This document shows positions 1 through 64,000 of a stretch of DNA of 64,000 bases, one piece after another. The translations under genes and the position numbers were made by a program. The number at the start of each line of letters is the position of its first letter. Within the stretch, counting starts at the first letter, position 1. The DNA comes from a virus (lineage: Duplodnaviria > Caudoviricetes), in the IMG/VR virus record IMGVR_UViG_3300037455_000448, positions 32,001 to 96,000 of that record. The stretch is one strand, 5' to 3'. Below the pieces are notes generated by a model. The model saw only the letters and a program-made list of their open reading frames with translations. It was not told where the DNA came from and ran no database searches.

Positions 1-175
1 TACTGCAGAATCTTGCTACATATAAGCTTGACATGGCACGTCCATCATTAGTGTTATATAAGGTCTTTCGCCCACAACCAATCTGCTTTGCAAGCTGAAC
101 CTTATTGATACCTACTTCAGAAACGCACTCATCAAACCGCTCCCAGAATCCTTCAATCATTGTCCTACTCTTCAT
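1..175 (-). CDS. XRE/Cro-like HTH protein (runs off the window edge)
   Basis: Hand translation MKSRTMIEGFWERFDECVSEVGINKVQLAKQIGCGRKTLY..; LAKQIGCGRKTLY is HTH-like; start overlaps the upstream stop (TAATG). Confidence 0.6.
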   Translation of the reverse strand, partial: MKSRTMIEGFWERFDECVSEVGINKVQLAKQIGCGRKTLYNTNDGRAMSSLYVARFCS

Positions 176-429
176 TAAATCACCTCCTCAAGAACCTTCT
201 TGTATTTCTTAGGACACTCATCGTACTTCCGAATGGTGTGACCACTACTCCACTCATTCAGATATACTTCCTTTACCACAGTTGTCTTTAATCCCTTGCC
301 ATGAAGTATTAAAAATCCATACCCAAGACTCCCCTCCTCTATTTCTGTTACCTCACCACCTTTCTCTACATAAGCGTTTATAAGTTTTTCTACTGCTGAA
401 CAACTATATAATTGGGGTAATTTTTTCAT
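175..429 (-). CDS. hypothetical phage protein
   Basis: 84-aa ORF tightly packed in the leftward operon. Confidence 0.7.
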   Translation of the reverse strand: MKKLPQLYSCSAVEKLINAYVEKGGEVTEIEEGSLGYGFLILHGKGLKTTVVKEVYLNEWSSGHTIRKYDECPKKYKKVLEEVI

Positions 430-633
430 TTCAACTTCTCCTCTATATCATACAAATTAGCCATTGCTGATTCGTATAATGCAACTCTCACAAGGATGAT
501 AAATAAATCATTTGCATCATATTGTGGATATTTCTCAAAAAAAATCTTTGCATATCCTTGTCGCTTCATCATGGATATTTTCCTCGTCACAAAACTGATG
601 GTACTCATTCCGTGGAATCAATTCTCTTGCCAT
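426..633 (-). pseudogene. small hypothetical gene interrupted by a frameshift in a T8 run
   Basis: AAAGGAG RBS and ATG at 633 read MARELIPRNEYHQFCDEENIHDEATRICKDFF-stop; removing one T from the run at 537-544 fuses it to FFEKYPQY...EEKLK. Confidence 0.5.
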
Positions 634-651
634 TATTTCTTAGCTCCTTTC

Positions 652-1248
652 TCAATCTCTCAGATATGTCCATGTATTTACCTTACTAAGTCCGTATCTC
701 TTGAGATATGTGTTAAGCCTTTTTGTAAACATTCCCTTTACAACTCCATAACCATCAATTAACGCTTTAATTTCATCTTCTGTAAGTCTTTCAATATCAA
801 TGAGTCTGTTCCAACGTGAGGGATTATATTCAGGGCCATCACATAAATGGCACATTGTATATGTCTTCAATTTGCTACCATGTTCCTGTCCGGTATATGC
901 ACAATATTTATATCCTACATACCTAGAATCCATAAGAAGATCAAGTTTTCTATTAAATTCCTCAAGATTCTTTTTGATAAAGTATTCCTCATTTGTTGCT
1001 GCATGATGTGCCATATTTCCAGCTCTGTCCATGTCTTCGTCATCACAAATTCCATTCATTCCATATCCAAAACAAAAGTCCTTATGGATACGTGGTCTGT
1101 CGATAACAAAGATATCATCGTTTGCAAGTTCAACTCCGTAGTAGAATTCCTTTTCTGCATAGGCTTGCATATTGGAACTATTAGGCCATACTTCAGCCCG
1201 AATAATATCCATGTACTTTTCTTTAATTTCCTTTTGTGTCATAATCAT
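652..1248 (-). CDS. hypothetical phage protein
   Basis: 198-aa ORF with AAGGAGG RBS. Confidence 0.75.
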   Translation of the reverse strand: MIMTQKEIKEKYMDIIRAEVWPNSSNMQAYAEKEFYYGVELANDDIFVIDRPRIHKDFCFGYGMNGICDDEDMDRAGNMAHHAATNEEYFIKKNLEEFNRKLDLLMDSRYVGYKYCAYTGQEHGSKLKTYTMCHLCDGPEYNPSRWNRLIDIERLTEDEIKALIDGYGVVKGMFTKRLNTYLKRYGLSKVNTWTYLRD

Positions 1249-1327
1249 CCTCCTTTACACCGCAAAGCTGTAAATGTTTTTCTGGGTATTTAAACTTTTT
1301 TGTGTTTGCACTTGTCAAAATGTTAAA

Positions 1328-1916
1328 TACCCAATCAAATTAGGTTTTATTAGGCTTTTTCGTAGAGGTAATCTCCGTCTTCGTTTTCAACAGAAACTAT
1401 CTCTCCATCAATATCCTCAGAAACTCCAAAGTCTGCACCAGAGAATTCATATTCTCCTTTCTCTTTAGCTTCATCAAGAGACTTGGCTTTAACTGCGACA
1501 ACATATCTTGATTCTACTTTGAAGTGAACGTAGTATGTATTAAATTCCTCGCCCAAGATAGCATTTTTAAGATTCTCGGCAATCTCCATCAATGTGTCTT
1601 TAGCTCCCTGACAATCATCTGTGAGATCACGAATTGAATCAGGAACTCCATTTTTGCCTCTCATATTGACATAGCACTCAACTTCATCATCTACGTCATA
1701 GTTTTCAGCATACTCAGTGAACTTCTTTACAAAGTCTTCAGGAGTTCCATCGTAATCAATATCAACAGGAATGTCCTGTCCTGCTTTGTCTGTCCAAAAT
1801 TCTATAAAAGCATGGTTATCTTCAATTTCGTGGTTAATACCCATATTCTCAAAAACTTCTTCTATTCTTTTCATAATTGTTTTCCTTTCTTTTACCCAAT
1901 AAAAACTTGATTTTAT
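1328..1916. repeat. imperfect direct repeats TACCCAAT(A/C)AAA..T.G.TTTTAT flanking the 1350-1874 gene
   Basis: 1328-1350 TACCCAATCAAATTAGGTTTTAT and 1893-1916 TACCCAATAAAAACTTGATTTTAT; the latter contains the dyad ATAAAA-N6-TTTTAT. Confidence 0.5.
1350..1874 (-). CDS. acidic hypothetical protein, DpnD/PcfM-like C-terminus
   Basis: 174 aa; C-terminal YYVHFKVESRYVVAVKAKSLDEAKEK pattern. Confidence 0.6.
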   Translation of the reverse strand: MKRIEEVFENMGINHEIEDNHAFIEFWTDKAGQDIPVDIDYDGTPEDFVKKFTEYAENYDVDDEVECYVNMRGKNGVPDSIRDLTDDCQGAKDTLMEIAENLKNAILGEEFNTYYVHFKVESRYVVAVKAKSLDEAKEKGEYEFSGADFGVSEDIDGEIVSVENEDGDYLYEKA

Positions 1917-1938
1917 CTGTCATTTTGTTATGTAAACT

Positions 1939-2370
1939 TTAGACAAACACACAAAAGTTTACATACCCGTTTTTCTTTGCATTAGCCCTTGCATTTGATT
2001 CATTGATGAGACATGACTTTATATGTTCCCAATTCTCGATTATTGGATATAACTCATATGGATTACCAACAACTTGAATTGCATGGCTTATACCACCATA
2101 CTTTTCTCCAATACCTACATATCCCCTTGTCCTTTCTCCACCGCTAGATGAGAAGGAACGTTCTTCTCCATACACCGCAAAGTGATACATTGTAGTTCCC
2201 TCTCCGAAATCTCCCCTTGCTCTATAATATCCACCGTAATCAACTTGTATGCTCTCGTTAATAGCAAGCTTTGGAACAATGTTCTCCATTATCCATTCAT
2301 TTATTTTGTTCCGATTTTCTTTAAGCTGTTCTTTGTCATCTTTTGAAAAAACCATATTATCAATGTCCAT
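1939..2370 (-). CDS. hypothetical protein
   Basis: 143-aa ORF with AAGGAG RBS. Confidence 0.7.
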   Translation of the reverse strand: MDIDNMVFSKDDKEQLKENRNKINEWIMENIVPKLAINESIQVDYGGYYRARGDFGEGTTMYHFAVYGEERSFSSSGGERTRGYVGIGEKYGGISHAIQVVGNPYELYPIIENWEHIKSCLINESNARANAKKNGYVNFCVFV

Positions 2371-2381
2371 CTCTAATCTCC

Positions 2382-3170
2382 TTATCTATCAAGTACATAT
2401 CTGTTTCTGAAATCCCAACAGTTTAATCCCATCTTCTCTTTTAGCAAACAATAAAGTATTGCATATGCTACTCCTGAATCAAATATCTCTGCCCCTTTGT
2501 TGTGCCATCTGTTTGCCATGAGAACTGTTTGAATACTATTGTCTATCAGTCTAAGGTTTTCGATATTAGTATCATTTATATCTCCTGTAACTGACATCGT
2601 CCTAAATCCTTTTGGAATCTTACCTTGTTCTGTTTCCCATGCTATAGTTTGGACTGATTTCCATCCTTTTTCCGTTTTAATGACACGTCTTCCAGTTCTG
2701 CTATCTATTCTTTCTGCCCCAATTATCTTTGCATTATGTGGAATATGTCCCTTCTTAAATCCAGTATGTTCAACAGCACGATATTTCTCATACCATTCTT
2801 CTTTTCCACCAGTACATTTTCCCCAAGGAACACTTCCCTTTTTGTATCTGCCATCGTTAGAAGCTGACCACCCTTTTAGACAACATCTCACATTTATAGT
2901 GCTCTGCTTGATATTAGTTCCAAAATGCTTATTGAACTCCATTGTCAGTTGTTCTCTTGAAAGAAGAGGAGAGTTATTTCTTAGAAACTCATCTTCTTCA
3001 AGTGTATATTGATGTTCCGTGTGTTTCTTCAACCCCATCCGATTGGTGTGATAGTGAAACGCTGTTGTCTTATATTCAGTTCCATATTTTTCATTAAACA
3101 GTTTTCTCAACGCCTCTACCGACATGCTCATCCAGTTATCTTTTATAAACTGTTCTTGCTCTTTATCCAT
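2382..3170 (-). CDS. HNH-endonuclease-family protein with N-terminal DNA-binding repeats (His residues look degenerate)
   Basis: FKKGHIPHN..IGAERID..W..AWE..GKIPKG..GD..D.NIENL.LI signature of phage HNH proteins. Confidence 0.6.
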   Translation of the reverse strand: MDKEQEQFIKDNWMSMSVEALRKLFNEKYGTEYKTTAFHYHTNRMGLKKHTEHQYTLEEDEFLRNNSPLLSREQLTMEFNKHFGTNIKQSTINVRCCLKGWSASNDGRYKKGSVPWGKCTGGKEEWYEKYRAVEHTGFKKGHIPHNAKIIGAERIDSRTGRRVIKTEKGWKSVQTIAWETEQGKIPKGFRTMSVTGDINDTNIENLRLIDNSIQTVLMANRWHNKGAEIFDSGVAYAILYCLLKEKMGLNCWDFRNRYVLDR

Positions 3171-3420
3171 CTGCCTCTCCTATAATCAACTTCATTGTCA
3201 CAGAACTGTGAAGAGATTTTGTTTGTGCTGCAAGTTTTTCTGTTCTCAAAATCAAATCACCATTATTGATCATCTGTTTAGCTAAGTTTGTAATAATCAC
3301 AGACTGTTCATTTTCTGTCTGTCGTTCTTCAGGTGACAAATCATTTCTTAATGTCACTTTAATTCTGTCACCTAAAACACTCTGCAAATCTAACAATGTC
3401 ATTCCTTTTTCCATTATCAT
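3163..3420 (-). CDS. small phage protein of the type usually paired upstream of this HNH family
   Basis: TLLDLQ..L..R..L.N.L..EE..E..S..I..LAKQMINNGDL pattern; overlaps the HNH start. Confidence 0.55.
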   Translation of the reverse strand: MIMEKGMTLLDLQSVLGDRIKVTLRNDLSPEERQTENEQSVIITNLAKQMINNGDLILRTEKLAAQTKSLHSSVTMKLIIGEADG

Positions 3421-3428
3421 TTCCTTTC

Positions 3429-3659
3429 TTAATCCAAGTCATCACCTAAACACTTGTCTTCAAGTGCGTCTAACTCATCACAACTTACTTTATTTTTTAT
3501 AGGCGTAGGCTTGCACCTATATTCAGGTCTGTAACATTCAAAGCAAGTATCAAACATTTGAGCTCCGTTCATGCCATATATAATAGGTCTGCCACAAATT
3601 CTGCATCTCTTTTCGTTTATCTTCTGTCCATACATGGTTGCTGACATTCTTTTACTCAC
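3429..3659 (-). CDS. small Cys-rich (zinc-finger) protein
   Basis: CRICG...CFEC; likely GTG start at 3659 after GAGGT RBS, overlapping the upstream stop. Confidence 0.55.
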   Translation of the reverse strand: MSKRMSATMYGQKINEKRCRICGRPIIYGMNGAQMFDTCFECYRPEYRCKPTPIKNKVSCDELDALEDKCLGDDLD

Positions 3660-4078
3660 GCGCTTACCTCCTCGTACCACCAGCTTTCTTTGAATCCATC
3701 CCAATAAGGAACATAATCTCCACCAAACATTACATCTGCAACCCATTGTCCACTTTCCTCCTGATATATATCCCCATCCAACAAATAAGTACCAATCTCT
3801 TCAAAGAGTATTTCATTAACTCTTTTTGCTGTTTCTTCATCTGGAATATTGATGATTGCACTTCCAGACAAACTATCTTCTGTTTCATATAAAAGGATCT
3901 CAAGTATGATGTCCTTTGCCTTATCATCCCCAACAGTCTTCGCGTATTCATTAACCACGCTTCTCATATACTTCTGTTGAAATGCACCTATCTCATTAAA
4001 TCGCTCTTCTGAAAAACCTTCTTTCTTTAATAGTCCGGTAAGTACACTCATCCCTGCTTCATATTCTTTTTCAGTCAT
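3656..4078 (-). CDS. hypothetical protein
   Basis: 140-aa ORF with GAGGAG RBS. Confidence 0.7.
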   Translation of the reverse strand: MTEKEYEAGMSVLTGLLKKEGFSEERFNEIGAFQQKYMRSVVNEYAKTVGDDKAKDIILEILLYETEDSLSGSAIINIPDEETAKRVNEILFEEIGTYLLDGDIYQEESGQWVADVMFGGDYVPYWDGFKESWWYEEVSA

Positions 4079-4079
4079 A

Positions 4080-4376
4080 TCAAAATCTCCTCTTAAGTTC
4101 TTTCATGACATCACACACAGCTCCCCAGGGTGAATCCCCATTTACGTTGATGTCGTAGTATCCATCATCTCTATCAGGATCATCACTCCATATTGGTCTG
4201 ACATACTCACCATTTAAAAGAGCCTGTCCAAGAAAGTTCCTACATCCCTTTCGATCAATCAATTTAAGACCAATAATATGATTATGTGGTTCTTTTCCAC
4301 TTGCCCCTGTCACATCAATTAACTCTGTCAATAAATCTAAAGCCCTCTGTGCAATTACCTTTTCATTAGCATCCAT
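4080..4376 (-). CDS. hypothetical protein
   Basis: Probable start MDANEK (4376); a 53-aa ORF 4366-4527 overlaps its start. Confidence 0.6.
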   Translation of the reverse strand: MDANEKVIAQRALDLLTELIDVTGASGKEPHNHIIGLKLIDRKGCRNFLGQALLNGEYVRPIWSDDPDRDDGYYDINVNGDSPWGAVCDVMKELKRRF

Positions 4377-4570
4377 AACGTACCGTCCTTTCACTTTCAT
4401 CAACCTTTTCAAGGATAATTGGTTCTTCATTAGTTTTCCGCAGATTTCTATATATCTGCATCATTTCCTTCCAGTCAGTAGCAGCAACTATTACATTTCC
4501 ATTCAACTCCTTAATCTCATAATGCATTTCTATCCCCCATAAAACTTACATAACTCTCTTCCAGAGCGGG

Positions 4571-4729
4571 TTATGTAAGTTTCTCATCCTTCAGACAAAC
4601 TCTGATTACATTCGCAATTTCGATTTTTTTATCATTGAAATAAGCATACCCCTCAAAAAACTCAACAGTTTCTGTGTCAATATCTTCAATAACACATCCA
4701 AGTTCATCTCTGTATGCAATAACCAGCAT
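4571..4729 (-). CDS. small hypothetical protein
   Basis: Start MLVIAY after AAGGAGGT RBS. Confidence 0.55.
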   Translation of the reverse strand: MLVIAYRDELGCVIEDIDTETVEFFEGYAYFNDKKIEIANVIRVCLKDEKLT

Positions 4730-4739
4730 GCTTACCTCC

Positions 4740-5090
4740 TTATCTTGACAACATCTCGTACTGTTCCCATGTTTCATCTCTATCATGAAAATGTAATGGA
4801 TAATCAATACCAGTAAGTCTGTTAAAACGTGAATCACTGGTATCTATAATTGTTCCCCCATACATCCACCCAGCTCCTTTTGCCTCAGCGTATGGTTCTA
4901 CACATACATACTCTGTAAATCCAAGATCTCTTTTTACTACCTTGCATAAGTTATCAGGCAGGTTGCTTTCATCTATCTCAATGGGGCCATCAGGACAAAC
5001 AACAAGAACTTCTTTGTGTCGTTCGCTTATGCCATGATTACTGCAATCTCCTAAACTCCATCTGAAAATCTCACAACTTAATGCTCTCAT
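4740..5090 (-). CDS. hypothetical phage protein
   Basis: 116-aa ORF, GGAGG RBS. Confidence 0.7.
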   Translation of the reverse strand: MRALSCEIFRWSLGDCSNHGISERHKEVLVVCPDGPIEIDESNLPDNLCKVVKRDLGFTEYVCVEPYAEAKGAGWMYGGTIIDTSDSRFNRLTGIDYPLHFHDRDETWEQYEMLSR

Positions 5091-5298
5091 AATAAATCCT
5101 CCAAATTCTTTTTATGTTTCTATGACATTGCTATGAATGCTTATTTTATATCTCTCCATCAAGTACAGACTTTGAAGACTAAATTAAAATGTCACGGACG
5201 ATAAAATATATATCCGTAAACATATATGGTTTACTTTTCAGACTCCATCTTTACGTACTCGGAAAATTTAATGTCAATTTTATGTAAACCACATCTAT

Positions 5299-5838
5299 TT
5301 AATTTATCCCTATGTAACACTTACCATTAGCTTCAACAAACTCTGCATACAATGAGTCAATGTCTTTTCTCATGATGTTATAGGTTTCCTTTGCTATGGT
5401 CTTCCAATCCTTATCACATGTCTCAAATGTTATTCGTTCAGGATTGCCCCATACAGAAACAAACTCTTCTGCACTTGTAGGTCTTCCACCAAAGAAAGCT
5501 CTGCCATCCTTGATTTTCTTTCCGCTTGGCCATCTTGTACCATAGTAGTTATCACTGTTCACAGTTGGCTCAACATATTCCTTTGCCCATCCAGTCTCTA
5601 CTTCATGCCTGGAAAAATCTCTCATCAGCTGAAGCTGTTCCTCAACATATTCCTTGGATCTTGTCTTAAGCGTTTCCTTTGTGTAGAACAGAGAACCTTC
5701 AGGATGAAACAATACCCAGTCCCATACTCTCCTACCTTTCCAATCACGTACATTGTTACATGACACCTCTGCAATCAGCATCAGCTTTCCATCATCGAAC
5801 TGCAGTAGATGCTTATTCCGGTACGAATCATAGCTCAT
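5299..5838 (-). CDS. hypothetical protein
   Basis: 179-aa ORF, AAGGAGGT RBS. Confidence 0.75.
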   Translation of the reverse strand: MSYDSYRNKHLLQFDDGKLMLIAEVSCNNVRDWKGRRVWDWVLFHPEGSLFYTKETLKTRSKEYVEEQLQLMRDFSRHEVETGWAKEYVEPTVNSDNYYGTRWPSGKKIKDGRAFFGGRPTSAEEFVSVWGNPERITFETCDKDWKTIAKETYNIMRKDIDSLYAEFVEANGKCYIGIN

Positions 5839-5903
5839 AATTTAACCTCCTTTTCACTTTAGCACGTTAAGTTACTAAACAAATAAAATAACACTTGTTT
5901 TTT

Positions 5904-5935
5904 CGACACGCAAAACGACACGCAAAACGACACGC
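5904..5935. repeat. 12-bp tandem repeat CGACACGCAAAA x2.7
   Basis: Directly visible in an AT-rich intergenic region. Confidence 0.85.
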
Positions 5936-6077
5936 TGAATAATAGATATTTACTACGTTTTCTCTTAATCACTGACAAACAAGATGTCATGCCAGCTGAC
6001 AGTCGACCGACAAGCAACCGACAACAATAGAAAAAGAATAATAATATAAAAAAATAAAACAATATAATATGTGCATT

Positions 6078-6572
6078 TTATCCTTTTGCTTTTTGCCTTA
6101 GCATTTCATTTTCTTCCATCAGATCATAAAGCTTTACCTTGAGTCTGGAAATCTCTCTTAGGTTTGTATCAATAACTCCTTTGTGTGCTTCCAACTCATT
6201 TACTGTTCCGTCCATGTCTCGTTTGCATTCCTTAAGCTGACCTTCCAATTCAAGAATGCTTTCTCTTGCTGTCTTAAGTTCAACAGTTTTCAGTTCAGCA
6301 AGTTCCTTGTACTTCTCAATCTCATACTTCATATCTGCCATGAACTGCGAATATTTACAGTAATGTCTGATTGCCTCAATGGTTCCGTATGCTACGCCAT
6401 ATACCCTGTAATATGTCTCCCTCAGTTCTGGTGTGTTGGATAGTTCAATGTTCTCTTCCACCGAAGCGTGACCAAAGAGATCTTGATATTGTGTGATAGA
6501 TTCAATATCAACATCCATACAGCCATTGTGAGCAGCAATTCTGTTCAATAATTCTCTTAATGTCTTCTCCAT
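6078..6572 (-). CDS. coiled-coil hypothetical protein
   Basis: Start MEKTLRE after GGAGG RBS; heptad-rich C-half. Confidence 0.65.
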   Translation of the reverse strand: MEKTLRELLNRIAAHNGCMDVDIESITQYQDLFGHASVEENIELSNTPELRETYYRVYGVAYGTIEAIRHYCKYSQFMADMKYEIEKYKELAELKTVELKTARESILELEGQLKECKRDMDGTVNELEAHKGVIDTNLREISRLKVKLYDLMEENEMLRQKAKG

Positions 6573-6767
6573 GCTCTTTTCCTCCAGTTCTTTCTTCTGT
6601 GTTCTGTCAACATGCCATGCAGCTTCCACATCATGTTGCCTGTCTTGGTTCCATTGAATCCCCAGGCCAACCATTCGACAAAACTAATCATGTCAAGTCA
6701 TCTCCTTTCTTTTAAGTTTGAATCAGAAAGCAGGCTGTGACACCTGCCTTCCGTTAATTCATACGTG

Positions 6768-7619
6768 TTATACAAATGAGTATGCCTTATGTCCGAGTAT
6801 CTCCTGCTCATCAACAGTTGTTGCATTGACTTCTCTTACCATTCTGCCAAGAGCCTCATTGTCCATCTTTCCATCGTTAGGAACAACTATAACTTCATGG
6901 ATTGAACTTGGAAGGACATAGAATCCGTTCTTAAATCTCTTTTTAAGCAGTGGAAGCTCTCCAAGGATTGCTGATGCTCCACATATATTGCTTCCGTTGG
7001 ATACAACTATATGCTCCATATCTGCAGGAACTTCTCCAAGAATTTCCTTAAGTTCATCAATTCCAATCCCCTGCATCTCTGCCAATGTCTCAAACATTGA
7101 TTTTGCTTTGACATCTTTCTTGGTGTTTGCTATAGCATCTCTGAATACCTGATCCTTAGTAACATCCCACATACTAATCATGTCTTCCTTGACCTTGATG
7201 CTTCCGCTTCCATTCTTATCAATCGAAAGATTGACAACCGGAACCATGATAAGGTCATCAAAACCATATCGTTTTGCGCTTCTCTTGACCTCTGCAACAG
7301 TCTTTTCGTTATAGAGTCTTACAGTGAGCTTATCTTTTACGTTCTCATAATTCTTCAAAAGCTCTACGACATCACCATATTCCTTGCCTGCCTCAATGCT
7401 GTTCTCAAATAATTCCTTTGCTTTTTCAGCTGCTTCTTCAACACTGAATCCCTTATCAAACATATCCTTGACATAAACAGTGACACCAACTATGTCTCCT
7501 GGCTTCTTAACTACCACGCCAGTCAGGACAATTCCATTTGCTTTATCAATGTCCTTGACCTCTGTCTCATAACCCATTGCCTCAAGTTCCTTTGCGATTG
7601 CATTAGCGTAATTTCTCAT
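6768..7619 (-). CDS. DUF5688-family protein
   Basis: K.NG..LTG..., VVSN...CGASAIL, FYVLPSSIHEVIVVP, MVREVN.T.V..E.L motifs. Confidence 0.75.
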   Translation of the reverse strand: MRNYANAIAKELEAMGYETEVKDIDKANGIVLTGVVVKKPGDIVGVTVYVKDMFDKGFSVEEAAEKAKELFENSIEAGKEYGDVVELLKNYENVKDKLTVRLYNEKTVAEVKRSAKRYGFDDLIMVPVVNLSIDKNGSGSIKVKEDMISMWDVTKDQVFRDAIANTKKDVKAKSMFETLAEMQGIGIDELKEILGEVPADMEHIVVSNGSNICGASAILGELPLLKKRFKNGFYVLPSSIHEVIVVPNDGKMDNEALGRMVREVNATTVDEQEILGHKAYSFV

Positions 7620-7751
7620 AGTTTTGTTCTCCTTTTTGTGTATAAAAAACTAGGCTGTACATAGCACAGCCATATTATTACCATATTCAGTTTTCTTTTT
7701 TGGATTTTGCCCCGCTCATTTAATTTATCACAGTGTTGCGTATAATGCAAC

Positions 7752-8042
7752 TTATTTATCTATAACCTTGTATTCAAGCGGTTTATAGAATTCGCTTATA
7801 GTATATCCGCTCCATATGACATCTACTATCTCATCGTCAAGTATAGTCTTGGTTCCGTTGTCGTACATGGTACAGATTACAATATCCCCTTCTTCCAGAT
7901 CTTCAGGCTCATAGAACTCCCACTCATTTCCGGTAGCGTCTACGCAAATTGCCTTATCTCCCATCAGGTCAATCCTTACGATTTCCATTGCCCTTGGATA
8001 TGTATTCTGTAACGTCAGCGCTATTAATAATCCTGATAACAT
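7752..8042 (-). CDS. small OB-fold-like secreted/membrane hypothetical protein
   Basis: Hydrophobic N-terminus; GNEWEF..D..GD....M.DNGT..I.DDEI. Confidence 0.6.
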   Translation of the reverse strand: MLSGLLIALTLQNTYPRAMEIVRIDLMGDKAICVDATGNEWEFYEPEDLEEGDIVICTMYDNGTKTILDDEIVDVIWSGYTISEFYKPLEYKVIDK

Positions 8043-8486
8043 TGAATTTCCCTTTCTTTTATGTCTGTATTATTTTCCGTTGATGTCCATATAATGTCTT
8101 CATCTCCCTTACAATCTGTTGGGAAGAACTTTTCCGTTAGGTCTTCGCCATAATATCCCTCGGAAAATCGTTCAGCTATATCAGGTATACATATACTCAT
8201 ATCCCATCTCCTTTCCCTTAATAAAAAAACACCGCTACAAATACGTCAGCGATGATTTTAAATAACTTAATTATCATAATAATCTTTGATTGCTTCAAGT
8301 ATATCTTCAATTCTTACATCAATCATAATACTTATCTCCTTTCTATTTGGTTTAATCTAGTCTGCAACCGGAGATATACTCATCAGCTACAGGCCGTTAT
8401 AGTTCCATTTAGTAACAGTATCCATTTGTCTTGCATTTTCGTTTGTGTTATATCTGTTTTCACTTTAATGGCTTGTTTCAACCATA

Positions 8487-8560
8487 ACACTATGCTGCGG
8501 AGTCGAACCGCAAGATCTAAGGACTTTCACCCACCCTTAGATACGTCCGTGTCATAGTGT
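8487..8560 (-). ncRNA. tRNA-like element A (acceptor-like stem, hairpin and canonical T-arm; no D-arm)
   Basis: Minus strand: ACACTATG/CATAGTGT closing stem, ATCTAAGG/CCTTAGAT hairpin, TGCGG-TTCGACT-CCGCA; 74 nt. Confidence 0.55.
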
Positions 8561-9555
8561 ATATTTTTAGGATTTACTGTCGGGCTTTGTACCGCTCATA
8601 CCTCGTACCGTTCACTAGAACTTACAGTGTTCTCATCGCCGAGAACTCATACACAGATGGCGTTACTCATCTAGTACTACTCGACTGTCCACCTCACTCC
8701 AGGACTTATTGTTACTACTCTACAGCTATATGCTACTCTTACCCAAGACTTATTCCTTCAACTACTGATTAAATCAATAGTGGCTTAGGTCATTATAACA
8801 TACAGCCCAGCATTAAGATGTTACCATCAAGGTGATTTACTCATTAGGTTATCTGAACCCTTGCCGACCTTTGTTACCCTCGTATCATCAGTATCCTAGT
8901 ACCTACTATGAACAGTTTGACGGTAGCTTGTGTCAATCAGCTACAACCTTATGCTACTAAATTATCTGCATAAGTATCAGAGGTTCGACTTCAACCTCTC
9001 GTATTTGTACCAAGAAAGAATTTTTATTATTCGTACTTCATTCGTACTCCTTCATGTCCTATCTTGAGGCAACCACTTTCTTCTCCTCTATCATCAGACG
9101 GATTACTTACTCTCTACGCAATCCTTGAGACCTCTACTCTTGGTTGGGCGGCGACCCACTTGTCAACTTCTAAGTACCCCTCTCCTATCATAGGGACAAC
9201 TTTTCGTAGTCTCTCCTACTTATGGCTGTCGCTATGTAGAAGGTGCTTCGTGCAACGCTATCTATTATCGCTACTTACTCTACGTCTATGCTCACTCTCC
9301 TTCCTCGCTTTCTATTGACCCTATACAGGAACTTTTAACAAGTCGGTGTATCTTGCCCCACCTATATGGATCGTTGCTTTTTCGTCACATCTCTTGACGC
9401 ATCTTTCACGCTTTATCCTCAGCTTTACACTGATACTCTTTAGCTTATCATGCCTTTATTTATTCTCTGGGATTCGATGAATCACAACGTTTCATCACGT
9501 CTTTCGGCTTAGACGTAACCTGATGTACGGTTTTCCCGATTACCGTAAACGCAAG
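8561..9555 (-). ncRNA. candidate large structured non-coding RNA
   Basis: ~1 kb with no credible gene and more than 12 short inverted repeats; lies in the leftward transcript between two tRNA-like elements. Confidence 0.5.
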
Positions 9556-9627
9556 GTCTATTGGGGTCTCGAACCCCACCGTGACTTCACTTTCTTTCGT
9601 GATATCACGTAGCCTTATCTTATAGAC
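9556..9627 (-). ncRNA. tRNA-like element B (same architecture as A)
   Basis: Minus strand: GTCTAT/ATAGAC closing stem, CGTGAT/GTCACG hairpin, TGGGG-TTCGAGA-CCCCA; 72 nt. Confidence 0.55.
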
Positions 9628-9655
9628 TCACTTTTTTTAAAAAAAGTAGAGAGCT

Positions 9656-10090
9656 TTACGCTCTCCACTCCTTCCAGATCTGCTCCCTCTCTGTAGCTGT
9701 TACTGTCTTGTTCGCTATGAACTCTTTCGCAACTTTGTCACTCTTGAATGTGATTGTCTTATTCTCTTTGCTATATACCCCGCCTTTTGCCTCAAATCGT
9801 CTCTTCAATACCTCCCATACGTCCTTGCCTACATAGCTGTCCAACTTTACTTCTTTCTTTGTGGCTGTCATCTCTACTACCACATCTTTTGCTTTTCCAC
9901 TGAAACTCTTACTCTTCTTACCACTACTTACCGCTACAGTCTTACTCTGCTTGCCGTTACGGCTTGATATTAACCCTTTGATGACGTCGTTTATTTTGAT
10001 TACTTCGTCATCGGTCAGCCGGTACTCAAGACCACCTAAAGAAACGATATTGTCTGCTACAAGTTTGTTGTTCTCTGTTAAGTTAATCAT
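9656..10090 (-). CDS. basic (Lys-rich) hypothetical protein, first gene of the leftward transcript
   Basis: 144 aa, AAGGAG RBS, promoter just upstream. Confidence 0.75.
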   Translation of the reverse strand: MINLTENNKLVADNIVSLGGLEYRLTDDEVIKINDVIKGLISSRNGKQSKTVAVSSGKKSKSFSGKAKDVVVEMTATKKEVKLDSYVGKDVWEVLKRRFEAKGGVYSKENKTITFKSDKVAKEFIANKTVTATEREQIWKEWRA

Positions 10091-10164
10091 ATTTACTCCT
10101 TTGACAGTTTATGCTTACTGACAACACAAGAAATTTTTTAGTTCGCTCCGTCGAGCTTGACCCC

Positions 10165-10193
10165 AATATGAGACCTCAATCCGAAGTTGTCAA
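10165..10193 (-). promoter_or_regulatory. sigmaA-type promoter for the leftward operon
   Basis: TTGACA (10193-10188)-17 bp-CATATT (10170-10165). Confidence 0.55.
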
Positions 10194-10543
10194 AACGGCC
10201 CAAAAATAGCCCTTTGTACCACCCTGGTGGAGAGGTCTCGTTAGCAAAAAGGGGTTGTTTTTGGCGCAACCATGCGGATCTCGGAACGCGAGGGCTACAG
10301 CTATTCTTCCCATACACTCACAAAACCGCGAAAACAGAGTAATTCGCAAAAAGAGTCGAAAGGATAAAGACTAAAGATAAAAATTTAGTATAAAAAATAA
10401 CGATTAATAAAAGATAAAAAAAAGAAGATAAAGAAATAAGACAGTATAGGAGAGCCAGAAAGAAGCGAATCAGAAGGAAGGAAAAAGAAGGGAAAAGAAG
10501 GGAAAAGAAAAGAGAAAGATGTAAAGAAAATAAAGCCTAAGAA

Positions 10544-10606
10544 AAAAAGTTGTCACCAAAAAATATACATATAGTATTTATAGTAAGAGTTTGGTGACAA
10601 CTTTTT
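10544..10606. repeat. perfect 17-bp inverted repeat with 29-bp AT-rich spacer
   Basis: AAAAAGTTGTCACCAAA (10544-10560) / TTTGGTGACAACTTTTT (10590-10606). Confidence 0.9.
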
Positions 10607-10628
10607 GATATATAAATTAATTTATACA

Positions 10629-10637
10629 TGTTATAAT
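10629..10637 (+). promoter_or_regulatory. extended -10 promoter
   Basis: TGTTATAAT 35 bp upstream of the 10672 ORF. Confidence 0.5.
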
Positions 10638-10671
10638 GAATGTACTTGCTTAGGAGAGAATGAGGAAGTAG

Positions 10672-11778
10672 ATGAAAGCTGGGGATGAGTTCAAGAATTA
10701 TAAAGAGCTGTGTAAAGAATTAAAAGAAGAGACAAGGAGTGGTCGTAGTAAAGAGTTGCAGCTAAAGAGGTGGCAGCTTTCATTTAAGTTTCATAAAGAG
10801 GGGAATAAGATAATAATTGATGAAGTAAATGATAAAGAGATAAGAGCGCCTGCTGGGGGGAATAGGAAGCATGTAAATATTTTTTTGCCATATGTAATAT
10901 GTTGCCTATATAGATCAGGGATAACTGATGAGTATATTGGAACGCAGAGACTGTTTAGGAGTGAGCTTCAACTGATACCATCAGAGATGTATGGAGTATT
11001 TAATAAACGAAGTAGGGATCATACAGATTATCTTAGAAAAAACAGTATATCACTGTATGAAAGCCTTACGATGTTTGTGCATTACTTTGAAGTCTATGCG
11101 AAAGAAACTGTTGAAGGCTGCTTTAATGTACTTGCAAAAGACGGGGGTATAAAGTGGAGTCCGGGGCAGATATTCATTGTAGGTATATCACATAAGAAAA
11201 AGGTATGCATTACCGGATATGCTGAAGTACTTGATAAGGTAGAAGAGGCTGTCTGTAAAGAGATGAATAAAGACAGGACGGATTTAAAAGGCCGACAATA
11301 TCTTCATGTGGTAAAGAGGGATAAAAAGCTGTCAAAGTTTTTCTATGCAGAGTGTATAAAGAGGCTTACTGCAGATAAAGAGCTGATGAAAGCGGTTAAG
11401 GCTGAGTATGAGAGACAATATGATATGGAGTTCATTCCTGATATGCTTGTTAATTATTTCAGGGTATATCACATTGAAAGCATAGACAGGAAAAAGCTTC
11501 GTAAATGGAAAGTAGCTCCGAGAGACAGCCTAAGAATGAAAAAAGCGTTTGTCAATTCTGTTGGGCCAGAGATGCAAACGCTCAAGGAAAATGTTTATAG
11601 AGACATATTCCGAAGGATGAGTAAAAAAAATAAATTTGGAATTCCGGACGGTGATTTTGAAAGTTTAAAATATTTAATTTCAAAAAACCGTAAGAAATTA
11701 ACTAATATGAATTATAGCCCAAAAGAATATGAATCGCAAGGAGATGACAGTGTTTCGGACATACCTGCAGAGAATTAG
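10672..11778 (+). CDS. basic hypothetical phage protein (putative DNA-binding)
   Basis: 368 aa; N-terminal FKNYKELCKEL.E....G.SK.LQLK.W...F.FHKEGNK motif. Confidence 0.7.
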   Translation: MKAGDEFKNYKELCKELKEETRSGRSKELQLKRWQLSFKFHKEGNKIIIDEVNDKEIRAPAGGNRKHVNIFLPYVICCLYRSGITDEYIGTQRLFRSELQLIPSEMYGVFNKRSRDHTDYLRKNSISLYESLTMFVHYFEVYAKETVEGCFNVLAKDGGIKWSPGQIFIVGISHKKKVCITGYAEVLDKVEEAVCKEMNKDRTDLKGRQYLHVVKRDKKLSKFFYAECIKRLTADKELMKAVKAEYERQYDMEFIPDMLVNYFRVYHIESIDRKKLRKWKVAPRDSLRMKKAFVNSVGPEMQTLKENVYRDIFRRMSKKNKFGIPDGDFESLKYLISKNRKKLTNMNYSPKEYESQGDDSVSDIPAEN

Positions 11779-12001
11779 ATATGCTGAAACCAATATGGAA
11801 GACTGGATCGGGTCAAAGATGGATATGCGGTATGTCAGTAGAAAGACACTGCTTGCAAAGACAAGAAAACACATTTCCTCTTCTACCCTGCCGCAGGCAT
11901 GCATTACAACGGATGTTGTTCATCCTTGGGGAGTACCTGGCTTTGTACTTGAGCTTGAGAATGACGTGTATGAAGAAGGCTATACGGAGATAATGAGATG
12001 A
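11744..12001 (+). CDS. hypothetical protein
   Basis: ORF overlapping the upstream 3' end; AGGAG near MTVF. Confidence 0.45.
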   Translation: MTVFRTYLQRIRYAETNMEDWIGSKMDMRYVSRKTLLAKTRKHISSSTLPQACITTDVVHPWGVPGFVLELENDVYEEGYTEIMR

Positions 12002-12043
12002 ATAATAAAAGGAAAGTTATTACTGTCATAAATTAACCATATA

Positions 12044-12052
12044 TGGTATAAT
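12044..12052 (+). promoter_or_regulatory. extended -10 promoter upstream of the RNA polymerase gene
   Basis: TGGTATAAT. Confidence 0.5.
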
Positions 12053-12121
12053 TACTACATTACATCTGGGGCAATAATACAATATCTAGTTGAATAAAAA
12101 AGTTTTCTTGGGGGAAACTGA

Positions 12122-14713
12122 ATGTCTAAGCATGGCTTAAAGATAAATAATTACGAGGCAGCCAGCCTTTATGAGTATGAGCATGGTTTAAGGAGCCGAC
12201 CTGATACCACCAAGGCAATGCTTGTTAATAGTCTTTTCTTAGATTATCTAATGGATAATGGTCTTATCCAGATATCAAAAAATGATTTTACAAGAGATAT
12301 TATATGCCTTCAGTTTACTTATGGTACCAAGGATTATGAGACTACTATGAGTAAACTGTCTGGCATGGATAATGTCACAGAGCTAAAGCAGAACATTGAG
12401 GCTAATAAGGAATACTGCGTAAAGATGTCTCGTGATGAACTCAGGGAGAAAGTTTATACCGAGGGAATCAGTATCACGTATAAGACATATAATAAACAAC
12501 ATGCTGAGATAAAGGATCTTGAGACAACCATCAGGTATAAGATGCTGTACCGCACTCCAGGCAAGGCCAAGAAAGGTACGTGTATGTTTGTCAATGAGCG
12601 TATCTATGACCAAGTGCATAACTTTCTGTATATGGGTATTGAGCTGCCAAAGGAGCATGCACCTATCGTAGAGATGGGAGCTTACTCTTCTCTCATCACC
12701 AGCTCAGTTGTTGACAGGATAAAGATTCTTCCTGAACAGATCTTGATTTTAAAAGATGTGGATTCATTTTTTAAAACAAAAGTTTTGTCTGTAGAAACAG
12801 ATGAAAAAAAACATTGCCAGATTGTTGAAAAAGAAAATTATGAAGTAGTTAATACACTGTTTGATGGTCAGGCGCTGATAGACTCTTCCATCTTCCCGGA
12901 GTGGGCAGATGGATATATACTGCTTCGTCATCATATGACTAAGGTTGCTGCATTTCATACAGACATTGAGTTGTTCATGAGAGAACACTATGGTGATCAG
13001 TATGACAGCGCATATATCACTGACATGTTTGGGCGTAGCATAAAGGTAAGTGAAATCAAACTAATCACTACTGATAATGCCATCAAGTGGAAGAAGTTTG
13101 GAGTGACGTTTGATTACTGGGCTTCATGGGTAAGAAAGAATGGATGTATGTTTGGGATTGTAAAGACATCTCATGAATCCAAGCTTGGTAATGTTCAGCG
13201 CATGAGTTATCAGATGATGAACTCCCTTGATATTGATTCAATGGAATCTGTCTGCCAGAAGTCCGTAGAATATGTTAATGCTTTAAAAAATGATAACGAA
13301 GAATTTTTAAAATATTTGGAAAAAAATCAGACTTTTTCAAATGATTTTGAGGTTTTACTGGCTTTAATTAAACATAATAAAAATTTTGTGAATAGTGAGT
13401 ACTTCAGGGAAAGAAAACAGAATATTATCAACGCATATATCCTTAACTTGAAGAATGGCCATAGTATACAAGATGCGGATAACCTGACGATAGTTGGCTC
13501 ACCATATGCTATGCTGCTCTACTCTGTTGGAGAAGATCCTTTCAGTGATCCAACGCTTAGGCCGGAGGAAAGAACTATCCAGTGCTACTCTGAGAGATTT
13601 GATGATGGTGAGTACATGGCTGCATTCAGATCACCTCATAACGCGAGGAATAATATTGTGTACCTACATAACTGCAGATATGAACTGATGAAGAAATTCT
13701 TTCATCTTGGTAACTACTGTATTGCTATCAATATGATACAGACAGACTTCCAGTGTAGAGCCAATGGAGCTGATATGGACTCTGATTCAGTATATACCAC
13801 TAATCAGAAGGATATAGTGGAGCATGCACGGTATTGTTATGAGCATTACCCTACTATTGTCAATAATATTCCGAAGGACTCAAATGTTTATAACTATGAC
13901 ATGAAGGACTTTGCCAAAGTTGATAATGGCTTGGCAGCATCTCAGCTGGCTATTGGTGAATCATCTAACCTTGCACAGATATGTCTGACATATACATATA
14001 ACTTCCCAGATAAGAAGTATCAGGACTATGTATGTATACTCAGTGTTCTGGCTCAGGTAGCTGTAGATTCTGCAAAGAGAGCCTTTGATATAAATCTTAC
14101 AGATGAGATCCGCAGGATAAAGAAGGACATGGACGTTGAGGAAAATGGTCTTCCTGATTTTTGGCTGTTGACCAAACGTGATAAGAGAAAGGTTCGCAAT
14201 GAAAAGGAAAGACGTGAGCGCGATCTGAAAAATAAAAAGCGTATCAGAAAGAATGTTAACAGCACTCTTCTGTGCCCTATGAATTATCTATATAACCTTG
14301 AGTTTGAAAGAGTTAAGTATGACACAGAAGCATTGCCTATGGAAGAATTCTGGATAGACCATAAGCACAATGTAGACCGTAGAAAATCAAAAGAGATTGA
14401 GAACCTTATAGAGAAATACTCACTTGATCTGTATAACTATAATGTCTCACATGGAAAAGAACCTAATGATTATCTTCTGCTTATTGATCAGTTTGACGAA
14501 CTGATTGCAGATATACGAAAGGTTTATATCTCTAAGAACTATCTGGGTATGATGTCATGGCTTATCAACAGGGCATTTGAGATTGGTGCTGGAGTACGAC
14601 GTAATAAAAAGGGAATGAATTCTTCCCTGAGTAAAAATAGAGCTTTGCTGCTTAAAGTACTATATGTTGTGTCTCCCGAAATCTTCCTGCAATGTTTTGT
14701 ACAGTTAATTTAA
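12122..14713 (+). CDS. YonO-like single-subunit (two-barrel) DNA-dependent RNA polymerase
   Basis: 863 aa; LFDGQALID, FRSPH, NGADMDSD (DxDxD metal-binding motif at ~13772-13786); position ahead of the late genes as in SPbeta. Confidence 0.8.
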   Translation: MSKHGLKINNYEAASLYEYEHGLRSRPDTTKAMLVNSLFLDYLMDNGLIQISKNDFTRDIICLQFTYGTKDYETTMSKLSGMDNVTELKQNIEANKEYCVKMSRDELREKVYTEGISITYKTYNKQHAEIKDLETTIRYKMLYRTPGKAKKGTCMFVNERIYDQVHNFLYMGIELPKEHAPIVEMGAYSSLITSSVVDRIKILPEQILILKDVDSFFKTKVLSVETDEKKHCQIVEKENYEVVNTLFDGQALIDSSIFPEWADGYILLRHHMTKVAAFHTDIELFMREHYGDQYDSAYITDMFGRSIKVSEIKLITTDNAIKWKKFGVTFDYWASWVRKNGCMFGIVKTSHESKLGNVQRMSYQMMNSLDIDSMESVCQKSVEYVNALKNDNEEFLKYLEKNQTFSNDFEVLLALIKHNKNFVNSEYFRERKQNIINAYILNLKNGHSIQDADNLTIVGSPYAMLLYSVGEDPFSDPTLRPEERTIQCYSERFDDGEYMAAFRSPHNARNNIVYLHNCRYELMKKFFHLGNYCIAINMIQTDFQCRANGADMDSDSVYTTNQKDIVEHARYCYEHYPTIVNNIPKDSNVYNYDMKDFAKVDNGLAASQLAIGESSNLAQICLTYTYNFPDKKYQDYVCILSVLAQVAVDSAKRAFDINLTDEIRRIKKDMDVEENGLPDFWLLTKRDKRKVRNEKERRERDLKNKKRIRKNVNSTLLCPMNYLYNLEFERVKYDTEALPMEEFWIDHKHNVDRRKSKEIENLIEKYSLDLYNYNVSHGKEPNDYLLLIDQFDELIADIRKVYISKNYLGMMSWLINRAFEIGAGVRRNKKGMNSSLSKNRALLLKVLYVVSPEIFLQCFVQLI

Positions 14714-14926
14714 AACAGTTTACATAAGCCGCATGAATAGTGCTTTATAGAAGTCGGTAAAAAAATACTAATGAGGATGGCATTTTTAGTCCCAGGACAA
14801 AAAGGAGAAATATGATGAAGAAGATTAAGAAGGAAACCAGTAGCAGTCTGACTTATACGCCTTTTGAAAATTTGGATAAGCTTATAAAAGAGGCAAAGGC
14901 CAAACAGAAAAAGGAGGAAAAAAAGC

Positions 14927-15544
14927 ATGGCTGAATTTATTGGTATTGCAATTCCAGAAGAATTACAGAAGCTTGCTCTCCCATCACCTGAAGAGCTGAA
15001 CTATTGGACTCTGAGACAGCAGAGAACTTTCTTTATTGATTTTGAAATTGACAATAGCTATGCGCTTATGGAGACAGCTAAAGAGATTATAAGAATCAAT
15101 AACGAAGAAAAAGATATTGAAGCTCCTGATCCAATAAAGATATTTATTCATTCATATGGTGGAGATATCAGTCAGGCATTGTTCTTCTGTGATCTTATTG
15201 AATCATCTCACGTTCCAGTAATCACTGTAGCCACTGGAGCTGCTATGAGTGCAGGTCTCTTAATCTTTTTAGCAGGAAAAACCAGATATGCATTTAAGCA
15301 TTCAAAGGTGCTTATTCATAAAGGATCCGGAGATTTAGCAGGAAGCTTTGATGAAATCGATGCTGCTCATAAAGCATATAAGAATGAAATTACCAGTATA
15401 AGGGATTATATATTAAGCCATACCAAGATATTCGAAGCTACATTTGAGAAGAATAAATCCAAGGACTGGTATATCAGCGGAGAGAAACTTATTAAGTTTG
15501 GTATTGCAGATAAGATAGTCAATAGTATTACAGAAATAAATTGA
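14927..15544 (+). CDS. clpP: ClpP-like serine protease subunit
   Basis: IKIFIHSYGGD, GAAMSAG (Ser), VLIH (His), KDWYI (Asp). Confidence 0.85.
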   Translation: MAEFIGIAIPEELQKLALPSPEELNYWTLRQQRTFFIDFEIDNSYALMETAKEIIRINNEEKDIEAPDPIKIFIHSYGGDISQALFFCDLIESSHVPVITVATGAAMSAGLLIFLAGKTRYAFKHSKVLIHKGSGDLAGSFDEIDAAHKAYKNEITSIRDYILSHTKIFEATFEKNKSKDWYISGEKLIKFGIADKIVNSITEIN

Positions 15545-15611
15545 GGGTAATCCATTTGTCTTCTGCGAGTTCTATACGGACGCAGCTGGCATTTTGGTTC
15601 CTCCTATAGAT

Positions 15612-15638
15612 GGCCGCCTTTTGCCAGGGCGGCCTTTT
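15612..15638 (+). terminator. intrinsic terminator
   Basis: GGCCGCC...GGCGGCC followed by TTTT. Confidence 0.6.
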
Positions 15639-15696
15639 AGTATCAACTGTTTGTTAAAGGGCACAGGCATAAATGCCCTGTTTAAGGAGGGTATTT

Positions 15697-16389
15697 ATGG
15701 ATTGGAGCGAAGTTGTTAAAGTACTAGGCACAATAGTTGTAGCTGCTGTTACTGCGTTGGGTAGCGGATATTTCGGCTATAAACAGTTTGTGTTGAAGCG
15801 TCAGGATGAGCGCGAGGAAAAGAATACTCAGAGTTTGATTGATGCATCGTTAGCAAAGGTGAAAGAAGAAATGCGCAAAGAGATAAATGATGCAGTTCAG
15901 CAAGGCATTGTTGACTGTGGTGAGATTGGTGACAGAGCAATCCTTCGTGTTCGTGATGAGTTTATGAAGAGTCTTGAAGAAGGACTTGAAGCTCGCGGTA
16001 AAGAAGGCAAGGAAAGATTTGAACTTAACTCTCACCAAATTGAAGCTAATAGCAAGCAGCTTGCTGAGAACAGTAAACAGATTGAGGAGATACTTGGAAT
16101 TGTAAAGAGTCAGGCAGTTAAGTATGATGCAATGGCTGACTCTCTCACTGCTCTCAATAAAGTTGTCGCATCAAGTGCAGAAGCTCAGTGTAACTCAAAC
16201 TATGACCGTCTCTTGATTGTCACGAATAAAGTATTAAAGAGTGGCAAGATGACAATATCTGATAAGACAAATATTAAACAGCTTTATTCTTCATGGAAGG
16301 AGCTTGGAGGAAAAGATCCAACTGGTAAGATGGATACCATGTATGAGGAATGCATGGGAATGGAACTTACCCTTGATGAAGGAATTTAA
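15697..16389 (+). CDS. membrane-anchored coiled-coil protein, holin-like C-terminus
   Basis: N-terminal TM segment; DRL...G.MT...LY..W..LGG motif; AGGAGG RBS before MDWSE. Confidence 0.45.
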   Translation: MDWSEVVKVLGTIVVAAVTALGSGYFGYKQFVLKRQDEREEKNTQSLIDASLAKVKEEMRKEINDAVQQGIVDCGEIGDRAILRVRDEFMKSLEEGLEARGKEGKERFELNSHQIEANSKQLAENSKQIEEILGIVKSQAVKYDAMADSLTALNKVVASSAEAQCNSNYDRLLIVTNKVLKSGKMTISDKTNIKQLYSSWKELGGKDPTGKMDTMYEECMGMELTLDEGI

Positions 16390-16501
16390 TAGAGAGGTCC
16401 TGCTTTAGTGGACGATTTATAACTCTGGGGTTATGGCTGTCAAAGGTCATAGCCCTGTTTCGTTAGTGCCTAAACAGGCAAGGGATTAAAAGGAGAAGTA
16501 T

Positions 16502-17785
16502 ATGCAAAAAGGAGTTAAATCCACGCAGCCTGCTAAAGCCAAGATAATGAAAGAGAATGCAGAAATGAAAGCTCTTTTGGAGAATGGCTGCAGATGTGCG
16601 ATGTGTGGAAAGGTAAAAGACAAGGATACCAAGTTTTATCTAGATACTGATCCTAAACTTGGTGGACACAGCTTTGCTCGTATATGCAGAGAATGTGCAA
16701 GAGCAATTGCTCATAGACGTGATGAAGATGGTGTGGACCATGAACCAACAAGAGAGTCTGTTATTGAAACTCTTGAATATCTTAATAAACCATTTATAGA
16801 GTCTTTATGGAATGCTTCGATTCAGGAATCTGAGAACATGGTAACAGGAAAGAATCGTTGGACTCCATGGAATGCATATATTAAGAATATTCAGATGGTT
16901 CAGTATGTAGGGCTTACATATAAAGACTCTGACCATATTAAAAATGCACGTCCTACAAGAGTAGAAAAATCTTCTCGAACTACTTCGAAAAGCAAAATGC
17001 TTCGAGACCATGAGGGAATGGATACTTATGATTCCTTCGAGAAAAATAAGGAAGATGTAATCAGGCTGTTAGACTATGATCCCTTTGAAAAGGAACTCAT
17101 AGCAGACCAGCCTTTTTTATATGCCCAGCTCCTTATGCTGATGGATTCAAATCAGGATCAGGAGATGGATATGATACGTACCTCTTCTGCTATTTCAATT
17201 GCTCGTGGATTCCTTCAGGCTTCAAAGCTTGATGACTCCATTGCAAAACTGATGGCAGATGTTACTGGTCTTGAGAAAAATGCTGCAACGATCAAATCGC
17301 TTCAGGATTCTAAACAGAAAGTTATGAGCATGATTACATCTCTTGCTGCAGAGAGCTGTTTGTCACTTAAGAACAGTAAGACTGCAACTAAGGGAGATAA
17401 TACTTGGACTGGAAGAATAAAGAAACTTAAAAACCTTAATCTCTATGAGACTAATGGTTTTGATATTGCTACATGCAAAGGTATGCAGCAAGTTCAAGAG
17501 ATATCTGATGCATCAATTATGAAGCAGCTTGCTTTGGATGACTCTGATTGGTCGGACATGGTAGCTGAAATGCGTCAGACAATCACCGATTTAAGAAGAG
17601 AACGCGATCAGTATAAAGAACTCAATCGCATCATATTGAAAGAGAATTTGGCATTAAGGGATACTTTGGAGGAAAAAGGTGTTGATGTAAAGGGTGAAAC
17701 ACATAGTCTGAAAGAACTTTATTCTGTATTTGCAGGAAATAATGAAGAGGCAACTGATGAATCAGAATCTGATGATGCCGATTGA
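16502..17785 (+). CDS. putative terminase small subunit / Zn-finger packaging protein
   Basis: CAMC..CREC; directly upstream of and overlapping TerL. Confidence 0.55.
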   Translation: MQKGVKSTQPAKAKIMKENAEMKALLENGCRCAMCGKVKDKDTKFYLDTDPKLGGHSFARICRECARAIAHRRDEDGVDHEPTRESVIETLEYLNKPFIESLWNASIQESENMVTGKNRWTPWNAYIKNIQMVQYVGLTYKDSDHIKNARPTRVEKSSRTTSKSKMLRDHEGMDTYDSFEKNKEDVIRLLDYDPFEKELIADQPFLYAQLLMLMDSNQDQEMDMIRTSSAISIARGFLQASKLDDSIAKLMADVTGLEKNAATIKSLQDSKQKVMSMITSLAAESCLSLKNSKTATKGDNTWTGRIKKLKNLNLYETNGFDIATCKGMQQVQEISDASIMKQLALDDSDWSDMVAEMRQTITDLRRERDQYKELNRIILKENLALRDTLEEKGVDVKGETHSLKELYSVFAGNNEEATDESESDDAD

Positions 17786-19796
17786 TATGGAACTTCCATA
17801 TGACAAAGATTTTTATAAAGACTATGGTATTTATGTCAAACCTGTCAACTATCCTTTATCCCAAAGAAAAATAGAATCTTTGTTAGAGATAGCAAAGATG
17901 CAAAAGTATTTTCAATGTAATCCGGTTCAATGGATTGATACCATGTACAACATTGAACTAATTGATTCTCAGGCTTTGATGGTAGAAAGATCATGGATAT
18001 GCCCACACTTTCTTGCTGTATGTACAAGAGGATTGGGAAAGACTACAATCATAGACCTTGAGTTGATGGCGAAAGATTCTCTGTTCTGTAATTACTGGGC
18101 CTATATAGCTTCAGGAACTGGCTCACAAGCAGAAAATACTTTTGTTGTATTAGAAAAACTTGCTAATGATAATATAGATACTTTTGAAGGTTCTACAGGA
18201 AAACTTTTTAAAGACGAAGTTATTGTAAAGGCTGCGTCAGGTGATGGATTCTCTCATAATCCTGGTGGATTTAATTATGAATTGTATAATGGTTCTCAGA
18301 CTACAACATTAAATTCTAATGTAGATAGTCGAAGGGGATATAGAGGCTCTGTAATATTTGATGAGTCTGGCTTTTTATCAGATGAGATGATGAAGGTATA
18401 TGGTGCATTTGCTATTGTAGAAAAAGGCTTTAAGACTGGTAAGGTCGATGGAAAGTCTATTGACCCTATAAGACAAAGAACGTTTGCAACTAATATTCCT
18501 AACCAACTTTTCTATATTTCATCGGCTTCAGATGTTGATACTCCGTTCTATGCATTATACAAAGAGTATTCAAAAAGAATGATTATGGGAGACCCTGACT
18601 ATTATGTTATTCATCTTGATTGTGAGCAGGCCTTTAAACCTACTCTTAGAGGTGAACTGATTGCTCCTCTTCTCTCTCGTTCTACTGTAAAGTCTGAAAT
18701 GAGAACCAACCCTGAAAAAGCACGAAGGGAATACTATTGCATTTTTACCAGTGGTGCTGGTAGCGATGCAATCGTCAAACGTGCTGCTATTATCCGAAAT
18801 GAAGAAGTTCGAGTTCCTATACTTAGTGGGGATGGTAAAAAGAAATATGGTATCTATTATGATCCTGCTCGTCAGAAGGATAACTCATTTATTCTTGTTG
18901 GTGAGTTTTATGAGGAAAAGAATCCTGACGGAACACCTGACCTTAAGTGCAGAATTGTGAATGGTATCAACTTACTTGATGTTGGTAAAAAAATCAAGAG
19001 TCCCATGCAGACGCCTGATCAGATTAAATACTTGAAGAAAGTTATTCTTGATTATAATGCAGGTGCTGACGCTTACGGAAACATAGTAGGTGTTTGGATT
19101 GATGCTGGATCTGGTGGTGGTGGTGTCAATATAGCAGATTTCTTGATGTCAGATTGGGAGGATGAAAAAGGAAATATGCAGCGAGGTCTTATAGATAAAG
19201 AATACTCTGCTGAATATGTAAACAGATTTCCCAATGCAGTAAACAAACTTCATTTAATGAGTCCGTCAAAGTATAAGTCAATGATGTTTGAGTCGCTGAT
19301 AGAAATGATCGGCCAGGATAAGGTTAAGTTTCCATCATCTTATGACAATAAAGGTTATCTTGTTACTTTTGATGTTGATCCTGAACTTCTCAACAAAGAA
19401 AAGAAACGTATCACCGAACAGATAAAGAAAGAACATAAACTTGAGAGTGCGGAGTTAGATAAGGCTGTGAAGGATGAACTGGCCAAAGCTAACACGATTA
19501 AAACAAAGATGATCAAACTTAGTTGGTACGAGGAACTTGCACTGACTAATATTGATGCATTAAAGGAAGAATTGGTTAATATTGCCCGGAAGAAACGTGA
19601 TAATGGGCATGATTCATTTGACCTTATTCCTGAAAAAGCGCATATCTTAAATGATGATCGTGCTTATACGTGCGCAATGCTCGGTTATAGTTTATCAGAA
19701 GAACGTAGAAAACTTATCTTGGATGTTAAGCCTGATAACACTGACCTATTAGCATTACTAAGATCACAGATACATCCAGCAAAACATAAAACTTAA
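17757..19796 (+). CDS. terminase large subunit
   Basis: Walker A TRGLGKT, Walker B VIFDESG, ISSA coupling motif, nuclease YDPAR and DDRAY. Confidence 0.9.
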   Translation: MNQNLMMPIDMELPYDKDFYKDYGIYVKPVNYPLSQRKIESLLEIAKMQKYFQCNPVQWIDTMYNIELIDSQALMVERSWICPHFLAVCTRGLGKTTIIDLELMAKDSLFCNYWAYIASGTGSQAENTFVVLEKLANDNIDTFEGSTGKLFKDEVIVKAASGDGFSHNPGGFNYELYNGSQTTTLNSNVDSRRGYRGSVIFDESGFLSDEMMKVYGAFAIVEKGFKTGKVDGKSIDPIRQRTFATNIPNQLFYISSASDVDTPFYALYKEYSKRMIMGDPDYYVIHLDCEQAFKPTLRGELIAPLLSRSTVKSEMRTNPEKARREYYCIFTSGAGSDAIVKRAAIIRNEEVRVPILSGDGKKKYGIYYDPARQKDNSFILVGEFYEEKNPDGTPDLKCRIVNGINLLDVGKKIKSPMQTPDQIKYLKKVILDYNAGADAYGNIVGVWIDAGSGGGGVNIADFLMSDWEDEKGNMQRGLIDKEYSAEYVNRFPNAVNKLHLMSPSKYKSMMFESLIEMIGQDKVKFPSSYDNKGYLVTFDVDPELLNKEKKRITEQIKKEHKLESAELDKAVKDELAKANTIKTKMIKLSWYEELALTNIDALKEELVNIARKKRDNGHDSFDLIPEKAHILNDDRAYTCAMLGYSLSEERRKLILDVKPDNTDLLALLRSQIHPAKHKT

Positions 19797-19816
19797 AAAG
19801 AAAGGAGTGCTGTTTT

Positions 19817-21355
19817 ATGGAGCAAAAAGAAACGAGTACGAACAGTACTCCTTCTGTTCAGGAATACAGAGAAAGATATGCTCTTGAACAGGAACGCTTT
19901 CAGGAAGTATTTAAACAGACTACTGATGCTTTAAGACAATTAAAAGATCCTAATAACAGTTGTAATAAGAAAAGTGTAAGTAAATATACGCGAGAAGCAA
20001 TACGCCAATATCTGCAGACTCCCGCTAATAACTCTATAAACATGCGGAGAGCGTCAAGGTACTATTACTACGCATCTCAAGTATATAGACGGCTGATCGA
20101 TTTTTACACTGGAATGTGGCAGCTTCAATGTAGACAAGTCATTCCACCATATTCATTGGTAAAAGAAATGAATCCGGAAGAAACAAAGAAAATATATGAA
20201 AACACAATAAATCAGTTAGAGTTATATGATGTTCAGAATAACTTTTATGAGGTAGCTCAGAAAGCTTATCTTGAAGATGTTGTGTTTACAGTTTTTGTAC
20301 GAGATAAGACTGGTTCATTCTTTTATATTTTGGATCCTGATGACTGTGTTATTGATTCTCAATACATGGAAGGCGGCTATGGTTTCTCTATAAAAGCTGT
20401 TAACTATACTAAAGGTGCGAAAGGTAGATTAGCTGAATGGTTTGGTGAACCTTTCACCAGTATCATAGCTGAGTATAACGAAACAAAAGAAGCATACATC
20501 CATGTGGATGATCATTATGCTGCAGCATTTAAATTTGATACATCTGATCTTTTAACTCCAGTTGTACCGTTTTCAGGTATTTTGCAGGAACTTGCAACAC
20601 TTGGAGATATTGAAGATAATCAGGCGCTATTAGATTCCGATGCTGTTTATAAATTGCTTGCAGTACCACTTGAAACCTTGACTAGTGCTACAGGAAGTGA
20701 TCAGTTCAAAGTATCTCCTGCCATAATGGTTGAGTATCTGAACGTATTAAATCAACTGTTGCCAGTGTATACAGCCAGCGCACTGATTCCTGGAGGATTA
20801 ACCAATGATAACGTGATTGACTTCTCTTCCACTTCGGCTGATCAAGACGTTGACCGTATTGAGAATAACCAAAAGAATCTTCTTAATACATCTGGTGGTG
20901 GCGTGTTGTTAGGAAGTAATAATGTCAAGTTGTCAGCTGAATTTTTAGCATGGTTAAAAATGGAATCGCAGTTTGCTATTGGAAGTCTTATGCCGCAGAT
21001 AGAGGGCCATATCAATAGGTTCCTAAGCTATGATGTTAAAGGAGAAAGGTGTAAGGTACGTTTCTTCGGTGTAACCATTTATACAAAAGATGAACTTGCC
21101 GCTTCTCTTCTAACAAGTTGCCAGTATTCGTTCAGCAACAGATTGGCATACAATACATTCCTTGGTATCTCAGAGAAGTCTACACTTGCAATGGAATATT
21201 TGGAGAATAATGTTCTTGGACTTCCTAATATGATGACTCATCCGCTACAGTCAAGTTATACAACTGCTGGTAATAACAATACTGGTGGAAGACCTGAAAC
21301 ACCAGACGAGGAACTTTCTCCATCAGGAGAACGTTCCAGAAATCTATATGGGTAA
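19817..21355 (+). CDS. portal protein
   Basis: 512 aa directly after TerL; C-terminal PLQSSYT..GGRP typical of SPbeta-like portals. Confidence 0.8.
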   Translation: MEQKETSTNSTPSVQEYRERYALEQERFQEVFKQTTDALRQLKDPNNSCNKKSVSKYTREAIRQYLQTPANNSINMRRASRYYYYASQVYRRLIDFYTGMWQLQCRQVIPPYSLVKEMNPEETKKIYENTINQLELYDVQNNFYEVAQKAYLEDVVFTVFVRDKTGSFFYILDPDDCVIDSQYMEGGYGFSIKAVNYTKGAKGRLAEWFGEPFTSIIAEYNETKEAYIHVDDHYAAAFKFDTSDLLTPVVPFSGILQELATLGDIEDNQALLDSDAVYKLLAVPLETLTSATGSDQFKVSPAIMVEYLNVLNQLLPVYTASALIPGGLTNDNVIDFSSTSADQDVDRIENNQKNLLNTSGGGVLLGSNNVKLSAEFLAWLKMESQFAIGSLMPQIEGHINRFLSYDVKGERCKVRFFGVTIYTKDELAASLLTSCQYSFSNRLAYNTFLGISEKSTLAMEYLENNVLGLPNMMTHPLQSSYTTAGNNNTGGRPETPDEELSPSGERSRNLYG

Positions 21356-21412
21356 CTTTAAATGAGAGTATAAGCTCTCTTTTTTTAATTTCAAGAAGGG
21401 AGGACTATATCC

Positions 21413-21643
21413 ATGAGCTACTGGATAAATCATAACCTTAGCTATCTCCCAGCAAAGCAGATTGCGTTTGAGTGTGATGATGAATCAGATATATCTACAT
21501 TACCTACAGAAACGACACCTGGCGTTCAACAGGGAGATGATACCACATCATGTCAGCCAGTTAAAAGAGGCAGTTCATGTTTGTGTATAGGAACAAGTGA
21601 TTATTACAAGCTAAATTCTTTGAATCAATGGAAACCGATTTAA
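21413..21643 (+). CDS. small virion-associated protein
   Basis: 76 aa; FECDDESDISTLPT..GSSCLCI..YYKL..W. Confidence 0.6.
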   Translation: MSYWINHNLSYLPAKQIAFECDDESDISTLPTETTPGVQQGDDTTSCQPVKRGSSCLCIGTSDYYKLNSLNQWKPI

Positions 21644-21667
21644 TCCCAGAGGAAAGGAGACAATCTT

Positions 21668-22186
21668 ATGTTAGCTGAAGAAGCTTATGCCCTTTCCAAA
21701 AATTTTACCAAAAAAACAGTCATTGGTCTTGGTGCCATAAAAGGTGCTAACTGTACCATAAAGTCTACTGAGCATGTTGATGGCCAGACAATTGTAATAT
21801 TTGAATGGACATCTACAGATGGTTCAGAGACTAAGCAAACTACTGAAATCCGTGTTAATGATGGAACCCCCATTTATGTGTATGAACCAGGGCATCATTA
21901 CTTGTACGGAGATCTTGTAATCTATGAGGCTCAGTGGTTTAGATGTACAACAGAGCATACTGCTGGTGAAGCACTTGATCCAACGAAGTTTGAAGAAATA
22001 GGTTCACCGGATGGTAACTTTGATATTGTAGCTTCTTCAGAGGATCTTCCACCACGTTTCACTTCGGCTGATCGTAAAATGTACTACAGTATAGCAGATA
22101 CTGCTTTTTGGTTATGGAATGGGACTGAATGGGAATTGCAAGAAAGGTCTATTACTAACGATGAAATAGATGCTTTATTTGCATAG
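21668..22186 (+). CDS. fibre/decoration protein with CBM5/12-like module
   Basis: YEPGHHYLYGDLVIYEAQWFRCTTEHT; ends ITNDEIDALFA. Confidence 0.6.
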   Translation: MLAEEAYALSKNFTKKTVIGLGAIKGANCTIKSTEHVDGQTIVIFEWTSTDGSETKQTTEIRVNDGTPIYVYEPGHHYLYGDLVIYEAQWFRCTTEHTAGEALDPTKFEEIGSPDGNFDIVASSEDLPPRFTSADRKMYYSIADTAFWLWNGTEWELQERSITNDEIDALFA

Positions 22187-22235
22187 GATAAAAAGGGGTA
22201 CATAAACAGATTAAAAAAGAAAGGAAAATAAAATC

Positions 22236-23408
22236 ATGGCAACAAAGAAATATCTTGATTATGAAGGTTTGCAGCGAGTAGTTGAAAATATTGACAGAAA
22301 ATATGCTCCTATTGCCGCTCTGCTTTTTAAAGGTTCAGTTGAAGATGTAACTCATCTCCCTGCAGTTTCAGGACAGAAAGCTGGTTGGATGTATAACGTT
22401 CAGCTTGGCGGAGAGACAACAGTAGACTTCGTTGAGGGTGCTGGCCATCTTGTTTCTGATGGTGAGAATGTTGCAGCTGTAGAGATTCTTACAGGTATAT
22501 ATACAGCAGTTCCTACTGTTACTGTTAATGATGATCCTAAAGCTCATGGTTGGTATGAAGTTGATGGAACTCCATCTGCTGTTACTCCATCTGGTGATGA
22601 GAATCCTTCAGAGGAATTGTGGTATGAGAAGAACGGTAACATCTATGTTATCACATCTGATACTACTGTAGAAGGCTCAAAGACATATTATGAAGTTGTA
22701 TTCAATATTTCTCAGGACAGAATTGCTGACGTAGCAAAGGGCTACTACACAGCTGATACAGTAATGAAGTGGGATCTTCTTGGTGGAGTATTCGATCTTG
22801 AGGATAGATACCTTGAGTTTGGTGCCGAGTTCCCATTGGTAGTAAGAGAAGGCAGAACATTCCTTTACATGGGTAATGATACTAAGGTTTATACATTAGT
22901 AGCTACTCCTGAAGGAAGACCAAGTGAGAATGGATACTTTGAGGGTGTATTCGATGAAGTAGATGATCCTACACTCATCATCAATCCTAAGCAGGAAGAC
23001 CTCTATGAAGAGCTTGCAACAGCTAAGTACGTTGAGGTAACTCCTGTAGCTAACCCTAAAGAAGAGGGCCTTTATGAGGAAGATTCTTTAGCGCCCGGAA
23101 CTTATGTCCCAACTGAGGATGAAACTATTGAAGCTGGTAAGACATATTACGAGAAGGTATCTGCTTACGTATTGAGTTCAGATGTTGAGTATGATGACTC
23201 AAAGACATACTACGAGGGTGTGTTCACTGCTTCTGAAGATTCAACTGTAGATGCTGATAAGTTCTATTACACAGAAGCTGACCAGTATAAGAAGGCTGTA
23301 ATTTATAAGTATAGTGAGGCTGAAGAAGACTGGGTAGCTCAGTCAAGCAGCGGCTCTGGTGATATGGTTCCTATCACAAACTCAGAGATTGATGATCTCT
23401 TTATTTAA
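22236..23408 (+). CDS. acidic repeat-rich fibre/decoration protein
   Basis: Starts KKYLDYEGL; several NP.E...YE..Y..T.D......KTYYE repeats; ends ITNSEIDDLFI. Confidence 0.65.
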   Translation: MATKKYLDYEGLQRVVENIDRKYAPIAALLFKGSVEDVTHLPAVSGQKAGWMYNVQLGGETTVDFVEGAGHLVSDGENVAAVEILTGIYTAVPTVTVNDDPKAHGWYEVDGTPSAVTPSGDENPSEELWYEKNGNIYVITSDTTVEGSKTYYEVVFNISQDRIADVAKGYYTADTVMKWDLLGGVFDLEDRYLEFGAEFPLVVREGRTFLYMGNDTKVYTLVATPEGRPSENGYFEGVFDEVDDPTLIINPKQEDLYEELATAKYVEVTPVANPKEEGLYEEDSLAPGTYVPTEDETIEAGKTYYEKVSAYVLSSDVEYDDSKTYYEGVFTASEDSTVDADKFYYTEADQYKKAVIYKYSEAEEDWVAQSSSGSGDMVPITNSEIDDLFI

Positions 23409-23554
23409 TTTATATAAGCGTTTTCTGTGGGAATACTCAGTCCTTAACGGACAGTATATGTGACTTCTTTTGGCGAGGTAGGTGTCACAGCTTACCTCGC
23501 TATTTCTATGCCCAAAGAAGGGCTAATTATTTTTTTAAGAAGGGAGAAAAAACG

Positions 23555-25177
23555 ATGGCAGTGAAGAAATACTTAGATAAAACTGGCGTTGAACACATTG
23601 CCGATTACGTCAATAGGAAGCTTACGGTAGTTTCTTCTATGCCGTCCTCTCCTGTAGACGGACAGACCGTTCTATATATTGGAGAAACTACTGAAACCTT
23701 TATCCAAGGTGGAATTTATTCGTATGATGATACAAGTAGTAAATGGGTTTTAATATCATCGGTTGATGTAGACCTTACAAATTACGAAACATCATGGACA
23801 GGAACTGGTGATGAGTGGAATGCACTCTCCGCTGAAGAACAAGCTAAATACGAAATTGTAAACATCACTGATGACTTTGTTGAAAGTAGTGAAGTTGATG
23901 GAGTTGTTGCTGGTTATTACTATGATGGAAAATTCTATGAAGATCAGAGCCATACAACAGAAATGGCCGGACTCATAGGATATATCTATATAGACCTTAC
24001 AGAGGATAAACTCTATCTGTATGACGGAACAAACTTCGTACTTAACTCAGCTGATGTTGATTTGGAAGACTACGAAACATCATGGACAGGTACGCAGGCT
24101 GAGTGGACCGCACTCTCTCCTACTGAACAGGCTAAATACGAAATAGTAAATTTCACAGATGATTATGAAGAAACAGGATTTATTATTCGTGGATATTACT
24201 ATGATGGTAAGTTTTATGAAGAATCAACTCATACTACGGAAATAACTCCTGATACAGAAGCATTATATGTCTCCATAGACACATGGAACATATACTTATA
24301 TGACGTTGTATCGTCTGATTATGTTGTCGTTGGTGGTGGAAATGAAAATCCTGAATTCACAGGAACGCAGGCTGAATGGGATGCACTTACTACAGAACAG
24401 AAAGCAGTCTTTGATTTCATAAACATTACTGATGACGTAAGCCCTGTGTCTTATAAGCCAGGCCATAGTATTTCCGATGGAACCGCAGAAAAGACACAGC
24501 GTGATGTGCTTGTTTTTGAAGGTTTTACTGTAACTGATGACTCTACAAATGAAGTTACAAAAGTTGCTGAGGTTCCGTATACAGCTGGTGATGGTGTTGA
24601 CATTACTGACAAGGAAATATCTTTAACAGATGAAATCAGTCGTACATGGACAGGAACAAAGGCTGAATGGAATGCCATTGTTGATAAGTCGGTCTATGAT
24701 GGTTGGATTGTAAATATCACTGATGATACAGCAGTTGGTTCTGGCCCTGTAGTAGATGTTGTTGAAGATGGTAATTTAAACGCTGTTACATCGAATGCTG
24801 TTTATGACATAACTAACAATCCATACCCAAGAGGATATGTTGAAGTTGTGGCAAATAACGAGACCTATAGTAGTTTGTTAGGAAGGCTGTATGCGCTTGT
24901 TGATAAAACTAAAGTTTCATGCCAAAGCAAACTTATTCATATGTATACCACTGGATCTATTGAAACTATGACTTTAAGAGACATCAATGCTACTTATCTA
25001 AGATTTTATTCGGTAGCTCCAGTAAGCGGTAATAGTGGTATGACATTGTATATAGCAGTTCCAGCATCATCAAATTCAAATGGTTACCATTTAATGATAA
25101 ATGCTTCGGGTGCAGCTGTTACTGATGACTCAAGTGTAATCATTAACGATGGACGTACATTGAGATTAGTTTACTAA
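23555..25177 (+). CDS. fibre-like protein with four (W/F)TGT.(A/D)EW.A...NITDD-type repeats
   Basis: Repeats visible in the protein; GYYYDGKFYE duplicated. Confidence 0.7.
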   Translation: MAVKKYLDKTGVEHIADYVNRKLTVVSSMPSSPVDGQTVLYIGETTETFIQGGIYSYDDTSSKWVLISSVDVDLTNYETSWTGTGDEWNALSAEEQAKYEIVNITDDFVESSEVDGVVAGYYYDGKFYEDQSHTTEMAGLIGYIYIDLTEDKLYLYDGTNFVLNSADVDLEDYETSWTGTQAEWTALSPTEQAKYEIVNFTDDYEETGFIIRGYYYDGKFYEESTHTTEITPDTEALYVSIDTWNIYLYDVVSSDYVVVGGGNENPEFTGTQAEWDALTTEQKAVFDFINITDDVSPVSYKPGHSISDGTAEKTQRDVLVFEGFTVTDDSTNEVTKVAEVPYTAGDGVDITDKEISLTDEISRTWTGTKAEWNAIVDKSVYDGWIVNITDDTAVGSGPVVDVVEDGNLNAVTSNAVYDITNNPYPRGYVEVVANNETYSSLLGRLYALVDKTKVSCQSKLIHMYTTGSIETMTLRDINATYLRFYSVAPVSGNSGMTLYIAVPASSNSNGYHLMINASGAAVTDDSSVIINDGRTLRLVY

Positions 25178-25193
25178 TAAAGGAGGATAAAAC

Positions 25194-27131
25194 ATGTCAA
25201 TTAAATACTATGACAAGTCAGGTGTTACGCCTCAAGAGATCCTCCTTGCGGGGAACTCAAATACAGACTTAATTTTAAATGCAACAAGTAAGAATGCAAT
25301 AGCTAACAAGACAGTTTATGCAGCACTTCAGGATAAAGTAGAAAAGGCAGTTAATGACCTTGTTTACTACTACACCAAGAGTGATGTATATAACAAGGCC
25401 GAAACACGAGCACTGCTCTCTACTATTTCTACAATGGATATCAGAGTAGTCAACTCTCTTCCGGTTTCTGATATCAGTACTACTACTATCTACTTTCTTA
25501 AGCCAACTGGAAGTCAGAATTATGATGAGTATGTGTATGTTGATAATGCTTGGGTAAAAATTGGTGATACAGGAATTGACCTTAGTCAATATCTTGAGAT
25601 TGCTGATTTTGAGACTGCCATTGCTGATTACTATGATAAAGATGAAATTGATGCAATGATAGCAAGCTACTACACTAAGACTCAGGTTGATAATCTTATT
25701 GGGCCTATTGAAGAAGTTATTCCTAGCGGAGCAAGTTCAAGTAATAAACTTGCTACTGCTAGTGATGTGGCTGCTAAGCAGGATGCATTAACTTTTGATA
25801 ATGTGCCTACAGAGAATAGCAATAACCCTGTTAAATCAGGTGGTGTGTATAGTGCTTTGCACAATATCAATGTAGAAGCTACTAATGAGAATTTACTTGA
25901 TAATGCATGGTTTACCGTAAATCAGCGTGATTTTAATGACACCTCAGGTGGTGGTACTGATTCTTATCGTTTTGACAGATGGCATGGAACATATAGTTAT
26001 GATGCTACTAATAAACTCCCTGCTTTTACTGGAGTTCAATACGCCATTCAGCACTTGAATCCTGAGTTGAAAGATTTCCTAGACGATAAGGTTCTTACAG
26101 TATCAATATTGTATAGTGATGATACGCTCGAGACTGGTTCTATTACTTATAAAAAACAGCCAAGTAATTGGATTACGGTAAGTACAATCAGTAAAGTTTA
26201 TGCTCAGATTGGATATAATGCTACTGCTTCCAATCCTTTAAATGGTGCTTTTTGTATTACGGATAGAAACAATGAACTTTCAATTAAAGCTGTGAAACTT
26301 GAAGTGGGAGCAGTATCTACATTACTAAGTGAAATTCCTCCTGAATATGAATCAGAGCTCGCTAAATGTAAAACAAGCATTGCTGATATTGCTAATGATA
26401 AATATACTAATCAAGGCGGATATTTCTTAACAAAGGATAATTCTATTCTTGGAGCAAGAAATCTTTTGCCTAACAGTAAAATTACTACTACAGTTGGTGG
26501 AGTTACTTACACTGCGCAACCTGATGGAAGCTATATAGTAACAGGAGCAACTTCTTCTGATTCACCTAGCTACAGTGATGTTATTTCAAGCTTTATTTTA
26601 GCTGCGGGAACATATATTTTATCTTCTCCAAATACAGAAATTACTAGCGATATTGAATTTGTACTTGACAATATCACCTCAGGAACTGCGGTACGTGTAG
26701 CAACATTGTATAATTCAACTGCTGTTACATTCACTCTTGCTTCTGATGCAATATTACATTGCTATATGTGGATAAATAAGAGTATCACATTGCCTGTTGG
26801 CGGAGTACATTTTTATCCTATGATAAAATTAGCCACTGATATGGATGATACTTATTCTCCTTATACTATGACCAATAGGGAGCTAACAGATCTAGTCACG
26901 TATCAAGATGTAACTCTTACAACCAATTCTTCGGGACGTGCAGAATTAACAGCTGATTACTATAAGAGAAACATTATAAGCGCTGTGTGTTTAGCGCCCG
27001 ATTATTGTGCAATGTCTATAGCTAACTTTAATGGTTATGGCAACAGGCTGTTCTATTGTCGAAATATGGCTACGGATACCATTTTAGCTAATACTCAAAT
27101 AACTGTTAGATTATACTATCTTAATAAGTAA
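25194..27131 (+). CDS. fibre/receptor-binding-like protein
   Basis: YYTK repeats, NLLDNAWFTVNQR, AVKLEVG, ARNLL..YSPY carbohydrate-binding-like domains. Confidence 0.7.
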   Translation: MSIKYYDKSGVTPQEILLAGNSNTDLILNATSKNAIANKTVYAALQDKVEKAVNDLVYYYTKSDVYNKAETRALLSTISTMDIRVVNSLPVSDISTTTIYFLKPTGSQNYDEYVYVDNAWVKIGDTGIDLSQYLEIADFETAIADYYDKDEIDAMIASYYTKTQVDNLIGPIEEVIPSGASSSNKLATASDVAAKQDALTFDNVPTENSNNPVKSGGVYSALHNINVEATNENLLDNAWFTVNQRDFNDTSGGGTDSYRFDRWHGTYSYDATNKLPAFTGVQYAIQHLNPELKDFLDDKVLTVSILYSDDTLETGSITYKKQPSNWITVSTISKVYAQIGYNATASNPLNGAFCITDRNNELSIKAVKLEVGAVSTLLSEIPPEYESELAKCKTSIADIANDKYTNQGGYFLTKDNSILGARNLLPNSKITTTVGGVTYTAQPDGSYIVTGATSSDSPSYSDVISSFILAAGTYILSSPNTEITSDIEFVLDNITSGTAVRVATLYNSTAVTFTLASDAILHCYMWINKSITLPVGGVHFYPMIKLATDMDDTYSPYTMTNRELTDLVTYQDVTLTTNSSGRAELTADYYKRNIISAVCLAPDYCAMSIANFNGYGNRLFYCRNMATDTILANTQITVRLYYLNK

Positions 27132-27282
27132 TTTCATTATTTTAAACAAGAGGGAAAGGTTAATAGCCTTCCCCTCTTTCTTTATTTGGATAAATCTCTT
27201 TATCTCCTATACGTGGAGTGGGATAAACATAAGATTTATCCCCTACAAAACTAAACGTGGAAACACGTTAGAAAGGAGATTT

Positions 27283-27795
27283 ATGTCGGTCAATAAATAT
27301 ACAACACAAGGTGGTCTGCAGACTTTAGCTAATGGCTCTCGTTGTTGGATTGGAACAAAAGCTGCATATGAAGCTGCTGTTCAAGCAGGCACAATGGAAA
27401 ATGATATCCTCGTTGCAATTACAGATGATGACGATGAGTATAAGACAAGTACAATAGCACAAAATGATAATAGAGTTATCACTAGTGGTGGAGTTTATGA
27501 TGCTTTGACTATAAGTTCGCTACTTTATACTAATGTAAAATGGGTGTACATGGGTAGTAACACTAATATTGAGTTGCCGAGTGGAACATATCTCATACTT
27601 GCAGTAAAGCCTCAATGGAAGAAACAAGCTATTTTTAGTGTCGATAAGGTTAATGGTATTGCTGAGATAATCAATGTAAATAACTTATCAATAACTAAAA
27701 CAGATACTACAAGTGGTTTCAAGATAACTTTCGGAGATACTTACATGCAGCCAATCATCATGTGTAGAAACAATTTTACATACACATTATCATAA
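27283..27795 (+). CDS. short fibre-like protein
   Basis: WIGTKAAYEA..ITDD and VITSGGVYDAL motifs. Confidence 0.65.
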   Translation: MSVNKYTTQGGLQTLANGSRCWIGTKAAYEAAVQAGTMENDILVAITDDDDEYKTSTIAQNDNRVITSGGVYDALTISSLLYTNVKWVYMGSNTNIELPSGTYLILAVKPQWKKQAIFSVDKVNGIAEIINVNNLSITKTDTTSGFKITFGDTYMQPIIMCRNNFTYTLS

Positions 27796-27813
27796 AGAAA
27801 GGAGACCTAGACT

Positions 27814-29157
27814 ATGAGCTTGAAATACCGAGACCATAATGGGGTCTCCAGAATTATAAGTGGGATTACCCCTGGAGGGGACCTTGAATATGGCGCTGTG
27901 GCTACTAGAAGCGGTACTATTAGCGTTCCTGCTCTTGCAGCAGAAGCAGAGTCTTCTGTAATAGTAGTAACTTTTTCTGATCCAATGCCCGATGCAAATT
28001 ATCTAATTGATTTTAGAAATAGTTCCACCAAAACTAATATTGGTGTTAACTCTAAAACAAAAGATGGTTTTAGGGTGTATGTCAAGAATGTAGCTGCGTC
28101 ATCAGAATATGCTTATTCCATAGACTATACGGCATTTAAAATATACGATGTTGCAGATGCCGAAACACTCTACTCTACTGTTCAAGACATCGAAGCAATG
28201 ATTCCTGCTAGTGCATCAAGCACAAATAAGTTTAGTACAGCTTCTGATCTTCGTACAGAGACAAGAGCCTTAGACAGAAGACTTGATGACGTAGAAGATG
28301 TAGTTCCTGACTCAGCTTCTATCAGTAACAAATTAGTCACACAAGATGATTTAGATAATGCAACTATTGAAGAACTTGGTGATATTGAAGATGTAGACGT
28401 TTCTACTGTTACCGATGGCCAGACAATCATTTGGGATGCTACTAATTCTAAATGGGTAAACGGTCAGGGTGGAAAAACTTATACCGCAGGAGATGGAATC
28501 AACATAAGTAACACAGATGAAATCTCAGCCAAGGTTGACGACACAAGTATCACAACAGATACTAATGATGCGCTTAAGGTAGCTGACACATATAAGACAA
28601 CTTTTGTTGGCACTCAAGCACAGTGGGATGCGCTTAGTACTTCGGACAAAAAGAAATATCAGATTGCTAATATAACAGATGATGTTATTGGTGGTGAAGT
28701 TGCAGATGCTATTACTGATGGTGATGGCAGACCGGTAACAAGTAATGCTGTATATGACTATCCTATTGATAGTATTACAGATGGTCAGCATAGACCACCT
28801 ACAAGTAATGCGGTATTTGATGCACTTGCTCCGCTTAGACAGAATACTAATGGATATTTTGTACTACCTAATGGATTGAAAATTTGTTGGGGTGGAGTTG
28901 GTGGTTATGCTAGTGGCACGACTTCAGGGCCTCGTATAACTAATTACCCAATTACATTTACTGAAAAACCTAGAGTATTCTTCAGTACAAAACAAGGCCA
29001 AAATTCAAGCGAAGTATATGTTTATGATTCAATATATGATTATGCCAATAGCACAACTTCACAGTTAAAGAGTTATCATCATTGGACTGTTCGTGGAGAT
29101 ACTAGTTCAAGAGGTTGGTCTCAGGATGACTATTCATATATTGCAATAGGATATTAA
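27814..29157 (+). CDS. fibre protein with gp53-like C-terminal domain
   Basis: NGYFVLPNGLKICWG..YPITF..AIGY; FVGTQAQWDAL..ITDD. Confidence 0.7.
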   Translation: MSLKYRDHNGVSRIISGITPGGDLEYGAVATRSGTISVPALAAEAESSVIVVTFSDPMPDANYLIDFRNSSTKTNIGVNSKTKDGFRVYVKNVAASSEYAYSIDYTAFKIYDVADAETLYSTVQDIEAMIPASASSTNKFSTASDLRTETRALDRRLDDVEDVVPDSASISNKLVTQDDLDNATIEELGDIEDVDVSTVTDGQTIIWDATNSKWVNGQGGKTYTAGDGINISNTDEISAKVDDTSITTDTNDALKVADTYKTTFVGTQAQWDALSTSDKKKYQIANITDDVIGGEVADAITDGDGRPVTSNAVYDYPIDSITDGQHRPPTSNAVFDALAPLRQNTNGYFVLPNGLKICWGGVGGYASGTTSGPRITNYPITFTEKPRVFFSTKQGQNSSEVYVYDSIYDYANSTTSQLKSYHHWTVRGDTSSRGWSQDDYSYIAIGY

Positions 29158-29171
29158 GAAAGGAGCGAGAT

Positions 29172-31118
29172 ATGTCAGTAAATAAAGTAAGTCAAACAGA
29201 TGGTTCACTCGCTCCAATCGCGGGTGCTACATGCTATGCCGATAATCCTATCGGTTCTATTTTGCCTTTTGGTGGTGCTACAGCTCCTCGTGGATGGTTC
29301 CTCTGCCAAGGACAGTCACTTCTTAGAACTGAATATGCAGAACTCTTCGCAGTGATTGGTACGAGTTTCGGCTCAGCTGATTCAACACATTTTAATATTC
29401 CTGACCTTCGAGGAGAATTCCTTAGAGGTGCAGGAACTAACAGCCACAGTGGACAAGGCAATGGTGGCACAGTTGGTCAGCATCAAGATGGTACAGAACA
29501 TACACATGCTTATGCATATTCGGATAACTCTTTTGGTGTATTTGCATCTAAGAAAGGCTCTGGATTTAATGCAACAGTTGACAAAGTAGATTCGGTTGTT
29601 GCGCAGGAAGTCGAGTATATCAATACTAGCAGTATTAACAAAGGTGATCAATCTGATTATATTGCTTTGTATACTTCTCGTCCTACCAATACTTCAGTTA
29701 ACTATATCATCAAGGCCAAGAGCGTTGCTCTTCCAACAGATTTTGAGGTTGCGATTGATGGTATTCAAGATAATATCAATAAAAATGGTAGTAAGAATAT
29801 ATTACCATTTGAGTTGAATGACTTAAAAATACTCAATACTGCTGGCACATGGGAAGCAAATAGCTATACTTATGGTGGTGTTACTTTTGTTGTTAATTCA
29901 GATAATACTATTTCAACAAGTGGAACCTCAAATGCAAGGTTTGGATTTACTATATGCCTAAATTATGATGCTAGAAATATGATTTTATCTGGATGCCCTC
30001 AAGGCGGAGCACGAGCAACATATTCATTGCAATACTCAAACTATAACGATCAGTCATTTGCAGATACTGGTAAAGGGTATACTATCCCTGGCACAGTTAA
30101 TGCAGGAACATGGCGAGTTGTTATTTGGATCGAATCAGGTGCTGTTCTTAATGGCCTTGTATTCAAACCTATGGTTCGTCTTCCATCTGACAAAGATAGT
30201 ACTTATGCTCCTTATGCAGAAACAAACCGAGAATTAACAGAGGATACAACTGGACTCGTATACAGTGAAAGCAAAATGGGTGCTGTAAACTATTTGCGTT
30301 ATAACCTCAATCAGTTAAAAGCTTTAAATACCACCGGAACATGGTCTAACAATGTTTATACTGAGAGTGATGTTAGCTTTACTGTTAATTCTGACAAATC
30401 AGTTACGGTTACCGGACAAGCCTCAGCAACTGTTAATTTTAAATTGACACCAGCAACTAATGGTTCTAGTTGTCTTCATGATACTGGGTGGTTCCGGTTC
30501 TTAATGTCAAACAAAGTAGGTTCAAATTCTACATTCTTAATGATAATCTATTCATTTGATGCAAATAACACCAAGATATTCGACACTATATTTGCAGATC
30601 CAAGAGGGGAAGATATCAATATAAATCTTGTCCCCGATAGATTGTATTTTGGAATTAGAATCTATCAAGGCTATAATGCAAACGGTTATACATTTAAGCC
30701 TATGATAACCGCTGCAGGGGATCCTAATGGTAACTATGAAAATTATGTGCCCTATAGGATAAACAACAAAGAGTTGACAGAGAGTTTCTATGATAATCCA
30801 TGGCAGTTTGCAGGAAGTGGTCTGACTTGGGCCACTGGATTTACCTACAACGCTGGTGGTTATCAGAAAATAGGTAATATGGTTTTCTTTGCATTAAGAG
30901 CAACTGTATCTTCAACTGCTAGTACTGGAGATATACAAGTAGTGTCAGGTTTGCCTAAACCATTTACTACCAATAACATATTCACTTTTGCTTGTCATGA
31001 CAGTTCTGGTTCTGGCCATGTATGTTTTATGCAAGGAAGTACAGGAGCTATAAATATCAGAAATAAGCCTAATGGTGGTTCAGTCGCTATGACAGGATTT
31101 TACTTTAGTGCATATTGA
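29172..31118 (+). CDS. tail-collar-domain fibre protein
   Basis: PIGSILPFGG..P.GWFLCQG...Y.ELFAVIG..FNIPDLRGEFLRG, RP.N.SVNYIIKA; duplicated LNT.GTW domain. Confidence 0.8.
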   Translation: MSVNKVSQTDGSLAPIAGATCYADNPIGSILPFGGATAPRGWFLCQGQSLLRTEYAELFAVIGTSFGSADSTHFNIPDLRGEFLRGAGTNSHSGQGNGGTVGQHQDGTEHTHAYAYSDNSFGVFASKKGSGFNATVDKVDSVVAQEVEYINTSSINKGDQSDYIALYTSRPTNTSVNYIIKAKSVALPTDFEVAIDGIQDNINKNGSKNILPFELNDLKILNTAGTWEANSYTYGGVTFVVNSDNTISTSGTSNARFGFTICLNYDARNMILSGCPQGGARATYSLQYSNYNDQSFADTGKGYTIPGTVNAGTWRVVIWIESGAVLNGLVFKPMVRLPSDKDSTYAPYAETNRELTEDTTGLVYSESKMGAVNYLRYNLNQLKALNTTGTWSNNVYTESDVSFTVNSDKSVTVTGQASATVNFKLTPATNGSSCLHDTGWFRFLMSNKVGSNSTFLMIIYSFDANNTKIFDTIFADPRGEDININLVPDRLYFGIRIYQGYNANGYTFKPMITAAGDPNGNYENYVPYRINNKELTESFYDNPWQFAGSGLTWATGFTYNAGGYQKIGNMVFFALRATVSSTASTGDIQVVSGLPKPFTTNNIFTFACHDSSGSGHVCFMQGSTGAINIRNKPNGGSVAMTGFYFSAY

Positions 31119-31213
31119 TGGTAATAGCTACTCTCCTATTATATAAGGAGTATAAAGTTAAGGAGCTTAACAGCTCTTATTTTTTTGCACAAAAAAAGAA
31201 AGGAGCACCTGAT

Positions 31214-31450
31214 ATGTCGGTAAATAAGCGAATGCCCAATGGCGTTCTAAAAAAGATTGCTGGGTTGGGGACATATGTAATCGACTCAGTGCTCGACAAA
31301 AATTCAACTAATGCTGTCCAGAATAAAGCTATTGCCAATGCAATGGATACAAAGCAGAGTAAGATTTTTAAGGGTACAACTGCTGAGTGGACAGCTCTAA
31401 GTACAACAGAAAAAAGTAAGTATGAGTTTGTTGTGCTTACAGATGACTAA
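31214..31450 (+). CDS. minimal fibre adaptor-like protein
   Basis: AAGGAG RBS before MSVNKR; ends FKGTTAEWTALS..VVLTDD. Confidence 0.65.
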   Translation: MSVNKRMPNGVLKKIAGLGTYVIDSVLDKNSTNAVQNKAIANAMDTKQSKIFKGTTAEWTALSTTEKSKYEFVVLTDD

Positions 31451-31460
31451 GAGGTAATGT

Positions 31461-31631
31461 ATGAATTTCATAAAAACAAATGACGAAGAACTTGCCAAGA
31501 ATCTCAGGTTATCAGGTTATAAGGAACTTAAGAAACAAGGCAAGTTCTTTGTATTTCTGAACAATGGTAAATTAAAATTTACCGAAGAACAGGAACAGAA
31601 AATGATACGCACAAACAAGATGGAGGTCTAA
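31461..31631 (+). CDS. small head-module protein (56 aa)
   Basis: Hand translation MNFIKTNDEELAKNLRLSGYKEL...; GAGGT RBS. Confidence 0.6.
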   Translation: MNFIKTNDEELAKNLRLSGYKELKKQGKFFVFLNNGKLKFTEEQEQKMIRTNKMEV

Positions 31632-31633
31632 AC

Positions 31634-33208
31634 GTGAAAAAGAAACTATTAACGCTAGAAGACCTTGTCAAGTTTTGTAAAGCCCAGAAGATGTATAACT
31701 TCAGTGCTAATGATGAAGATGGCCCTATATATGTTCAGGTGCCAGCAGCTTTCAAGAAAAAGGAAGTAGAAGATCCTGCTTATCTATATGTAGACCTTAA
31801 GGCTTTTCATACTGGAAGAAATAGAAACACCAGCTCTGTAACTTATGATGCAGCAAAAAAATCCTTGGATACTTTTTCATACAAGCCTATCCTTGCAGCT
31901 TTTATGACTAAAGAGGACGGTGAAGAAGATTTCACTACTCATGAAATGGAACTGGATGAAGATGGAAATGTTGTTTACATTGAGCATCCAGTAGGTTGCT
32001 TTACTACAGATAAGCCAAGGATGGAAAAGGATTCTGAACATGAGGATAGATATTATATCTATGCCACTGGCGTGATATATCGCGAATATAGCCATGCTGC
32101 AGATATCATCGAGCGTAAAGATGGTACCAAGGTATCAGTAGAACTCATGGTTAATGAATTCCAATATGACGAAGAAGAAGATCTTTTACTTTTGACAGAC
32201 ATTGAAGTATCTGGAATTACACTTCTTGGAACCAACCCGGAAACCGGGGATCCGGTTGAAGAAGGTATGGAAGGTGCAAGACTTGACATTAAAGATTTCA
32301 GCAGAGACAACAACAGTGTTTTTGCAAAAGAAGAAATCAAACAGTTTATCCAGGATTCCATAAGGGAGGCCTTAGATAATATCAATTCTCAGAGGAAGGA
32401 GGAAAACAATCAAATGAACCATTTCGAAGAATTACTCGAAAAGTATGGGAAGACCGTCGAAGAAATCACATTCGCATACGAAGGTTTGTCAGATGAAGAG
32501 CTTGACGCTGCTTTCGCAGAGGCATTTGAAACAGCTCCTGAGCCTGAGAATCCAGAGCCTCAGGGAGAAAGTGTTGAGTTCTCAGTAACCTACAAAGGTG
32601 AGACGAAGACATTCGCAAAGTCACTTAATGACCAGATTAAAGAAATCACAGAGCTTGTCAACGCTACATATGGCGGAGAAGACAATGATTATTATGACTG
32701 TGAAGTATTTGATGATAAGACAGTTCTTTTCCATGGTTGGTATCAGGGAAGACACTTCAAACAGAGATACGGAAACAAGGAAGGCAATCTTGTTCTAAAG
32801 GGTGAGAGAACTGAAGTATTTGTTCGCTACCTTACAGAAGAAGAACTGGCCGCTCTTGAAGAACTTAAGTCAAAGTTTGAAGCTATCTCAAAAGATTTTG
32901 AGGCAGTAAGTGTTGAACTCGGCCACTATAAAGACGAGCCTAAAAAGATGGAAGCTCTTGAGGCTGAAGATTATAGCGCTCTTTCAGAGAACGCAGAATT
33001 TGCAGCCCTCAAGACAATGGACGTTCATTTTGAAATGTCCATCGAAGATGTAAAAGCAAAAGCAGATGCGATACTTCTTGCAGCAGCTAAAGCTGGGAAA
33101 GTTGATTTTTCTAAGAAGGAAGAATCACATAAAAAGCCTATTCTGAACATTGCAAAAGTATCAGGAACATACGGCAACCTGATTAAGGATGCTAAGGGAT
33201 TACACTAA
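31634..33208 (+). CDS. prohead protease/scaffold fusion (YonD-like)
   Basis: HTGRNRN, KVSVEL, GITLLG, then acidic coiled coil; upstream of capsid genes. Confidence 0.75.
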   Translation: MKKKLLTLEDLVKFCKAQKMYNFSANDEDGPIYVQVPAAFKKKEVEDPAYLYVDLKAFHTGRNRNTSSVTYDAAKKSLDTFSYKPILAAFMTKEDGEEDFTTHEMELDEDGNVVYIEHPVGCFTTDKPRMEKDSEHEDRYYIYATGVIYREYSHAADIIERKDGTKVSVELMVNEFQYDEEEDLLLLTDIEVSGITLLGTNPETGDPVEEGMEGARLDIKDFSRDNNSVFAKEEIKQFIQDSIREALDNINSQRKEENNQMNHFEELLEKYGKTVEEITFAYEGLSDEELDAAFAEAFETAPEPENPEPQGESVEFSVTYKGETKTFAKSLNDQIKEITELVNATYGGEDNDYYDCEVFDDKTVLFHGWYQGRHFKQRYGNKEGNLVLKGERTEVFVRYLTEEELAALEELKSKFEAISKDFEAVSVELGHYKDEPKKMEALEAEDYSALSENAEFAALKTMDVHFEMSIEDVKAKADAILLAAAKAGKVDFSKKEESHKKPILNIAKVSGTYGNLIKDAKGLH

Positions 33209-33229
33209 TTAGAAAGGAGAACATCTATC

Positions 33230-33700
33230 ATGATGACAGCCGATTTTACTATTGGAAGCCACGCTATTGGATATCCTGCAAATGTGGCATCACAGCGTTA
33301 TGGCAATCATATGCCAAGCGTAAAACTCTCAACAGATACTGACAACGGTAATCTTATCGCAGTTGGTGCATGGAAGGCATGGGATTATTTTGAGGAGGCA
33401 GCTGTAACTACATTTACAGGAAAGATCATTGCTCAGAATCCTGATGGCACTTTCCTTGTTCTTGTAACAGATCCTGGCGATGCTGTATTCGTATACACAA
33501 AGCCTCTTACACCTTATGAATCTCCAGCTGCTCTTAAGCAGGAGAAGGCATTCTTCAATAAAGCTGGTGATATTGCACGTACATATGTGCTTACAAAGTT
33601 TGACCGTATCGCTATAAGTGCTGAAGGTTTCGACGGTACTCCTGTTGTTGGTAAGAACATTACTGGAGTTTCTGCTAAGAAGCTTACAGTTGGCGCATAA
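33230..33700 (+). CDS. capsid decoration/minor capsid protein
   Basis: Between scaffold and major capsid; highly biased codon usage. Confidence 0.6.
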   Translation: MMTADFTIGSHAIGYPANVASQRYGNHMPSVKLSTDTDNGNLIAVGAWKAWDYFEEAAVTTFTGKIIAQNPDGTFLVLVTDPGDAVFVYTKPLTPYESPAALKQEKAFFNKAGDIARTYVLTKFDRIAISAEGFDGTPVVGKNITGVSAKKLTVGA

Positions 33701-33726
33701 ATCTAGGAAAGGAGGAAAAATTAACT

Positions 33727-34839
33727 ATGATGAATTTTAGCACAGACAATCTCCGCACAGTATTTGCTGATGATAATAAGTTTGATAAATTTGAAAAGCT
33801 CTGCTTTGATCTCGTTCAGGGTAACCCTATGTACGATGTAGATGACAACGGAAATCAGGTTGTTGTATCAAAGAGAGATGCTAATAAGGCTATCCAGAAA
33901 GTATTCATGGATATCTGCGGTCTTTCAGAGGAAGATCTCAAGTCAAAGAAAAAGAGAAAAAGAGCTGAGCAGGCTCATGCTGTTGAGGTATTTGAAGTTA
34001 TCGAGAACGTCATTGACTTCAAGATCGAGGCAGGATGGAAAGAGTCTGAGTTCTTCAATAACTTCGTTGAGGTTCACAACGTTGCTCTTGGCGATGCTGA
34101 AGAGTTCAGAACAGAGATGCCTACTCTTTTCGTAGTAAGCGATTACTCTGGTGATAATCATGATCTTACAATGCAGCAGTATCCTGAGGGAAAGGTTATC
34201 CCTGTAAAGGCAACTCCTAAGTATATTAAGACTGGTAAGGACATTGACCTTATTATTCTTGGAAGAGTTGATTTTGATAAGTGGGTATCAAGAATTGCTG
34301 AATCTTATGTTCAGTACACACAGAAGCTTGCTTATGATGCTCTTCTTTCAGTTCAGAATACTCTTCCATCAGCTTATAAGGGAAGCGGTGCGCTTTCAGC
34401 TTCAACTAAGGATAACTTTGATGCTCTTATTGAACAGGTTGAGGCTATCAACGGAGCTACAGCAGTTATCATGGGAACTAAGGTAGCTCTTAAGAAGATT
34501 ACTGCTATTGCAAATGTTCAGTGGGCGTCTGAAGATCAGAAGAAGTCTATCGCTGATACTGGTAGACTTGGTAACTATGAAGGCACAATTCTTATCGAGA
34601 TTGAGCAGAGACTGTCACTTGCTGACGGTGTAACAAGAATGATTGATAATGACCTTCTGTGGATCTTCCCAACTGTTGAAGACAAGTTCATCAAGATGGT
34701 TGATGGTGGTGAAACAACTCTTGAGATTGATGAGAAGGGTAGACTTCAGGATGACTTTGAGACTATCGAAGTTGCAAGAGACCTTGGAGTTGGTGTTGCC
34801 CTTGGCCAGTACATGGGTGTTTGGGATCTCAACCCTTAA
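33727..34839 (+). CDS. major capsid protein
   Basis: 370 aa, synteny, VIMGTKVALKKI..G.LG.YEG motifs, high-expression codons. Confidence 0.8.
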   Translation: MMNFSTDNLRTVFADDNKFDKFEKLCFDLVQGNPMYDVDDNGNQVVVSKRDANKAIQKVFMDICGLSEEDLKSKKKRKRAEQAHAVEVFEVIENVIDFKIEAGWKESEFFNNFVEVHNVALGDAEEFRTEMPTLFVVSDYSGDNHDLTMQQYPEGKVIPVKATPKYIKTGKDIDLIILGRVDFDKWVSRIAESYVQYTQKLAYDALLSVQNTLPSAYKGSGALSASTKDNFDALIEQVEAINGATAVIMGTKVALKKITAIANVQWASEDQKKSIADTGRLGNYEGTILIEIEQRLSLADGVTRMIDNDLLWIFPTVEDKFIKMVDGGETTLEIDEKGRLQDDFETIEVARDLGVGVALGQYMGVWDLNP

Positions 34840-34872
34840 TTATTGAGAAGGATTAAAAGGAGAATAAATTAA

Positions 34873-35421
34873 ATGCCAAGAACTAAAATGGATAATCTCG
34901 TAAAAGAACTTAATGCCGAAGATGGATTTAATCAGGAAGAGGCTGCTGTTGAGCAGCCTCTTAAGAAAAGAATTTACAAGAATGGCGATATGGTAAAGGT
35001 GTCATCAGTTGTTGCCGGAGTGCTTGTCTATTCAGATGAAGTAACTGGTAACAAATATACATGGCCATCTTTTGGAGATGTTGAGGAAGTAGAATACTCA
35101 GACCTTCTTCGCATGATTAAGAAGAGGCAGGTTCTGTTTAAGCCAAGTGCTATTGTTCTGGATAAAGATTTAATTGAACAGAACAAGACTTTGAGCGAGC
35201 TTTATGCTTCTCTCTATACTCCACAGGAGATTCGTGAAATCTTATCTCTTGATCCAGCATCTCTTAAAGCTAAGATTGAATCCCTTCCAGGAAATGTAAA
35301 GGAAAATGTTAAGGACGTAGCGATCATGATGATTGATCAGGGCGAGCTTGATAGCGTAGCTAAGATTAAAGTCCTTGACGAGCTTTTCGGTACAAAGCTT
35401 CTTATGAAGATGGCACAGTAA
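34873..35421 (+). CDS. head-associated protein
   Basis: Y.W..FGDVEEVEY.DL; post-capsid position. Confidence 0.6.
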   Translation: MPRTKMDNLVKELNAEDGFNQEEAAVEQPLKKRIYKNGDMVKVSSVVAGVLVYSDEVTGNKYTWPSFGDVEEVEYSDLLRMIKKRQVLFKPSAIVLDKDLIEQNKTLSELYASLYTPQEIREILSLDPASLKAKIESLPGNVKENVKDVAIMMIDQGELDSVAKIKVLDELFGTKLLMKMAQ

Positions 35422-35436
35422 GCAAGGAGGTTTCAA

Positions 35437-35898
35437 ATGGCCTCTATTAATTATGAATCTATATTCAGACTGTTCTTAGGCAGTATTACAGATTATAATC
35501 TTGCTTCCTTAGAGGAGAATGACGCTAACGACTTAATGAAGGAGTATCTTCACAAGGCACTTGGTGCATCTTATTTGCGTAAGGTCTTCTCCTCTATTGT
35601 TTTAGATGATGAGTCAAATACTATATCTTATGTTATGGCACAACCGACAGATGATGAATCCGATTCCGAGTTTGTCACTAATGCCGTGGCTAAATGGATG
35701 ATATATGAGTGGGTTGCCAATCAGGTAAATAATACTACTCTAACTCATCAGATAATCTTTTCAAGTAAAGAGAAATCTTTTTATTCTCAGCAGGCTCAAC
35801 TTGCGACGAATATGAGCTTGAAAGATCGTCTGTATAATGAAGCAAGAAATTATGTAATGGACAGAGGGTTTATTCACAACTCCTATTTAGGAGGGTGA
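35437..35898 (+). CDS. putative head-tail adaptor
   Basis: Synteny; SFYSQ.AQL motif. Confidence 0.55.
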   Translation: MASINYESIFRLFLGSITDYNLASLEENDANDLMKEYLHKALGASYLRKVFSSIVLDDESNTISYVMAQPTDDESDSEFVTNAVAKWMIYEWVANQVNNTTLTHQIIFSSKEKSFYSQQAQLATNMSLKDRLYNEARNYVMDRGFIHNSYLGG

Positions 35899-35902
35899 AG
35901 CC

Positions 35903-36247
35903 ATGGGTAATGTAATTAAATATACGTATGGTGATTTTGCAGGTCTTCAGATAAAACAGATCAAAGCGAAAATGCGTAGACAGATATTCTTTCTGTTATG
36001 CATAGTAGACCCTAAGACTGCTAAGGATTATGATGTTGACCCAAGTGCTGCAATAGAAAATGTACTAAGGACATATGGTAGCCTTAATGATTTATTAGGA
36101 TATCCAGAAGAATTAGTCGAGGTTATGGTTATGCTTAATGCTGCCTATCAGGAATATCAGAAGGGAACTGAAGATATGAACTGGAAGGTATACCGTAAAC
36201 TCATTCTAGATGCAAGCAGTGCGGTAAGCAGAATTAAGGAGGTGTGA
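35903..36247 (+). CDS. hypothetical neck-region protein
   Basis: 114-aa ORF in the operon. Confidence 0.6.
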   Translation: MGNVIKYTYGDFAGLQIKQIKAKMRRQIFFLLCIVDPKTAKDYDVDPSAAIENVLRTYGSLNDLLGYPEELVEVMVMLNAAYQEYQKGTEDMNWKVYRKLILDASSAVSRIKEV

Positions 36248-36249
36248 TT

Positions 36250-37425
36250 ATGCCTTCTTTTGATGTGTACAAAAAGATGCTTGGCAATAATAACATTGGG
36301 CAGGCCATTAAGGCTCAGTCTGATATGATAATGGAAGCTACATGGGATAGCGATTTAGATGCTAAGACAGCATACTTCTATTCTCAAAAGTATGACGATG
36401 AGTTTGAGAAATCGGATGATCTTCATCCGGAACTGTCAAAGACAAAGATTCCAGTAAAAGTTAAACTTTTCGAAATGGAATACAACTCTCTCTCCAAGGA
36501 TGAAGTTGCATGGCATCTTATTTTTCAGCCAAGTTTTGATTACCATCAGGTTATTCCATATTACGATGAAGACTTTGCAAAGGTTACGAAAAGTATGTTT
36601 CCTATTGGACTTTATCTGGATTATCCAGACTCTAAGGGAATATATCATCGTTGGCTAGTTGTTGGTCAGTATCGTTATTATGGTAATCAGTTCCCATCTT
36701 ACCAAGTATTGCCAGCAGATTATAAACTGCAGTGGATATTTGAAAGAAAGAAGTATGAATGTTGGGGAGTTCTTCGAAGTCAGAATTCGTATAATTCTGG
36801 CGTGTGGACTGACTATAAAACTACTGAACCTGAGAATCAAAAGATTATCTGGATGCCATATAATGATAAGACTGTTAATATCTTCTATGATCAGCGAGTT
36901 GCTATTTCTGAACCAAGGAAAGAACCTGTTGTTTGGAAATGCACTAAAGTTGAAGATATGAATGTCCGTGGTATTATACGAATCACATGGGCTCAGGATC
37001 AGTGGAATGAACACACTGATTACGTCGAAAAAACTGATGACGGTCTTGTGCGTGGTATTTGGTGTGATTATTTCACAACAGATGGCATTGCTCCAACAGA
37101 TACAACTCCGAAAGAAAATATCCATTCAGTCATCTCCTATGTTGGTAAATCAACGATAAAGGTAGGTGGCAGTTATAAAAAGTTCACTGTTGATTTCTTC
37201 GATGGTGAAAAGCCGATTGACTTTATGTTAGGTCAATGGAAATTTGAGATTGATGGTAATGATGTAAGTAGCCTTCTAAAGACAAGTACAGATGATATCG
37301 AAAAGAATCAGATTAAAGTCCAGTTTATTGGAAGTGATAAATATATGGGTAAGACTTTAGTCGTATCCTATATTACTACTACAGGCATTACATCAAGTGT
37401 GGACATTGCAGTGACAGGAGTATAA
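36250..37425 (+). CDS. putative head-closure protein with Ig-like C-terminus
   Basis: Synteny; beta-rich. Confidence 0.5.
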   Translation: MPSFDVYKKMLGNNNIGQAIKAQSDMIMEATWDSDLDAKTAYFYSQKYDDEFEKSDDLHPELSKTKIPVKVKLFEMEYNSLSKDEVAWHLIFQPSFDYHQVIPYYDEDFAKVTKSMFPIGLYLDYPDSKGIYHRWLVVGQYRYYGNQFPSYQVLPADYKLQWIFERKKYECWGVLRSQNSYNSGVWTDYKTTEPENQKIIWMPYNDKTVNIFYDQRVAISEPRKEPVVWKCTKVEDMNVRGIIRITWAQDQWNEHTDYVEKTDDGLVRGIWCDYFTTDGIAPTDTTPKENIHSVISYVGKSTIKVGGSYKKFTVDFFDGEKPIDFMLGQWKFEIDGNDVSSLLKTSTDDIEKNQIKVQFIGSDKYMGKTLVVSYITTTGITSSVDIAVTGV

Positions 37426-37429
37426 GCCT

Positions 37430-37987
37430 ATGAGTATAACAGAGAAAGAACTGGAAGAACTTCGTAGGCTTAGAACGCAGCCTGATGAAGTGGATGTCCG
37501 GTACAAACAAATAGTAATACCCAAATTATTAGCGAATAACAAGATCCTTTATCTGATCCATAACGAGGAACTGGAGAAAGCTGGTGCTGAGCCAGATGAG
37601 TATCTAGATATCAATATTCTAAAGCATTATCTGATACATCCCACTCAGACAAATGTAAAAAACTTTATCTGCATAGAGACATCTTTTGATGAAGTATCTC
37701 GTAGAAATTCAGTAATGAAGATCCAGCAGATTATATTTTATATTCTATGTCATCATTCAGATATTACTGTGGCTGAATTAAGCAGTGACCGACATGACCT
37801 TATTGCAGCTGAGTTGATCAATATGTTTCAGGGATGTAATGATTTTGGAACACAGTTAAAACTCATGTCTAATAAACCTAGTGTAGTAGATAACGACTAT
37901 GCTTCTCGCACGCTTATTTTTGAGCAGCAGACTACAAACTCAATAACTAATGACAAAAGGACTATGAACCTTAGGAATGGCTATTGA
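37430..37987 (+). CDS. putative tail terminator/completion protein
   Basis: R.DLIA..L..MF motif; synteny. Confidence 0.5.
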   Translation: MSITEKELEELRRLRTQPDEVDVRYKQIVIPKLLANNKILYLIHNEELEKAGAEPDEYLDINILKHYLIHPTQTNVKNFICIETSFDEVSRRNSVMKIQQIIFYILCHHSDITVAELSSDRHDLIAAELINMFQGCNDFGTQLKLMSNKPSVVDNDYASRTLIFEQQTTNSITNDKRTMNLRNGY

Positions 37988-38789
37988 TAAAGTTGTCGTG
38001 TTGAGTGGCGATCCAGTTGCAATTTGTGATGGGATTACGGTGTATCAACCTACACTTAGGGAAATTAAAGACTACGGTGAATCTAAGTTTTTCAGTACAT
38101 TCTGGACATTTTGTTCTTCTCCTTGGGATATGCCATCCATGCTTGATGACATGGGCGTAAATTTTATGGAGATAACTGAATGGGAACTATTTAGAAGTAT
38201 TGCTATAGGTTTATCTCAAGAGGTTACTAAACCAATATTTGGTGATCTTGATTTTTCAAAGTTTGTACAAATGACAAGAAAGATGCCGGATGGTGAGACG
38301 GATGTTGTCCTCTATAACAAGGAAACTCAACAGATAATTGATGAAGAGATGTACAAAGCATTTATACCTTTTGTAAGAGAGGCTATTGGTTTTGAACACT
38401 CAGGTAAAAAGGCTGGTAACGAATATACTCGTAAGGCCTTGATCATTGATGACAGAAAGACTCGCAAAAGGAATGCAAGAAAACCTTATGAGTCAGCTCT
38501 GTTTAATGGGATTATTTCGCTAGTAAATACAGAGGAATGTAAATATGACTATAACACAATATTTAATATAACTCTGTATCAATTTACAAAATCTATCACT
38601 CAAATTCAAGGAAAGAAATCAGCATGTGCACTGTTGCAGGGTAGCATATCGGGATTCTGCGATACGTCAAAGATCCCTAAGATAGACTTTCAGTGGATGT
38701 ACAGTGACAAGAAATACAATTCACCTCGCGGACATAAGCTGTTCACTGGTGAGAAACAAGCAATTCAGCAAGCAGGAGCGGTCAAATGA
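37977..38789 (+). CDS. tail-module protein
   Basis: QPTLREI..GE..F; TLYQF..S; upstream of the tube gene. Confidence 0.55.
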   Translation: MAIDKVVVLSGDPVAICDGITVYQPTLREIKDYGESKFFSTFWTFCSSPWDMPSMLDDMGVNFMEITEWELFRSIAIGLSQEVTKPIFGDLDFSKFVQMTRKMPDGETDVVLYNKETQQIIDEEMYKAFIPFVREAIGFEHSGKKAGNEYTRKALIIDDRKTRKRNARKPYESALFNGIISLVNTEECKYDYNTIFNITLYQFTKSITQIQGKKSACALLQGSISGFCDTSKIPKIDFQWMYSDKKYNSPRGHKLFTGEKQAIQQAGAVK

Positions 38790-38822
38790 TCGCTCTTATT
38801 TTATTTGAAAGGAGAATAAATC

Positions 38823-40052
38823 ATGATTAATTTTGATCAGCTCGTAATTGATCGAGTTCTCGATGGTTGGTTTGAGGACAAAGATCTTAGAGTTCTTGCT
38901 GTTCTTGATCAGATTCAGAACTTCCAGGTATCTGTTTCTTCAACAACAAAGGATAAGACTGATGCTCAGGGAACTCTTATCAAGAGATTCTATACAGCTA
39001 AGCAGGCAGAGGTAACTGGTGAGAATGCAATCTTCTCTCTTGACCTCTCTGCAATTCAGGCTGGAACATCCAAGCTTACAGGATCAGACGTTACTCTTCC
39101 AAGAATCATTCAGGTTGCTAAGTCTGCTAATGCTCTTAAGCTCCCTGACACACCTATCGATGGTACTCTTATTGTTTATGGTACTCTTGACAATGGTGTT
39201 GTTGATACATCAAAACAGTATACTGCAGGTGCAGCAGCTGGTGAGAACACATATGCTGTTTCTACAGTAGAAGGTGTTACTACTATTGCTCTTCCTACAA
39301 ATGCAACAGACTACGTACAGATTAAGTATGAGTACAAGGTTGCTGAAGGAAAGTCTGCAGCAAGAGTTAACCACGACGGAACACACTTCCCTAAGGAAGT
39401 TAAGGCTACATTCAGAGTTCTTTGCTCAGATGTTTGTGATTCTGAGACAGTAAGAGCATTCTACATTGTATTCCCTAAGTTCCAGATCTCTCCTGACTTT
39501 GATATGACTTTCGATACAGAGTCAACACAGGGCTTCTCCGCAACAGCATTCAAGGATTACTGCGCTAAGGAGCAGATCCTGTTCTACATTGCTATTGCAG
39601 AGGATTCTGATAAGTATGATGCAGTTCAGCCAGCAGAGCTTGAAGAGGCTGAGCCAGCTATTGCAGGCGCAAAGACAGAGGCTGAGGATGGATCAGTTGT
39701 AATGTTTGGTACACCAGTATCTGACATGCAGGAAGATGTAGTAGTTGCTGATGGCGCTATTACTGGTACTCTTAAGTATCTTGACACTGGTGCTCTTGCT
39801 GAGCATTGGGGCGCAGGTAACTTCCTTGCTCTTAAGTTCTCTGATATCCCAGCAACAGCAACATCTGTACTCGTTGGTCTTGATCCTTCAGAGAGCAGCG
39901 GCCTTGTTGAGATCATCAATGATCCTGACAAAAATGGTGCATTCAAGATTACAAACAAGAATACTCAGGTATTCAAGGTTGTTACATCTGATGGCACAAG
40001 CACAAATACTCAGACATTCTCACTTTCCGGTCTTACAACACTGGATTCTTAA
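38823..40052 (+). CDS. major tail tube protein with C-terminal accessory domain
   Basis: High-expression codons, synteny, acidic linker then ~125-aa beta domain; terminator follows. Confidence 0.7.
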   Translation: MINFDQLVIDRVLDGWFEDKDLRVLAVLDQIQNFQVSVSSTTKDKTDAQGTLIKRFYTAKQAEVTGENAIFSLDLSAIQAGTSKLTGSDVTLPRIIQVAKSANALKLPDTPIDGTLIVYGTLDNGVVDTSKQYTAGAAAGENTYAVSTVEGVTTIALPTNATDYVQIKYEYKVAEGKSAARVNHDGTHFPKEVKATFRVLCSDVCDSETVRAFYIVFPKFQISPDFDMTFDTESTQGFSATAFKDYCAKEQILFYIAIAEDSDKYDAVQPAELEEAEPAIAGAKTEAEDGSVVMFGTPVSDMQEDVVVADGAITGTLKYLDTGALAEHWGAGNFLALKFSDIPATATSVLVGLDPSESSGLVEIINDPDKNGAFKITNKNTQVFKVVTSDGTSTNTQTFSLSGLTTLDS

Positions 40053-40063
40053 TGTCATTAACA

Positions 40064-40092
40064 GGCTAGGGGGAAATCCCCTAGCCTATTTT
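40064..40092 (+). terminator. intrinsic terminator
   Basis: GGCTAGGGGG-AAA-TCCCCTAGCC followed by TATTTT. Confidence 0.7.
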
Positions 40093-40106
40093 AAAGGAGT
40101 TAGTGT

Positions 40107-40484
40107 ATGTCAAATATAAGAAATTGTATATGCTGTGGTAAAGAATATGAGTACTGTCCTAACTGCAACAAGGACAATAAGCCCATGTGGATGATGTCAT
40201 TTGACAGAGCTGAATGCAAGGAACTCTTTAACCTGGTTTCAGCATATAACATGGGTCGAATTGGAATTGATAAGGTAAGAGCATATGCGAAAAATCATGG
40301 ACTAAAACCTGAGGCATATATCGAATCGATTAGAAAAGTAATTGAAGTACCAAAGGATGCAGAGGTAAAAGCTTCTGTAGCACCTGCAACTTCTGATGTA
40401 CGAAATAGAAATGACATGCCATTTAGGAGAAAAAAGAAAAGAAAAACTGGATATAGATTTAATACTGCAAGGGATATCCAGTGA
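40107..40484 (+). CDS. zinc-finger protein
   Basis: CICCGKEYEYCPNC. Confidence 0.7.
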   Translation: MSNIRNCICCGKEYEYCPNCNKDNKPMWMMSFDRAECKELFNLVSAYNMGRIGIDKVRAYAKNHGLKPEAYIESIRKVIEVPKDAEVKASVAPATSDVRNRNDMPFRRKKKRKTGYRFNTARDIQ

Positions 40485-40526
40485 ATAATTGGGTATCCCT
40501 TTTTTTACCCTGAAAGGATTAAAAGG

Positions 40527-40739
40527 ATGGAACCAAAAGTAAAACCAGCGTTTCAGACGCAGGAATATTATCCACACGAAGTTATAAGATGTAAAGATCG
40601 AAGACAACAGTATATCTGGTTAAGAGAACAAGTATATCCATTAGATGTTTATGAATCTAATGGCGATGTAATTATGATATTCCCTCGTAATGAAAAGACA
40701 AAAGAATTGTATAGAAGGTGGCGTAATAGAGAGTTATGA
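40527..40739 (+). CDS. hypothetical protein
   Basis: YPLDVY...F....TKELY..W. Confidence 0.65.
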   Translation: MEPKVKPAFQTQEYYPHEVIRCKDRRQQYIWLREQVYPLDVYESNGDVIMIFPRNEKTKELYRRWRNREL

Positions 40740-41152
40740 AGAAAACTACTCTCTTCTTCCCATTCGAGCCTGTTCCTAAGGGAAGACCAAGGTTTACAAG
40801 AATGGGTTGTACTTATACGCCAAAAGCGACTAAAGATTATGAAACAAAGATATCTGATTATTACAGGGAAAACTCCAAAGATTTTTATGAGATAGCCATT
40901 AGAATACAACTTACTTTCTATATGCCTATACCAAAGTCGGCATCAAAAAAGAATCGTACCTTAATGGAATCCGGATCTATTAAACATACCAAAAAGCCAG
41001 ATACAGATAATTTATGTAAAGCATTTACAGACGCACTTAATGGCATAGCTTATAAAGATGATTCATTGATTACAACTCTGCATGTCTGCAAAAAATACGC
41101 ATCTGATAATAATGTGGGGATAGAGATGAATATCTTGGAGGATGTAGAGTGA
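40736..41152 (+). CDS. rusA: RusA-family Holliday junction resolvase
   Basis: PKGRPRF, KPDTDNLCKAFTDALNGIAYKDD. Confidence 0.9.
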   Translation: MKKTTLFFPFEPVPKGRPRFTRMGCTYTPKATKDYETKISDYYRENSKDFYEIAIRIQLTFYMPIPKSASKKNRTLMESGSIKHTKKPDTDNLCKAFTDALNGIAYKDDSLITTLHVCKKYASDNNVGIEMNILEDVE

Positions 41153-41315
41153 TGGAAAAAGGAACATTGTTAGAACTAGCTTTGCGCTCTTCTACTAACA
41201 GAGAACTTCGTGAACAACAGCTACTCAATATTTTTGAAGTTAATTCCGTGGACGATATCCCAACGGACAAATTATTAGAGTACTGTAACAAACATTATTG
41301 TACGAAAGGAGTTTA

Positions 41316-41486
41316 ATGATGGCTGCTAAATACGATATTGACACATATGTATATATTAAAGCTAAGGTTATATCTTCTACAACCGATGAAACTGGAACAG
41401 TATATCAGGTAAAGTATAGTTCTCAGGATAAATCTACTACACAGTTTTTCGAAGAGGACGAACTGACAGAGATTACTGAACCATAA
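41316..41486 (+). CDS. small hypothetical protein
   Basis: AAGGAG RBS. Confidence 0.5.
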   Translation: MMAAKYDIDTYVYIKAKVISSTTDETGTVYQVKYSSQDKSTTQFFEEDELTEITEP

Positions 41487-41506
41487 TCAGAGAGGATTAA
41501 AAGGGT

Positions 41507-42040
41507 ATGAAATACGATAATAATGAAAAGATTACTGTGGAAAATCTACTTAAGGCCATGGCTAAAGTATCAGAAGCCAAACGTTCGTATGATTTCAGTA
41601 AACATATTACGCGACAGTATATGCCTTATACTGAAAAATGCGCTTTGGTCAAAAACATAATAGATAAAACCTCTTATGTTGAATCTGATGGGGTTAGAGT
41701 TTATCGCAGAAATACAAATAGTATGTTTTTTATTTTTTCTATAAAGATTATTGAGTATTATACAAACATAAAAATTGATGTTTCTCAGATAGCAAAGGAA
41801 TATGATGCTCTCGTAGAATCTGGTGCCATGAATAACCTTATGGAACAGATACCTCAGAAAGAAGTATCTATTTTACAGGGAATGCTCGATATGGAAAGAG
41901 ATGACTTAGAAGCTAATACACGTTCTCTAGTAGCTTACTTAGATGATAAATATGAGGCTATTAGGCTATCTTTTGACAGTTTCAATAAGGCTTTAGAAAA
42001 TCTTAATGTTCAATCAAAAATCGAAGAGATTATACAGTGA
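41507..42040 (+). CDS. putative tail assembly chaperone
   Basis: Position before the tape measure gene; YMPY.EK motif. Confidence 0.45.
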   Translation: MKYDNNEKITVENLLKAMAKVSEAKRSYDFSKHITRQYMPYTEKCALVKNIIDKTSYVESDGVRVYRRNTNSMFFIFSIKIIEYYTNIKIDVSQIAKEYDALVESGAMNNLMEQIPQKEVSILQGMLDMERDDLEANTRSLVAYLDDKYEAIRLSFDSFNKALENLNVQSKIEEIIQ

Positions 42041-42099
42041 TTTAGACGTTCATAAGTATCACAGCTTATGAACGTATTTTTCAGAAAGGAGGTATAGTC

Positions 42100-42615
42100 A
42101 TGGCGTATACATGGGATGATGTAGAGAACGATTTGAAACATTATGTCAACAAAATGTTATCAAGTACGGCTGGTAAGATAAGGGACGATTTAACTGAAGA
42201 AACTGCGCAAGCTATAGCTGACTTTTATGCCGACTATACTCCTGAATATTACCACAGACACGTTGATGCTAAAGGGCGACACTACAACTTTGGAAAGAAT
42301 AGTTTTGAAAAATACTATTCTAATCCGCATGGAACTATTTTTAGTGGTGGTGTAATACTCACTCCTAGCAGAATGGATGATATATATCAAGATTCAGTAC
42401 AAGAAGTTTTTGATACGGTTTATCATGGCTTTCACGGTGTATCAAGCATGTTCGTAAATCCATATACTTTTTCAGTGACTCCGGTCATGAGTCCGTCTCC
42501 TATTGAACGTATTTATGCAAAGCGTGATTACATCAGAAAACATATAGATAAATATATTGAATACGGAAAAAAGAAAGCGAATGCTGAATCGTATATTACT
42601 TTAGGAAAGGAGTGA
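42100..42615 (+). CDS. tail-module protein
   Basis: FYADYTP.YY.R motif; directly before the tape measure gene. Confidence 0.5.
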   Translation: MAYTWDDVENDLKHYVNKMLSSTAGKIRDDLTEETAQAIADFYADYTPEYYHRHVDAKGRHYNFGKNSFEKYYSNPHGTIFSGGVILTPSRMDDIYQDSVQEVFDTVYHGFHGVSSMFVNPYTFSVTPVMSPSPIERIYAKRDYIRKHIDKYIEYGKKKANAESYITLGKE

Positions 42616-42619
42616 GCAT

Positions 42620-45600
42620 ATGGCCACAAATGATGTTGCAATCAAAATTCCGATAACCTTAGATAAACCTATTGACGAATTTATTGGTAATATAAGGAAA
42701 TCCCTTGGCAATGTTAAAAATATGGGCCTTAATGTAGATACATCTAACATTGAAGAGGCTCTTGATTCCTACTTAGATGCTTATAAAAAGATTTCAAGTA
42801 CCAAAGTTAATACAGGTACATTCAATAAAGCTCAGCAAGAGTTGTCTAAAGAGATTGATAATCTCAAAGAACGTACAGAGACTCTTGAAAAAGGGTTAGT
42901 CAGTCTTGTAGATGTTATGTCAAAGACTGATGGTGGTAGATTTGCAAATGATTTAAAAGAGCTGAAACAAGATATGCAAGGACTCGCCAATGCTACCGGG
43001 GAGGCAGTTGCTGCTATTCAGCATATGACAGATATTCGCGAAGACAGTACTTCATTGCGCGAGACTCTTACCATTTTAAAAGAGATACAAAACATGAAAA
43101 CTTCCGGGAAAGAGTCCGGAGCTTTTGGAAGCTTTAAAGAAGCTAGGAAAGAGTTAATTGCGCTTTATAAAGATATTACTGCAAAGAAAAATGAACTGGC
43201 TAATCTCGAGATTATAACTGATGATGATAAACTTAGAGCGGCTCAATTGCAAAAAGAAATCACTTCTATGTCTTTGGCATGGAAAGAGATGTATACTGCA
43301 AATTCAAATGCTTTTGGAGATGATTTTGCCAATATAGAAAAAAATTCTGTAAAGATGGCAAGTGGTACTAAAAAGACACTTGAAAACTTATTTGATGCAG
43401 TTGATGAAATTTTAGGAAACATTCGTGAAAATGTTGATCAGAATGCAAGATACATCAGGGAATCTCTAGGTCTTTTAGATAGTATTAACTCTGTCGAATC
43501 CGATAAGAATACTCTAAGTGTACATGCTAAATTAGGTACTACTGTAAAAGGATTGACAACGCAGTTCTCAAATCTCTTGGATAGTGTGCAGTCATATCTT
43601 GATAGCAATCCACTAGAGGTAGGGGTAACTATAGCTACTGATTGGAGCACAAGAAGAAATAAGGAACTTCTCAAGCAGTTTCAGGAAAAAATAAACAACT
43701 TATCAGATGGTACAGAGGTTTCTGAACTTCGCAACCTATATAATGATATACAAAAGACATTTGGAAATGAAATCAATTTAAAATTTAAGAGTAACTTTGA
43801 TGAAGAACAAAAAGCAATCAGGGCTGGTGTTACATCGTTAAAAGCTGAAATTGGAAAAAAGTTCGAGTTAAATCCAAAGTTTGGAAAAGATACTGTAACC
43901 AAGTTGCAGGCCCAGTTAGATAAGATATCCCAAAAGATGGTGCTTACAATAGACCAGGTAAAATTATCTGATGGTGCTATACAAGCAGCCGCTACAATGG
44001 AAGAAGAGAGCCAAGAAAAAGTTGCTATTGAGTCTGGTGCTATTTCTTCAGTCATTGATGCAATGGTTGAAAAATCAGAACTTTTAAATAAACAACTTGC
44101 TCCAATATGGCAGCTTCTTGTTGAAATCAAAGATGTTCTTAATCAGTATCCTGTTGATTCTATAGTTGACTCAACAAGGGAGTTGGTAAGAGTAATCCAA
44201 CAGGTCTTTGGTGTTTTGTCTCAAGAAGATCTTGATAATATGTTTTCCGGATTACAGAAAAGGGCTAATGCTATTTCTGGTTCTTTAAAACTCGGTGTAA
44301 ATCAAAGAGAACTACGATCTATACTTGAAAGCTTTAGAGAATATCAAGAACTTGGTGGTAAAAATACATTTGCTGATTTAGGTGGAAACGAATATGTTCA
44401 GCGTTGGTTTAAGAATAATAAAGATTTGATTCTTGACACCAAAGACGCAGTTGAAGAACTTGGTAAGGCTGAAGAGAAAGTTATAGCTGATGCAAGTGAA
44501 ACAGCTTCTCTTGAAAATCTCAGTGCAAAACTTGATGATGTTATAAAAAAAATTCAAGAAAAAACAGATGAGTTCCGTAATGAGGAAACCATTGTCTCTC
44601 AAGTAACAGCAAGCGAGGTACTGGCACTAGATAATGTATTAAACAAATTGACAGAGATAAAGGGTAACCTCAGCAAATTGTTCAATACGAAGCAGATAAA
44701 TAATATATCTTCTACTCTTCTATCTACATTAGATAAAGTAACAGACAAGACTAAACCAGTTTCAGAGTATCTGACGGATCTTGAAAAAATAAGTACAGCT
44801 TTAAAGGATATCACTGGATATTCTGATAGCGTAAAGATTATTTCTGAAACTTCTGTTGCTACAGAAGATATAGTAAAAATCACTAATGCAATCAGTGAAT
44901 TAAAATCTGACATACAAAGTATTCGTACTGCATTAGCTGACGGTACTATTTTCCGTGGAATATCAGAATTGGCCCCGGAAGATGCTGCTAATATTCAGTC
45001 AATAGTTGAATCCCTGTCCGAACTCGATAAGGTTTTACCATCAAATAATTTTGGAAAGAATCTTGATAAAGTTCGAAAGTTTGTTAATAGCTTCAGTAAT
45101 AATAAAGGTGCTGAAAGAATCAGTAAAGCAGCTGAAAACATAAAGAAACTTAGGGAAGCATTAGACGGAGAAGTTAGTTCTAATAGCCTCCTTTTAATTT
45201 TTCAGAAATTGTCTGAATCTACTGATATTTCAGGTCTTGTTAAAGAAATCAAGAATCTTTTAAAGGTGGAAGCTGCAGCGAATCAGGCTGCTGTTGCCAA
45301 AAAAGAATTCTCTGAAGCAAATAAAAAGATGAAAGAGTCTGCTGATGAGTCCAGTATTTCTATTGAAAAAGAAAAAGCAGCTCTTGAAAAAGTATGGAAT
45401 AAGCTTAACGATCTGAACCAGGCCAAGTATATGCCTGGTTATGTTGAACAGATTGCTGAAATTAAATTGGCAATGGATGGTATAGATGATACCGCTTCTG
45501 AAGCTGCTGAAGCTTATAAATCTCTTAGAGAACAAGCTGAACGTCTTTGGAAGGAAAAAGGGTTCCCTGAATGGAAGAAAGCTGCTGAAACATCAATTGC

Positions 45601-48600
45601 AAGCCTTCAAGTTAAAATTGAAAAGTTTGGTGCTAATAACACTGCCATTAGCAGAAAATTTAGAGACGAGTTAAATAAAATCAGACAAGCTCTTCACGAC
45701 GGGATGTCTATAGAAGAAGTTCAGAAATTAGGTGCAGAGTTTAAAAAACTTGAAGCAAAGGTAAATGCTGCAGGTCAAGGTGGACTTGGTTTCTTTGATA
45801 CACTTCGGAAAAGAATCGTTGGAGTTAACGCACAACTTATTGCTCAGTACTTATCATGGCAAGATATTATCAGATATGTACGTCAAGCTGTAACTACAAT
45901 ACGTGAATTGGATGATGCCTTGGTAGATTTGAAAAAGACAACAACCATGTCTAATTCGGATCTTGAAAAATTCTATTTCAATGCAAATAGTATTGCCAAG
46001 GAAATGGGCGTAACTACCGAAGAGATTATTAACCAAGCAAGTTCATGGTCAAGACTTGGATACTCTACAAAAGAAGCATCTGAACAGATGGCTCAGTTGA
46101 GTTCACAGTTTGCTAGTATATCTCCGGGTATGGGAGTTGAGGAAGCTCAGACTGGATTAGTTTCTATCATGAAGGCTTGGAACGTTGATGTTGATCGTGT
46201 TGAACGTGATATCATGGATAACATCAATACTCTCGGCAATAAGTTTGCAGAAACAAACTCTGATATCATCAGTGGTATGGAAAGAGCTGGTGCTACATTA
46301 AGTGCCATCGGTATGGATATCGACGATTCTTTTGCTCTGTTCACAGGAGCGCAGGAAGTTATTCAAAATGCCGAGACTGTAGGTACTGCTCTTAAGACTC
46401 TTTCGTTAAGGATTAGAGGTTATGATGAAGATACAGAGGAATTATCTGATGATGTAGTGGCTGCTACTGGTAAAGTCGCAGATTTAACCAAAGTTGCATC
46501 TAATGGTTTTGCTGGTATTTCTTTATGGGCAGATGCAGAACAGACTCAATATAGGTCTCTTGTAGATTACCTTGGTGATATTTCGAAAATATGGGATGAA
46601 ATTGATGCTAAGTCGCAGACTCAATTGTTGGAAAACTTATTTGGAAAAAGGGGTGCTTCTGTAGGCTCTGCTATCCTTAAGAATTTTAACCAAGTTGAAA
46701 AAGCATTAAAAGAAATGGAAGATGCTGCCGGATCAGCTGATCGAGAGATGGAAATTATTAGAGAATCCATCTCTTTTAAACTGAATAACCTTCAGCAGAC
46801 TTGGGTTGGTATTATTCAAGGTTTAATAGATCGTGGCGATTTAGGAAAGCTAATAGATTTATTAACGCAGATTTCGGAAATACTTGGAAAAATCATTGAG
46901 GTTGGTGGAATTCCTGGAACAATACTTGGCACTATAGGAATAACTACAATTCTTCCTAACCTTGATAATTTGGATAATATCAAAGAGAAGTTTTCAGACA
47001 TATTTAATTTCTTTAAGGAAGCACCAGCAGATATTGATGACACCAAGGATGCTTTAGACGATGTAGGTAAAGCTGCAAAACGTAGTTCTTTATCAGTAGG
47101 TACTTTGAAAACAAGTCTTCTTGCTATTGCGCAAAATCCTATAACATGGATTGTAGTAGGACTAGTTGCTGCTAAATTAGCATTCGATAAAGTAAATGTA
47201 ACAGTTGAAGAAACTCAGGAAAAGATAGATGATATCAATTCAACAATTGAACAGATTACTTCTGAGGTAGAACAACTTAATGCCATTGAGAATCGTACTG
47301 ATGGACAAGAAAAACGTTTACAATACCTTCAGGACGAATTGGAGATTCAAAAGGATCTTCTTGAAATTGCGGAAAGACGTAATCTTTTAGAAAAATCAGG
47401 TAGTAAATTTACTGATTACTTCGATAAAGATAACTGGAATACGAAGATAACAGGTTTTGAGAATCGTAATCCTCATCAGATGAAGTCTTCCGAAGCTTTC
47501 AGAAAGTATCAGTTTGAAGATGTTGCAGAAGAATACTCTAAATTGCAGGATGATATAGCGCAACTGAGAGCTAATCTTGAAAATCCAAGGCGAAGTGTTA
47601 ATGAACATAATAAAGATTTAGCCGATGCTGAAAAAGCAAAAGCTAGGCTCGAAGAACTTGAGAGACAGACTTATGATAACTATTATGAGTCTATGGAAGA
47701 CTACTATGATTTAAGAAAAACTGCTGAATCAATAGCAACTGCTTTGTCGGAAATAACTGAGGATAATCCTTTATACGATGTTTTGACAGACCTTTCTAAT
47801 AGATATGATACACAGATAAAAGAGCTTGAGACTTATATTATACAAGTCGATAACTTGCTAGGTAGAGAATCTTCTGTAACTACTAATTCACGTTTCAATG
47901 AGTACAACGAAAAGTTTGAAAACACACTAGGATACGACGAATTAGCCAAGGCAACAAGTGAATTTACTCAAGAACAAAAGCTGCTATGGATGACTGTTAC
48001 TGCTGGAGCTCGTAATGGTAAAGAAGCTATCGATCTTTGGAATAAGTCTCTTGCAGAGATTGATAAAGCTTCAACTGCATTAAGAAGAGTTGCAAAAGAA
48101 CTTTCATTTACACAATCAATTTCTGATTTAAATGACTTAGAAAGTGCAATAAACAATGTTGGTAACGCTATAGCAAATATAGACGAGAATGGTAAGTTTC
48201 AGTTAGGAGATCTTGATAGCATTGCTGATTACTTCTTAGCATTAGAAACTGCCGAAAATAAGGTTGAATATGAAACAGAAGCTGTATCTAATGCATTGAA
48301 GCTTTTGGGCGAAGGCTCCGGAAGTGTTGAAGAACAAGCTAATGCTATCAATATTCTTGCAGATAATTATCTTCGAACATCCGGGATACTTGATGGACTA
48401 ACCGAGAAGAACAAACAACTCTATATCACTCGGCTCCAAGATATGGGTATTATAAATGCTGAAACAATTGTTGAAGAACAATTAGCGCAGGCTGTGGCAC
48501 AAGAAGCAGATATGAAGCTTATAAATGCCGAAATAACAGAACAGTTAGCTATCTTGGAAGATGCATTACAGGCAGAGGATTCTGAAACAGTTACTCAGAC

Positions 48601-51600
48601 AATGAATGTCATTGAAGAACTCCTTAATGAGGCTGAAGCAAATGATACAACTCGTAGAGCTGTTGAGTATTTGATTAAGACACAGGAAATCTTTAGTAAT
48701 CAGGATTTGTCGGTTAATGAAAAAATAAGCCAACTTGAACAATTGGCAACTTCTTACATGGGTACCGCAGAAGCTGCTGCTCTTGCTTCAAAGATTGAAG
48801 CACTTGAATCACAAAAAGGATTGATTAAGGGTGCTGGAGTTACAGCGGAAATAAAGGCTCAGCAAGTAAAAGCTATTGATGCACAGATACAAAGTCTGAT
48901 AAACAAAAGTGCTAGTAATGTTACAAGTAATTCAAGGGTCAACTTTACCCGTGCTCAGTATAACGGTGGATCTAATGTTAGAGATCGATTAGGTTATACT
49001 CCGGATAGTACTATAGGTGCTTTGACTGGAGCTACTGCGAAAGCGCTTGAAGATTCTTCAAAGGCTGCTTCGGAATCCGCGAAGGAAGAATTTAAAGAAG
49101 CCTATGATTACTTCGAGCGATATATAAAGCTTTTGGACAAACAGGTAAGTTTGCTTGAAGCTCATCTAGAAGATGTTGTGGGTTCATATGCTAAGAACAC
49201 TCTTCTATCTGCCGAAGAAGATACTATCAAGAAGAAGATGACAGGCTACGCTTCTGCTATTGATATGTATTCGGCAAAAGCAAGAGAGGCTTTGTCAAAA
49301 ATACCAAGTGATGTTGCTCAGAAGTTATTGAATGGTGCAGTTGAAATTGAAGAATTTGTCGGCGAAGGTAACGAAGAAGTTTACAATGCTATTCAGGAAT
49401 ATGAACAATGGGCAGACAAGGTTGATGAGTGTAAACAACAGCTAGTTGAACTAAAAGAAGCTTTACGACAACTTGAACTTCAGAAGTTCAACAACCTTGT
49501 TCAGGACTTTGATGAATTATTTGATGTCCGTCAGACACAGATAGATCTTATTAGTAAGGCTATCTCACTGTTTGATACAGCAAGGGATAGAATCGTAGGC
49601 CGTGGTTTCTATGATGTATCAATTAAGCAGACAGAAAAGCAGTTAAGTAAGCTCCTTGAGGAACGTACTGCTTTAACTAACCAGATGACTTCTGCGTTGG
49701 CAAATGGAATAGATGTTGCGTCTGAAGAATGGTTTGAAATGGTAAAGGCCATTGAAGAAGTCAATGGAAAAATCCTAGATGCTCAACAGGCTGTTGAAGA
49801 ATACAAGAATGCAATCATTCAGCTTTATGTAGATGCATTTGACCGTGAATCAAATAGGTATTCAAAACAGATTGAGCTTAGACAAAAGGCTATCTCAGCT
49901 CTTGAGAAACAGATTTCTGTAATCACATCTTCCGGTAATCTTGCCGGAGAATCCCTTATATCTGAACAAATTGAACAGACAAAGAAACAATTAGACATGC
50001 TTAAGAGTGAACGCTCTGAGCTTGTTAAGCGTATGAGTACTGCAACCGAGAATGGAGTCAAGGTTGCTTCTGACGAATGGTATTCCATGGTAGATGCGCT
50101 TAATGCAGTTGATTCAGCTATTCAAGACTGTGAGGAATCTATCAACAGTCTTGATGATGCAATCCTTGCATTGCATACGGAGACATTTGAAAGAATCCAG
50201 AATAGGTTTGCTTCTTTATCCAATGAGCTGTCCAATATGGCAGAGATGTTCACGGATAAGGACGTTGCTACATCTAATAATGTCTGGACAAAAGAGGGAT
50301 TGGCGCAGCTTGGTCTTGTAGCTCAGCAGTATGAGTTAGCAAAGAAACAAGTAACCCAGTACACAACAGAAATCAGTGAGTTGAATGCCCAGTATGCTCG
50401 TGGTAAATATTCAACAACAGAGTATATTGAAAAGCTTGCGGAGCTTAAAGAGGCTCAGTGGTCAGCAGTTAAGGCTGCGGAATCTGCAAAGGAGTCAATT
50501 GTAGATATTAATAAGCAGCGTGTTGAAATAGTTGTTGATGCAATCAACAAAGAAATTGAAGCATTTAAGAAACTCACTGAAGCACAGAAAGAAAACCTTC
50601 AGGCAGAGAAAGACTTGCATGATTATCAGAAGCAGATAGCTGACTCATCTAAGAATATTGTTGATCTTGAACGTCAGCTTGCAGCTATGGCTGATGATAA
50701 TTCGGCTGCAACCATAGCTAAGCGCAAGAAGCTTGAAGAACAGTTGGCTGAAGCACGCCAGGAACTTGCAGAAGAAGAATATCAGCATTCTATCTCAGCA
50801 CAGCAGGAAGCTCTTGACCAGCAGGCTGAGGATTATTCTGAAGCACGCAATATAGATATTGAAACTCTTCAGGAAACTCTTGAAAATGAAGAGCTGATTA
50901 TTACTGAGTCATTTGAAAAAATAAAGGAAAACACAGCCTTGATTGGTAGTGAAATTCTTACGATGGCTCAGCTCCTCGGAGTATCTATGTCTGAGGAATT
51001 GACAGCTCCTTGGCAGAGTGGAGAAAATGCTATAGCTTCTTATGGTGAGCTACTAACTGTACAGTCTTCTGCTTTCATACAACAGCTTAGTGATGTTGAA
51101 AATAGTGAATGGAGACTTCAGGAACAGGCTAACTTAAGTAGTCAGGCCATATCTGATATGTTTGGCAATAGAGCCGATGAGCTTGTTCAGCAGACGGATA
51201 TAGCTAATGAAGCTACACGTAGAGAAGAAGCAGCTGCATGGGATGCATCAAGGGCAATAGCTGATGCATTTGGCAATAGAGCTGATGGTCTTGTTCAGAC
51301 AATTGAGAATGCAAGAGGAAGTACAGAGAATCTTACCAGAATGTCTGATGCACTCTCTGGATCCTTGAAGAATTCTATTGATGGACAATATTCAGGTGCG
51401 TCTGCACAATCAGCACTGAATGGTATTGCTGAAGCTGCTAATGGTGTGGCAGAGGCTGCTAATAATGCGGCAAATGCTCTCTCTCGCATGGCTAGTGCTC
51501 AGCCAGTAAGTGTTCCGACTTATACTGGAAAAATCTATCAGCAAGGGTCTGATGGTGATTATTATTACGCAGGAACTGGTACAGTCTCTGGTAATAACAT

Positions 51601-52015
51601 CTATGAGAAGAATGGAAAGATATATGTTGATAATGGTTATGCGTCTGGTGCAAGGACTATAACTCAGAATCAATTAGCATGGACACAGGAAGATGGTCCT
51701 GAAATGATTGTGTCTCCATCAACAGGAGCAATACTGACACCTTTGCGTAATGGAGATTCCGTAATACCTACATCACAGACTTCAAACATCTGGGAGTGGT
51801 CAAGGTTTGATCCTACTGAATTTGCTAATAAGCTTATACAGAGTATGCCTGAGGGTGTTGGTAAGGTACAGAATAACACGATGCAGGTTGGTAGTCTGGT
51901 AACCGTTAATGGTAATGTTAATGACTCGTTAGAGATGACAAAGATAGCTGCGCAGACTGCTAGTGTTAAGATCAAGGAATCCTTTACAGAACTGAGTAAT
52001 GGATTAAACAAATGA
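42620..52015 (+). CDS. tail tape measure protein
   Basis: 3131-aa helical protein; TP901-type core IRELDDALVDLKKT..WSRLGYS..VGTALKTLSLRIRG; C-terminal AWTQEDGPEMI..LTPL..GD.V.P. Confidence 0.92.
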   Translation: MATNDVAIKIPITLDKPIDEFIGNIRKSLGNVKNMGLNVDTSNIEEALDSYLDAYKKISSTKVNTGTFNKAQQELSKEIDNLKERTETLEKGLVSLVDVMSKTDGGRFANDLKELKQDMQGLANATGEAVAAIQHMTDIREDSTSLRETLTILKEIQNMKTSGKESGAFGSFKEARKELIALYKDITAKKNELANLEIITDDDKLRAAQLQKEITSMSLAWKEMYTANSNAFGDDFANIEKNSVKMASGTKKTLENLFDAVDEILGNIRENVDQNARYIRESLGLLDSINSVESDKNTLSVHAKLGTTVKGLTTQFSNLLDSVQSYLDSNPLEVGVTIATDWSTRRNKELLKQFQEKINNLSDGTEVSELRNLYNDIQKTFGNEINLKFKSNFDEEQKAIRAGVTSLKAEIGKKFELNPKFGKDTVTKLQAQLDKISQKMVLTIDQVKLSDGAIQAAATMEEESQEKVAIESGAISSVIDAMVEKSELLNKQLAPIWQLLVEIKDVLNQYPVDSIVDSTRELVRVIQQVFGVLSQEDLDNMFSGLQKRANAISGSLKLGVNQRELRSILESFREYQELGGKNTFADLGGNEYVQRWFKNNKDLILDTKDAVEELGKAEEKVIADASETASLENLSAKLDDVIKKIQEKTDEFRNEETIVSQVTASEVLALDNVLNKLTEIKGNLSKLFNTKQINNISSTLLSTLDKVTDKTKPVSEYLTDLEKISTALKDITGYSDSVKIISETSVATEDIVKITNAISELKSDIQSIRTALADGTIFRGISELAPEDAANIQSIVESLSELDKVLPSNNFGKNLDKVRKFVNSFSNNKGAERISKAAENIKKLREALDGEVSSNSLLLIFQKLSESTDISGLVKEIKNLLKVEAAANQAAVAKKEFSEANKKMKESADESSISIEKEKAALEKVWNKLNDLNQAKYMPGYVEQIAEIKLAMDGIDDTASEAAEAYKSLREQAERLWKEKGFPEWKKAAETSIASLQVKIEKFGANNTAISRKFRDELNKIRQALHDGMSIEEVQKLGAEFKKLEAKVNAAGQGGLGFFDTLRKRIVGVNAQLIAQYLSWQDIIRYVRQAVTTIRELDDALVDLKKTTTMSNSDLEKFYFNANSIAKEMGVTTEEIINQASSWSRLGYSTKEASEQMAQLSSQFASISPGMGVEEAQTGLVSIMKAWNVDVDRVERDIMDNINTLGNKFAETNSDIISGMERAGATLSAIGMDIDDSFALFTGAQEVIQNAETVGTALKTLSLRIRGYDEDTEELSDDVVAATGKVADLTKVASNGFAGISLWADAEQTQYRSLVDYLGDISKIWDEIDAKSQTQLLENLFGKRGASVGSAILKNFNQVEKALKEMEDAAGSADREMEIIRESISFKLNNLQQTWVGIIQGLIDRGDLGKLIDLLTQISEILGKIIEVGGIPGTILGTIGITTILPNLDNLDNIKEKFSDIFNFFKEAPADIDDTKDALDDVGKAAKRSSLSVGTLKTSLLAIAQNPITWIVVGLVAAKLAFDKVNVTVEETQEKIDDINSTIEQITSEVEQLNAIENRTDGQEKRLQYLQDELEIQKDLLEIAERRNLLEKSGSKFTDYFDKDNWNTKITGFENRNPHQMKSSEAFRKYQFEDVAEEYSKLQDDIAQLRANLENPRRSVNEHNKDLADAEKAKARLEELERQTYDNYYESMEDYYDLRKTAESIATALSEITEDNPLYDVLTDLSNRYDTQIKELETYIIQVDNLLGRESSVTTNSRFNEYNEKFENTLGYDELAKATSEFTQEQKLLWMTVTAGARNGKEAIDLWNKSLAEIDKASTALRRVAKELSFTQSISDLNDLESAINNVGNAIANIDENGKFQLGDLDSIADYFLALETAENKVEYETEAVSNALKLLGEGSGSVEEQANAINILADNYLRTSGILDGLTEKNKQLYITRLQDMGIINAETIVEEQLAQAVAQEADMKLINAEITEQLAILEDALQAEDSETVTQTMNVIEELLNEAEANDTTRRAVEYLIKTQEIFSNQDLSVNEKISQLEQLATSYMGTAEAAALASKIEALESQKGLIKGAGVTAEIKAQQVKAIDAQIQSLINKSASNVTSNSRVNFTRAQYNGGSNVRDRLGYTPDSTIGALTGATAKALEDSSKAASESAKEEFKEAYDYFERYIKLLDKQVSLLEAHLEDVVGSYAKNTLLSAEEDTIKKKMTGYASAIDMYSAKAREALSKIPSDVAQKLLNGAVEIEEFVGEGNEEVYNAIQEYEQWADKVDECKQQLVELKEALRQLELQKFNNLVQDFDELFDVRQTQIDLISKAISLFDTARDRIVGRGFYDVSIKQTEKQLSKLLEERTALTNQMTSALANGIDVASEEWFEMVKAIEEVNGKILDAQQAVEEYKNAIIQLYVDAFDRESNRYSKQIELRQKAISALEKQISVITSSGNLAGESLISEQIEQTKKQLDMLKSERSELVKRMSTATENGVKVASDEWYSMVDALNAVDSAIQDCEESINSLDDAILALHTETFERIQNRFASLSNELSNMAEMFTDKDVATSNNVWTKEGLAQLGLVAQQYELAKKQVTQYTTEISELNAQYARGKYSTTEYIEKLAELKEAQWSAVKAAESAKESIVDINKQRVEIVVDAINKEIEAFKKLTEAQKENLQAEKDLHDYQKQIADSSKNIVDLERQLAAMADDNSAATIAKRKKLEEQLAEARQELAEEEYQHSISAQQEALDQQAEDYSEARNIDIETLQETLENEELIITESFEKIKENTALIGSEILTMAQLLGVSMSEELTAPWQSGENAIASYGELLTVQSSAFIQQLSDVENSEWRLQEQANLSSQAISDMFGNRADELVQQTDIANEATRREEAAAWDASRAIADAFGNRADGLVQTIENARGSTENLTRMSDALSGSLKNSIDGQYSGASAQSALNGIAEAANGVAEAANNAANALSRMASAQPVSVPTYTGKIYQQGSDGDYYYAGTGTVSGNNIYEKNGKIYVDNGYASGARTITQNQLAWTQEDGPEMIVSPSTGAILTPLRNGDSVIPTSQTSNIWEWSRFDPTEFANKLIQSMPEGVGKVQNNTMQVGSLVTVNGNVNDSLEMTKIAAQTASVKIKESFTELSNGLNK

Positions 52016-52020
52016 TTTAG

Positions 52021-52056
52021 AGGCGGATGAGTCTAATAGGCTTATCCGCCTATTCT
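52021..52056 (+). terminator. hairpin/terminator after the tape measure gene
   Basis: AGGCGGATGAG...CTTATCCGCCT. Confidence 0.55.
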
Positions 52057-52073
52057 AATGGAAAGGAGGGAAT

Positions 52074-52892
52074 ATGGTAATCACTTGCGATGATTTGATT
52101 TTCAATGAATTTCAGATGTCCAATTATCCGTTAGTCTCAGGAAATGGTTCTGATGGTGTTATAGATACAACTGATGATATGTCTCTAGCTCCCACTGCTA
52201 CTACTGTATTTGTAGGAGACAAGATGTCTAGTCAGTATGTTAGCCATAAGTATGAGGCAGCAAATGAATTTACTGTAAGATTTGCAAAGGCTAACTGCCA
52301 GATCAATGATACAGATACATTTACTGAAAACGAGTTAAGAACCTACAACAGATTGCTCACAGGCAAGAAAGGATATTCATGGTTGAAAATAGTCAATAAG
52401 TCAGCTATGGAGACAGATTACTATTACAGAGCAATTGTTTCAAAGATTGAATATGAACGCCTTGGATATGACATAGTTGGATATGATGTAACATTCTTAT
52501 GCGATGGTGGAATGGCATATTCAGAGGAGCAGACTATAACTGTTGCTGCAAAGGCTGATATCCCATTTTATATCTTCTCAAACTCAGATGACCTTTATGG
52601 ATATATGCTTCCTACTGTCAAGATAAAAACAAGTACAGCCGGAACCCTCACGTTAACAAATAGTACAGACTCTTGGAGCTCTACTATAGATAACATGAAC
52701 GCAAACGAGACTGTAACTTTTGATTGCAAGAATGAGTTATTAACATCATCTCGTACACGTACATATATCTTAAATGACTTTAATCTTCATTGGCCAAGAA
52801 TACTTCCGGGTAAAAATGAGTATGTATGTAACATGAATGCTACCATTACGTTCACCTTTAGGGCGAACAGAAAGGTAGGATTTGTTACATGA
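52074..52892 (+). CDS. distal tail protein (Dit)
   Basis: Follows the tape measure gene; FN..WPRI.PG.N. Confidence 0.75.
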   Translation: MVITCDDLIFNEFQMSNYPLVSGNGSDGVIDTTDDMSLAPTATTVFVGDKMSSQYVSHKYEAANEFTVRFAKANCQINDTDTFTENELRTYNRLLTGKKGYSWLKIVNKSAMETDYYYRAIVSKIEYERLGYDIVGYDVTFLCDGGMAYSEEQTITVAAKADIPFYIFSNSDDLYGYMLPTVKIKTSTAGTLTLTNSTDSWSSTIDNMNANETVTFDCKNELLTSSRTRTYILNDFNLHWPRILPGKNEYVCNMNATITFTFRANRKVGFVT

Positions 52893-55800
52893 TCATAAAC
52901 AGAAATACCTTGGGCCATATGGAAGACCGTCAGTTTATTTTATGTAAAGCGTCAGAAGAAAGGGTCGGTGTCCTTCAGTGTACCAATAAGAAATGGAGTC
53001 ATAAATACAATGACTTGGATACCCTGTCATTTGATATCTCTTATATCACTGATGGAACACGTACACCTTTTTATGAGGATATTGATATCTTTAAATATAT
53101 CCTTGTTCCTTCTGTAGGATTATTCGTTATAAAGGATATTACGACGAATAACGAGGCTACTGATAACGAATATAAATCAGTTGAATGTCAGGACTATTCT
53201 TCGCAGATTAGTCAGCGATATCTTGAAGACTTCGTGATAAATATGGGAACTACTGAATCTATTGATTCTGTAAGTTTCTATAATCCTGGCAATCAGCCAT
53301 ATAGCTTGATGCATCTGGTTTTAGAGAAATTGCCTGAATGGAGTGTTGGACATTGTGATGCGGCGCTTTGGACTAAGCGAAGGAGCTTTGAAGTAACTCG
53401 TCAGGATATCTATAGCTTTCTGATGAAAGATGTTGCTGAAGCTTTTGAATGTGTCTTTGTCTTTAACACCATCTCTAAGCAGATAAATATTTACGAAGTT
53501 GAGAATGTTGGAATAGATACCAATATCCACCTTTCATATAACAATCTGCTTGAAAGAGCTGAGCTGTCTCTGTCATTGGACGAGATTAAAACATGCGTGA
53601 CTATAAAGGGTGATGATGATCTGACTGTCAGAGAAGTCAATATGGGTTATGATACCCTGTACAATATTGACTACTTTGCGGATCTTGACCATATGTCCGC
53701 TTCTCTTTTGGATGCATATACTACATGGAAAAACTTAGTTAATACTACGGTAGACCTTGATCTTTTTACATATAAGACTGGTGTTATCACAAGAGCTGAA
53801 CTTAGTGGAAAGTCATATAAAGATGCATATACATTGCTGCTTGCAAAGTACCAGAATTACTATACTCAGATAAGTAAGTGGAACTCAACACTTATACCTT
53901 ATGGGGTTAATACACGTAAGCCTGGTTATGGAACTATCTCCTATACCGAAGATGGTTCTGACGCTGTAACTTTTAGCAGACAGACAAGTACAGTCCTTGT
54001 TACTTCTCTCCCATCTTCGGGTGATAGCAATACTCTTTATCTGATTAAGGATACAAATAACATGTATCGTTGGAATGGATCCTGGGTGGATGTTAATAAG
54101 TGGTACAATTGCTGTCTTGCTACATTGAAAGAAAAGCTTGCATCCTTTGAAAATACTCAGGCAGTTGCAATGAAAGCAGGATATGGTGATTCTGAAAATA
54201 CAGATACCACGATCCATGCAAGGTATATTGATACTTATCTTCCATCGCTTTATTCAGTTAACGCAATAACGAAACAGATTGATACAGTAAAGAATACTAT
54301 CTCTGGTCTCGAATCTGATCAGGCCATAATCCAGACGGATAAAACGGTAATTGTTAATAAGACAGCTATGAAGAATAACTTCACTGCTGCACAATTGAAA
54401 GAGTTGTCCACATTTATTCGCGAGGAGGAACTGTCTACGGACAACTATGTTGTAACAGACGTGATGACAGAAGATGAAAGATTTGAGATGCTTTATGCGC
54501 TTTTGGAATATGGCCAAAAAGAACTTGCAAAAGTATCAACACCGCAACTTCAGTTTAGTGTGGATATGGTCAATCTTTTTGCTATTTCAGAGTTTGATAT
54601 TTATTCTGGTGATTTTGATCTTGGGAATTATGTTTGGGTTACTATCCGGGATGATTACTCTATAAAAGCTAAGATATTGGAGATATCAATAGACTTTACT
54701 GATCCGACTCAGTTCAGTGTGACTTTTGGTAATGTAGCTCGGAAAGCTCGTAATATATTTACAGATGTGACAGATGCATTAAATGCTGCTACTTCTGCTG
54801 CTACCTCTGTATCATTCGGTGCTTCTAATTGGAGTGCTGCTGCACAGGAGACTGATTCAATCGGAAAAGCATTAGCTGATGGATTACTCAGTCAGTCCTA
54901 TTATCTGGCAAATGCTGAAGATAATGAGACCCTCATTGATGAGAACGGTGTGTGGATAACGACAACCACTGGTGATCATGGCAGAGAACAGACAGATGAT
55001 TACGATGCTATTTACCTAGGTGGTGGAAGGATTCTGTTTACGGATGATGGATGGCGCTCAGTATCGATGAGTGTTGGACGTGCAGAAGTACAGATGCCCT
55101 CTATAAATTCCAGTGGTGAGCTAATCTTCACAAAAGAATCTCTTTTCGGAACCTTCGCAGATTTCGTTATAGCAGGATATGTAGCAGGCTCCACTATTGT
55201 TGGTGGAGATATCTACTCTTCTAACTATAAGACATCATCGAATAAGAACAGTGGTAACCGTGGTACTCATATGAACCTGAACGACGGTACATTTGAGTTT
55301 AACAACAATGGTAAGAAAAGACTTACTCTCAACTCTTCAGGAGTCCTTGAAGTCAATGGTGTTATTCAGGCTTCATCAGGCCATATCGGTTCAGATGACA
55401 ATGGTGATGGTGGATTTGTTATAGAAAATAAAAAGCTCTATAATGGCAAATCATCTTTCAATGGTACTACTAATGGTATCTATCTGAATTCAGACGAGGG
55501 AATATCTCTTGGTGCTTACAATTCATCTACCGGAAAGAATCCATTCAGCGTAAATAATAGTGGTTATCTTGTGTCAGCATCCGGAAGTATCGGTGGCTGG
55601 AGTATATCTAATAGTACTCTCTCATCAGGCAATATAACCATTGATGCCGGGAATAACAAGTTAAACTTTAACAATAAGTTTATTGTTTATAACGATGGTT
55701 CATTCCAGGCCGCTAACAATAAGTTCAGTGTAAATACCGCTGGTGAGATTACGTCTACAGGCGGAACGATTGGTGGGTGGACAATTGGTGCATCATCACT

Positions 55801-56455
55801 GAGTGCCAATAATATAACCATCAATAGTTCTGGATCCATTACTCAAGAGACTGGGGGCACCAGTAATTGGAGTATTACAAGTACTGGCTATGCTTACTTT
55901 AAAAATGTGTTTATCACTGGGGTTAACAGTGGTTCTACATTTGGAAATATGGGTTATAGCGGTGATACTTATAACTGGGGAACCTTTGGTGGTGGATCAT
56001 TGTATGGAAGTACTACTTCCAACCCATTCAGTGGACAGTGTGTAACACATATCCAAACTCTTGCTGTTGGAGAGATTACCGCTGAAAGAGTTAGTGCCAG
56101 GGCGATAGAGGCAGGATTTATCAAAGCAGATACTATTGCAGCCACATATGCAACGCTTAATGAATTGCATGCAGATTATATTACTGCTAATTCTATTTCA
56201 GCTACATATGCAACAATTACATCTTTAGAGGTTGTAGATGCCAAATTCCAAAATATAAATGCTGATAATATTACTGCTGGAACGGTAAGTACAAGTAGAT
56301 TAAATATCGATGGAATTGTGCAAGGAATGCAGGGAAAAGATATTGATATAAATGGTCTTGAAGTACATGGATATCTAACAGTTGGTAACTATTTGGCTAC
56401 ATGGCATGTAATTACAATTGATGGATTTGATATTAAATATCTAGGAAGGGATTAA
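52889..56455 (+). CDS. baseplate hub / tail spike (Tal-like)
   Basis: Follows Dit; prophage-tail-like N-terminus, GSIGGW.I / GTIGGW.I beta-repeats. Confidence 0.75.
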   Translation: MIINRNTLGHMEDRQFILCKASEERVGVLQCTNKKWSHKYNDLDTLSFDISYITDGTRTPFYEDIDIFKYILVPSVGLFVIKDITTNNEATDNEYKSVECQDYSSQISQRYLEDFVINMGTTESIDSVSFYNPGNQPYSLMHLVLEKLPEWSVGHCDAALWTKRRSFEVTRQDIYSFLMKDVAEAFECVFVFNTISKQINIYEVENVGIDTNIHLSYNNLLERAELSLSLDEIKTCVTIKGDDDLTVREVNMGYDTLYNIDYFADLDHMSASLLDAYTTWKNLVNTTVDLDLFTYKTGVITRAELSGKSYKDAYTLLLAKYQNYYTQISKWNSTLIPYGVNTRKPGYGTISYTEDGSDAVTFSRQTSTVLVTSLPSSGDSNTLYLIKDTNNMYRWNGSWVDVNKWYNCCLATLKEKLASFENTQAVAMKAGYGDSENTDTTIHARYIDTYLPSLYSVNAITKQIDTVKNTISGLESDQAIIQTDKTVIVNKTAMKNNFTAAQLKELSTFIREEELSTDNYVVTDVMTEDERFEMLYALLEYGQKELAKVSTPQLQFSVDMVNLFAISEFDIYSGDFDLGNYVWVTIRDDYSIKAKILEISIDFTDPTQFSVTFGNVARKARNIFTDVTDALNAATSAATSVSFGASNWSAAAQETDSIGKALADGLLSQSYYLANAEDNETLIDENGVWITTTTGDHGREQTDDYDAIYLGGGRILFTDDGWRSVSMSVGRAEVQMPSINSSGELIFTKESLFGTFADFVIAGYVAGSTIVGGDIYSSNYKTSSNKNSGNRGTHMNLNDGTFEFNNNGKKRLTLNSSGVLEVNGVIQASSGHIGSDDNGDGGFVIENKKLYNGKSSFNGTTNGIYLNSDEGISLGAYNSSTGKNPFSVNNSGYLVSASGSIGGWSISNSTLSSGNITIDAGNNKLNFNNKFIVYNDGSFQAANNKFSVNTAGEITSTGGTIGGWTIGASSLSANNITINSSGSITQETGGTSNWSITSTGYAYFKNVFITGVNSGSTFGNMGYSGDTYNWGTFGGGSLYGSTTSNPFSGQCVTHIQTLAVGEITAERVSARAIEAGFIKADTIAATYATLNELHADYITANSISATYATITSLEVVDAKFQNINADNITAGTVSTSRLNIDGIVQGMQGKDIDINGLEVHGYLTVGNYLATWHVITIDGFDIKYLGRD

Positions 56456-56466
56456 AAGGAGATCAA

Positions 56467-56829
56467 ATGAATTTAACAAATCAGGAAATGGATATCTATG
56501 TACGTGCTCTTGAAAAGATATCCGGTAAAGTCAAAGGTAAACTGGCTTATGCGGTAGCTAGAAACATACGAAAGCTATCTACAGAATTAGTAGAGTTTCA
56601 AAACATGAGCAATGAAGCAATTACTAAGTTTGGGTACCCTAACGAAAATGGAACTTACACTATTAGAATCGATTCTGATGAATATAAGAAATATCTCGCA
56701 GAAATGCAGGGAGTTCAAAATATTGAGAATGAAGTGGATCTTATGAAAGTTTCTCAAGATGTTCTTGAAGAATCAGATCTTAATGCTCAGGAAATGCTTT
56801 CAATTGATTTTATGATTACGGAGGAATAA
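56467..56829 (+). CDS. small tail-tip associated protein (DUF1617-like)
   Basis: KLAYAVARNIRKL..E. Confidence 0.5.
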   Translation: MNLTNQEMDIYVRALEKISGKVKGKLAYAVARNIRKLSTELVEFQNMSNEAITKFGYPNENGTYTIRIDSDEYKKYLAEMQGVQNIENEVDLMKVSQDVLEESDLNAQEMLSIDFMITEE

Positions 56830-57053
56830 GTATGGATAAATTATACGTAATTGGTAGTTGTTACTCAGATAATACCGATAATGCAAAAGAACTTTTTAAA
56901 GTATTAGAGGATGCAGGATACATCTTAGGGTACAACATGAGTAACAAGAATTCATGTACCATCATGAAAGAAATGGAAGAACCAGTTGAAGAATAAGGGT
57001 GATATCTAATCACTCTTTTTTGTTGCAAATTTTTAGGGGAAAGGAGGAACGAT

Positions 57054-57656
57054 ATGAACGATATCACTCAACATTATATTATTGACCTTTCGTCTAATAA
57101 TAACTTTGTTCAGATCCCTGCTGTTCAGGGAGATGGAAACGAAACTCGGTATGTTGAGATTGAACTCATCGAAAATGGTGTTCAATACATTATTGATGAG
57201 GAACATGTAACTGTAACTATTGCAGGAACAAAGCCGGATACAAAAGAGATTTGGAATGTATGTGGCATTACCGAAGAAGGATATATCTTGGTTGAGATTA
57301 CTTATCAGATGACTGCAGTAGCTGGTAGGGGCGATTATCAGATCATGTTATTTGAAAATGGTACGAACAATCAGCTTAAGTCATTTCCATTTTTCATATT
57401 AGTTACAGCTGCCGCATTTGATCCTGCATATATTATTTCAACAAATGAGTTCGAAGCTTTGGCAACTTATACTACTGCAGCGCAGGCTGCTGCTGAAGCT
57501 GCTAAAAAATCTGCCGAAGATGCTGCGCTTGCAGGAGCAGTAGGTATCTTTACTCTCAACCGTCTTGACGGACATGTATATTTCGAAAAGGTTGATTCCT
57601 GGAGAGGAAACTTTGAAATCAGGGACAACACTAATCTCTATGTTACTTGGGAGTAA
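57054..57656 (+). CDS. BppU-like upper baseplate protein
   Basis: AVQGD..TRYVEIEL, KPD, QMTAVAG, LKSFPF.I.V, SxNEF.AL. Confidence 0.75.
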   Translation: MNDITQHYIIDLSSNNNFVQIPAVQGDGNETRYVEIELIENGVQYIIDEEHVTVTIAGTKPDTKEIWNVCGITEEGYILVEITYQMTAVAGRGDYQIMLFENGTNNQLKSFPFFILVTAAAFDPAYIISTNEFEALATYTTAAQAAAEAAKKSAEDAALAGAVGIFTLNRLDGHVYFEKVDSWRGNFEIRDNTNLYVTWE

Positions 57657-57737
57657 TTTATACAACATATTTGTCAAAAAGGAGCGTATATCCATCGCTC
57701 TTTTTTTATTGCAAATCTTTAGGGAAAGGAGGACAAC

Positions 57738-58499
57738 ATGGCAACAACTCAGGATTTAGGTCTTGTGACATCGTATGGTTATGCCAGAGCGGGTGGCTAC
57801 AGAGGAACTGTAGATGAATATGAAGCCTATCTCGCTAATCTTCCATCATATGCATCACAGGCAGCCGCTTCAGCTACTGCTGCTGCAGAGTCTGCCACAA
57901 CAGCTACTGAGTCCGCAACAAACGCACAGACCGCTTATAACAATACAGTAATTGAAGCAGCAAAGGCAGCAACTTCTGAAGATCATGCTGCTGAGTATGC
58001 AACTAACGCAGCGACTTCAATGTCTCAGGCTTCGCAGTATGCATCCAATGCATCAGCAAGTGCTATTGCTGCTGCATCAGATGCTGATGATGCGCATGAC
58101 GATGCAGAGATTGCCAAGCAGGCAAAAGAAGCTGCCATTACTGCAAAGAATAACGCACAGCAATCTGAACAGAATGCAGCATCAAGTGAGGCAAAAGCGA
58201 AATCATGGGCAGTTGGACCAAGTGCAGCTGAAACAAGTGGCTCAGATACAAACAATGCAAAGTATTGGTGTGAACAGGCACAGGCTGTAGTTGGACTTGA
58301 TGTTTTCGTTGGAGCTACTGCTACTACTAATGGTCAGCAGGGATTAGTTCCGGGGCCAGCAGCTGGTATGCAGAATCGCATCTTGTTTGGAGATGCTACA
58401 TGGAAAGCTTTGAATTTGGTATTTGAGGGTACAACCCAGGAATGGGCAGATACTACGAATAAAGCTTTCTACAAGATAGTTATTTTAACGGATGATTAA
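57738..58499 (+). CDS. tail fibre stem protein
   Basis: Ala/Ser coiled coil, NNAKYW, GLVP.P.AG, ends FEGT..EW..ILTDD. Confidence 0.7.
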   Translation: MATTQDLGLVTSYGYARAGGYRGTVDEYEAYLANLPSYASQAAASATAAAESATTATESATNAQTAYNNTVIEAAKAATSEDHAAEYATNAATSMSQASQYASNASASAIAAASDADDAHDDAEIAKQAKEAAITAKNNAQQSEQNAASSEAKAKSWAVGPSAAETSGSDTNNAKYWCEQAQAVVGLDVFVGATATTNGQQGLVPGPAAGMQNRILFGDATWKALNLVFEGTTQEWADTTNKAFYKIVILTDD

Positions 58500-58519
58500 A
58501 GAAAGGAGATAAAAATGAG

Positions 58520-59521
58520 ATGAGTGTAAATATATATGATTCATCTAATGATACTCTGGTCAAAGTTCCAGGCACAGAAACATCTGCGTTTACTGGAGCA
58601 ACGAGTAGCGCGGCTGGTACAAAAGGATTGGTTCCTGCTCCTGCTGTAGGCGATGAGGCCAAAGTACTTGGTGGTGATGGTACATGGTTAGATGTAGACA
58701 CTACCCCAACTGAAGACGGAACCAATCCAGTAAGTAGCGGAGCTGCATATGCGTTAAAGACGGCTTTATCGAACCAAAAAGCTGACAAAGCTGATGTTAT
58801 GAATGGCAATGCTGGTGCACATAATGCTATATATCGTGGTAAAAGTCTTGGTACGTCAGTAACTGCTGCACAATATACAGCAATCAGTGCTGGCACATTC
58901 GATGATATGTTCATCGGTGATTACTGGGTAATCAATAGCATCACATGGAGAATTGCAGCTTTTGATTACTGGTATAACAACGGAGATACAGCTTGCACGA
59001 CTCACCATGTCTTGCTTGTTCCTGACACAAACCTTGTAAACGCTAAAATGAATGATACCAATATCACTACTGGAGGTTATGTTGGTTCTGATTTCTACAC
59101 TGGAAACAATGGAAATACAGGATATGCTACAGCAAAGAACACCATCAACACAGCCTTCGGTTCAAGCCACATTCTGAACCACAGAGAATATCTTATCAAT
59201 GCAGTTGCCGATGGGCATCCATCAGGCTGCGCATGGTATGACTCTACAGTAGAGCTGATGAATGAGAACATGGTTTACGGTAGCAAGTTCTTTGAACCTA
59301 TGGCAAATGGTTCAGCAGTTTATGCAAATTACAACATAAACAAGTCTCAGCTGCCTTTGTTCCAGCATAGACATGACTTGATCTGCAATAGAGCCAGCTG
59401 GTGGCTGCGCAGCGTTGTTTCGTCGGCGTATTTCGCCTTTGTCGCCAGCGACGGCGTTGCGGGCGCCTACGGCGCTTCGCTCTCTGTTGGCGTTCGCCCC
59501 GCTTTTGCAATCAAAGCGTAA
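58520..59521 (+). CDS. DGR target protein (tail fibre tip/receptor-binding, CLec-like C-terminus)
   Basis: IGDYW, WRIAAFD, WWLRS...GVRPAF C-terminus overlapping the variable repeat. Confidence 0.85.
   Translation: MSVNIYDSSNDTLVKVPGTETSAFTGATSSAAGTKGLVPAPAVGDEAKVLGGDGTWLDVDTTPTEDGTNPVSSGAAYALKTALSNQKADKADVMNGNAGAHNAIYRGKSLGTSVTAAQYTAISAGTFDDMFIGDYWVINSITWRIAAFDYWYNNGDTACTTHHVLLVPDTNLVNAKMNDTNITTGGYVGSDFYTGNNGNTGYATAKNTINTAFGSSHILNHREYLINAVADGHPSGCAWYDSTVELMNENMVYGSKFFEPMANGSAVYANYNINKSQLPLFQHRHDLICNRASWWLRSVVSSAYFAFVASDGVAGAYGASLSVGVRPAFAIKA
58752..58783 (+). repeat. recombination-site-like repeat inside the DGR target gene
   Basis: CGTTAAAGACGGCTTTATCGAACCAAAAAGCT; 24/32 ungapped identity to 62447-62478. 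Confidence 0.55.
59393..59509 (+). repeat. DGR variable repeat (VR)
   Basis: 117 nt, 95/117 identical to 60231-60347; 3' end of the target gene; GC hairpin at ~59535-59555. Confidence 0.9.
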
Positions 59522-59633
59522 GCGTATCTTTAATCCCCCACCCCCTGTGGGTGAGGCTTAGCCTAAAGCAAGCCAACGAAGTAAATTGTTAAAAAACTGA
59601 ATAAAGCAAGAATGTAACACAGGAAGGAATAAC

Positions 59634-60206
59634 ATGAGTACAACCCCAAAAAGCCAGCGAAGTCCTACGCCCTTCGAAGCCGAGCATCATTTTTTCAGAT
59701 TGAGAGATGAAGTAACTGCTCTTATGCTATTAGATTTCGGATTCTCAGAAGAAAAATACAGGAAGAGAATAGAACATTATCGGCAGGTCCACAGGAATGC
59801 CGATAATGTAGATGAAATCGTACAGAGATACGAGAAAAAGTGTCAATCATTCAAGGAATGGTTCGTAGAGCGAGAAAGAGATGCGATATCAGATATCCTA
59901 AGGGAGATAAGCATAGAGTTCACAACAGCAAATTCCATATTCCCATCAGAAACAGCAGCAAAGATAATGGAATATTGCCAGCGCAGAAAGCATCTCAATG
60001 AAGCTATATCAAAATGCTTTGCGCTTAAGAAGGAGATACAGTATGTTATCAGGACTCTTCCGGTAGATATCAATAAGTACAAGAGATTCGATAAATCAAT
60101 AAATGAGCAGATAGCATTATTCAAAGGCGTTCGCAGAGCGGATAACAGATTTCTCAAAGCCAAGGGGAATAAAGAAAAGAAAGGAAAGGCAGAAGATGCT
60201 AAGTAA
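59634..60206 (+). CDS. avd: DGR accessory variability determinant (Avd-like)
   Basis: Basic helical protein between VR and TR; ANSIFP..E...R....AI..C..L..E.Q. Confidence 0.75.
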   Translation: MSTTPKSQRSPTPFEAEHHFFRLRDEVTALMLLDFGFSEEKYRKRIEHYRQVHRNADNVDEIVQRYEKKCQSFKEWFVERERDAISDILREISIEFTTANSIFPSETAAKIMEYCQRRKHLNEAISKCFALKKEIQYVIRTLPVDINKYKRFDKSINEQIALFKGVRRADNRFLKAKGNKEKKGKAEDAK

Positions 60207-60230
60207 TTTCATAGGGCAATCTTTGAATGG

Positions 60231-60347
60231 GCCTACTGGTGGCTGCGCAGCGTTGTTTCGTCGGCGCCTTGGGTCGGTGTCTGCTCCTGCGGCTTTGCGA
60301 GCCACTACGGCGCTTCGTACTCTGTTGGCGTTCGCCCCGATTTTGCA
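60231..60347 (+). repeat. DGR template repeat position (adenine-depleted)
   Basis: Between avd and RT; flanks pair (60213-60224 with 60395-60406); only 8 A and no AAY codons. Confidence 0.8.
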
Positions 60348-60506
60348 GATGCATAGACAAGACCTCAAGCTAGGCATTGCATGTATGCAAAAGGAAAGAT
60401 TGTCCTTGCTGAATAAGCTTAAAGATAGCGGTGAAACACCGGAGCCAATGTGTTGGTTTGCCTTACGCAAACGGATAAGTCTGAATGCTAACTGGGGCTT
60501 AACTCT

Positions 60507-61685
60507 ATGAGAAACACAGACCTCCCTGAGGACGGGATAGCAGATATGAATTTGCTTTATGATGCATTCCAGGCATCAATGAAGGGGAGCTCATGGAAAG
60601 GAGAGCCGCAAGGTTTCGAAGCAGATTTCCTAAGCGAGCTGACAAAGTTGAGTGACGAGCTGCTTGACAAGACCTATAGGACAAGTAAAGGTTCAGAATT
60701 TGTCCTCAAAGAGCGAGGAAAGGAAAGATATATCCATGGCAACAGAATGAGAGACAGAGTGGCAAGGCATTGCATATGCGATAATGTTCTGACACCCACG
60801 CTGTCAAAGTATCTGATTTACAATAACGGAGCCAGTCAGAAAGGGAAAGGTATAGATTTTTCAAGAAAGATATTTGAGAGAGACTTGCATAATTACTGGC
60901 TTGAGCACAGAAGTAATGAAGGATATATAGCATTCATGGATTTGTCCAAGTTCTTTGACAATATCGTGCATGAAGAAGCACTGAGAAGAATCAAGCCAAA
61001 GATTGATGAACAGTCTCAATGGCTCATAGAAGTAATCTTTGATAATTTCAAGGTGGATGTATCGTATATGTCGGATGAAGAATATCAGAGCTGCATGAAG
61101 AAAAAATTCAACTCCATAGAATATCACAAGAATGTTCCTGAAGAATTGAAGACAGGAAAGAAATTCATGAGAAAGTCAGTTGATATAGGCGACCAAGTAT
61201 CGCAGGATGTAGGCACATTCTTTCCGACAGACGTAGATAATTATGCAACCATAGTAAGAGGATGCAGAAGATACGGCAGATATATGGATGATATTTACAT
61301 AATCCATGAGGATAGAGAATTTCTAAAATCTGTCATAGCCGGAATTGAGAAGATTGCGGACGAGATGGGAATGTTCGTCAACAAGAAGAAAACAAGGTTA
61401 GTAAAGCTGTCAACAACATATACATATCTGCAATTCAAGTACTCATTAAGCAATACCGGAAAAGTAATCAAAAGAATCAATCCGAAATCAGTTACAAGAG
61501 AAAGAAGAAAACTTAAGAAGTACAAGCATTTGCTTGATAGGGGAACGCTCAGTTATTCAGAAATAGAACAGTGTTACAAGTCATGGATATGTGACTATGC
61601 AAAGTACATGTCCAAGGTACAACGAGAGCATATGCAAGCTCTATATGAAGAACTATTTGGAAGGAGAATAAGATGGAAACAGTAA
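60507..61685 (+). CDS. DGR reverse transcriptase
   Basis: RDRVARH, D.SKFFDNI.H, IGDQVSQ, YGRYMDD; intact 392-aa ORF. Confidence 0.92.
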   Translation: MRNTDLPEDGIADMNLLYDAFQASMKGSSWKGEPQGFEADFLSELTKLSDELLDKTYRTSKGSEFVLKERGKERYIHGNRMRDRVARHCICDNVLTPTLSKYLIYNNGASQKGKGIDFSRKIFERDLHNYWLEHRSNEGYIAFMDLSKFFDNIVHEEALRRIKPKIDEQSQWLIEVIFDNFKVDVSYMSDEEYQSCMKKKFNSIEYHKNVPEELKTGKKFMRKSVDIGDQVSQDVGTFFPTDVDNYATIVRGCRRYGRYMDDIYIIHEDREFLKSVIAGIEKIADEMGMFVNKKKTRLVKLSTTYTYLQFKYSLSNTGKVIKRINPKSVTRERRKLKKYKHLLDRGTLSYSEIEQCYKSWICDYAKYMSKVQREHMQALYEELFGRRIRWKQ

Positions 61686-61981
61686 CCATTATTTTCAAAG
61701 ATGCCACATCCATAACAGCAAAGCTGAACGGAAATAGCTTTATTACAGACGAAGAGCCAAGATTTCCTGATGATATGACAAAAGTCATTATCAGAAAAGA
61801 GGATGGATCCATAGAAACAATCAGGAACGCAGAAGTGCAGGAGTGTGCTTCAACAGATGGCAAGTACTGGTTTACATTTGTTGTTGCCACAGAAATGGAT
61901 AAGCTGCAGGCCCAGGTGCTCTTCACAGCACTTGAAACAGACACACTTATCATAGAAGAAGATGAGGAAGAGGAGGAGTAA
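61673..61981 (+). CDS. small fibre-associated protein
   Basis: LNGNSFI; LQAQVLFTALETDT; precedes an XkdX-like gene. Confidence 0.6.
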   Translation: METVTIIFKDATSITAKLNGNSFITDEEPRFPDDMTKVIIRKEDGSIETIRNAEVQECASTDGKYWFTFVVATEMDKLQAQVLFTALETDTLIIEEDEEEEE

Positions 61982-61984
61982 TCA

Positions 61985-62125
61985 ATGAGCAGGCTGTATA
62001 AGACAATCAAGAAGTACTATCACATGGGGCTATATGATGATGCAAAAGTTGCTGCATTCGTCGCAAAAGGACAGCTCACACCTGAGGAGTACGAAGAAAT
62101 CACAGGTAAGCCTTATGAAGAATGA
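61985..62125 (+). CDS. XkdX-like protein
   Basis: Hand translation MSRLYKTIKKYYHMGLYDDAKVAAFVAKGQLTPEEYEEITGKPYEE. Confidence 0.8.
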   Translation: MSRLYKTIKKYYHMGLYDDAKVAAFVAKGQLTPEEYEEITGKPYEE

Positions 62126-62285
62126 TATAGCTGAGCTGATAGATAAGCAGAATGAAATCATCAAAGCTCAGTCAGATATAATTAGCAAATTATTTCTCAA
62201 ATTGCTTGAATATACAACTGTTGCAGAGTTGGATAACTGTGAGATTGTCAGTGATATTAAAGAAATTGCAAAACTAAGAAGTTAG
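62115..62285 (+). CDS. small coiled-coil protein
   Basis: MKNDIAELIDKQNEIIKAQSDII.. Confidence 0.6.
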   Translation: MKNDIAELIDKQNEIIKAQSDIISKLFLKLLEYTTVAELDNCEIVSDIKEIAKLRS

Positions 62286-62650
62286 TTCGCTAAATCAGCC
62301 TTGGCGGAGCAAAACTTGATGGTACAGTAAGAGCAACAATGCTTAGAGGCATCGGAGCCAGCGGCGAACCGCTTGAGTATGCTTATTGGGTAAGACCTAT
62401 CGAGTATGTAGAGCCTAAACCTGAGGAATAATAGAATAATTTAGTTCGTAAAAGGAACATTTATCGAAGTAAAAAGCTTACGAGTCACGGATAACTAATC
62501 TGTGATAGGGGGTGGCTTTTCGGAGTCACCCTATTTATTAAAAGAAACATTTTACGGAAGTAAACTAACTCAAAAAACAACTTAAATCGATTTGAGTTAT
62601 ATTTGAGTTATTCGCTTTAATTGAATTGAAAATGAAGTGAATTTGAGTTA
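62282..62650 (+). repeat. cluster of recombination-site-like repeats
   Basis: TTAGTTCG at 62282 and 62441; TAAAAG(G/A)AACATTT..GAAGTAAA at 62449 and 62539; ATTTGAGTTA at 62590, 62601, 62641 plus an inverted copy at 62566. Confidence 0.6.
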
Positions 62651-62953
62651 AAACGAATAGGCCCCTGGAGATCTTCGGATTGCCCATGAAAGCTCACTGT
62701 TTCTTTGGAGACGTATGAGAAAGGCAAAACATGTTTATGTGAAGTAAGAGAGGGAGTTTTGCTAGTTTTTACGTAACCTCAATCTGTAAACTAGCATTAA
62801 AGAAAAAAATTTTTTAGAGAGTCAAAATAAAAAAGTCGCGCAAACCCAGATGGATACTGACGCTCTTATCCCATTATATAATACCGTATTAGTTAACACG
62901 GAAAAGTATTTATGATATTCTTTATTCCACTAAATAAAAGGAGGAATAAAAAT

Positions 62954-63220
62954 ATGAATTATCCAAAACGTGAATTAGTCAAGACAAAACCTGAGAACAT
63001 GGTCAATGTAGACACTCAATTTCTCAGAACAGTATGCAGGGAAAAAGGGTTTAATATGTCAGAAACATCATTGATAATGGGATATTGTGCAGACTATCTT
63101 TCCAATGCGATTACGGATGGACGTATAAATAAAGATCATCTGAAGATGTTATCTGATGTTCTAGGATTTCCGTACAAAAAAGCATTGGCCAAGAAAACAA
63201 AACGTAAAAAAGCTGCATGA
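62954..63220 (+). CDS. XRE-like HTH protein
   Basis: REKGFNMSETSLIMGYCADYLSNAI..G; AGGAGG RBS. Confidence 0.6.
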   Translation: MNYPKRELVKTKPENMVNVDTQFLRTVCREKGFNMSETSLIMGYCADYLSNAITDGRINKDHLKMLSDVLGFPYKKALAKKTKRKKAA

Positions 63221-63321
63221 TTAAACACATCCCCCATGTGTAAGATAATGACCCCTTACTTATGTTTGTGGGTTATCAAGGCTTACATCTGCGCCAGGTT
63301 AAACAGATGTGGTATAAATAA

Positions 63322-63359
63322 GGCTTCCTGATTTGACATTCAGGGAGCCTTTTATTTTT
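63322..63359 (+). terminator. intrinsic terminator
   Basis: GGCTTCCTGA...TCAGGGAGCC followed by TTTTTATTTTT. Confidence 0.65.
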
Positions 63360-63389
63360 CAAAAAGAGAATATAGTTTCTAATTTTTAA

Positions 63390-63418
63390 TTTACAACAGT
63401 AATAATTAGTGGTAAAAT
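63390..63418 (+). promoter_or_regulatory. sigmaA-type promoter for the recombinase
   Basis: TTTACA-17-TAAAAT with TG extension. Confidence 0.5.
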
Positions 63419-63544
63419 ATCACATATTTTAACAAAGAAAAAGAGCGAGGATCCTGACTACCAATCATACTATCCTGCTCTCTTATGGCTTGATGATATT
63501 ATACCACAAGCCTTCCTTTGTATACAACCAAGGAGGGAATTATT

Positions 63545-64000
63545 TTGGAAAAACTTGTTAACAACATTGTGTATAAACTAAGCACAAAGTTATCTGCTGA
63601 CGAAGTCAATATTGTAAGAAATGTACTTTATCTGACACTAAAAGATTATGATGTAGTAGAGAAAACTACAGACTTATCTGTAATTGAAAACGAACTTCCC
63701 AAAGAAGCCAAGATATATCTTGCATCCAGATTGGTTGATGGCCTAAGCGAGAACACTATCAAGCAGTATAAGCGCACTCTTGATCTGTTCTTTTCTGTAT
63801 GTGCAAAGACAGTGAATGATGTAACAACAGAGGACTGCAGACTCTTCTTTTTTAAGCTGCAAGAAACCAGCAAAATGAATAATCGTTCTTTAGATTCCCA
63901 AAGAACATATCTAAACTCTTTCTTTCATTGGCTTGTTGATAACGAATATATTCTTAAAAATCCATGTTCGCCAATAAGACCATTTAAGTATGAAAAGAAA
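63545..64000 (+). CDS. tyrosine recombinase/integrase, N-terminal part (truncated by window)
   Basis: GGAGG RBS and TTG start; hand translation ..YLASRLVDGLSENTIKQY..VTTEDCRLF..LNSFFHWLVDNEYILKNP.. (XerD-like core-binding domain). Confidence 0.85.
   Translation, partial: MEKLVNNIVYKLSTKLSADEVNIVRNVLYLTLKDYDVVEKTTDLSVIENELPKEAKIYLASRLVDGLSENTIKQYKRTLDLFFSVCAKTVNDVTTEDCRLFFFKLQETSKMNNRSLDSQRTYLNSFFHWLVDNEYILKNPCSPIRPFKYEKK

Follow-up and report, generated by a model that had tools for sequence, protein, structure and literature searches.

The locus described here raises the question whether about 1.1 kb of phage DNA without a credible gene, framed by two tRNA-like elements on the same strand, encodes a large structured RNA, and whether these elements define its ends. 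It lies in a stretch of 64,000 nt (the window) taken from an IMG/VR virus record of 117 kb, whose completeness is estimated at 68%. To our knowledge, very few bacterial or phage RNAs longer than 500 nt feature a conserved architecture. A sequence-only reading of the window had proposed a large phage RNA at this place, possibly of a new class. The observation as a whole is confirmed by the analysis presented here and its interpretation is partly supported, the best-supported account being that of a large non-coding phage RNA which forms a new family and has its ends defined by minimal tRNA mimics.

A non-coding locus between two tRNA-like elements

The genes of the window are arranged in a minus-strand group, which runs from about 10.1 kb down to position 1, and a long plus-strand block from 10.7 kb including terminase, portal and tail genes. 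Between a 144-aa ORF on the minus strand and small downstream ORFs, about 1.3 kb are devoid of a credible gene. The features of this region and its flanks are the following.

10165-10193, minus strand: predicted sigma-70-like promoter TTGACA-17-CATATT, 10 of 12 matches, upstream of the 144-aa ORF
9656-10090, minus strand: 144-aa ORF directly upstream of the RNA, without Pfam or PHROG match
9639-9666, minus strand: intrinsic-terminator-like hairpin GAGAGC/GCUCUC with a run of 7 U, read from the sequence, 11 nt before the first element
9556-9627, minus strand: 5' tRNA-like element (TLS1) with 6-bp acceptor, linker, hairpin, 5-bp T stem and loop UUCGAGA
8561-9555, minus strand: RNA body of 995 nt, purine-rich, with near-invariant sequence blocks and no open frame
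8487-8560, minus strand: 3' tRNA-like element (TLS2) with 8-bp acceptor, 11-nt linker, long hairpin, 5-bp T stem and loop UUCGACU
7752-8042, minus strand: 96-aa ORF with hydrophobic N-terminus, downstream of the RNA, without Pfam or PHROG match

That no credible gene lies between the elements had already been claimed, and the claim holds. Every minus-strand frame of the 995-nt body contains 33-41 stop codons of all three kinds, so that no stop-codon reassignment rescues a gene. Reassigning TAG, TGA or TAA on the minus strand of 8487-9627 opened no frame, and under any single stop recoding the longest frame of the body does not exceed 142 codons. The minus strand of 8487-9627 is a non-coding locus which is conserved in ten phage contigs.

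The promoter, likewise claimed before, is present upstream of the 144-aa ORF, and the nucleotide alignment with the related contig L002 begins about there. Weakly similar counterparts of this ORF (17-28% identity across clades) are found upstream of the RNA in L002, L139, L004, L006, L012, and L020, and the counterpart in L005 is 34% identical by BLASTP. The terminator-like hairpin, which is absent from the earlier description, stands between the ORF served by this promoter and TLS1. It is also missing from the list produced by a scan for consensus promoters and terminators, and comparable hairpins followed by a U run occur 11-30 nt upstream of the 5' element in six of the first seven homologues. 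The interval between hairpin and 5' element has no room for a sigma-70 promoter. With a terminator upstream and no such promoter fitting, the RNA can be expressed only by read-through or from a promoter that escaped recognition. On the other side of the RNA, the 96-aa ORF is kept in all seven loci with enough flank, with 32-63% identity. Searches of a protein atlas and of protein families with the neighbouring ORFs found no function. Farther away, at 12122-14713 on the plus strand, an 863-aa protein is encoded; its homologues in public metagenomes number more than 3,400, and it has no Pfam domain.

The two D-armless elements themselves were verified by folding, in their positions on the minus strand as well as in their architecture. 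TLS1, with the T arm UGGGG-UUCGAGA-CCCCA, adopts the described architecture as its minimum free energy (MFE) structure, with -26.6 kcal/mol (z = -5.35), which none of 200 shuffled sequences equalled. For TLS2, with the T arm UGCGG-UUCGACU-CCGCA, the described fold is the centroid structure, and its MFE has a z-score of -1.96. Both elements lack an anticodon loop in addition to the D arm. ARAGORN at default settings, a tRNA check which had been suggested before, reported no tRNA, neither for the window nor for the 117-kb record as a whole, and the Rfam tRNA model RF00005 gave no match at E ≤ 10 in the three family members scanned; the elements are not tRNAs. A strict descriptor (T stem paired at five of five positions, T-loop motif, abutting perfect acceptor of at least 6 bp) found three matches in the 117-kb genome compared to about 1.1 in shuffled genomes, two of them being TLS1 and TLS2. 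The third match (38980-39043, plus strand) is situated inside a 409-aa ORF, is unfolded (z = +0.72) and was judged to be due to chance. No credible element of this kind besides TLS1 and TLS2 exists in the record, and these two lie on the strand of the RNA and at the edges of the ORF-free region.

Conservation and structure of the RNA body

Homologues, whose collection had been proposed as a check, were found in nine other phage contigs, resulting in a family of ten distinct members: the window, L002, L005, L004, L006, L012, L020, L139, L133, and L080, with the L139 locus at the same place as in L089. Members were gathered by profile searches, one pattern scan of metagenomes and a covariance model, and the 863-aa neighbour protein served as a probe for related phage contigs. 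They are 785-1299 nt long, and pairwise identities among the first seven range from 43 to 92%, the three members added later being more distant. The scan of metagenome contigs contributed L012 and L020. Other neighbouring proteins used as probes of viral contigs found nothing, two sequence patterns scanned in viral contigs gave no new member, and a pattern scan of bacterial genomes returned chance matches only. A covariance model of the most conserved hairpin retrieved nothing further in 76 loci; among 50 related phage genomes it matched only the record of L133, and none of the 15 near-complete ones. Likewise, no DNA match to the RNA locus was found in GenBank phages and no copy of the RNA in GTDB representative genomes. 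The RNA family is rare.

Conservation follows the locus closely. The window and L002 are 70.7% identical over about 1.7 kb, covering the promoter, the 144-aa ORF and the whole RNA to the 3' element, and they share an identical block of 43 nt; nucleotide conservation ends sharply right after the 3' element. Throughout the family, near-invariant blocks alternate with variable arms, and insertions and deletions are not multiples of three. The 5' part of the RNA is more variable than the remainder, and members of clade B feature an additional 3' domain of about 250 nt.

The interior had been described as packed with hairpins, and the hairpins listed there recur in the MFE or the centroid fold. Comparison with shuffled controls is favorable for the minus strand (z = -2.37 for the whole region) but nearly as much so for the plus strand (-2.08). 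Since these z-scores are modest and similar on both strands, thermodynamics alone say little and give no choice of strand. More information was obtained from the following helices.

9137-9144, minus strand: 5' strand ACCAAGAG of a domain-closing helix, pairing with 9009-9017
9053-9097, minus strand: hairpin (F hairpin) with a 4-5-bp covarying stem and the conserved loop AGAAGAAAGUGGUUG, identified by covariation
9009-9017, minus strand: 3' strand UUUCUUGGU of the domain-closing helix, which spans about 130 nt and encloses two hairpins
8923-8944, minus strand: hairpin GUAGCU/AGCUAC with the nearly invariant loop GAUUGACACA and a covarying stem
8724-8807, minus strand: 13-bp helix (8795-8807 with 8724-8736) with two nested helices inside, identified by covariation

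The F hairpin combines an invariant AAGAAAGUGGU loop with seven different stem sequences in nine members. Its covariation score is 0.453 compared to 0.142 in shuffles (0 of 500 as high), and its covariance model scores 41.7-51.8 bits on members. The domain-closing helix reads CCAAGA/UCUUGG in the window, CCGAGA/UCUCGG in L002 and L005, CCACGG/CCGUGG in clade B and CUAGG/CCUAG in L139. The stem at 8923-8944, one of the hairpins noticed before, is conserved with covariation and occurs as GUAGCU/AGCUAC, GUAGUU/AGCUAC, GGC/GCC, and AGCG/CGCU. In the 13-bp helix, 6 of 13 pairs are changed on both sides across homologues, and its four G-U pairs would be A-C mismatches on the plus strand. Such G-U pairs, together with the T-loop motifs of the end elements, identify the minus strand as that of the RNA.

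Apart from individual helices, compensatory changes were assessed by scoring the structure predicted for a single sequence in an approximately 70%-identical homologue, at pairs with both bases changed. Between the window and L002, 66-76% of the doubly changed pairs are canonical compared to 22-53% in slid controls. The structure of L004 scored in L006 gives 57-61% against 17-42%, and the reverse direction is weak (52%). Separated by span, pairs of less than 60 nt are canonical in 61% (control 34%) and those of 60-200 nt in 68% (control 35%), in contrast to 37% (control 44%), i.e., no covariation support, for pairs of more than 200 nt. The global test across clades was weak, which is attributed to poor alignment of the variable arms. 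Whole-molecule RNAalifold and naive helix scans across clades yielded noisy output as well, and the analysis accordingly relies on the tests from single sequence to homologue and on curated helices. Thus, the pairing pattern points to a body which is structured at least at the level of domains, with helices of up to about 200 nt, while a single compact 1-kb fold lacks support because long pairs do not covary and the global test is weak. Of the large phage RNA proposed by the sequence-only reading, the conserved non-coding locus and its covarying stems stand, but a single molecule of about 1 kb is not supported by pairs spanning more than 200 nt.

The main rival explanation follows from this limit of span: the locus could encode a string of separate smaller structured RNAs, co-transcribed, with the tRNA mimics outermost. 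It stays compatible with the covariation because no long-range helix is supported, and whole domains have been gained or lost, e.g., the extra 3' domain of clade B or the F hairpin, which L080 lacks. Nevertheless, the body contains no minus-strand tRNA-like element and no promoter-like or terminator-like site which could separate such units, the order of all conserved blocks is identical in every member, and one covarying helix closes a domain of about 130 nt with several hairpins. A string of small RNAs is therefore considered unlikely, though it deserves more weight than any other alternative.

The end elements across the family

Both end elements are present in nine of the ten members and the 3' element in all ten; L139 features the 3' element only, without a recognisable 5' element. 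That the two elements share an architecture without sharing sequence, as claimed for the window, was borne out across the family. The acceptor stems are perfectly complementary and unrelated in sequence among members, as illustrated by GUCUAU/AUAGAC, AGGUCUGA/UCAGAUCU, GCGUUGU/ACAACGC, ACACUAUG/CAUAGUGU, AUGCUCC/GGAGCAU, AGGCGAU/AUCGCCU, and GGCUACG/CGUAGCC. When 12 elements are aligned, pairing is complete in the 60 T-stem cells, 15 of which carry changes on both sides; this corresponds to a covariation score of 0.733 compared to 0.123 in shuffles (0 of 500 as high) and at most 0.20 with slid partners. Compensatory changes are also visible within a single element, as TLS2 of L002 shows UGCA/UGCA instead of UAUG/CAUA in the acceptor and U-A instead of C-G in the T stem. 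The invariant residues correspond to G53, T54, C56, A58, and C61 of tRNA (pattern GG-T-C-A-CC). Judged by these substitutions, the acceptor/T-arm structure is under strong selection.

The mimics keep the coaxial stack of acceptor and T arm (11-13 bp) and a canonical T loop. A 5-bp T stem, a T-psi-C-R-A-N-N loop and the G53-C61 pair were found in all 12 aligned elements, and two elements (UGCAA) have G instead of U at the second loop position. A cloverleaf with a D arm and a 7-nt anticodon loop on a 5-bp stem was not found in the elements, and their identification as tRNAs was rejected. The middle hairpins, with loops of about 3-13 nt and stems of about 4-10 bp, vary freely in length and loop size and thus hold no anticodon. 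The Rfam models of tRNA-Sec and of the Tymovirus tRNA-like structure match end to end at sub-threshold scores.

In view of this selection, the mimics might themselves be the functional products and the body incidental. As such they might be decoys or substrates for enzymes of host or phage which recognise the top half of tRNA, the candidates being CCA-adding enzyme, modification enzymes, tRNA-directed defence nucleases or tmRNA-like partners. Similar elements elsewhere in related phages, including a pair around a protein gene, would fit this idea. The same architecture is found in the tRNA-like domain of tmRNA, which consists of an acceptor, an unpaired linker, one helix and a T arm and is built from the two ends of one RNA. 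A tmRNA, which would also feature the alanine identity pair G3-U70 and a reading frame for the tag, was nevertheless rejected: ARAGORN -m finds none, each element closes on itself, and G3-U70 occurs, among the elements inspected, only in the 5' element of L002. Neither the acceptor stems nor the position after the stem are conserved in sequence, which makes a shared identity element unlikely, and the body is more conserved in sequence than the mimics. Altogether, it is quite improbable that the mimics are the products. Among anticodon-less relatives, RNA C and RNA D of phage T4 are free-standing tRNA-like RNAs usually located in tRNA clusters. Compared by description, T4 RNA C and RNA D and the tmRNA domain resemble the new elements in keeping acceptor and T arm while the D arm or anticodon loop is missing or replaced. 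They differ in that the T4 RNAs are free-standing small genes and the tmRNA domain joins two ends of one RNA, whereas the mimics bracket an RNA.

Known large RNAs and a possible route of maturation

A scan against Rfam had been recommended for this locus, with ROOL and GOLLD among the families to be considered. Self-assembly into nanocages has recently been demonstrated for both RNAs; we know of no function established for either. Rfam 15 gave no match to the RNA at gathering score or at E ≤ 10. In particular, ROOL (RF03087, gathering score 99.1 bits) was found neither at gathering score nor at E ≤ 10 in three members, nor anywhere in the window's own 117-kb genome, while the positive control in L090 scored 303 bits. 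GOLLD likewise gave no match in Rfam 15 scans of three members at E ≤ 10, the positive control being one for ROOL only. Group I and group II introns and RNase P RNA had no Rfam match at E ≤ 10, and group-II-D1D4-1 (RF01998) is absent from the window's genome. The positive control, a full-length ROOL at 10779-11394 (plus strand) of the related phage contig L090, is preceded by a TTGACA-17-TATAAT promoter and followed after 25 nt by tRNA-Gln. The new RNA shares no conserved motif with it, and no similarity was found by nhmmer or blastn. A relative with a genuine ROOL inside a tRNA array makes the new RNA look analogous but distinct, and the earlier suggestion of a possibly new class fits these results.

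The likeness is considerable. ROOL and GOLLD are phage or prophage RNAs located near or within tRNA islands, sometimes embedding tRNAs (PMC5737381, PMC12286853, PMC12990946), and the new RNA is likewise longer than 0.5 kb, conserved, multi-domain, phage-encoded and tied to tRNA-type elements. In contrast, it matches neither covariance model, shares no sequence motifs with them, measures 0.8-1.3 kb compared to the 574 positions of the ROOL model, and adjoins anticodon-less mimics instead of real tRNAs. A highly divergent ROOL or GOLLD missed by the Rfam models would account for the common ecology, for the ROOL in a relative and for the more variable 5' part, which has been described for GOLLD (PMC12286853). 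However, even relaxed filters gave no match in three members, the ROOL of L090 shows no resemblance and the new RNA is about twice as long as ROOL, so this explanation is very improbable. Weakest of all, a decayed protein gene or a DNA-level element, e.g., a replication origin, would agree with folding z-scores that are alike on both strands, but deserves hardly any credence in view of compensatory changes that keep pairing, G-U pairs valid only on the minus strand, strand-specific T-loop motifs, indels that are not multiples of three and no repeats or iterons noticed on reading the sequence and alignments.

Genuine tRNA arrays occur in relatives downstream of the 863-aa gene, whereas the new RNA is located on the other side of this gene and on the opposite strand. 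An abiF RNA motif (38.5 bits, just above gathering score) lies within the tRNA array of one relative (L068:11378-11414, plus strand). A near-canonical tRNA-like sequence which default ARAGORN leaves uncalled is situated in or near the arrays of a relative (L066:7964-8039, plus strand), with comparable ones at L080:9163-9232, L084:6239-6307, and L093:9051-9116; these may be odd tRNAs or further mimics. A group I intron match of 50.8 bits lies inside the match to the 863-aa gene in L115 (7736-7987, plus strand), and matches to the gene are 0.8-1.1 kb overlong in L100, L113, L119, and L133, which suggests intron-interrupted copies.

More distant relatives likewise carry similar tRNA-like elements in same-strand pairs. 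Two anticodon-less elements of 49 and 76 nt in L075 (1195-2069, minus strand) flank a 225-aa ORF with its own ribosome-binding site, so that such elements are not specific to the new RNA; here, the tRNA-like punctuation seems to enclose a protein gene and not an RNA. Minimal elements of acceptor and T arm were also noticed upstream of the 863-aa gene in L088 (871-918 and 3498-3554, minus strand), and one more in L095 (11327-11369, plus strand).

RNase P and RNase Z read the stack of acceptor and T arm and the T loop. These are exactly the features which the mimics keep, and the structural prerequisites of a substrate of both enzymes are present in the 11-13-bp stack and T loop, which makes cleavage at this locus plausible. 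The region 8487-9627 probably encodes a large, structured non-coding RNA of a small clade of about 120-180-kb phages, matured at tRNA mimics. Transcription would read through the terminator at 9666-9639, making the locus part of a longer early RNA. Each mimic would then be cut on its 5' side by host RNase P and trimmed on its 3' side by RNase Z or exonucleases, which would set free two small tRNA-like RNAs and a body of about 1 kb whose ends are defined. This scheme would parallel the processing of tRNA arrays, the cutting of MALAT1 at mascRNA and the t-elements of plant mitochondria. MALAT1/mascRNA and t-elements are cases of tRNA-like cutting signals for RNase P and RNase Z in non-tRNA transcripts (PMC8457004, PMC1920247), in which acceptor and T arm, non-decoding as here, stand exactly at the end of a long RNA. 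Whereas these systems are eukaryotic or organellar, the present one concerns a phage RNA with a mimic at both ends and a putative cleavage. More speculatively, a clade without tRNA genes in the available sequence would have retained two vestigial tRNA-like units to signal where to cut, and the body might act during infection like ROOL and GOLLD.

A farther-reaching proposal, which is tentative and held with less than even confidence, is that the RNA belongs to a third class of giant phage RNAs which has not been described before, is comparable to ROOL and GOLLD in complexity but unrelated to them, and is matured by a tRNA-like punctuation that this phage lineage also uses around protein genes, as in L075. 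If true, it would be the bacterial-virus counterpart of the mitochondrial tRNA-punctuation scheme. An unrelated RNA of about 1.1 kb in a phage lineage which also bears ROOL offers a natural comparison for a shared job, and its dedicated tRNA-like ends provide a testable handle on the maturation of large phage RNAs. Moreover, the same route of maturation may underlie the proximity of ROOL and GOLLD to tRNA arrays, and the pair around the protein gene of L075 suggests a wider use of tRNA-type punctuation by phages than has been recognised.

Follow-up and report, generated by a model that had tools for sequence, protein, structure and literature searches.

An adenine-depleted, apparently mutagenised template repeat in a phage diversity-generating retroelement

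Diversity-generating retroelements (DGRs) depend on an asymmetry in which the template repeat (TR) is spared any change, which allows unlimited rounds of diversification. The constancy of the TR DNA is stated as a rule (PMC10907252). A rumen phage locus in IMGVR_UViG_3300037455_000448, a linear record of 117,268 nt with an estimated completeness of 68%, raises the question of whether this rule can be broken in nature. The window analysed is the 64,000-nt stretch at bases 32001-96000 of that record, in which adenine makes up 32% of the bases and the DGR, at 58.5-61.7 kb, closes the tail module.

Layout of the locus and its template site

The following features were located in the window:

58520..59521, + strand: DGR target gene, tail-fibre-like, 333 aa (open reading frame list; PHROG tail-fibre match)
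59393..59509, + strand: variable repeat (VR), the last 39 target codons before ...IKA*, homologous to the VRs of the related loci L004, L005, L029, and L044
59482..59509, + strand: IMH-type end of the VR, consisting of an A-free CTCTGTTGGCGTTCGCCCCG identical to the TR, then C (A in the TR), then TTTTGCA (VR/TR alignment)
59539..59553, + strand: GC hairpin CACCC-CCTGT-GGGTG, about 30 nt past the VR, a target-recognition hairpin/cruciform (DNA folds)
59634..60206, + strand: Avd-like accessory gene, 190 aa, found at this position in relatives with 37-61% identity
60213..60224, + strand: 5' arm of the template-closing RNA stem (pairing, covariation)
60231..60347, + strand: template repeat position, occupied by an adenine-depleted, VR-like copy with 8 A (alignment with the VR and relatives)
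60271..60274, + strand: three clustered non-adenine changes, TGG GTC for TTC GCC (codons 14-15), unique to the window TR copy
60395..60406, + strand: 3' arm of the template-closing stem, in the TR-RT spacer (pairing, covariation)
60507..61685, + strand: DGR reverse transcriptase (RT), intact, 392 aa, with IGDQVSQ at residue 227 and YMDD at residue 259

The locus is a true phage DGR arranged as in BPP-1, with a target gene carrying the VR and hairpin, an Avd-like gene, a TR enclosed in an RNA stem, and an RT. The C terminus of the target protein matches Pfam DUF6273 (residues 275-332; E 9e-6, passing the cut-off), a domain that contains the VR; more than 8000 homologues have the conserved end WWLR...GVRPAF, and no close-strain members were found in the cluster of this protein. 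As to a ligand-binding domain of the C-type-lectin fold, on which a DGR displays its VR, the AF2 model of the target (pLDDT 40) is too poor to use, and the DUF6273 match is what spans the VR. Sequence-family searches and a PDB sequence search with the 190-aa accessory protein gave no match, and Foldseek with its AF2 model (pLDDT 85) returned none below E 0.2. The four best structural matches to that model are all Avd-family bundles, namely 2gsc, 2rld, the Avd chain of 8ub7 (bRT-Avd RNP), and 4dwl (BPP-1 Avd), at Z 13.7-15.1, a range to be read with the high scores that helical bundles reach by chance. A non-coding stretch of 300 nt separates this gene from the RT, which matches Pfam RVT_1 (E 7e-14) and phrog_1423 (E 1e-51). 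The RT had originally been described as an intact YMDD enzyme, and both diagnostic motifs are present; the RTs of close strains are full length and 96-99% identical to it.

The original prediction drew attention to the two repeats, reporting an ungapped alignment of 117 nt with 22 mismatches, and our alignment reproduced this (81% identity, with the TR copy ending 160 nt upstream of the RT). Recounting gave the same figures throughout: the TR base at the mismatches is T in 7 cases, G in 6, A in 5, and C in 4; the VR has 7 adenines and the TR copy 8; the TR copy contains no AAC or AAT codon; and the mismatches fall 10/11/1 at codon positions 1/2/3, placing 21 of 22 at positions 1-2. Differences between VR and TR are therefore not confined to template adenines (5/22 only), and the site does not hold an A-rich, invariant template, being free of AAY and unlike between near-identical strains. 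The two copies share identical blocks of 30, 20, and 13 nt, the latter two on the 3' side, and the 30- and 20-nt blocks are A-free. The 30-mer TGGTGGCTGCGCAGCGTTGTTTCGTCGGCG common to both occurs twice in the window, where chance predicts 0 occurrences. A search of the 117-kb record (68% complete) for another copy of the repeat found no third TGGTGGCTGCGC...GTTCGCCCCG. Codon 2 of the TR reads TAC against an ancestral AAC and lies upstream of the 30-nt block, where only GCC is common to the two copies. The non-adenine changes at 60271, 60272, and 60274 match no VR seen.

The direction of information transfer in DGRs is set by IMH versus IMH* together with a hairpin after the VR, with a residual activity that is independent of the hairpin (PMC3240598, PMC12875486). 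In the window, the TR copy keeps an A right after the GC run, at 60342 (GAT against GCT in the VR), and this C (VR)/A (TR) difference is fixed also in L004, L005, L029, and L044. The hairpin past the VR covaries at the same position in relatives, with a CYTGT loop and stems of CCGCCC/GGGCGG in L004 and TCCGGGG/CCCCGGA in L029, and DNA folds revealed no equivalent after the TR copy. The TR site lies in no target reading frame and occupies the position at which all relatives carry their TR. Pairing between the flanks of the repeat, 60213-60224 with 60395-60406, had been proposed from the sequence and is real, as it recurs at the same distances and with compensatory changes in L029, L004, L007, L030, and L057. 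The resulting closing stem of 11-13 bp joins the avd 3' flank to the spacer and shows compensatory changes across six lineages; an RNA fold of the whole TR was no more stable than shuffled sequences (z -0.9), and the support for the stem comes instead from covariation. With its IMH*-type A, no target hairpin, and a place inside the covarying stem between the Avd-like gene and the RT, the repeat at 60231-60347 is, on anatomical grounds, the true template site.

Related loci and the ancestral template

Searches based on the RT recovered 25 viral, 53 metagenomic, and 6 genomic loci, the last being prophages in Lachnospiraceae and Oribacterium assemblies, and 60 loci had a usable TR/VR pair. In every one of the 60, the RT-adjacent copy carries 16-37 A and differences occur almost only at its adenines, which marks the RT family as adenine-specific. 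The closest relatives by RT identity are L029 (66%) and L004, L005, and L044 (60%), whose TRs are homologous to the window repeat. These TRs read AAC/AAT at codons 2, 13, 16, 18, 19, 20, 22, 24, 25, 26, 30, and 32, and of the 22 mismatches in the window, 19 coincide with one of the 28 columns that have A in both the L029 and the L004 TR (Fisher p 2e-12). The alignment with relatives gives 24 AAY sites, at 6 of which the VR and the TR copy of the window agree; two independent draws from the empirical spectrum of VRs in 54 relatives would agree at about 7. A is retained at 5/24 of these sites in the VR and likewise at 5/24 in the TR copy.

The VR and the TR copy thus look like independent draws of adenine mutagenesis from one AAY-rich template, for which we infer about 31 A and about 12 AAY codons. 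The original prediction held that both copies descend from an AAY-rich ancestor and that the copy at the TR site was itself mutagenised; this is strongly supported by the alignment of homologous loci, in which the TRs of relatives are A-rich and carry AAY exactly where the window copies differ. Since the 60 related loci and the inferred ancestral template obey the adenine rule, its failure in the window is the finding itself and gives no sign of another DGR family.

A clade at about 48% RT identity has an identical TR in about 40 contigs, and in two of its members, L009 and L064, the 5' half of the TR bears 4-9 A-to-N changes, some of them common to the VR of the same contig, as seen in contigs only. 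Searches for a close strain found none in phage GenBank records, none in viral contigs by two exact patterns, none in metagenome contigs (best RT identity, 66%), and none in genome contigs (best RT identity, 61%).

The adenine-poor copy in other assemblies and the rival explanations

In a bovine gut run (X1), the probable source run, 99% of the words sampled from the region are present. Its Logan contigs (k=31) come from a different assembler applied to the same reads as the record, and such contigs drop rare variants. They break only at the shared 30-mer. One contig (59399-60265) spans the variable part of the VR, avd, the TR 5' flank, and the TAC at codon 2 with 0 differences; another (60237-61700 and beyond) spans the A-poor TR, the TR 3' flank, and the RT, also with 0 differences. 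Their depths are 13.1 and 13.7, against 13.4 in the upstream flank, and the VR is a single path at flank depth. The tally of differing places in the run comprises C>T 2 and G>A 2 only, with no N>A alternatives tallied over either repeat in these contigs and no A-rich path. Because the shared blocks on the 3' side measure 13 and 20 nt, 31-mers must join the A-poor part to the TR-specific 3' flank. Strong, if not final, evidence is thereby provided that the A-poor TR is real in the source sample. In two further runs, X4 and X5, pieces identical to the window were found on both sides of the TR, with no listed piece across it. A run from a different study (X2) holds a contig anchored in both TR-specific flanks with 26 differences from the window, and its tally of T>A 13 versus A>T 1 hints at a strain with an A-rich, intact TR.

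A second strain bears on the same site. The frame 60196-60510 reads through the TR and is annotated by gene callers, and its only homologue, P0125, comes from ENA contigs of at most 813 nt in other assemblies. Its 24 residues before and 60 after the variable part are identical to those of the window, and 8 residues differ inside. The P0125 TR was decoded from the protein, which leaves 12 readable second-position sites at AAY codons, with the following bases:

second position A: codons 2, 13, 22, 30
second position G: codons 16, 18, 19, 20, 24, 25, 26
second position T or C: codon 32

A is thus kept at 4/12 readable sites, and codons 14-15 read TTC GCC, as in the ancestral form. P0125 represents a near-identical genome with a different adenine-depleted TR. 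The two TRs coincide at 6-7 of these 12 sites (p 0.04-0.13), so that common ancestry of the two eroded TRs is not significant, and stepwise erosion and independent events are indistinguishable at these values.

Several explanations other than overwriting of the TR by cDNA can be weighed against these data. An RT no longer specific for adenine, with all four bases open to mutation, the TR intact, and the pattern its normal output, would account for mismatches that show no base preference in the TR copy, and surveys do list atypical non-A DGRs. This alternative, entertained in the original prediction, is rejected and deserves practically no credence: the mismatches occupy the first two positions of codons for which homologous TRs have AAY, all 60 relatives are strictly A-specific, the RT motifs are intact, and an A content of 7% in the TR of a 32% A genome in itself marks a recipient. 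An assembly artefact, in which the real TR is A-rich but reads of a VR variant in a mixed population were led through its position, is suggested by the nature of the record, a short-read metagenome assembly of a kind in which DGR repeats are known trouble spots, and by the partly VR-like TRs of the related contigs L009 and L064. Such a collapse of VR reads onto the TR had been named as an outcome that would overturn the prediction, and it is very improbable, given that a second assembler at k=31 follows the same path at full depth with no A-rich path, that 31-mers connect the A-poor part on its 3' side, and codon 2 on its 5' side, with flanking sequence specific to the TR, and that an independent ENA assembly of a sister strain is also A-poor at the TR.

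It is quite unlikely that both repeats are recipients of an A-rich TR that acts in trans from the missing third of the genome or from a co-resident element. In favour of this reading, the record is a linear one of 68% completeness, the two copies resemble independent draws, the TR position varies between near-identical strains as a VR would, and DGRs are able to act on non-adjacent targets (PMC5758913). The site nevertheless retains the IMH*-type A, lacks both a target hairpin and a target reading frame, and lies within the conserved closing stem exactly at the TR position of relatives, and the source run has no contig showing N>A differences over either repeat. The trans-acting TR that the original prediction allowed for is thus disfavoured by the source-run contigs and the TR-type anatomy, a judgement to be read with the 68% completeness of the record. 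The prediction had also left open whether the TR was overwritten by cDNA or by conversion from a VR; overwriting stands, and the choice between these two sources is resolved only weakly, in favour of cDNA. A co-infecting sibling genome could instead have donated its VR by homologous recombination or gene conversion. Such an exchange could use the identical 30- and 20-nt blocks for crossover, would leave a TR copy resembling an ordinary VR variant, as is seen, and could draw on the recombination protein that the phage encodes. We consider it unlikely, since codon 2 has changed to TAC though it lies upstream of the 30-nt block, with the TR-specific 5' flank unaltered, the TR has kept its IMH*-type A at 60342, and the change of TTC GCC to TGG GTC matches no VR seen.

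Probable overwriting of the template, its consequences, and known systems

The reading that we prefer is that mutagenised cDNA probably overwrote the TR, replacing the DNA template by an adenine-mutagenised copy of itself. An ancestral TR with about 12 AAY codons would have been converted by the adenine-error-prone RT into cDNA, which normally replaces the VR only, and one or more of these mutagenised cDNAs would have been incorporated at the TR locus instead. Incorporation would have been independent of the hairpin, with the cDNA annealing at the TR locus through the A-free 30- and 20-nt blocks and the TR's own flanks, plausibly assisted by the Erf-family single-strand annealing protein of the phage. 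The TR has neither the IMH C nor a target hairpin, which favours hairpin-independent annealing and makes canonical retrohoming less likely. The proposed route fits a codon 2 changed outside the VR/TR homology, as expected of a cDNA extending into the TR's own flank, together with the retained A at 60342 and the untouched TR-specific flanks. Against overwriting by cDNA, the IMH*-type features of the TR should guard against canonical homing, and the three changes in the TR copy are not at adenines. Replacing IMH* by IMH reportedly makes the BPP-1 TR mutable (an experiment attributed to Doulatov et al., 2004), and no such IMH*-to-IMH swap was seen in the window TR.

The Erf-family protein is encoded at G000:C1:11256-11672 (PF04404, E 7e-46; phrog_155), and the RecT and Rad52 families are absent from the record. 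A relative whose TR is intact also has Erf, which can thus be no more than permissive.

Non-adenines are copied faithfully, and each adenine lost from the TR is therefore lost for good. Six adenines are left in the diversified part of the TR (codons 2, 7, 24, 25, 26, and 30), so that the writable repertoire is about 4^6, compared with roughly 4^24 ancestrally. The VR differs from the TR at 17 positions where the template is not A, which implies that the VR was last written before the template changed. The phage would be left with a frozen receptor-binding tip on a tail protein that can hardly vary further, and further homing would replace a selected VR by unselected TR sequence. Since near-identical strains carry different A-depleted TRs, we tentatively raise the possibility, held less firmly than overwriting as such, that the template has been recurrently or progressively rewritten by its own cDNA in this phage lineage.

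A natural TR that has been rewritten would mean that the supposedly one-way protection of the template leaks. As adenine loss is irreversible, erosion of the TR offers a concrete way for DGRs to die, and rewriting is a candidate cause of the surveyed VR/TR pairs that break the A-to-N rule; automated DGR callers that demand an A bias would miss or mislabel such loci. If the rewriting is recurrent, phage DGRs would regularly fail by overwriting themselves, perhaps with the help of annealing proteins such as Erf, and eroded templates would persist only briefly, as evolutionary dead ends scattered among intact relatives. The fidelity of the TR-to-VR rule, along with its enforcement, would then become measurable in natural populations.

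One layout for comparison is that of BPP-1 (mtd-VR-IMH-hairpin, avd, TR, spacer, brt). The window shares its gene order, with the VR ending a tail-fibre-type protein, as well as the GC-rich IMH-type block, the hairpin after the VR only, and an RT with IGxxxSQ and YMDD (PMC3240598, PMC12875486). The accessory protein may have an Avd fold, and in both systems the 3' end of avd pairs with the spacer to close the template. Strict A-to-N transfer, which is also a property of BPP-1, is found in the relatives of the window. Unlike in BPP-1, only about a quarter of the diversifying adenines remain in the window TR, and 17/22 differences lie at non-A template bases; the hairpin loop is CYTGT here and GRNA there, and the Avd-like protein of 190 aa has no sequence-family match.

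In the DGRec system (bRT-Avd with CspRecT), mutagenised cDNA overwrites the template-RNA locus given a single-strand annealing protein (bioRxiv 10.1101/2025.03.24.644984). The window phage likewise encodes an annealing protein, of the Erf family. DGRec is artificial and operates in E. coli with mismatch repair disabled, whereas the event described here is natural and the involvement of Erf would follow by analogy; taken together, the co-occurrence of Erf and the DGRec result suggest a testable cause of TR overwriting.

The nearest natural counterparts are the DGRs of Lachnospiraceae-type gut and rumen phages with DUF6273 targets (L004, L005, L029, L044, L082, and the clade at about 48%), whose RTs are 48-66% and whose Avd-like proteins are 37-61% identical to those of the window. 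They have a homologous TR and VR and the same hairpin and closing stem. Unlike the window, they keep 16-37 TR adenines, with partial loss only in L009 and L064.

A literature search of limited reach found no description of naturally eroded TRs. Pairs that depart from the A-to-N rule have been recorded in a preprint by Roux et al., without a self-overwriting reading, and in the survey of Wu et al. (2018), where 23% of DGRs had at least 1 non-A-to-N difference, with a maximum of 11 in one target, and such cases were ascribed to RT errors or later mutations (PMC5758913). The window has 17 such differences, and the homologous TRs of its relatives allow them to be assigned to changes in the TR.

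Template repeats and Avd-like reading frames among relatives

The TR is identical across about 40 contigs of the large clade of relatives with 48% RT identity to the window. In two contigs of this clade, the TR carries 4 to 9 extra A-to-N changes in its 5′ half, several of which also occur in the VR of the contig concerned:

L009:3780-3890, TR with extra A-to-N changes
L064, about 648-790, TR with extra A-to-N changes

The coverage of the L064 contig is 3.5x. These altered repeats represent either partial erosion of the template or TR/VR chimeras of assembly.

The Avd-like ORF of the related DGR locus L007 (L007:3259-3891; 211 aa) reads in frame across the entire TR, and the C-terminal tail of this type of protein is therefore translated TR (…NNNGNAN…SNGVRPDF). 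Such an in-frame extension is also found in most loci of the 48% clade, whereas the window Avd-like ORF ends at 60206, 25 nt upstream of the TR.

Close strains and an annealing protein

Two gut metagenome runs from two further studies (X4 and X5) yielded contigs identical to the window on either side of the TR:

60056-60208, matched by X4/X5 contigs
60361-60532, matched by X4/X5 contigs

No piece of the phage spanning the TR was among the matches listed for these runs, in which depth is low (∼2.5x). Elsewhere, the phage record encodes a single-strand annealing protein, and no members of the RecT or Rad52 families were found in that record:

G000:C1:11256-11672, (−), outside the window, Erf-family protein (locus L088; PF04404, E = 7e-46; phrog_155)

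Tail-fibre repeats and the target hairpin

Upstream of the DGR target, a 40-nt direct repeat (57009-57048 and 57694-57733; copies 75% identical; 3′ end GGAAAGGAGGA) stands ahead of two consecutive ORFs of the tail-fibre module and probably represents two copies of a promoter or ribosome-binding region. Five degenerate 39-nt repeats (57849-58076), coding for Ala/Ser/Thr-rich segments, lie within a 253-aa fibre-like protein, also upstream of the target.

Target hairpins were located in the window and in two related loci:

59539-59553, window
3020-3040, L004
1578-1598, L029

Their stems covary among the three loci. While a GRNA tetraloop has been described for the hairpin of BPP-1-like phage DGRs, this DGR family carries a 5-nt CYTGT loop.

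Follow-up and report, generated by a model that had tools for sequence, protein, structure and literature searches.

A prophage tail-fibre locus that looks like a phage fibre-switching locus without spare cassettes

Hypermutation and recombinase-driven exchange of fibre tips are the two known routes by which phages change receptor recognition. Does the tail-fibre locus analysed here join the two? The window, a stretch of 64,000 nucleotides from a 117-kb Caudoviricetes record (IMG/VR IMGVR_UViG_3300037455_000448, positions 32,001–96,000), carries a fibre gene with a diversity-generating retroelement (DGR), a tyrosine recombinase gene further downstream and two similar short sites, a and b (all features are on the plus strand unless stated). 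If the recombinase does act on both sites, a swappable fibre-tip cassette carries a complete DGR along with it; hypermutation and tip exchange would then be linked in a single gene, and the occurrence of DGR-bearing tips behind many unrelated fibre shafts would be explained. Otherwise, the fibre is a mosaic of the ordinary sort that has a DGR, and the recombinase is an accessory. Judged from sequence comparison, this prophage locus looks like known phage fibre-switching loci, minus the spare cassettes.

Fibre, hinge and retroelement

The DGR target is a tail-fibre gene of 333 aa (58520–59521) with matches to fibre PHROGs and to DUF6273 (residues 275–332). Its predicted layout is an N-module (residues 1 to ~92), a hinge and a C-type-lectin-like variable tip; the predicted structure has a confident C-domain from about residue 95–100, and the alignments of 80 tip relatives to the fibre begin at residue 93–98. 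Fold comparison of the tip gave 9qa6 as the top match (Z 9.8) and, at Z 3–6, C-type lectin domains, the Bacteroides fimbrial tip 4eps and TvpA (2y3c); a Foldseek search with the tip returned nothing at E ≤ 0.001.

The variable repeat (VR; 59393–59509) sits at the 3′ end of the fibre gene and forms a 117-nt pair (95/117 identical) with the template repeat (TR; 60231–60347). Between them lies an accessory gene at the avd position (59634–60206, 190 aa), which has a positional homologue in 51 of the 80 relatives and matched no family in Pfam and NCBIfam. The reverse transcriptase (RT) follows (60507–61685, 392 aa; RVT_1 at 7e-14), and its homologues adjoin avd in the same position in 49 relatives. 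The 22 TR/VR mismatches fall at every TR base (A 5, T 7, G 6, C 4) and are not confined to TR adenines, the DGR criterion; with only 5 of the 22 at adenines, the two repeats do not represent a recent homing event. The preliminary description had made avd–TR–RT part of the exchanged cassette; it is instead a separate unit, a clean 2.07-kb indel that comes and goes independently of the tip. Three small late genes are carried with the tip (61673–62285), namely a 102-aa ORF, XkdX (61985–62125; Phage_XkdX at 9e-17) and a 55-aa ORF (62118–62285), and their homologues come after RT in 15–23 relatives.

Site a (58752–58783) is an in-frame imperfect palindrome in the hinge that encodes ALKTALSNQKA using the rare codons GCG, TTA and TCG. 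Given the start of the C-domain and of the relatives' alignments, it occupies the last turns of the N-module (residues 78–88), just 5′ of the mosaic joint, in agreement with the earlier placement of the intragenic site at the switch from N-terminus to tip. Comparison with relatives supports the placement of site a at a real mosaic hinge. Relatives carry the tip behind many different N-termini, in some cases with a DGR and in others without. As to the breakpoint check proposed in the preliminary description, the stretch that the tip block shares at the DNA level with its nearest relatives starts at 58806–58820, 23–37 nt 3′ of site a, and ends by 62106, about 340 nt before site b, close to both sites without coinciding with either. 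A hinge motif homologous to site a is present in four other loci (L084, L009, L085 and L165). Three of these (L009, L085 and L165) use the same codons, CAG ACT TTA ACG AAC (TTA and ACG being rare), between diverged flanks, and L084 retains the other half of the palindrome. Among the 80 tip-bearing loci, the dyad was absent from the hinge and from the region after the DGR, except in L009. The hinge palindrome could alternatively be maintained by the peptide or by recent exchange.

Resemblance between the two sites

Site b (62441–62478), an imperfect palindrome of the 11-6-11 type at the end of the fibre module, matches site a without gaps at 24 of 32 positions (58752–58783 against 62447–62478). 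This reproduces the earlier observation, including the concentration of mismatches in the spacer: none of the five bases from AAAG to TTT is shared, and the centres (GACGGC in a, GGAACA in b) differ at 5/6 positions and agree at 1/6. The best match is in direct orientation, the inverted comparison being at background. The motif-frequency check that had been suggested was run as a scan for the dyad TTCGTNAAA-N6-TTTNNCGAA with at most two mismatches, and sites a (one mismatch) and b (none) were the sole matches in the entire 117-kb record; a reversed control pattern gave 0. A third copy of the 24 shared positions was absent from the record (runner-up, 17/24), which holds only two site copies and no cassette array.

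How far chance accounts for this match depends on the space considered. Direct 32-mer pairs with at least 24/32 identities number 66 across the window, mostly plainly random. Between the fibre gene (1 kb) and the pre-recombinase spacer (1.26 kb), 24/32 was attained in 1/200 shuffles and the best local alignment (58765–58786 with 62460–62481) in 0/150, figures that are generous because the region pair was picked after the match was seen. A codon-sampling estimate for the fixed peptide (P of 24 or more matches, 5e-5) was rejected as independent evidence because site a had been chosen for matching b. Sites a and b share the right arm TTTATCGAA plus AAAAAGCT, features that are missing from the elements of other phages. 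The surroundings yielded no strong inverted repeats (56.5–65.5 kb), no Rfam match (58–64 kb) and no blastn match to GenBank phages (56.4–64 kb).

Comparable pairs occur in other phages. The 11-mer GTTCGWWAAAG has 10 occurrences in 2.39 Mb, 9 of which lie within five phages, and in four of these five it forms a pair, one copy in the fibre gene and one in a downstream element. Among 161 loci, all four phages in which both regions are represented show this pairing of hinge motif with downstream element; the L009 pair extends to 16/18, a value attained in 1/150 shuffles. An a-like/b-like pair picked by eye in L084 was not top-scoring in an objective search and was not counted. A single family of palindromic sites that includes both a and b is supported by these sequence comparisons.

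Palindromes downstream of the fibre module

The site b family has members in L009, L164, L165, L178 and L085. In the first four, the element comes straight after the small ORF that ends the fibre module and is identical at 28–29 of 29 positions between phages whose flanks are unrelated. The phage elements have folding energies of −5.7 to −9.3 kcal/mol and no T-runs; site b likewise forms only a weak hairpin as RNA. Palindromes of the same geometry (TAAAG-N4-CTTTA core, 11–12-nt arms) lie 225–609 nt upstream of about a dozen recombinase homologues, one copy at each locus, and their density is 0.058 per kb within 2.5 kb of a homologue gene versus 0.008 per kb elsewhere. Three complete phages carry the element once and no recombinase of this kind. 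A palindrome scan of 185,579 species gave 23 matches, mostly Bacillota hairpin terminators or random, and is therefore uninformative about the phage element.

Both degenerate copies reported earlier, near 62287 and 62539, are present, the first as a half only and the second with a gap and overlapping a terminator. Site c (62282–62310; family D17) is the left half of the palindrome (TTAGTTCGCTAAA), directly after a stop codon. Site d (62533–62565) has a good right arm, like the right half-site of L085, and matches site b at about 25/31 positions with one gap; it overlaps the tail of the intrinsic terminator that closes the late fibre/DGR operon (62509–62532; 10-bp stem plus T-run, −16.2 kcal/mol, z −3.4). 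The region also holds the C-terminal remnant (62290–62431) of a small gene of the L165:12964–13413 type, which precedes the palindrome in relatives; the remnant ends ...YAYWVRPIEYVEPKPEE (compare ...EYWVRTIEPTE in L165 and ...PAEPEPTEE in L009).

Recombinase and its homologues

Site b lies 1.1 kb upstream of the gene for an Xer-like tyrosine recombinase of 328 aa (63545–64531; the window ends at 64000), identified by Pfam and NCBIfam matches. The start given earlier was borne out: a TTG stands at 63545 behind AGGAGG, and homologues open with MEKF. A Phage_integrase domain (3.9e-35) accompanies a SAM-like N-domain. The protein has core-binding and catalytic domains without an arm-binding domain, and its catalytic residues are intact (R187, K212, H277, R280, H303 and Y312 are invariant in 23 homologues). 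Its best model is of the XerA type (210 bits; cut-off, 220), and the integron-integrase model TIGR02249 scores 76.6 bits (cut-off, 265). A separate phage integrase of 393 aa adjoins host genes 7 kb beyond the recombinase.

A single-protein search of IMG/VR found no close relatives of the recombinase, and an alignment query was required to retrieve homologues, the nearest of which (P0070–P0083) show 59–67% identity. The identical protein is also encoded on a 10.4-kb contig. Only one of the 80 tip relatives has any match to the recombinase nearby, a weak one (25% identity). More distant homologues lie within clear four-site inversion switches at a fibre gene (L159) and at hsdS (L160).

Upstream of the recombinase gene are a small basic ORF (62954–63220, 88–102 aa), which matched no family in Pfam, PHROGs and NCBIfam, and, 3′ of it, a terminator (63320–63351). 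The recombinase leader contains a promoter-like site (63390–63418) and a 14-nt inverted repeat (13/14) whose arms enclose 71 nt (63409–63507, no strand assigned); of this repeat, L084 has a perfect counterpart at equal distance from its own recombinase gene. The gene is insulated by terminators and has its own predicted promoter. Direct repeats of the attL/attR type around it did not exceed chance, and no tRNA genes were found near the recombinase in five loci.

Evaluation of the cassette reading

The rare a/b match, the families of the two sites, L085 (a phage with the same backbone, a recombinase in the equivalent slot and no DGR), the switches formed by recombinase homologues, the intact catalytic residues and the precedent of the Rin and BV01-like fibre shufflons argue for a locus laid out like a phage fibre-switching or cassette system that lacks a spare cassette. 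We favour this reading tentatively and at somewhat less than even confidence: mismatched centres, lack of spares, offset homology breakpoints, elements without recombinase, the 66 window-wide pairs and a hinge possibly kept by its peptide count against it. Site b would be the core-type site of the Xer-like recombinase. Site a is a second copy, placed in frame at the hinge between constant N-module and variable lectin-like tip, and the pair brackets the tip, avd–TR–RT and the three small late genes. The tip-plus-DGR block would have come to lie behind the present N-module through recombination at these sites, probably as an exchange between phages on an evolutionary time scale. The site pair is probably an evolutionary joint or a relic switch.

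Cycling of the pair in its present state is unlikely, because the centres differ and deletion or inversion ends the fibre a few codons past the hinge. In silico, a × b deletion leaves an 85-residue headless fibre and then a stop, and after inversion the fibre likewise stops at once. The 117-kb record contains no spare tip and no third site, and no minus-strand tip ORF was found; exact searches of viral and metagenome collections returned no other copies of the left flank of a or the right flank of b, nor was a rearranged variant contig present in the collections searched. The exchangeable cassette of the preliminary description therefore survives in part: the site family, the b-type palindromes beside recombinases, the mosaic hinge and the switches of homologues speak for it, and the mismatched centres and the truncated fibre against it.

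It is also possible, if somewhat doubtful, that site b is the only real site of the recombinase, with a role like that of Cre/loxP or Xer/dif in resolving or circularising phage genomes, or in integrating a small recombinase island, and that site a is a cryptic look-alike. The latter would arise from a conserved hinge peptide that happens to be palindromically coded, and tips would be swapped at this hinge through ordinary recombination, whether homologous or illegitimate. The dozen or so homologue loci with exactly one palindrome, upstream of the recombinase gene, fit this explanation, as do the mismatched centres and the tip homology breakpoints 23–37 nt beyond a. So does L085, where the two halves of the element lie apart (left at 8685, right at 11752), each adjoining AAGAAGAAT, around a 3.07-kb insert (recombinase plus two ORFs), an attL/attR-like arrangement, although no empty-site relative of L085 was found. 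Direct repeats of 40–60 nt also surround the recombinase gene in L113 and L137. A look-alike does not account, however, for the shared choice of synonymous hinge codons in three diverged phages, for the pairing of hinge motif with downstream element in the four phages where both regions are represented, or for the features specific to this phage, right arm TTTATCGAA plus AAAAAGCT, that a and b have in common.

We consider it unlikely that the resemblance is due to chance or the peptide, with an ordinary mosaic DGR fibre, a palindrome family that serves as boundary hairpin or operator at the fibre/lysis junction and an accessory recombinase gene, unrelated to these and located in a variable region: the 66 window-wide pairs, the element in three complete phages without recombinase, the Bacillota terminator hairpins, the independent avd–TR–RT indel and the insulated, separately promoted recombinase gene are consistent with this, but region-restricted shuffles rarely attain the match, the 117-kb record holds no dyad copy other than a and b, the phage elements form weak folds without T-runs, and the palindrome is enriched beside recombinase homologues.

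The cassette-locus reading has a bolder form, which we regard as improbable, in which a and b are the handles of a natural cassette exchange that moves whole receptor-binding tips between phages. Xer-like recombinases would be supplied in cis or by co-resident phages, two-site phages without recombinase would be recipients, and the tip moved here would bring its entire DGR and the small late genes with it; variation in host range would then arise at two levels, from the swapping of cassettes and from hypermutation by the DGR.

Comparison with known systems

Integrons (IntI, attI and attC) carry gene cassettes with imperfect-palindrome borders beside a tyrosine recombinase gene, and the present locus shares with them the general idea of a palindrome-bounded cassette beside such a gene. 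The integron-like tier proposed in the preliminary description is not upheld: the recombinase is Xer-like rather than IntI, there is neither a cassette array nor a spare tip, and the block is fused in frame into a gene instead of standing behind a promoter. In the Cre/loxP system of phage P1 and in Xer/dif, a simple tyrosine recombinase has one palindromic site close to its gene, with arms that surround a 6–8-bp centre. The single palindrome near the recombinase gene in about a dozen homologue loci is of this kind, and site b fits it; the second copy inside a fibre gene and the imperfect arms (8/11) set the present locus apart. Canonical tyrosine recombination needs matching overlap regions, as established for Cre/lox and lambda Int, whereas the central regions of a and b are not identical (1/6), unlike those of lox or lambda att partner sites.

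Canonical phage DGRs of the Bordetella BPP-1 type (Mtd/Avd/TR/RT) combine a lectin-like target bearing a C-terminal VR with an accessory gene, TR and RT, and are not known to include recombinase sites. The present element has the same order, with a fibre-type target, VR at the C terminus of a putative lectin-like domain, then accessory gene, TR and RT; it differs in that only 5 of the 22 TR/VR mismatches lie at TR adenines and that candidate recombinase sites bracket it.

Two phage shufflons come closer. In the tail-fibre shufflon of BV01-like Phocaeicola phages (preprint), a recombinase flanks the distal end of the fibre gene, short directional motifs separate three cassettes in 1.7 kb, and all six configurations were found in reads (PMC13596623). 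A recombinase beside the distal end of the fibre gene and short directional motifs recur here, with one 3.7-kb block and no variants. The Rin shufflon of dnaJ2-integrated Bifidobacterium prophages uses an XerD-like recombinase that is not the phage integrase; it holds several spare C-terminal segments along with multiple inverted 11-bp rix sites, and its inversions were observed in virion DNA (Mavrich et al. 2018; PMC6109161). Unlike Rin, the present locus has two sites whose best match is direct, mismatched centres, no spare tip, no rearrangement in the contigs searched and a bracketed block that carries a DGR. Like Rin, it has an Xer-like recombinase without an arm-binding domain beside the receptor-binding locus, separate from the phage integrase, and a short site at the joint between constant N-terminal and variable C-terminal parts, which here is repeated beside the recombinase.

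Organization of the late operon and recombinase locus

The full IMG/VR record comprises 117,268 bases, of which the window covers bases 32001–96000. Its late operon runs rightward and encodes a minor tail protein (52889–56455), a BppU-type protein, a 253-amino-acid fibre and the 333-amino-acid DGR target fibre (58520–59521), followed in order by the avd-position gene, TR, RT, a 102-amino-acid ORF, XkdX and a 55-amino-acid ORF, and ends at an intrinsic terminator (62509–62532). A small ORF without an assigned family, a second terminator and a promoter-like site separate position 62532 from the gene for a 328-amino-acid tyrosine recombinase (63545–64531). Beyond it lie a sigma-70-region-4-like protein, seven conserved phage genes, a GH25/CHAP/SH3 lysin and, last in the row, a second integrase of 393 amino acids. 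Given that this integrase adjoins host genes (for example, a class-V aminotransferase), the 328-amino-acid recombinase is not the integrase of the prophage. The recombinase contains a SAM-like core-binding domain and a catalytic domain in which R, K, H, R, H and Y are present; its best models are Xer proteins and its score is far below the integron-integrase cut-off. In its leader, approximately 135 nt before the start codon, a 14-nt inverted repeat surrounds a GC-rich segment of about 70 nt (63409–63422/63494–63507), as it does in the related phage locus L084 (8870–8883/8951–8964); it may be a hairpin of the leader or a very small invertible element.

Site b and the downstream palindromes

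The preliminary description proposed that a site in the fibre-gene hinge (site a, 58752–58783) and another about 1.1 kb upstream of the recombinase gene (site b, 62441–62478) are recombinase core sites, making the C-type-lectin-like variable tip of the fibre and the avd–TR–RT machinery an exchangeable cassette. On the sequence data, we tentatively favour a weaker form, in which a and b function, or once functioned, as recombinase sites bounding the block of tip plus DGR. In loci of 38–41%-identical recombinase homologues, a perfect palindrome of b geometry (11–12-nt arms, TAAAG-N4-CTTTA core) occurs once per locus, 225–609 nt upstream of the gene, and such palindromes are 7× denser within 2.5 kb of the recombinase gene than in the rest of these loci; many of the loci are interrelated, so the count of those bearing a palindrome overstates their independence. 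From this position and geometry, we infer that site b may be a core-type site of the recombinase family.

The syntenic relative L085 (flanking-gene proteins 59–80% identical) carries a recombinase of 44% identity at the equivalent position, together with different receptor-binding genes, and lacks a DGR. Its palindrome is split into a left half (8685–8712) and a right half (11747–11775), each adjoining AAGAAGAAT, and these flank a 3.07-kb insert consisting of the recombinase homologue and two ORFs. The arrangement looks like the attL and attR of a small recombinase island; a search for an empty-site relative of L085 found none. Around the homologues of two further loci, imperfect direct repeats of 40–60 nt lie 1.4–1.8 kb apart (L113:8590/10035 and L137:8809/10587), and these may be recombinase-only insertion units. 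A rival reading, somewhat doubtful in our judgement, is that b belongs to a single-site module and that the hinge copy is a look-alike.

In four related phage loci (L009, L164, L165 and L178), the final small ORF of the fibre module is followed directly by the same imperfect palindrome as site b, TTAGTTCGT(T/A)AAAG-N5/6-TTT..CGAA, which is near-identical across these phages despite unrelated flanks. Three complete phage genomes each carry one copy of this b-type palindrome, and none of the three encodes a recombinase homologue. As RNA, site b forms a weak hairpin. The 71-amino-acid sigma-70-region-4-like protein 3′ of the recombinase (64653–64868 in window coordinates, past the window) has conserved counterparts a short way 3′ of the palindrome region in L085 and L165, and so could be a regulator that binds the palindrome. 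Between half-site c (62282–62310) and b, positions 62290–62431 hold the C-terminal end, without a start, of a small gene that in relatives stands before the palindrome; this remnant suggests an old recombination scar.

Site a and the fibre hinge

Site a falls within residues 78–88 of the fibre, in a hinge that is a conserved linker; the confidently modelled tip domain begins at about residue 100 and the alignment of relatives at residue 93–98. In structural comparison, the tip domain (58820–59518) most closely resembled an IgA peptidase of Thomasclavelia ramosa, in its N-terminal domain (9qa6; Z 9.8, 19% identity over 163 aligned residues); ordinary C-type lectin domains ranked lower.

Evidence that the hinge copy is more than a look-alike comes from its bases. 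QTLTN is coded by an identical 15 bases (CAG ACT TTA ACG AAC) in L009, L085 and L165, including the rare codons TTA and ACG, and the adjacent codons diverge; TCG TTA AAG CAG ACT TTA is retained in the L084 hinge. Combined, these bases can be read as a palindrome with the same arm as the downstream element. In 2.39 Mb of retrieved DNA, the 11-mer GTTCGWWAAAG has ten occurrences, not above scrambled controls; nine of the ten copies are in five phages, and each of the four phages with both regions covered has it once in the fibre gene and once at the downstream element. The hinge and downstream copies of L009 match at 16/18 in inverted orientation, a level that 1 of 150 shuffles attained. Because L009, L085 and L165 have hinge modules homologous to one another, these loci and the window count as roughly two independent cases rather than four.

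The 24/32 match reported between a and b was confirmed, as were the degenerate copies c (left half) and d (62533–62565). Window-wide, such pairs are unremarkable (66 direct pairs at ≥24/32, most obviously random), and a and b have one of six central bases in common. Between the fibre gene and the 1.26-kb pre-recombinase spacer, 24/32 was seen in 1 of 200 shuffles and the best local alignment was equalled in 0 of 150. The better a/b match in the window is direct, and the dyad TTCGTNAAA-N6-TTTNNCGAA fits a and b as its sole fits at ≤2 mismatches in the 117-kb record, which contains no third site copy. Coincidence, with an unrelated recombinase, is an unlikely reading; the pattern of one site beside a Xer-like recombinase gene and another at a fibre hinge was found here in part.

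Evidence against a working cassette

If a and b are recombinase sites, an evolutionary joint or relic switch is more likely than a running switch. Deletion between a and b would yield an 85-residue fibre ending ...AYALK..LSK before a stop, and inversion an immediate stop in the fibre reading frame. Neither spare tips nor an array of sites was found, strong inverted repeats were likewise missing, and relatives do not break at a and b: in the tip block, DNA homology with the nearest relatives starts at 58806–58820 and ends by 62106. Among 80 loci with the tip, avd is found in 51, RT as well in 49 and neither in about 29; one has a recombinase match nearby, a weak one (25% identity), and the dyad is absent except in L009.

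The target genes of two related phages, L073 and L064, are 96% identical and differ by a clean 2.07-kb avd–TR–RT indel (L073:8742–10817 versus L064:8742–8802) that begins just 3′ of the VR hairpin; the retroelement is thus mobile independently of the tip. L064, which lacks avd–TR–RT, retains the VR and downstream hairpin. In the window, VR (59393–59509) and TR (60231–60347) show 22 differences, only five of them at TR adenines, of which there are just eight. This pattern fits different histories for tip and retroelement, and there has probably been no homing of the retroelement into this VR since both came together.

Comparison with known recombinase switches

Our literature search found no paper connecting a DGR with such recombinase sites. 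XerD-like invertases adjoin receptor-binding genes in Bifidobacterium prophages (PMC6109161), and a fibre shufflon is known in BV01-like phages (PMC13596623). Two loci with distant homologues of the recombinase are textbook inversion switches: in L159, four 18-nt sites interrupt convergently arranged ORF pairs belonging to a tail-fibre gene, and in the phage contig L160 (8105–10979) the homologue lies within a four-site inversion system of hsdS (type I restriction-modification specificity).
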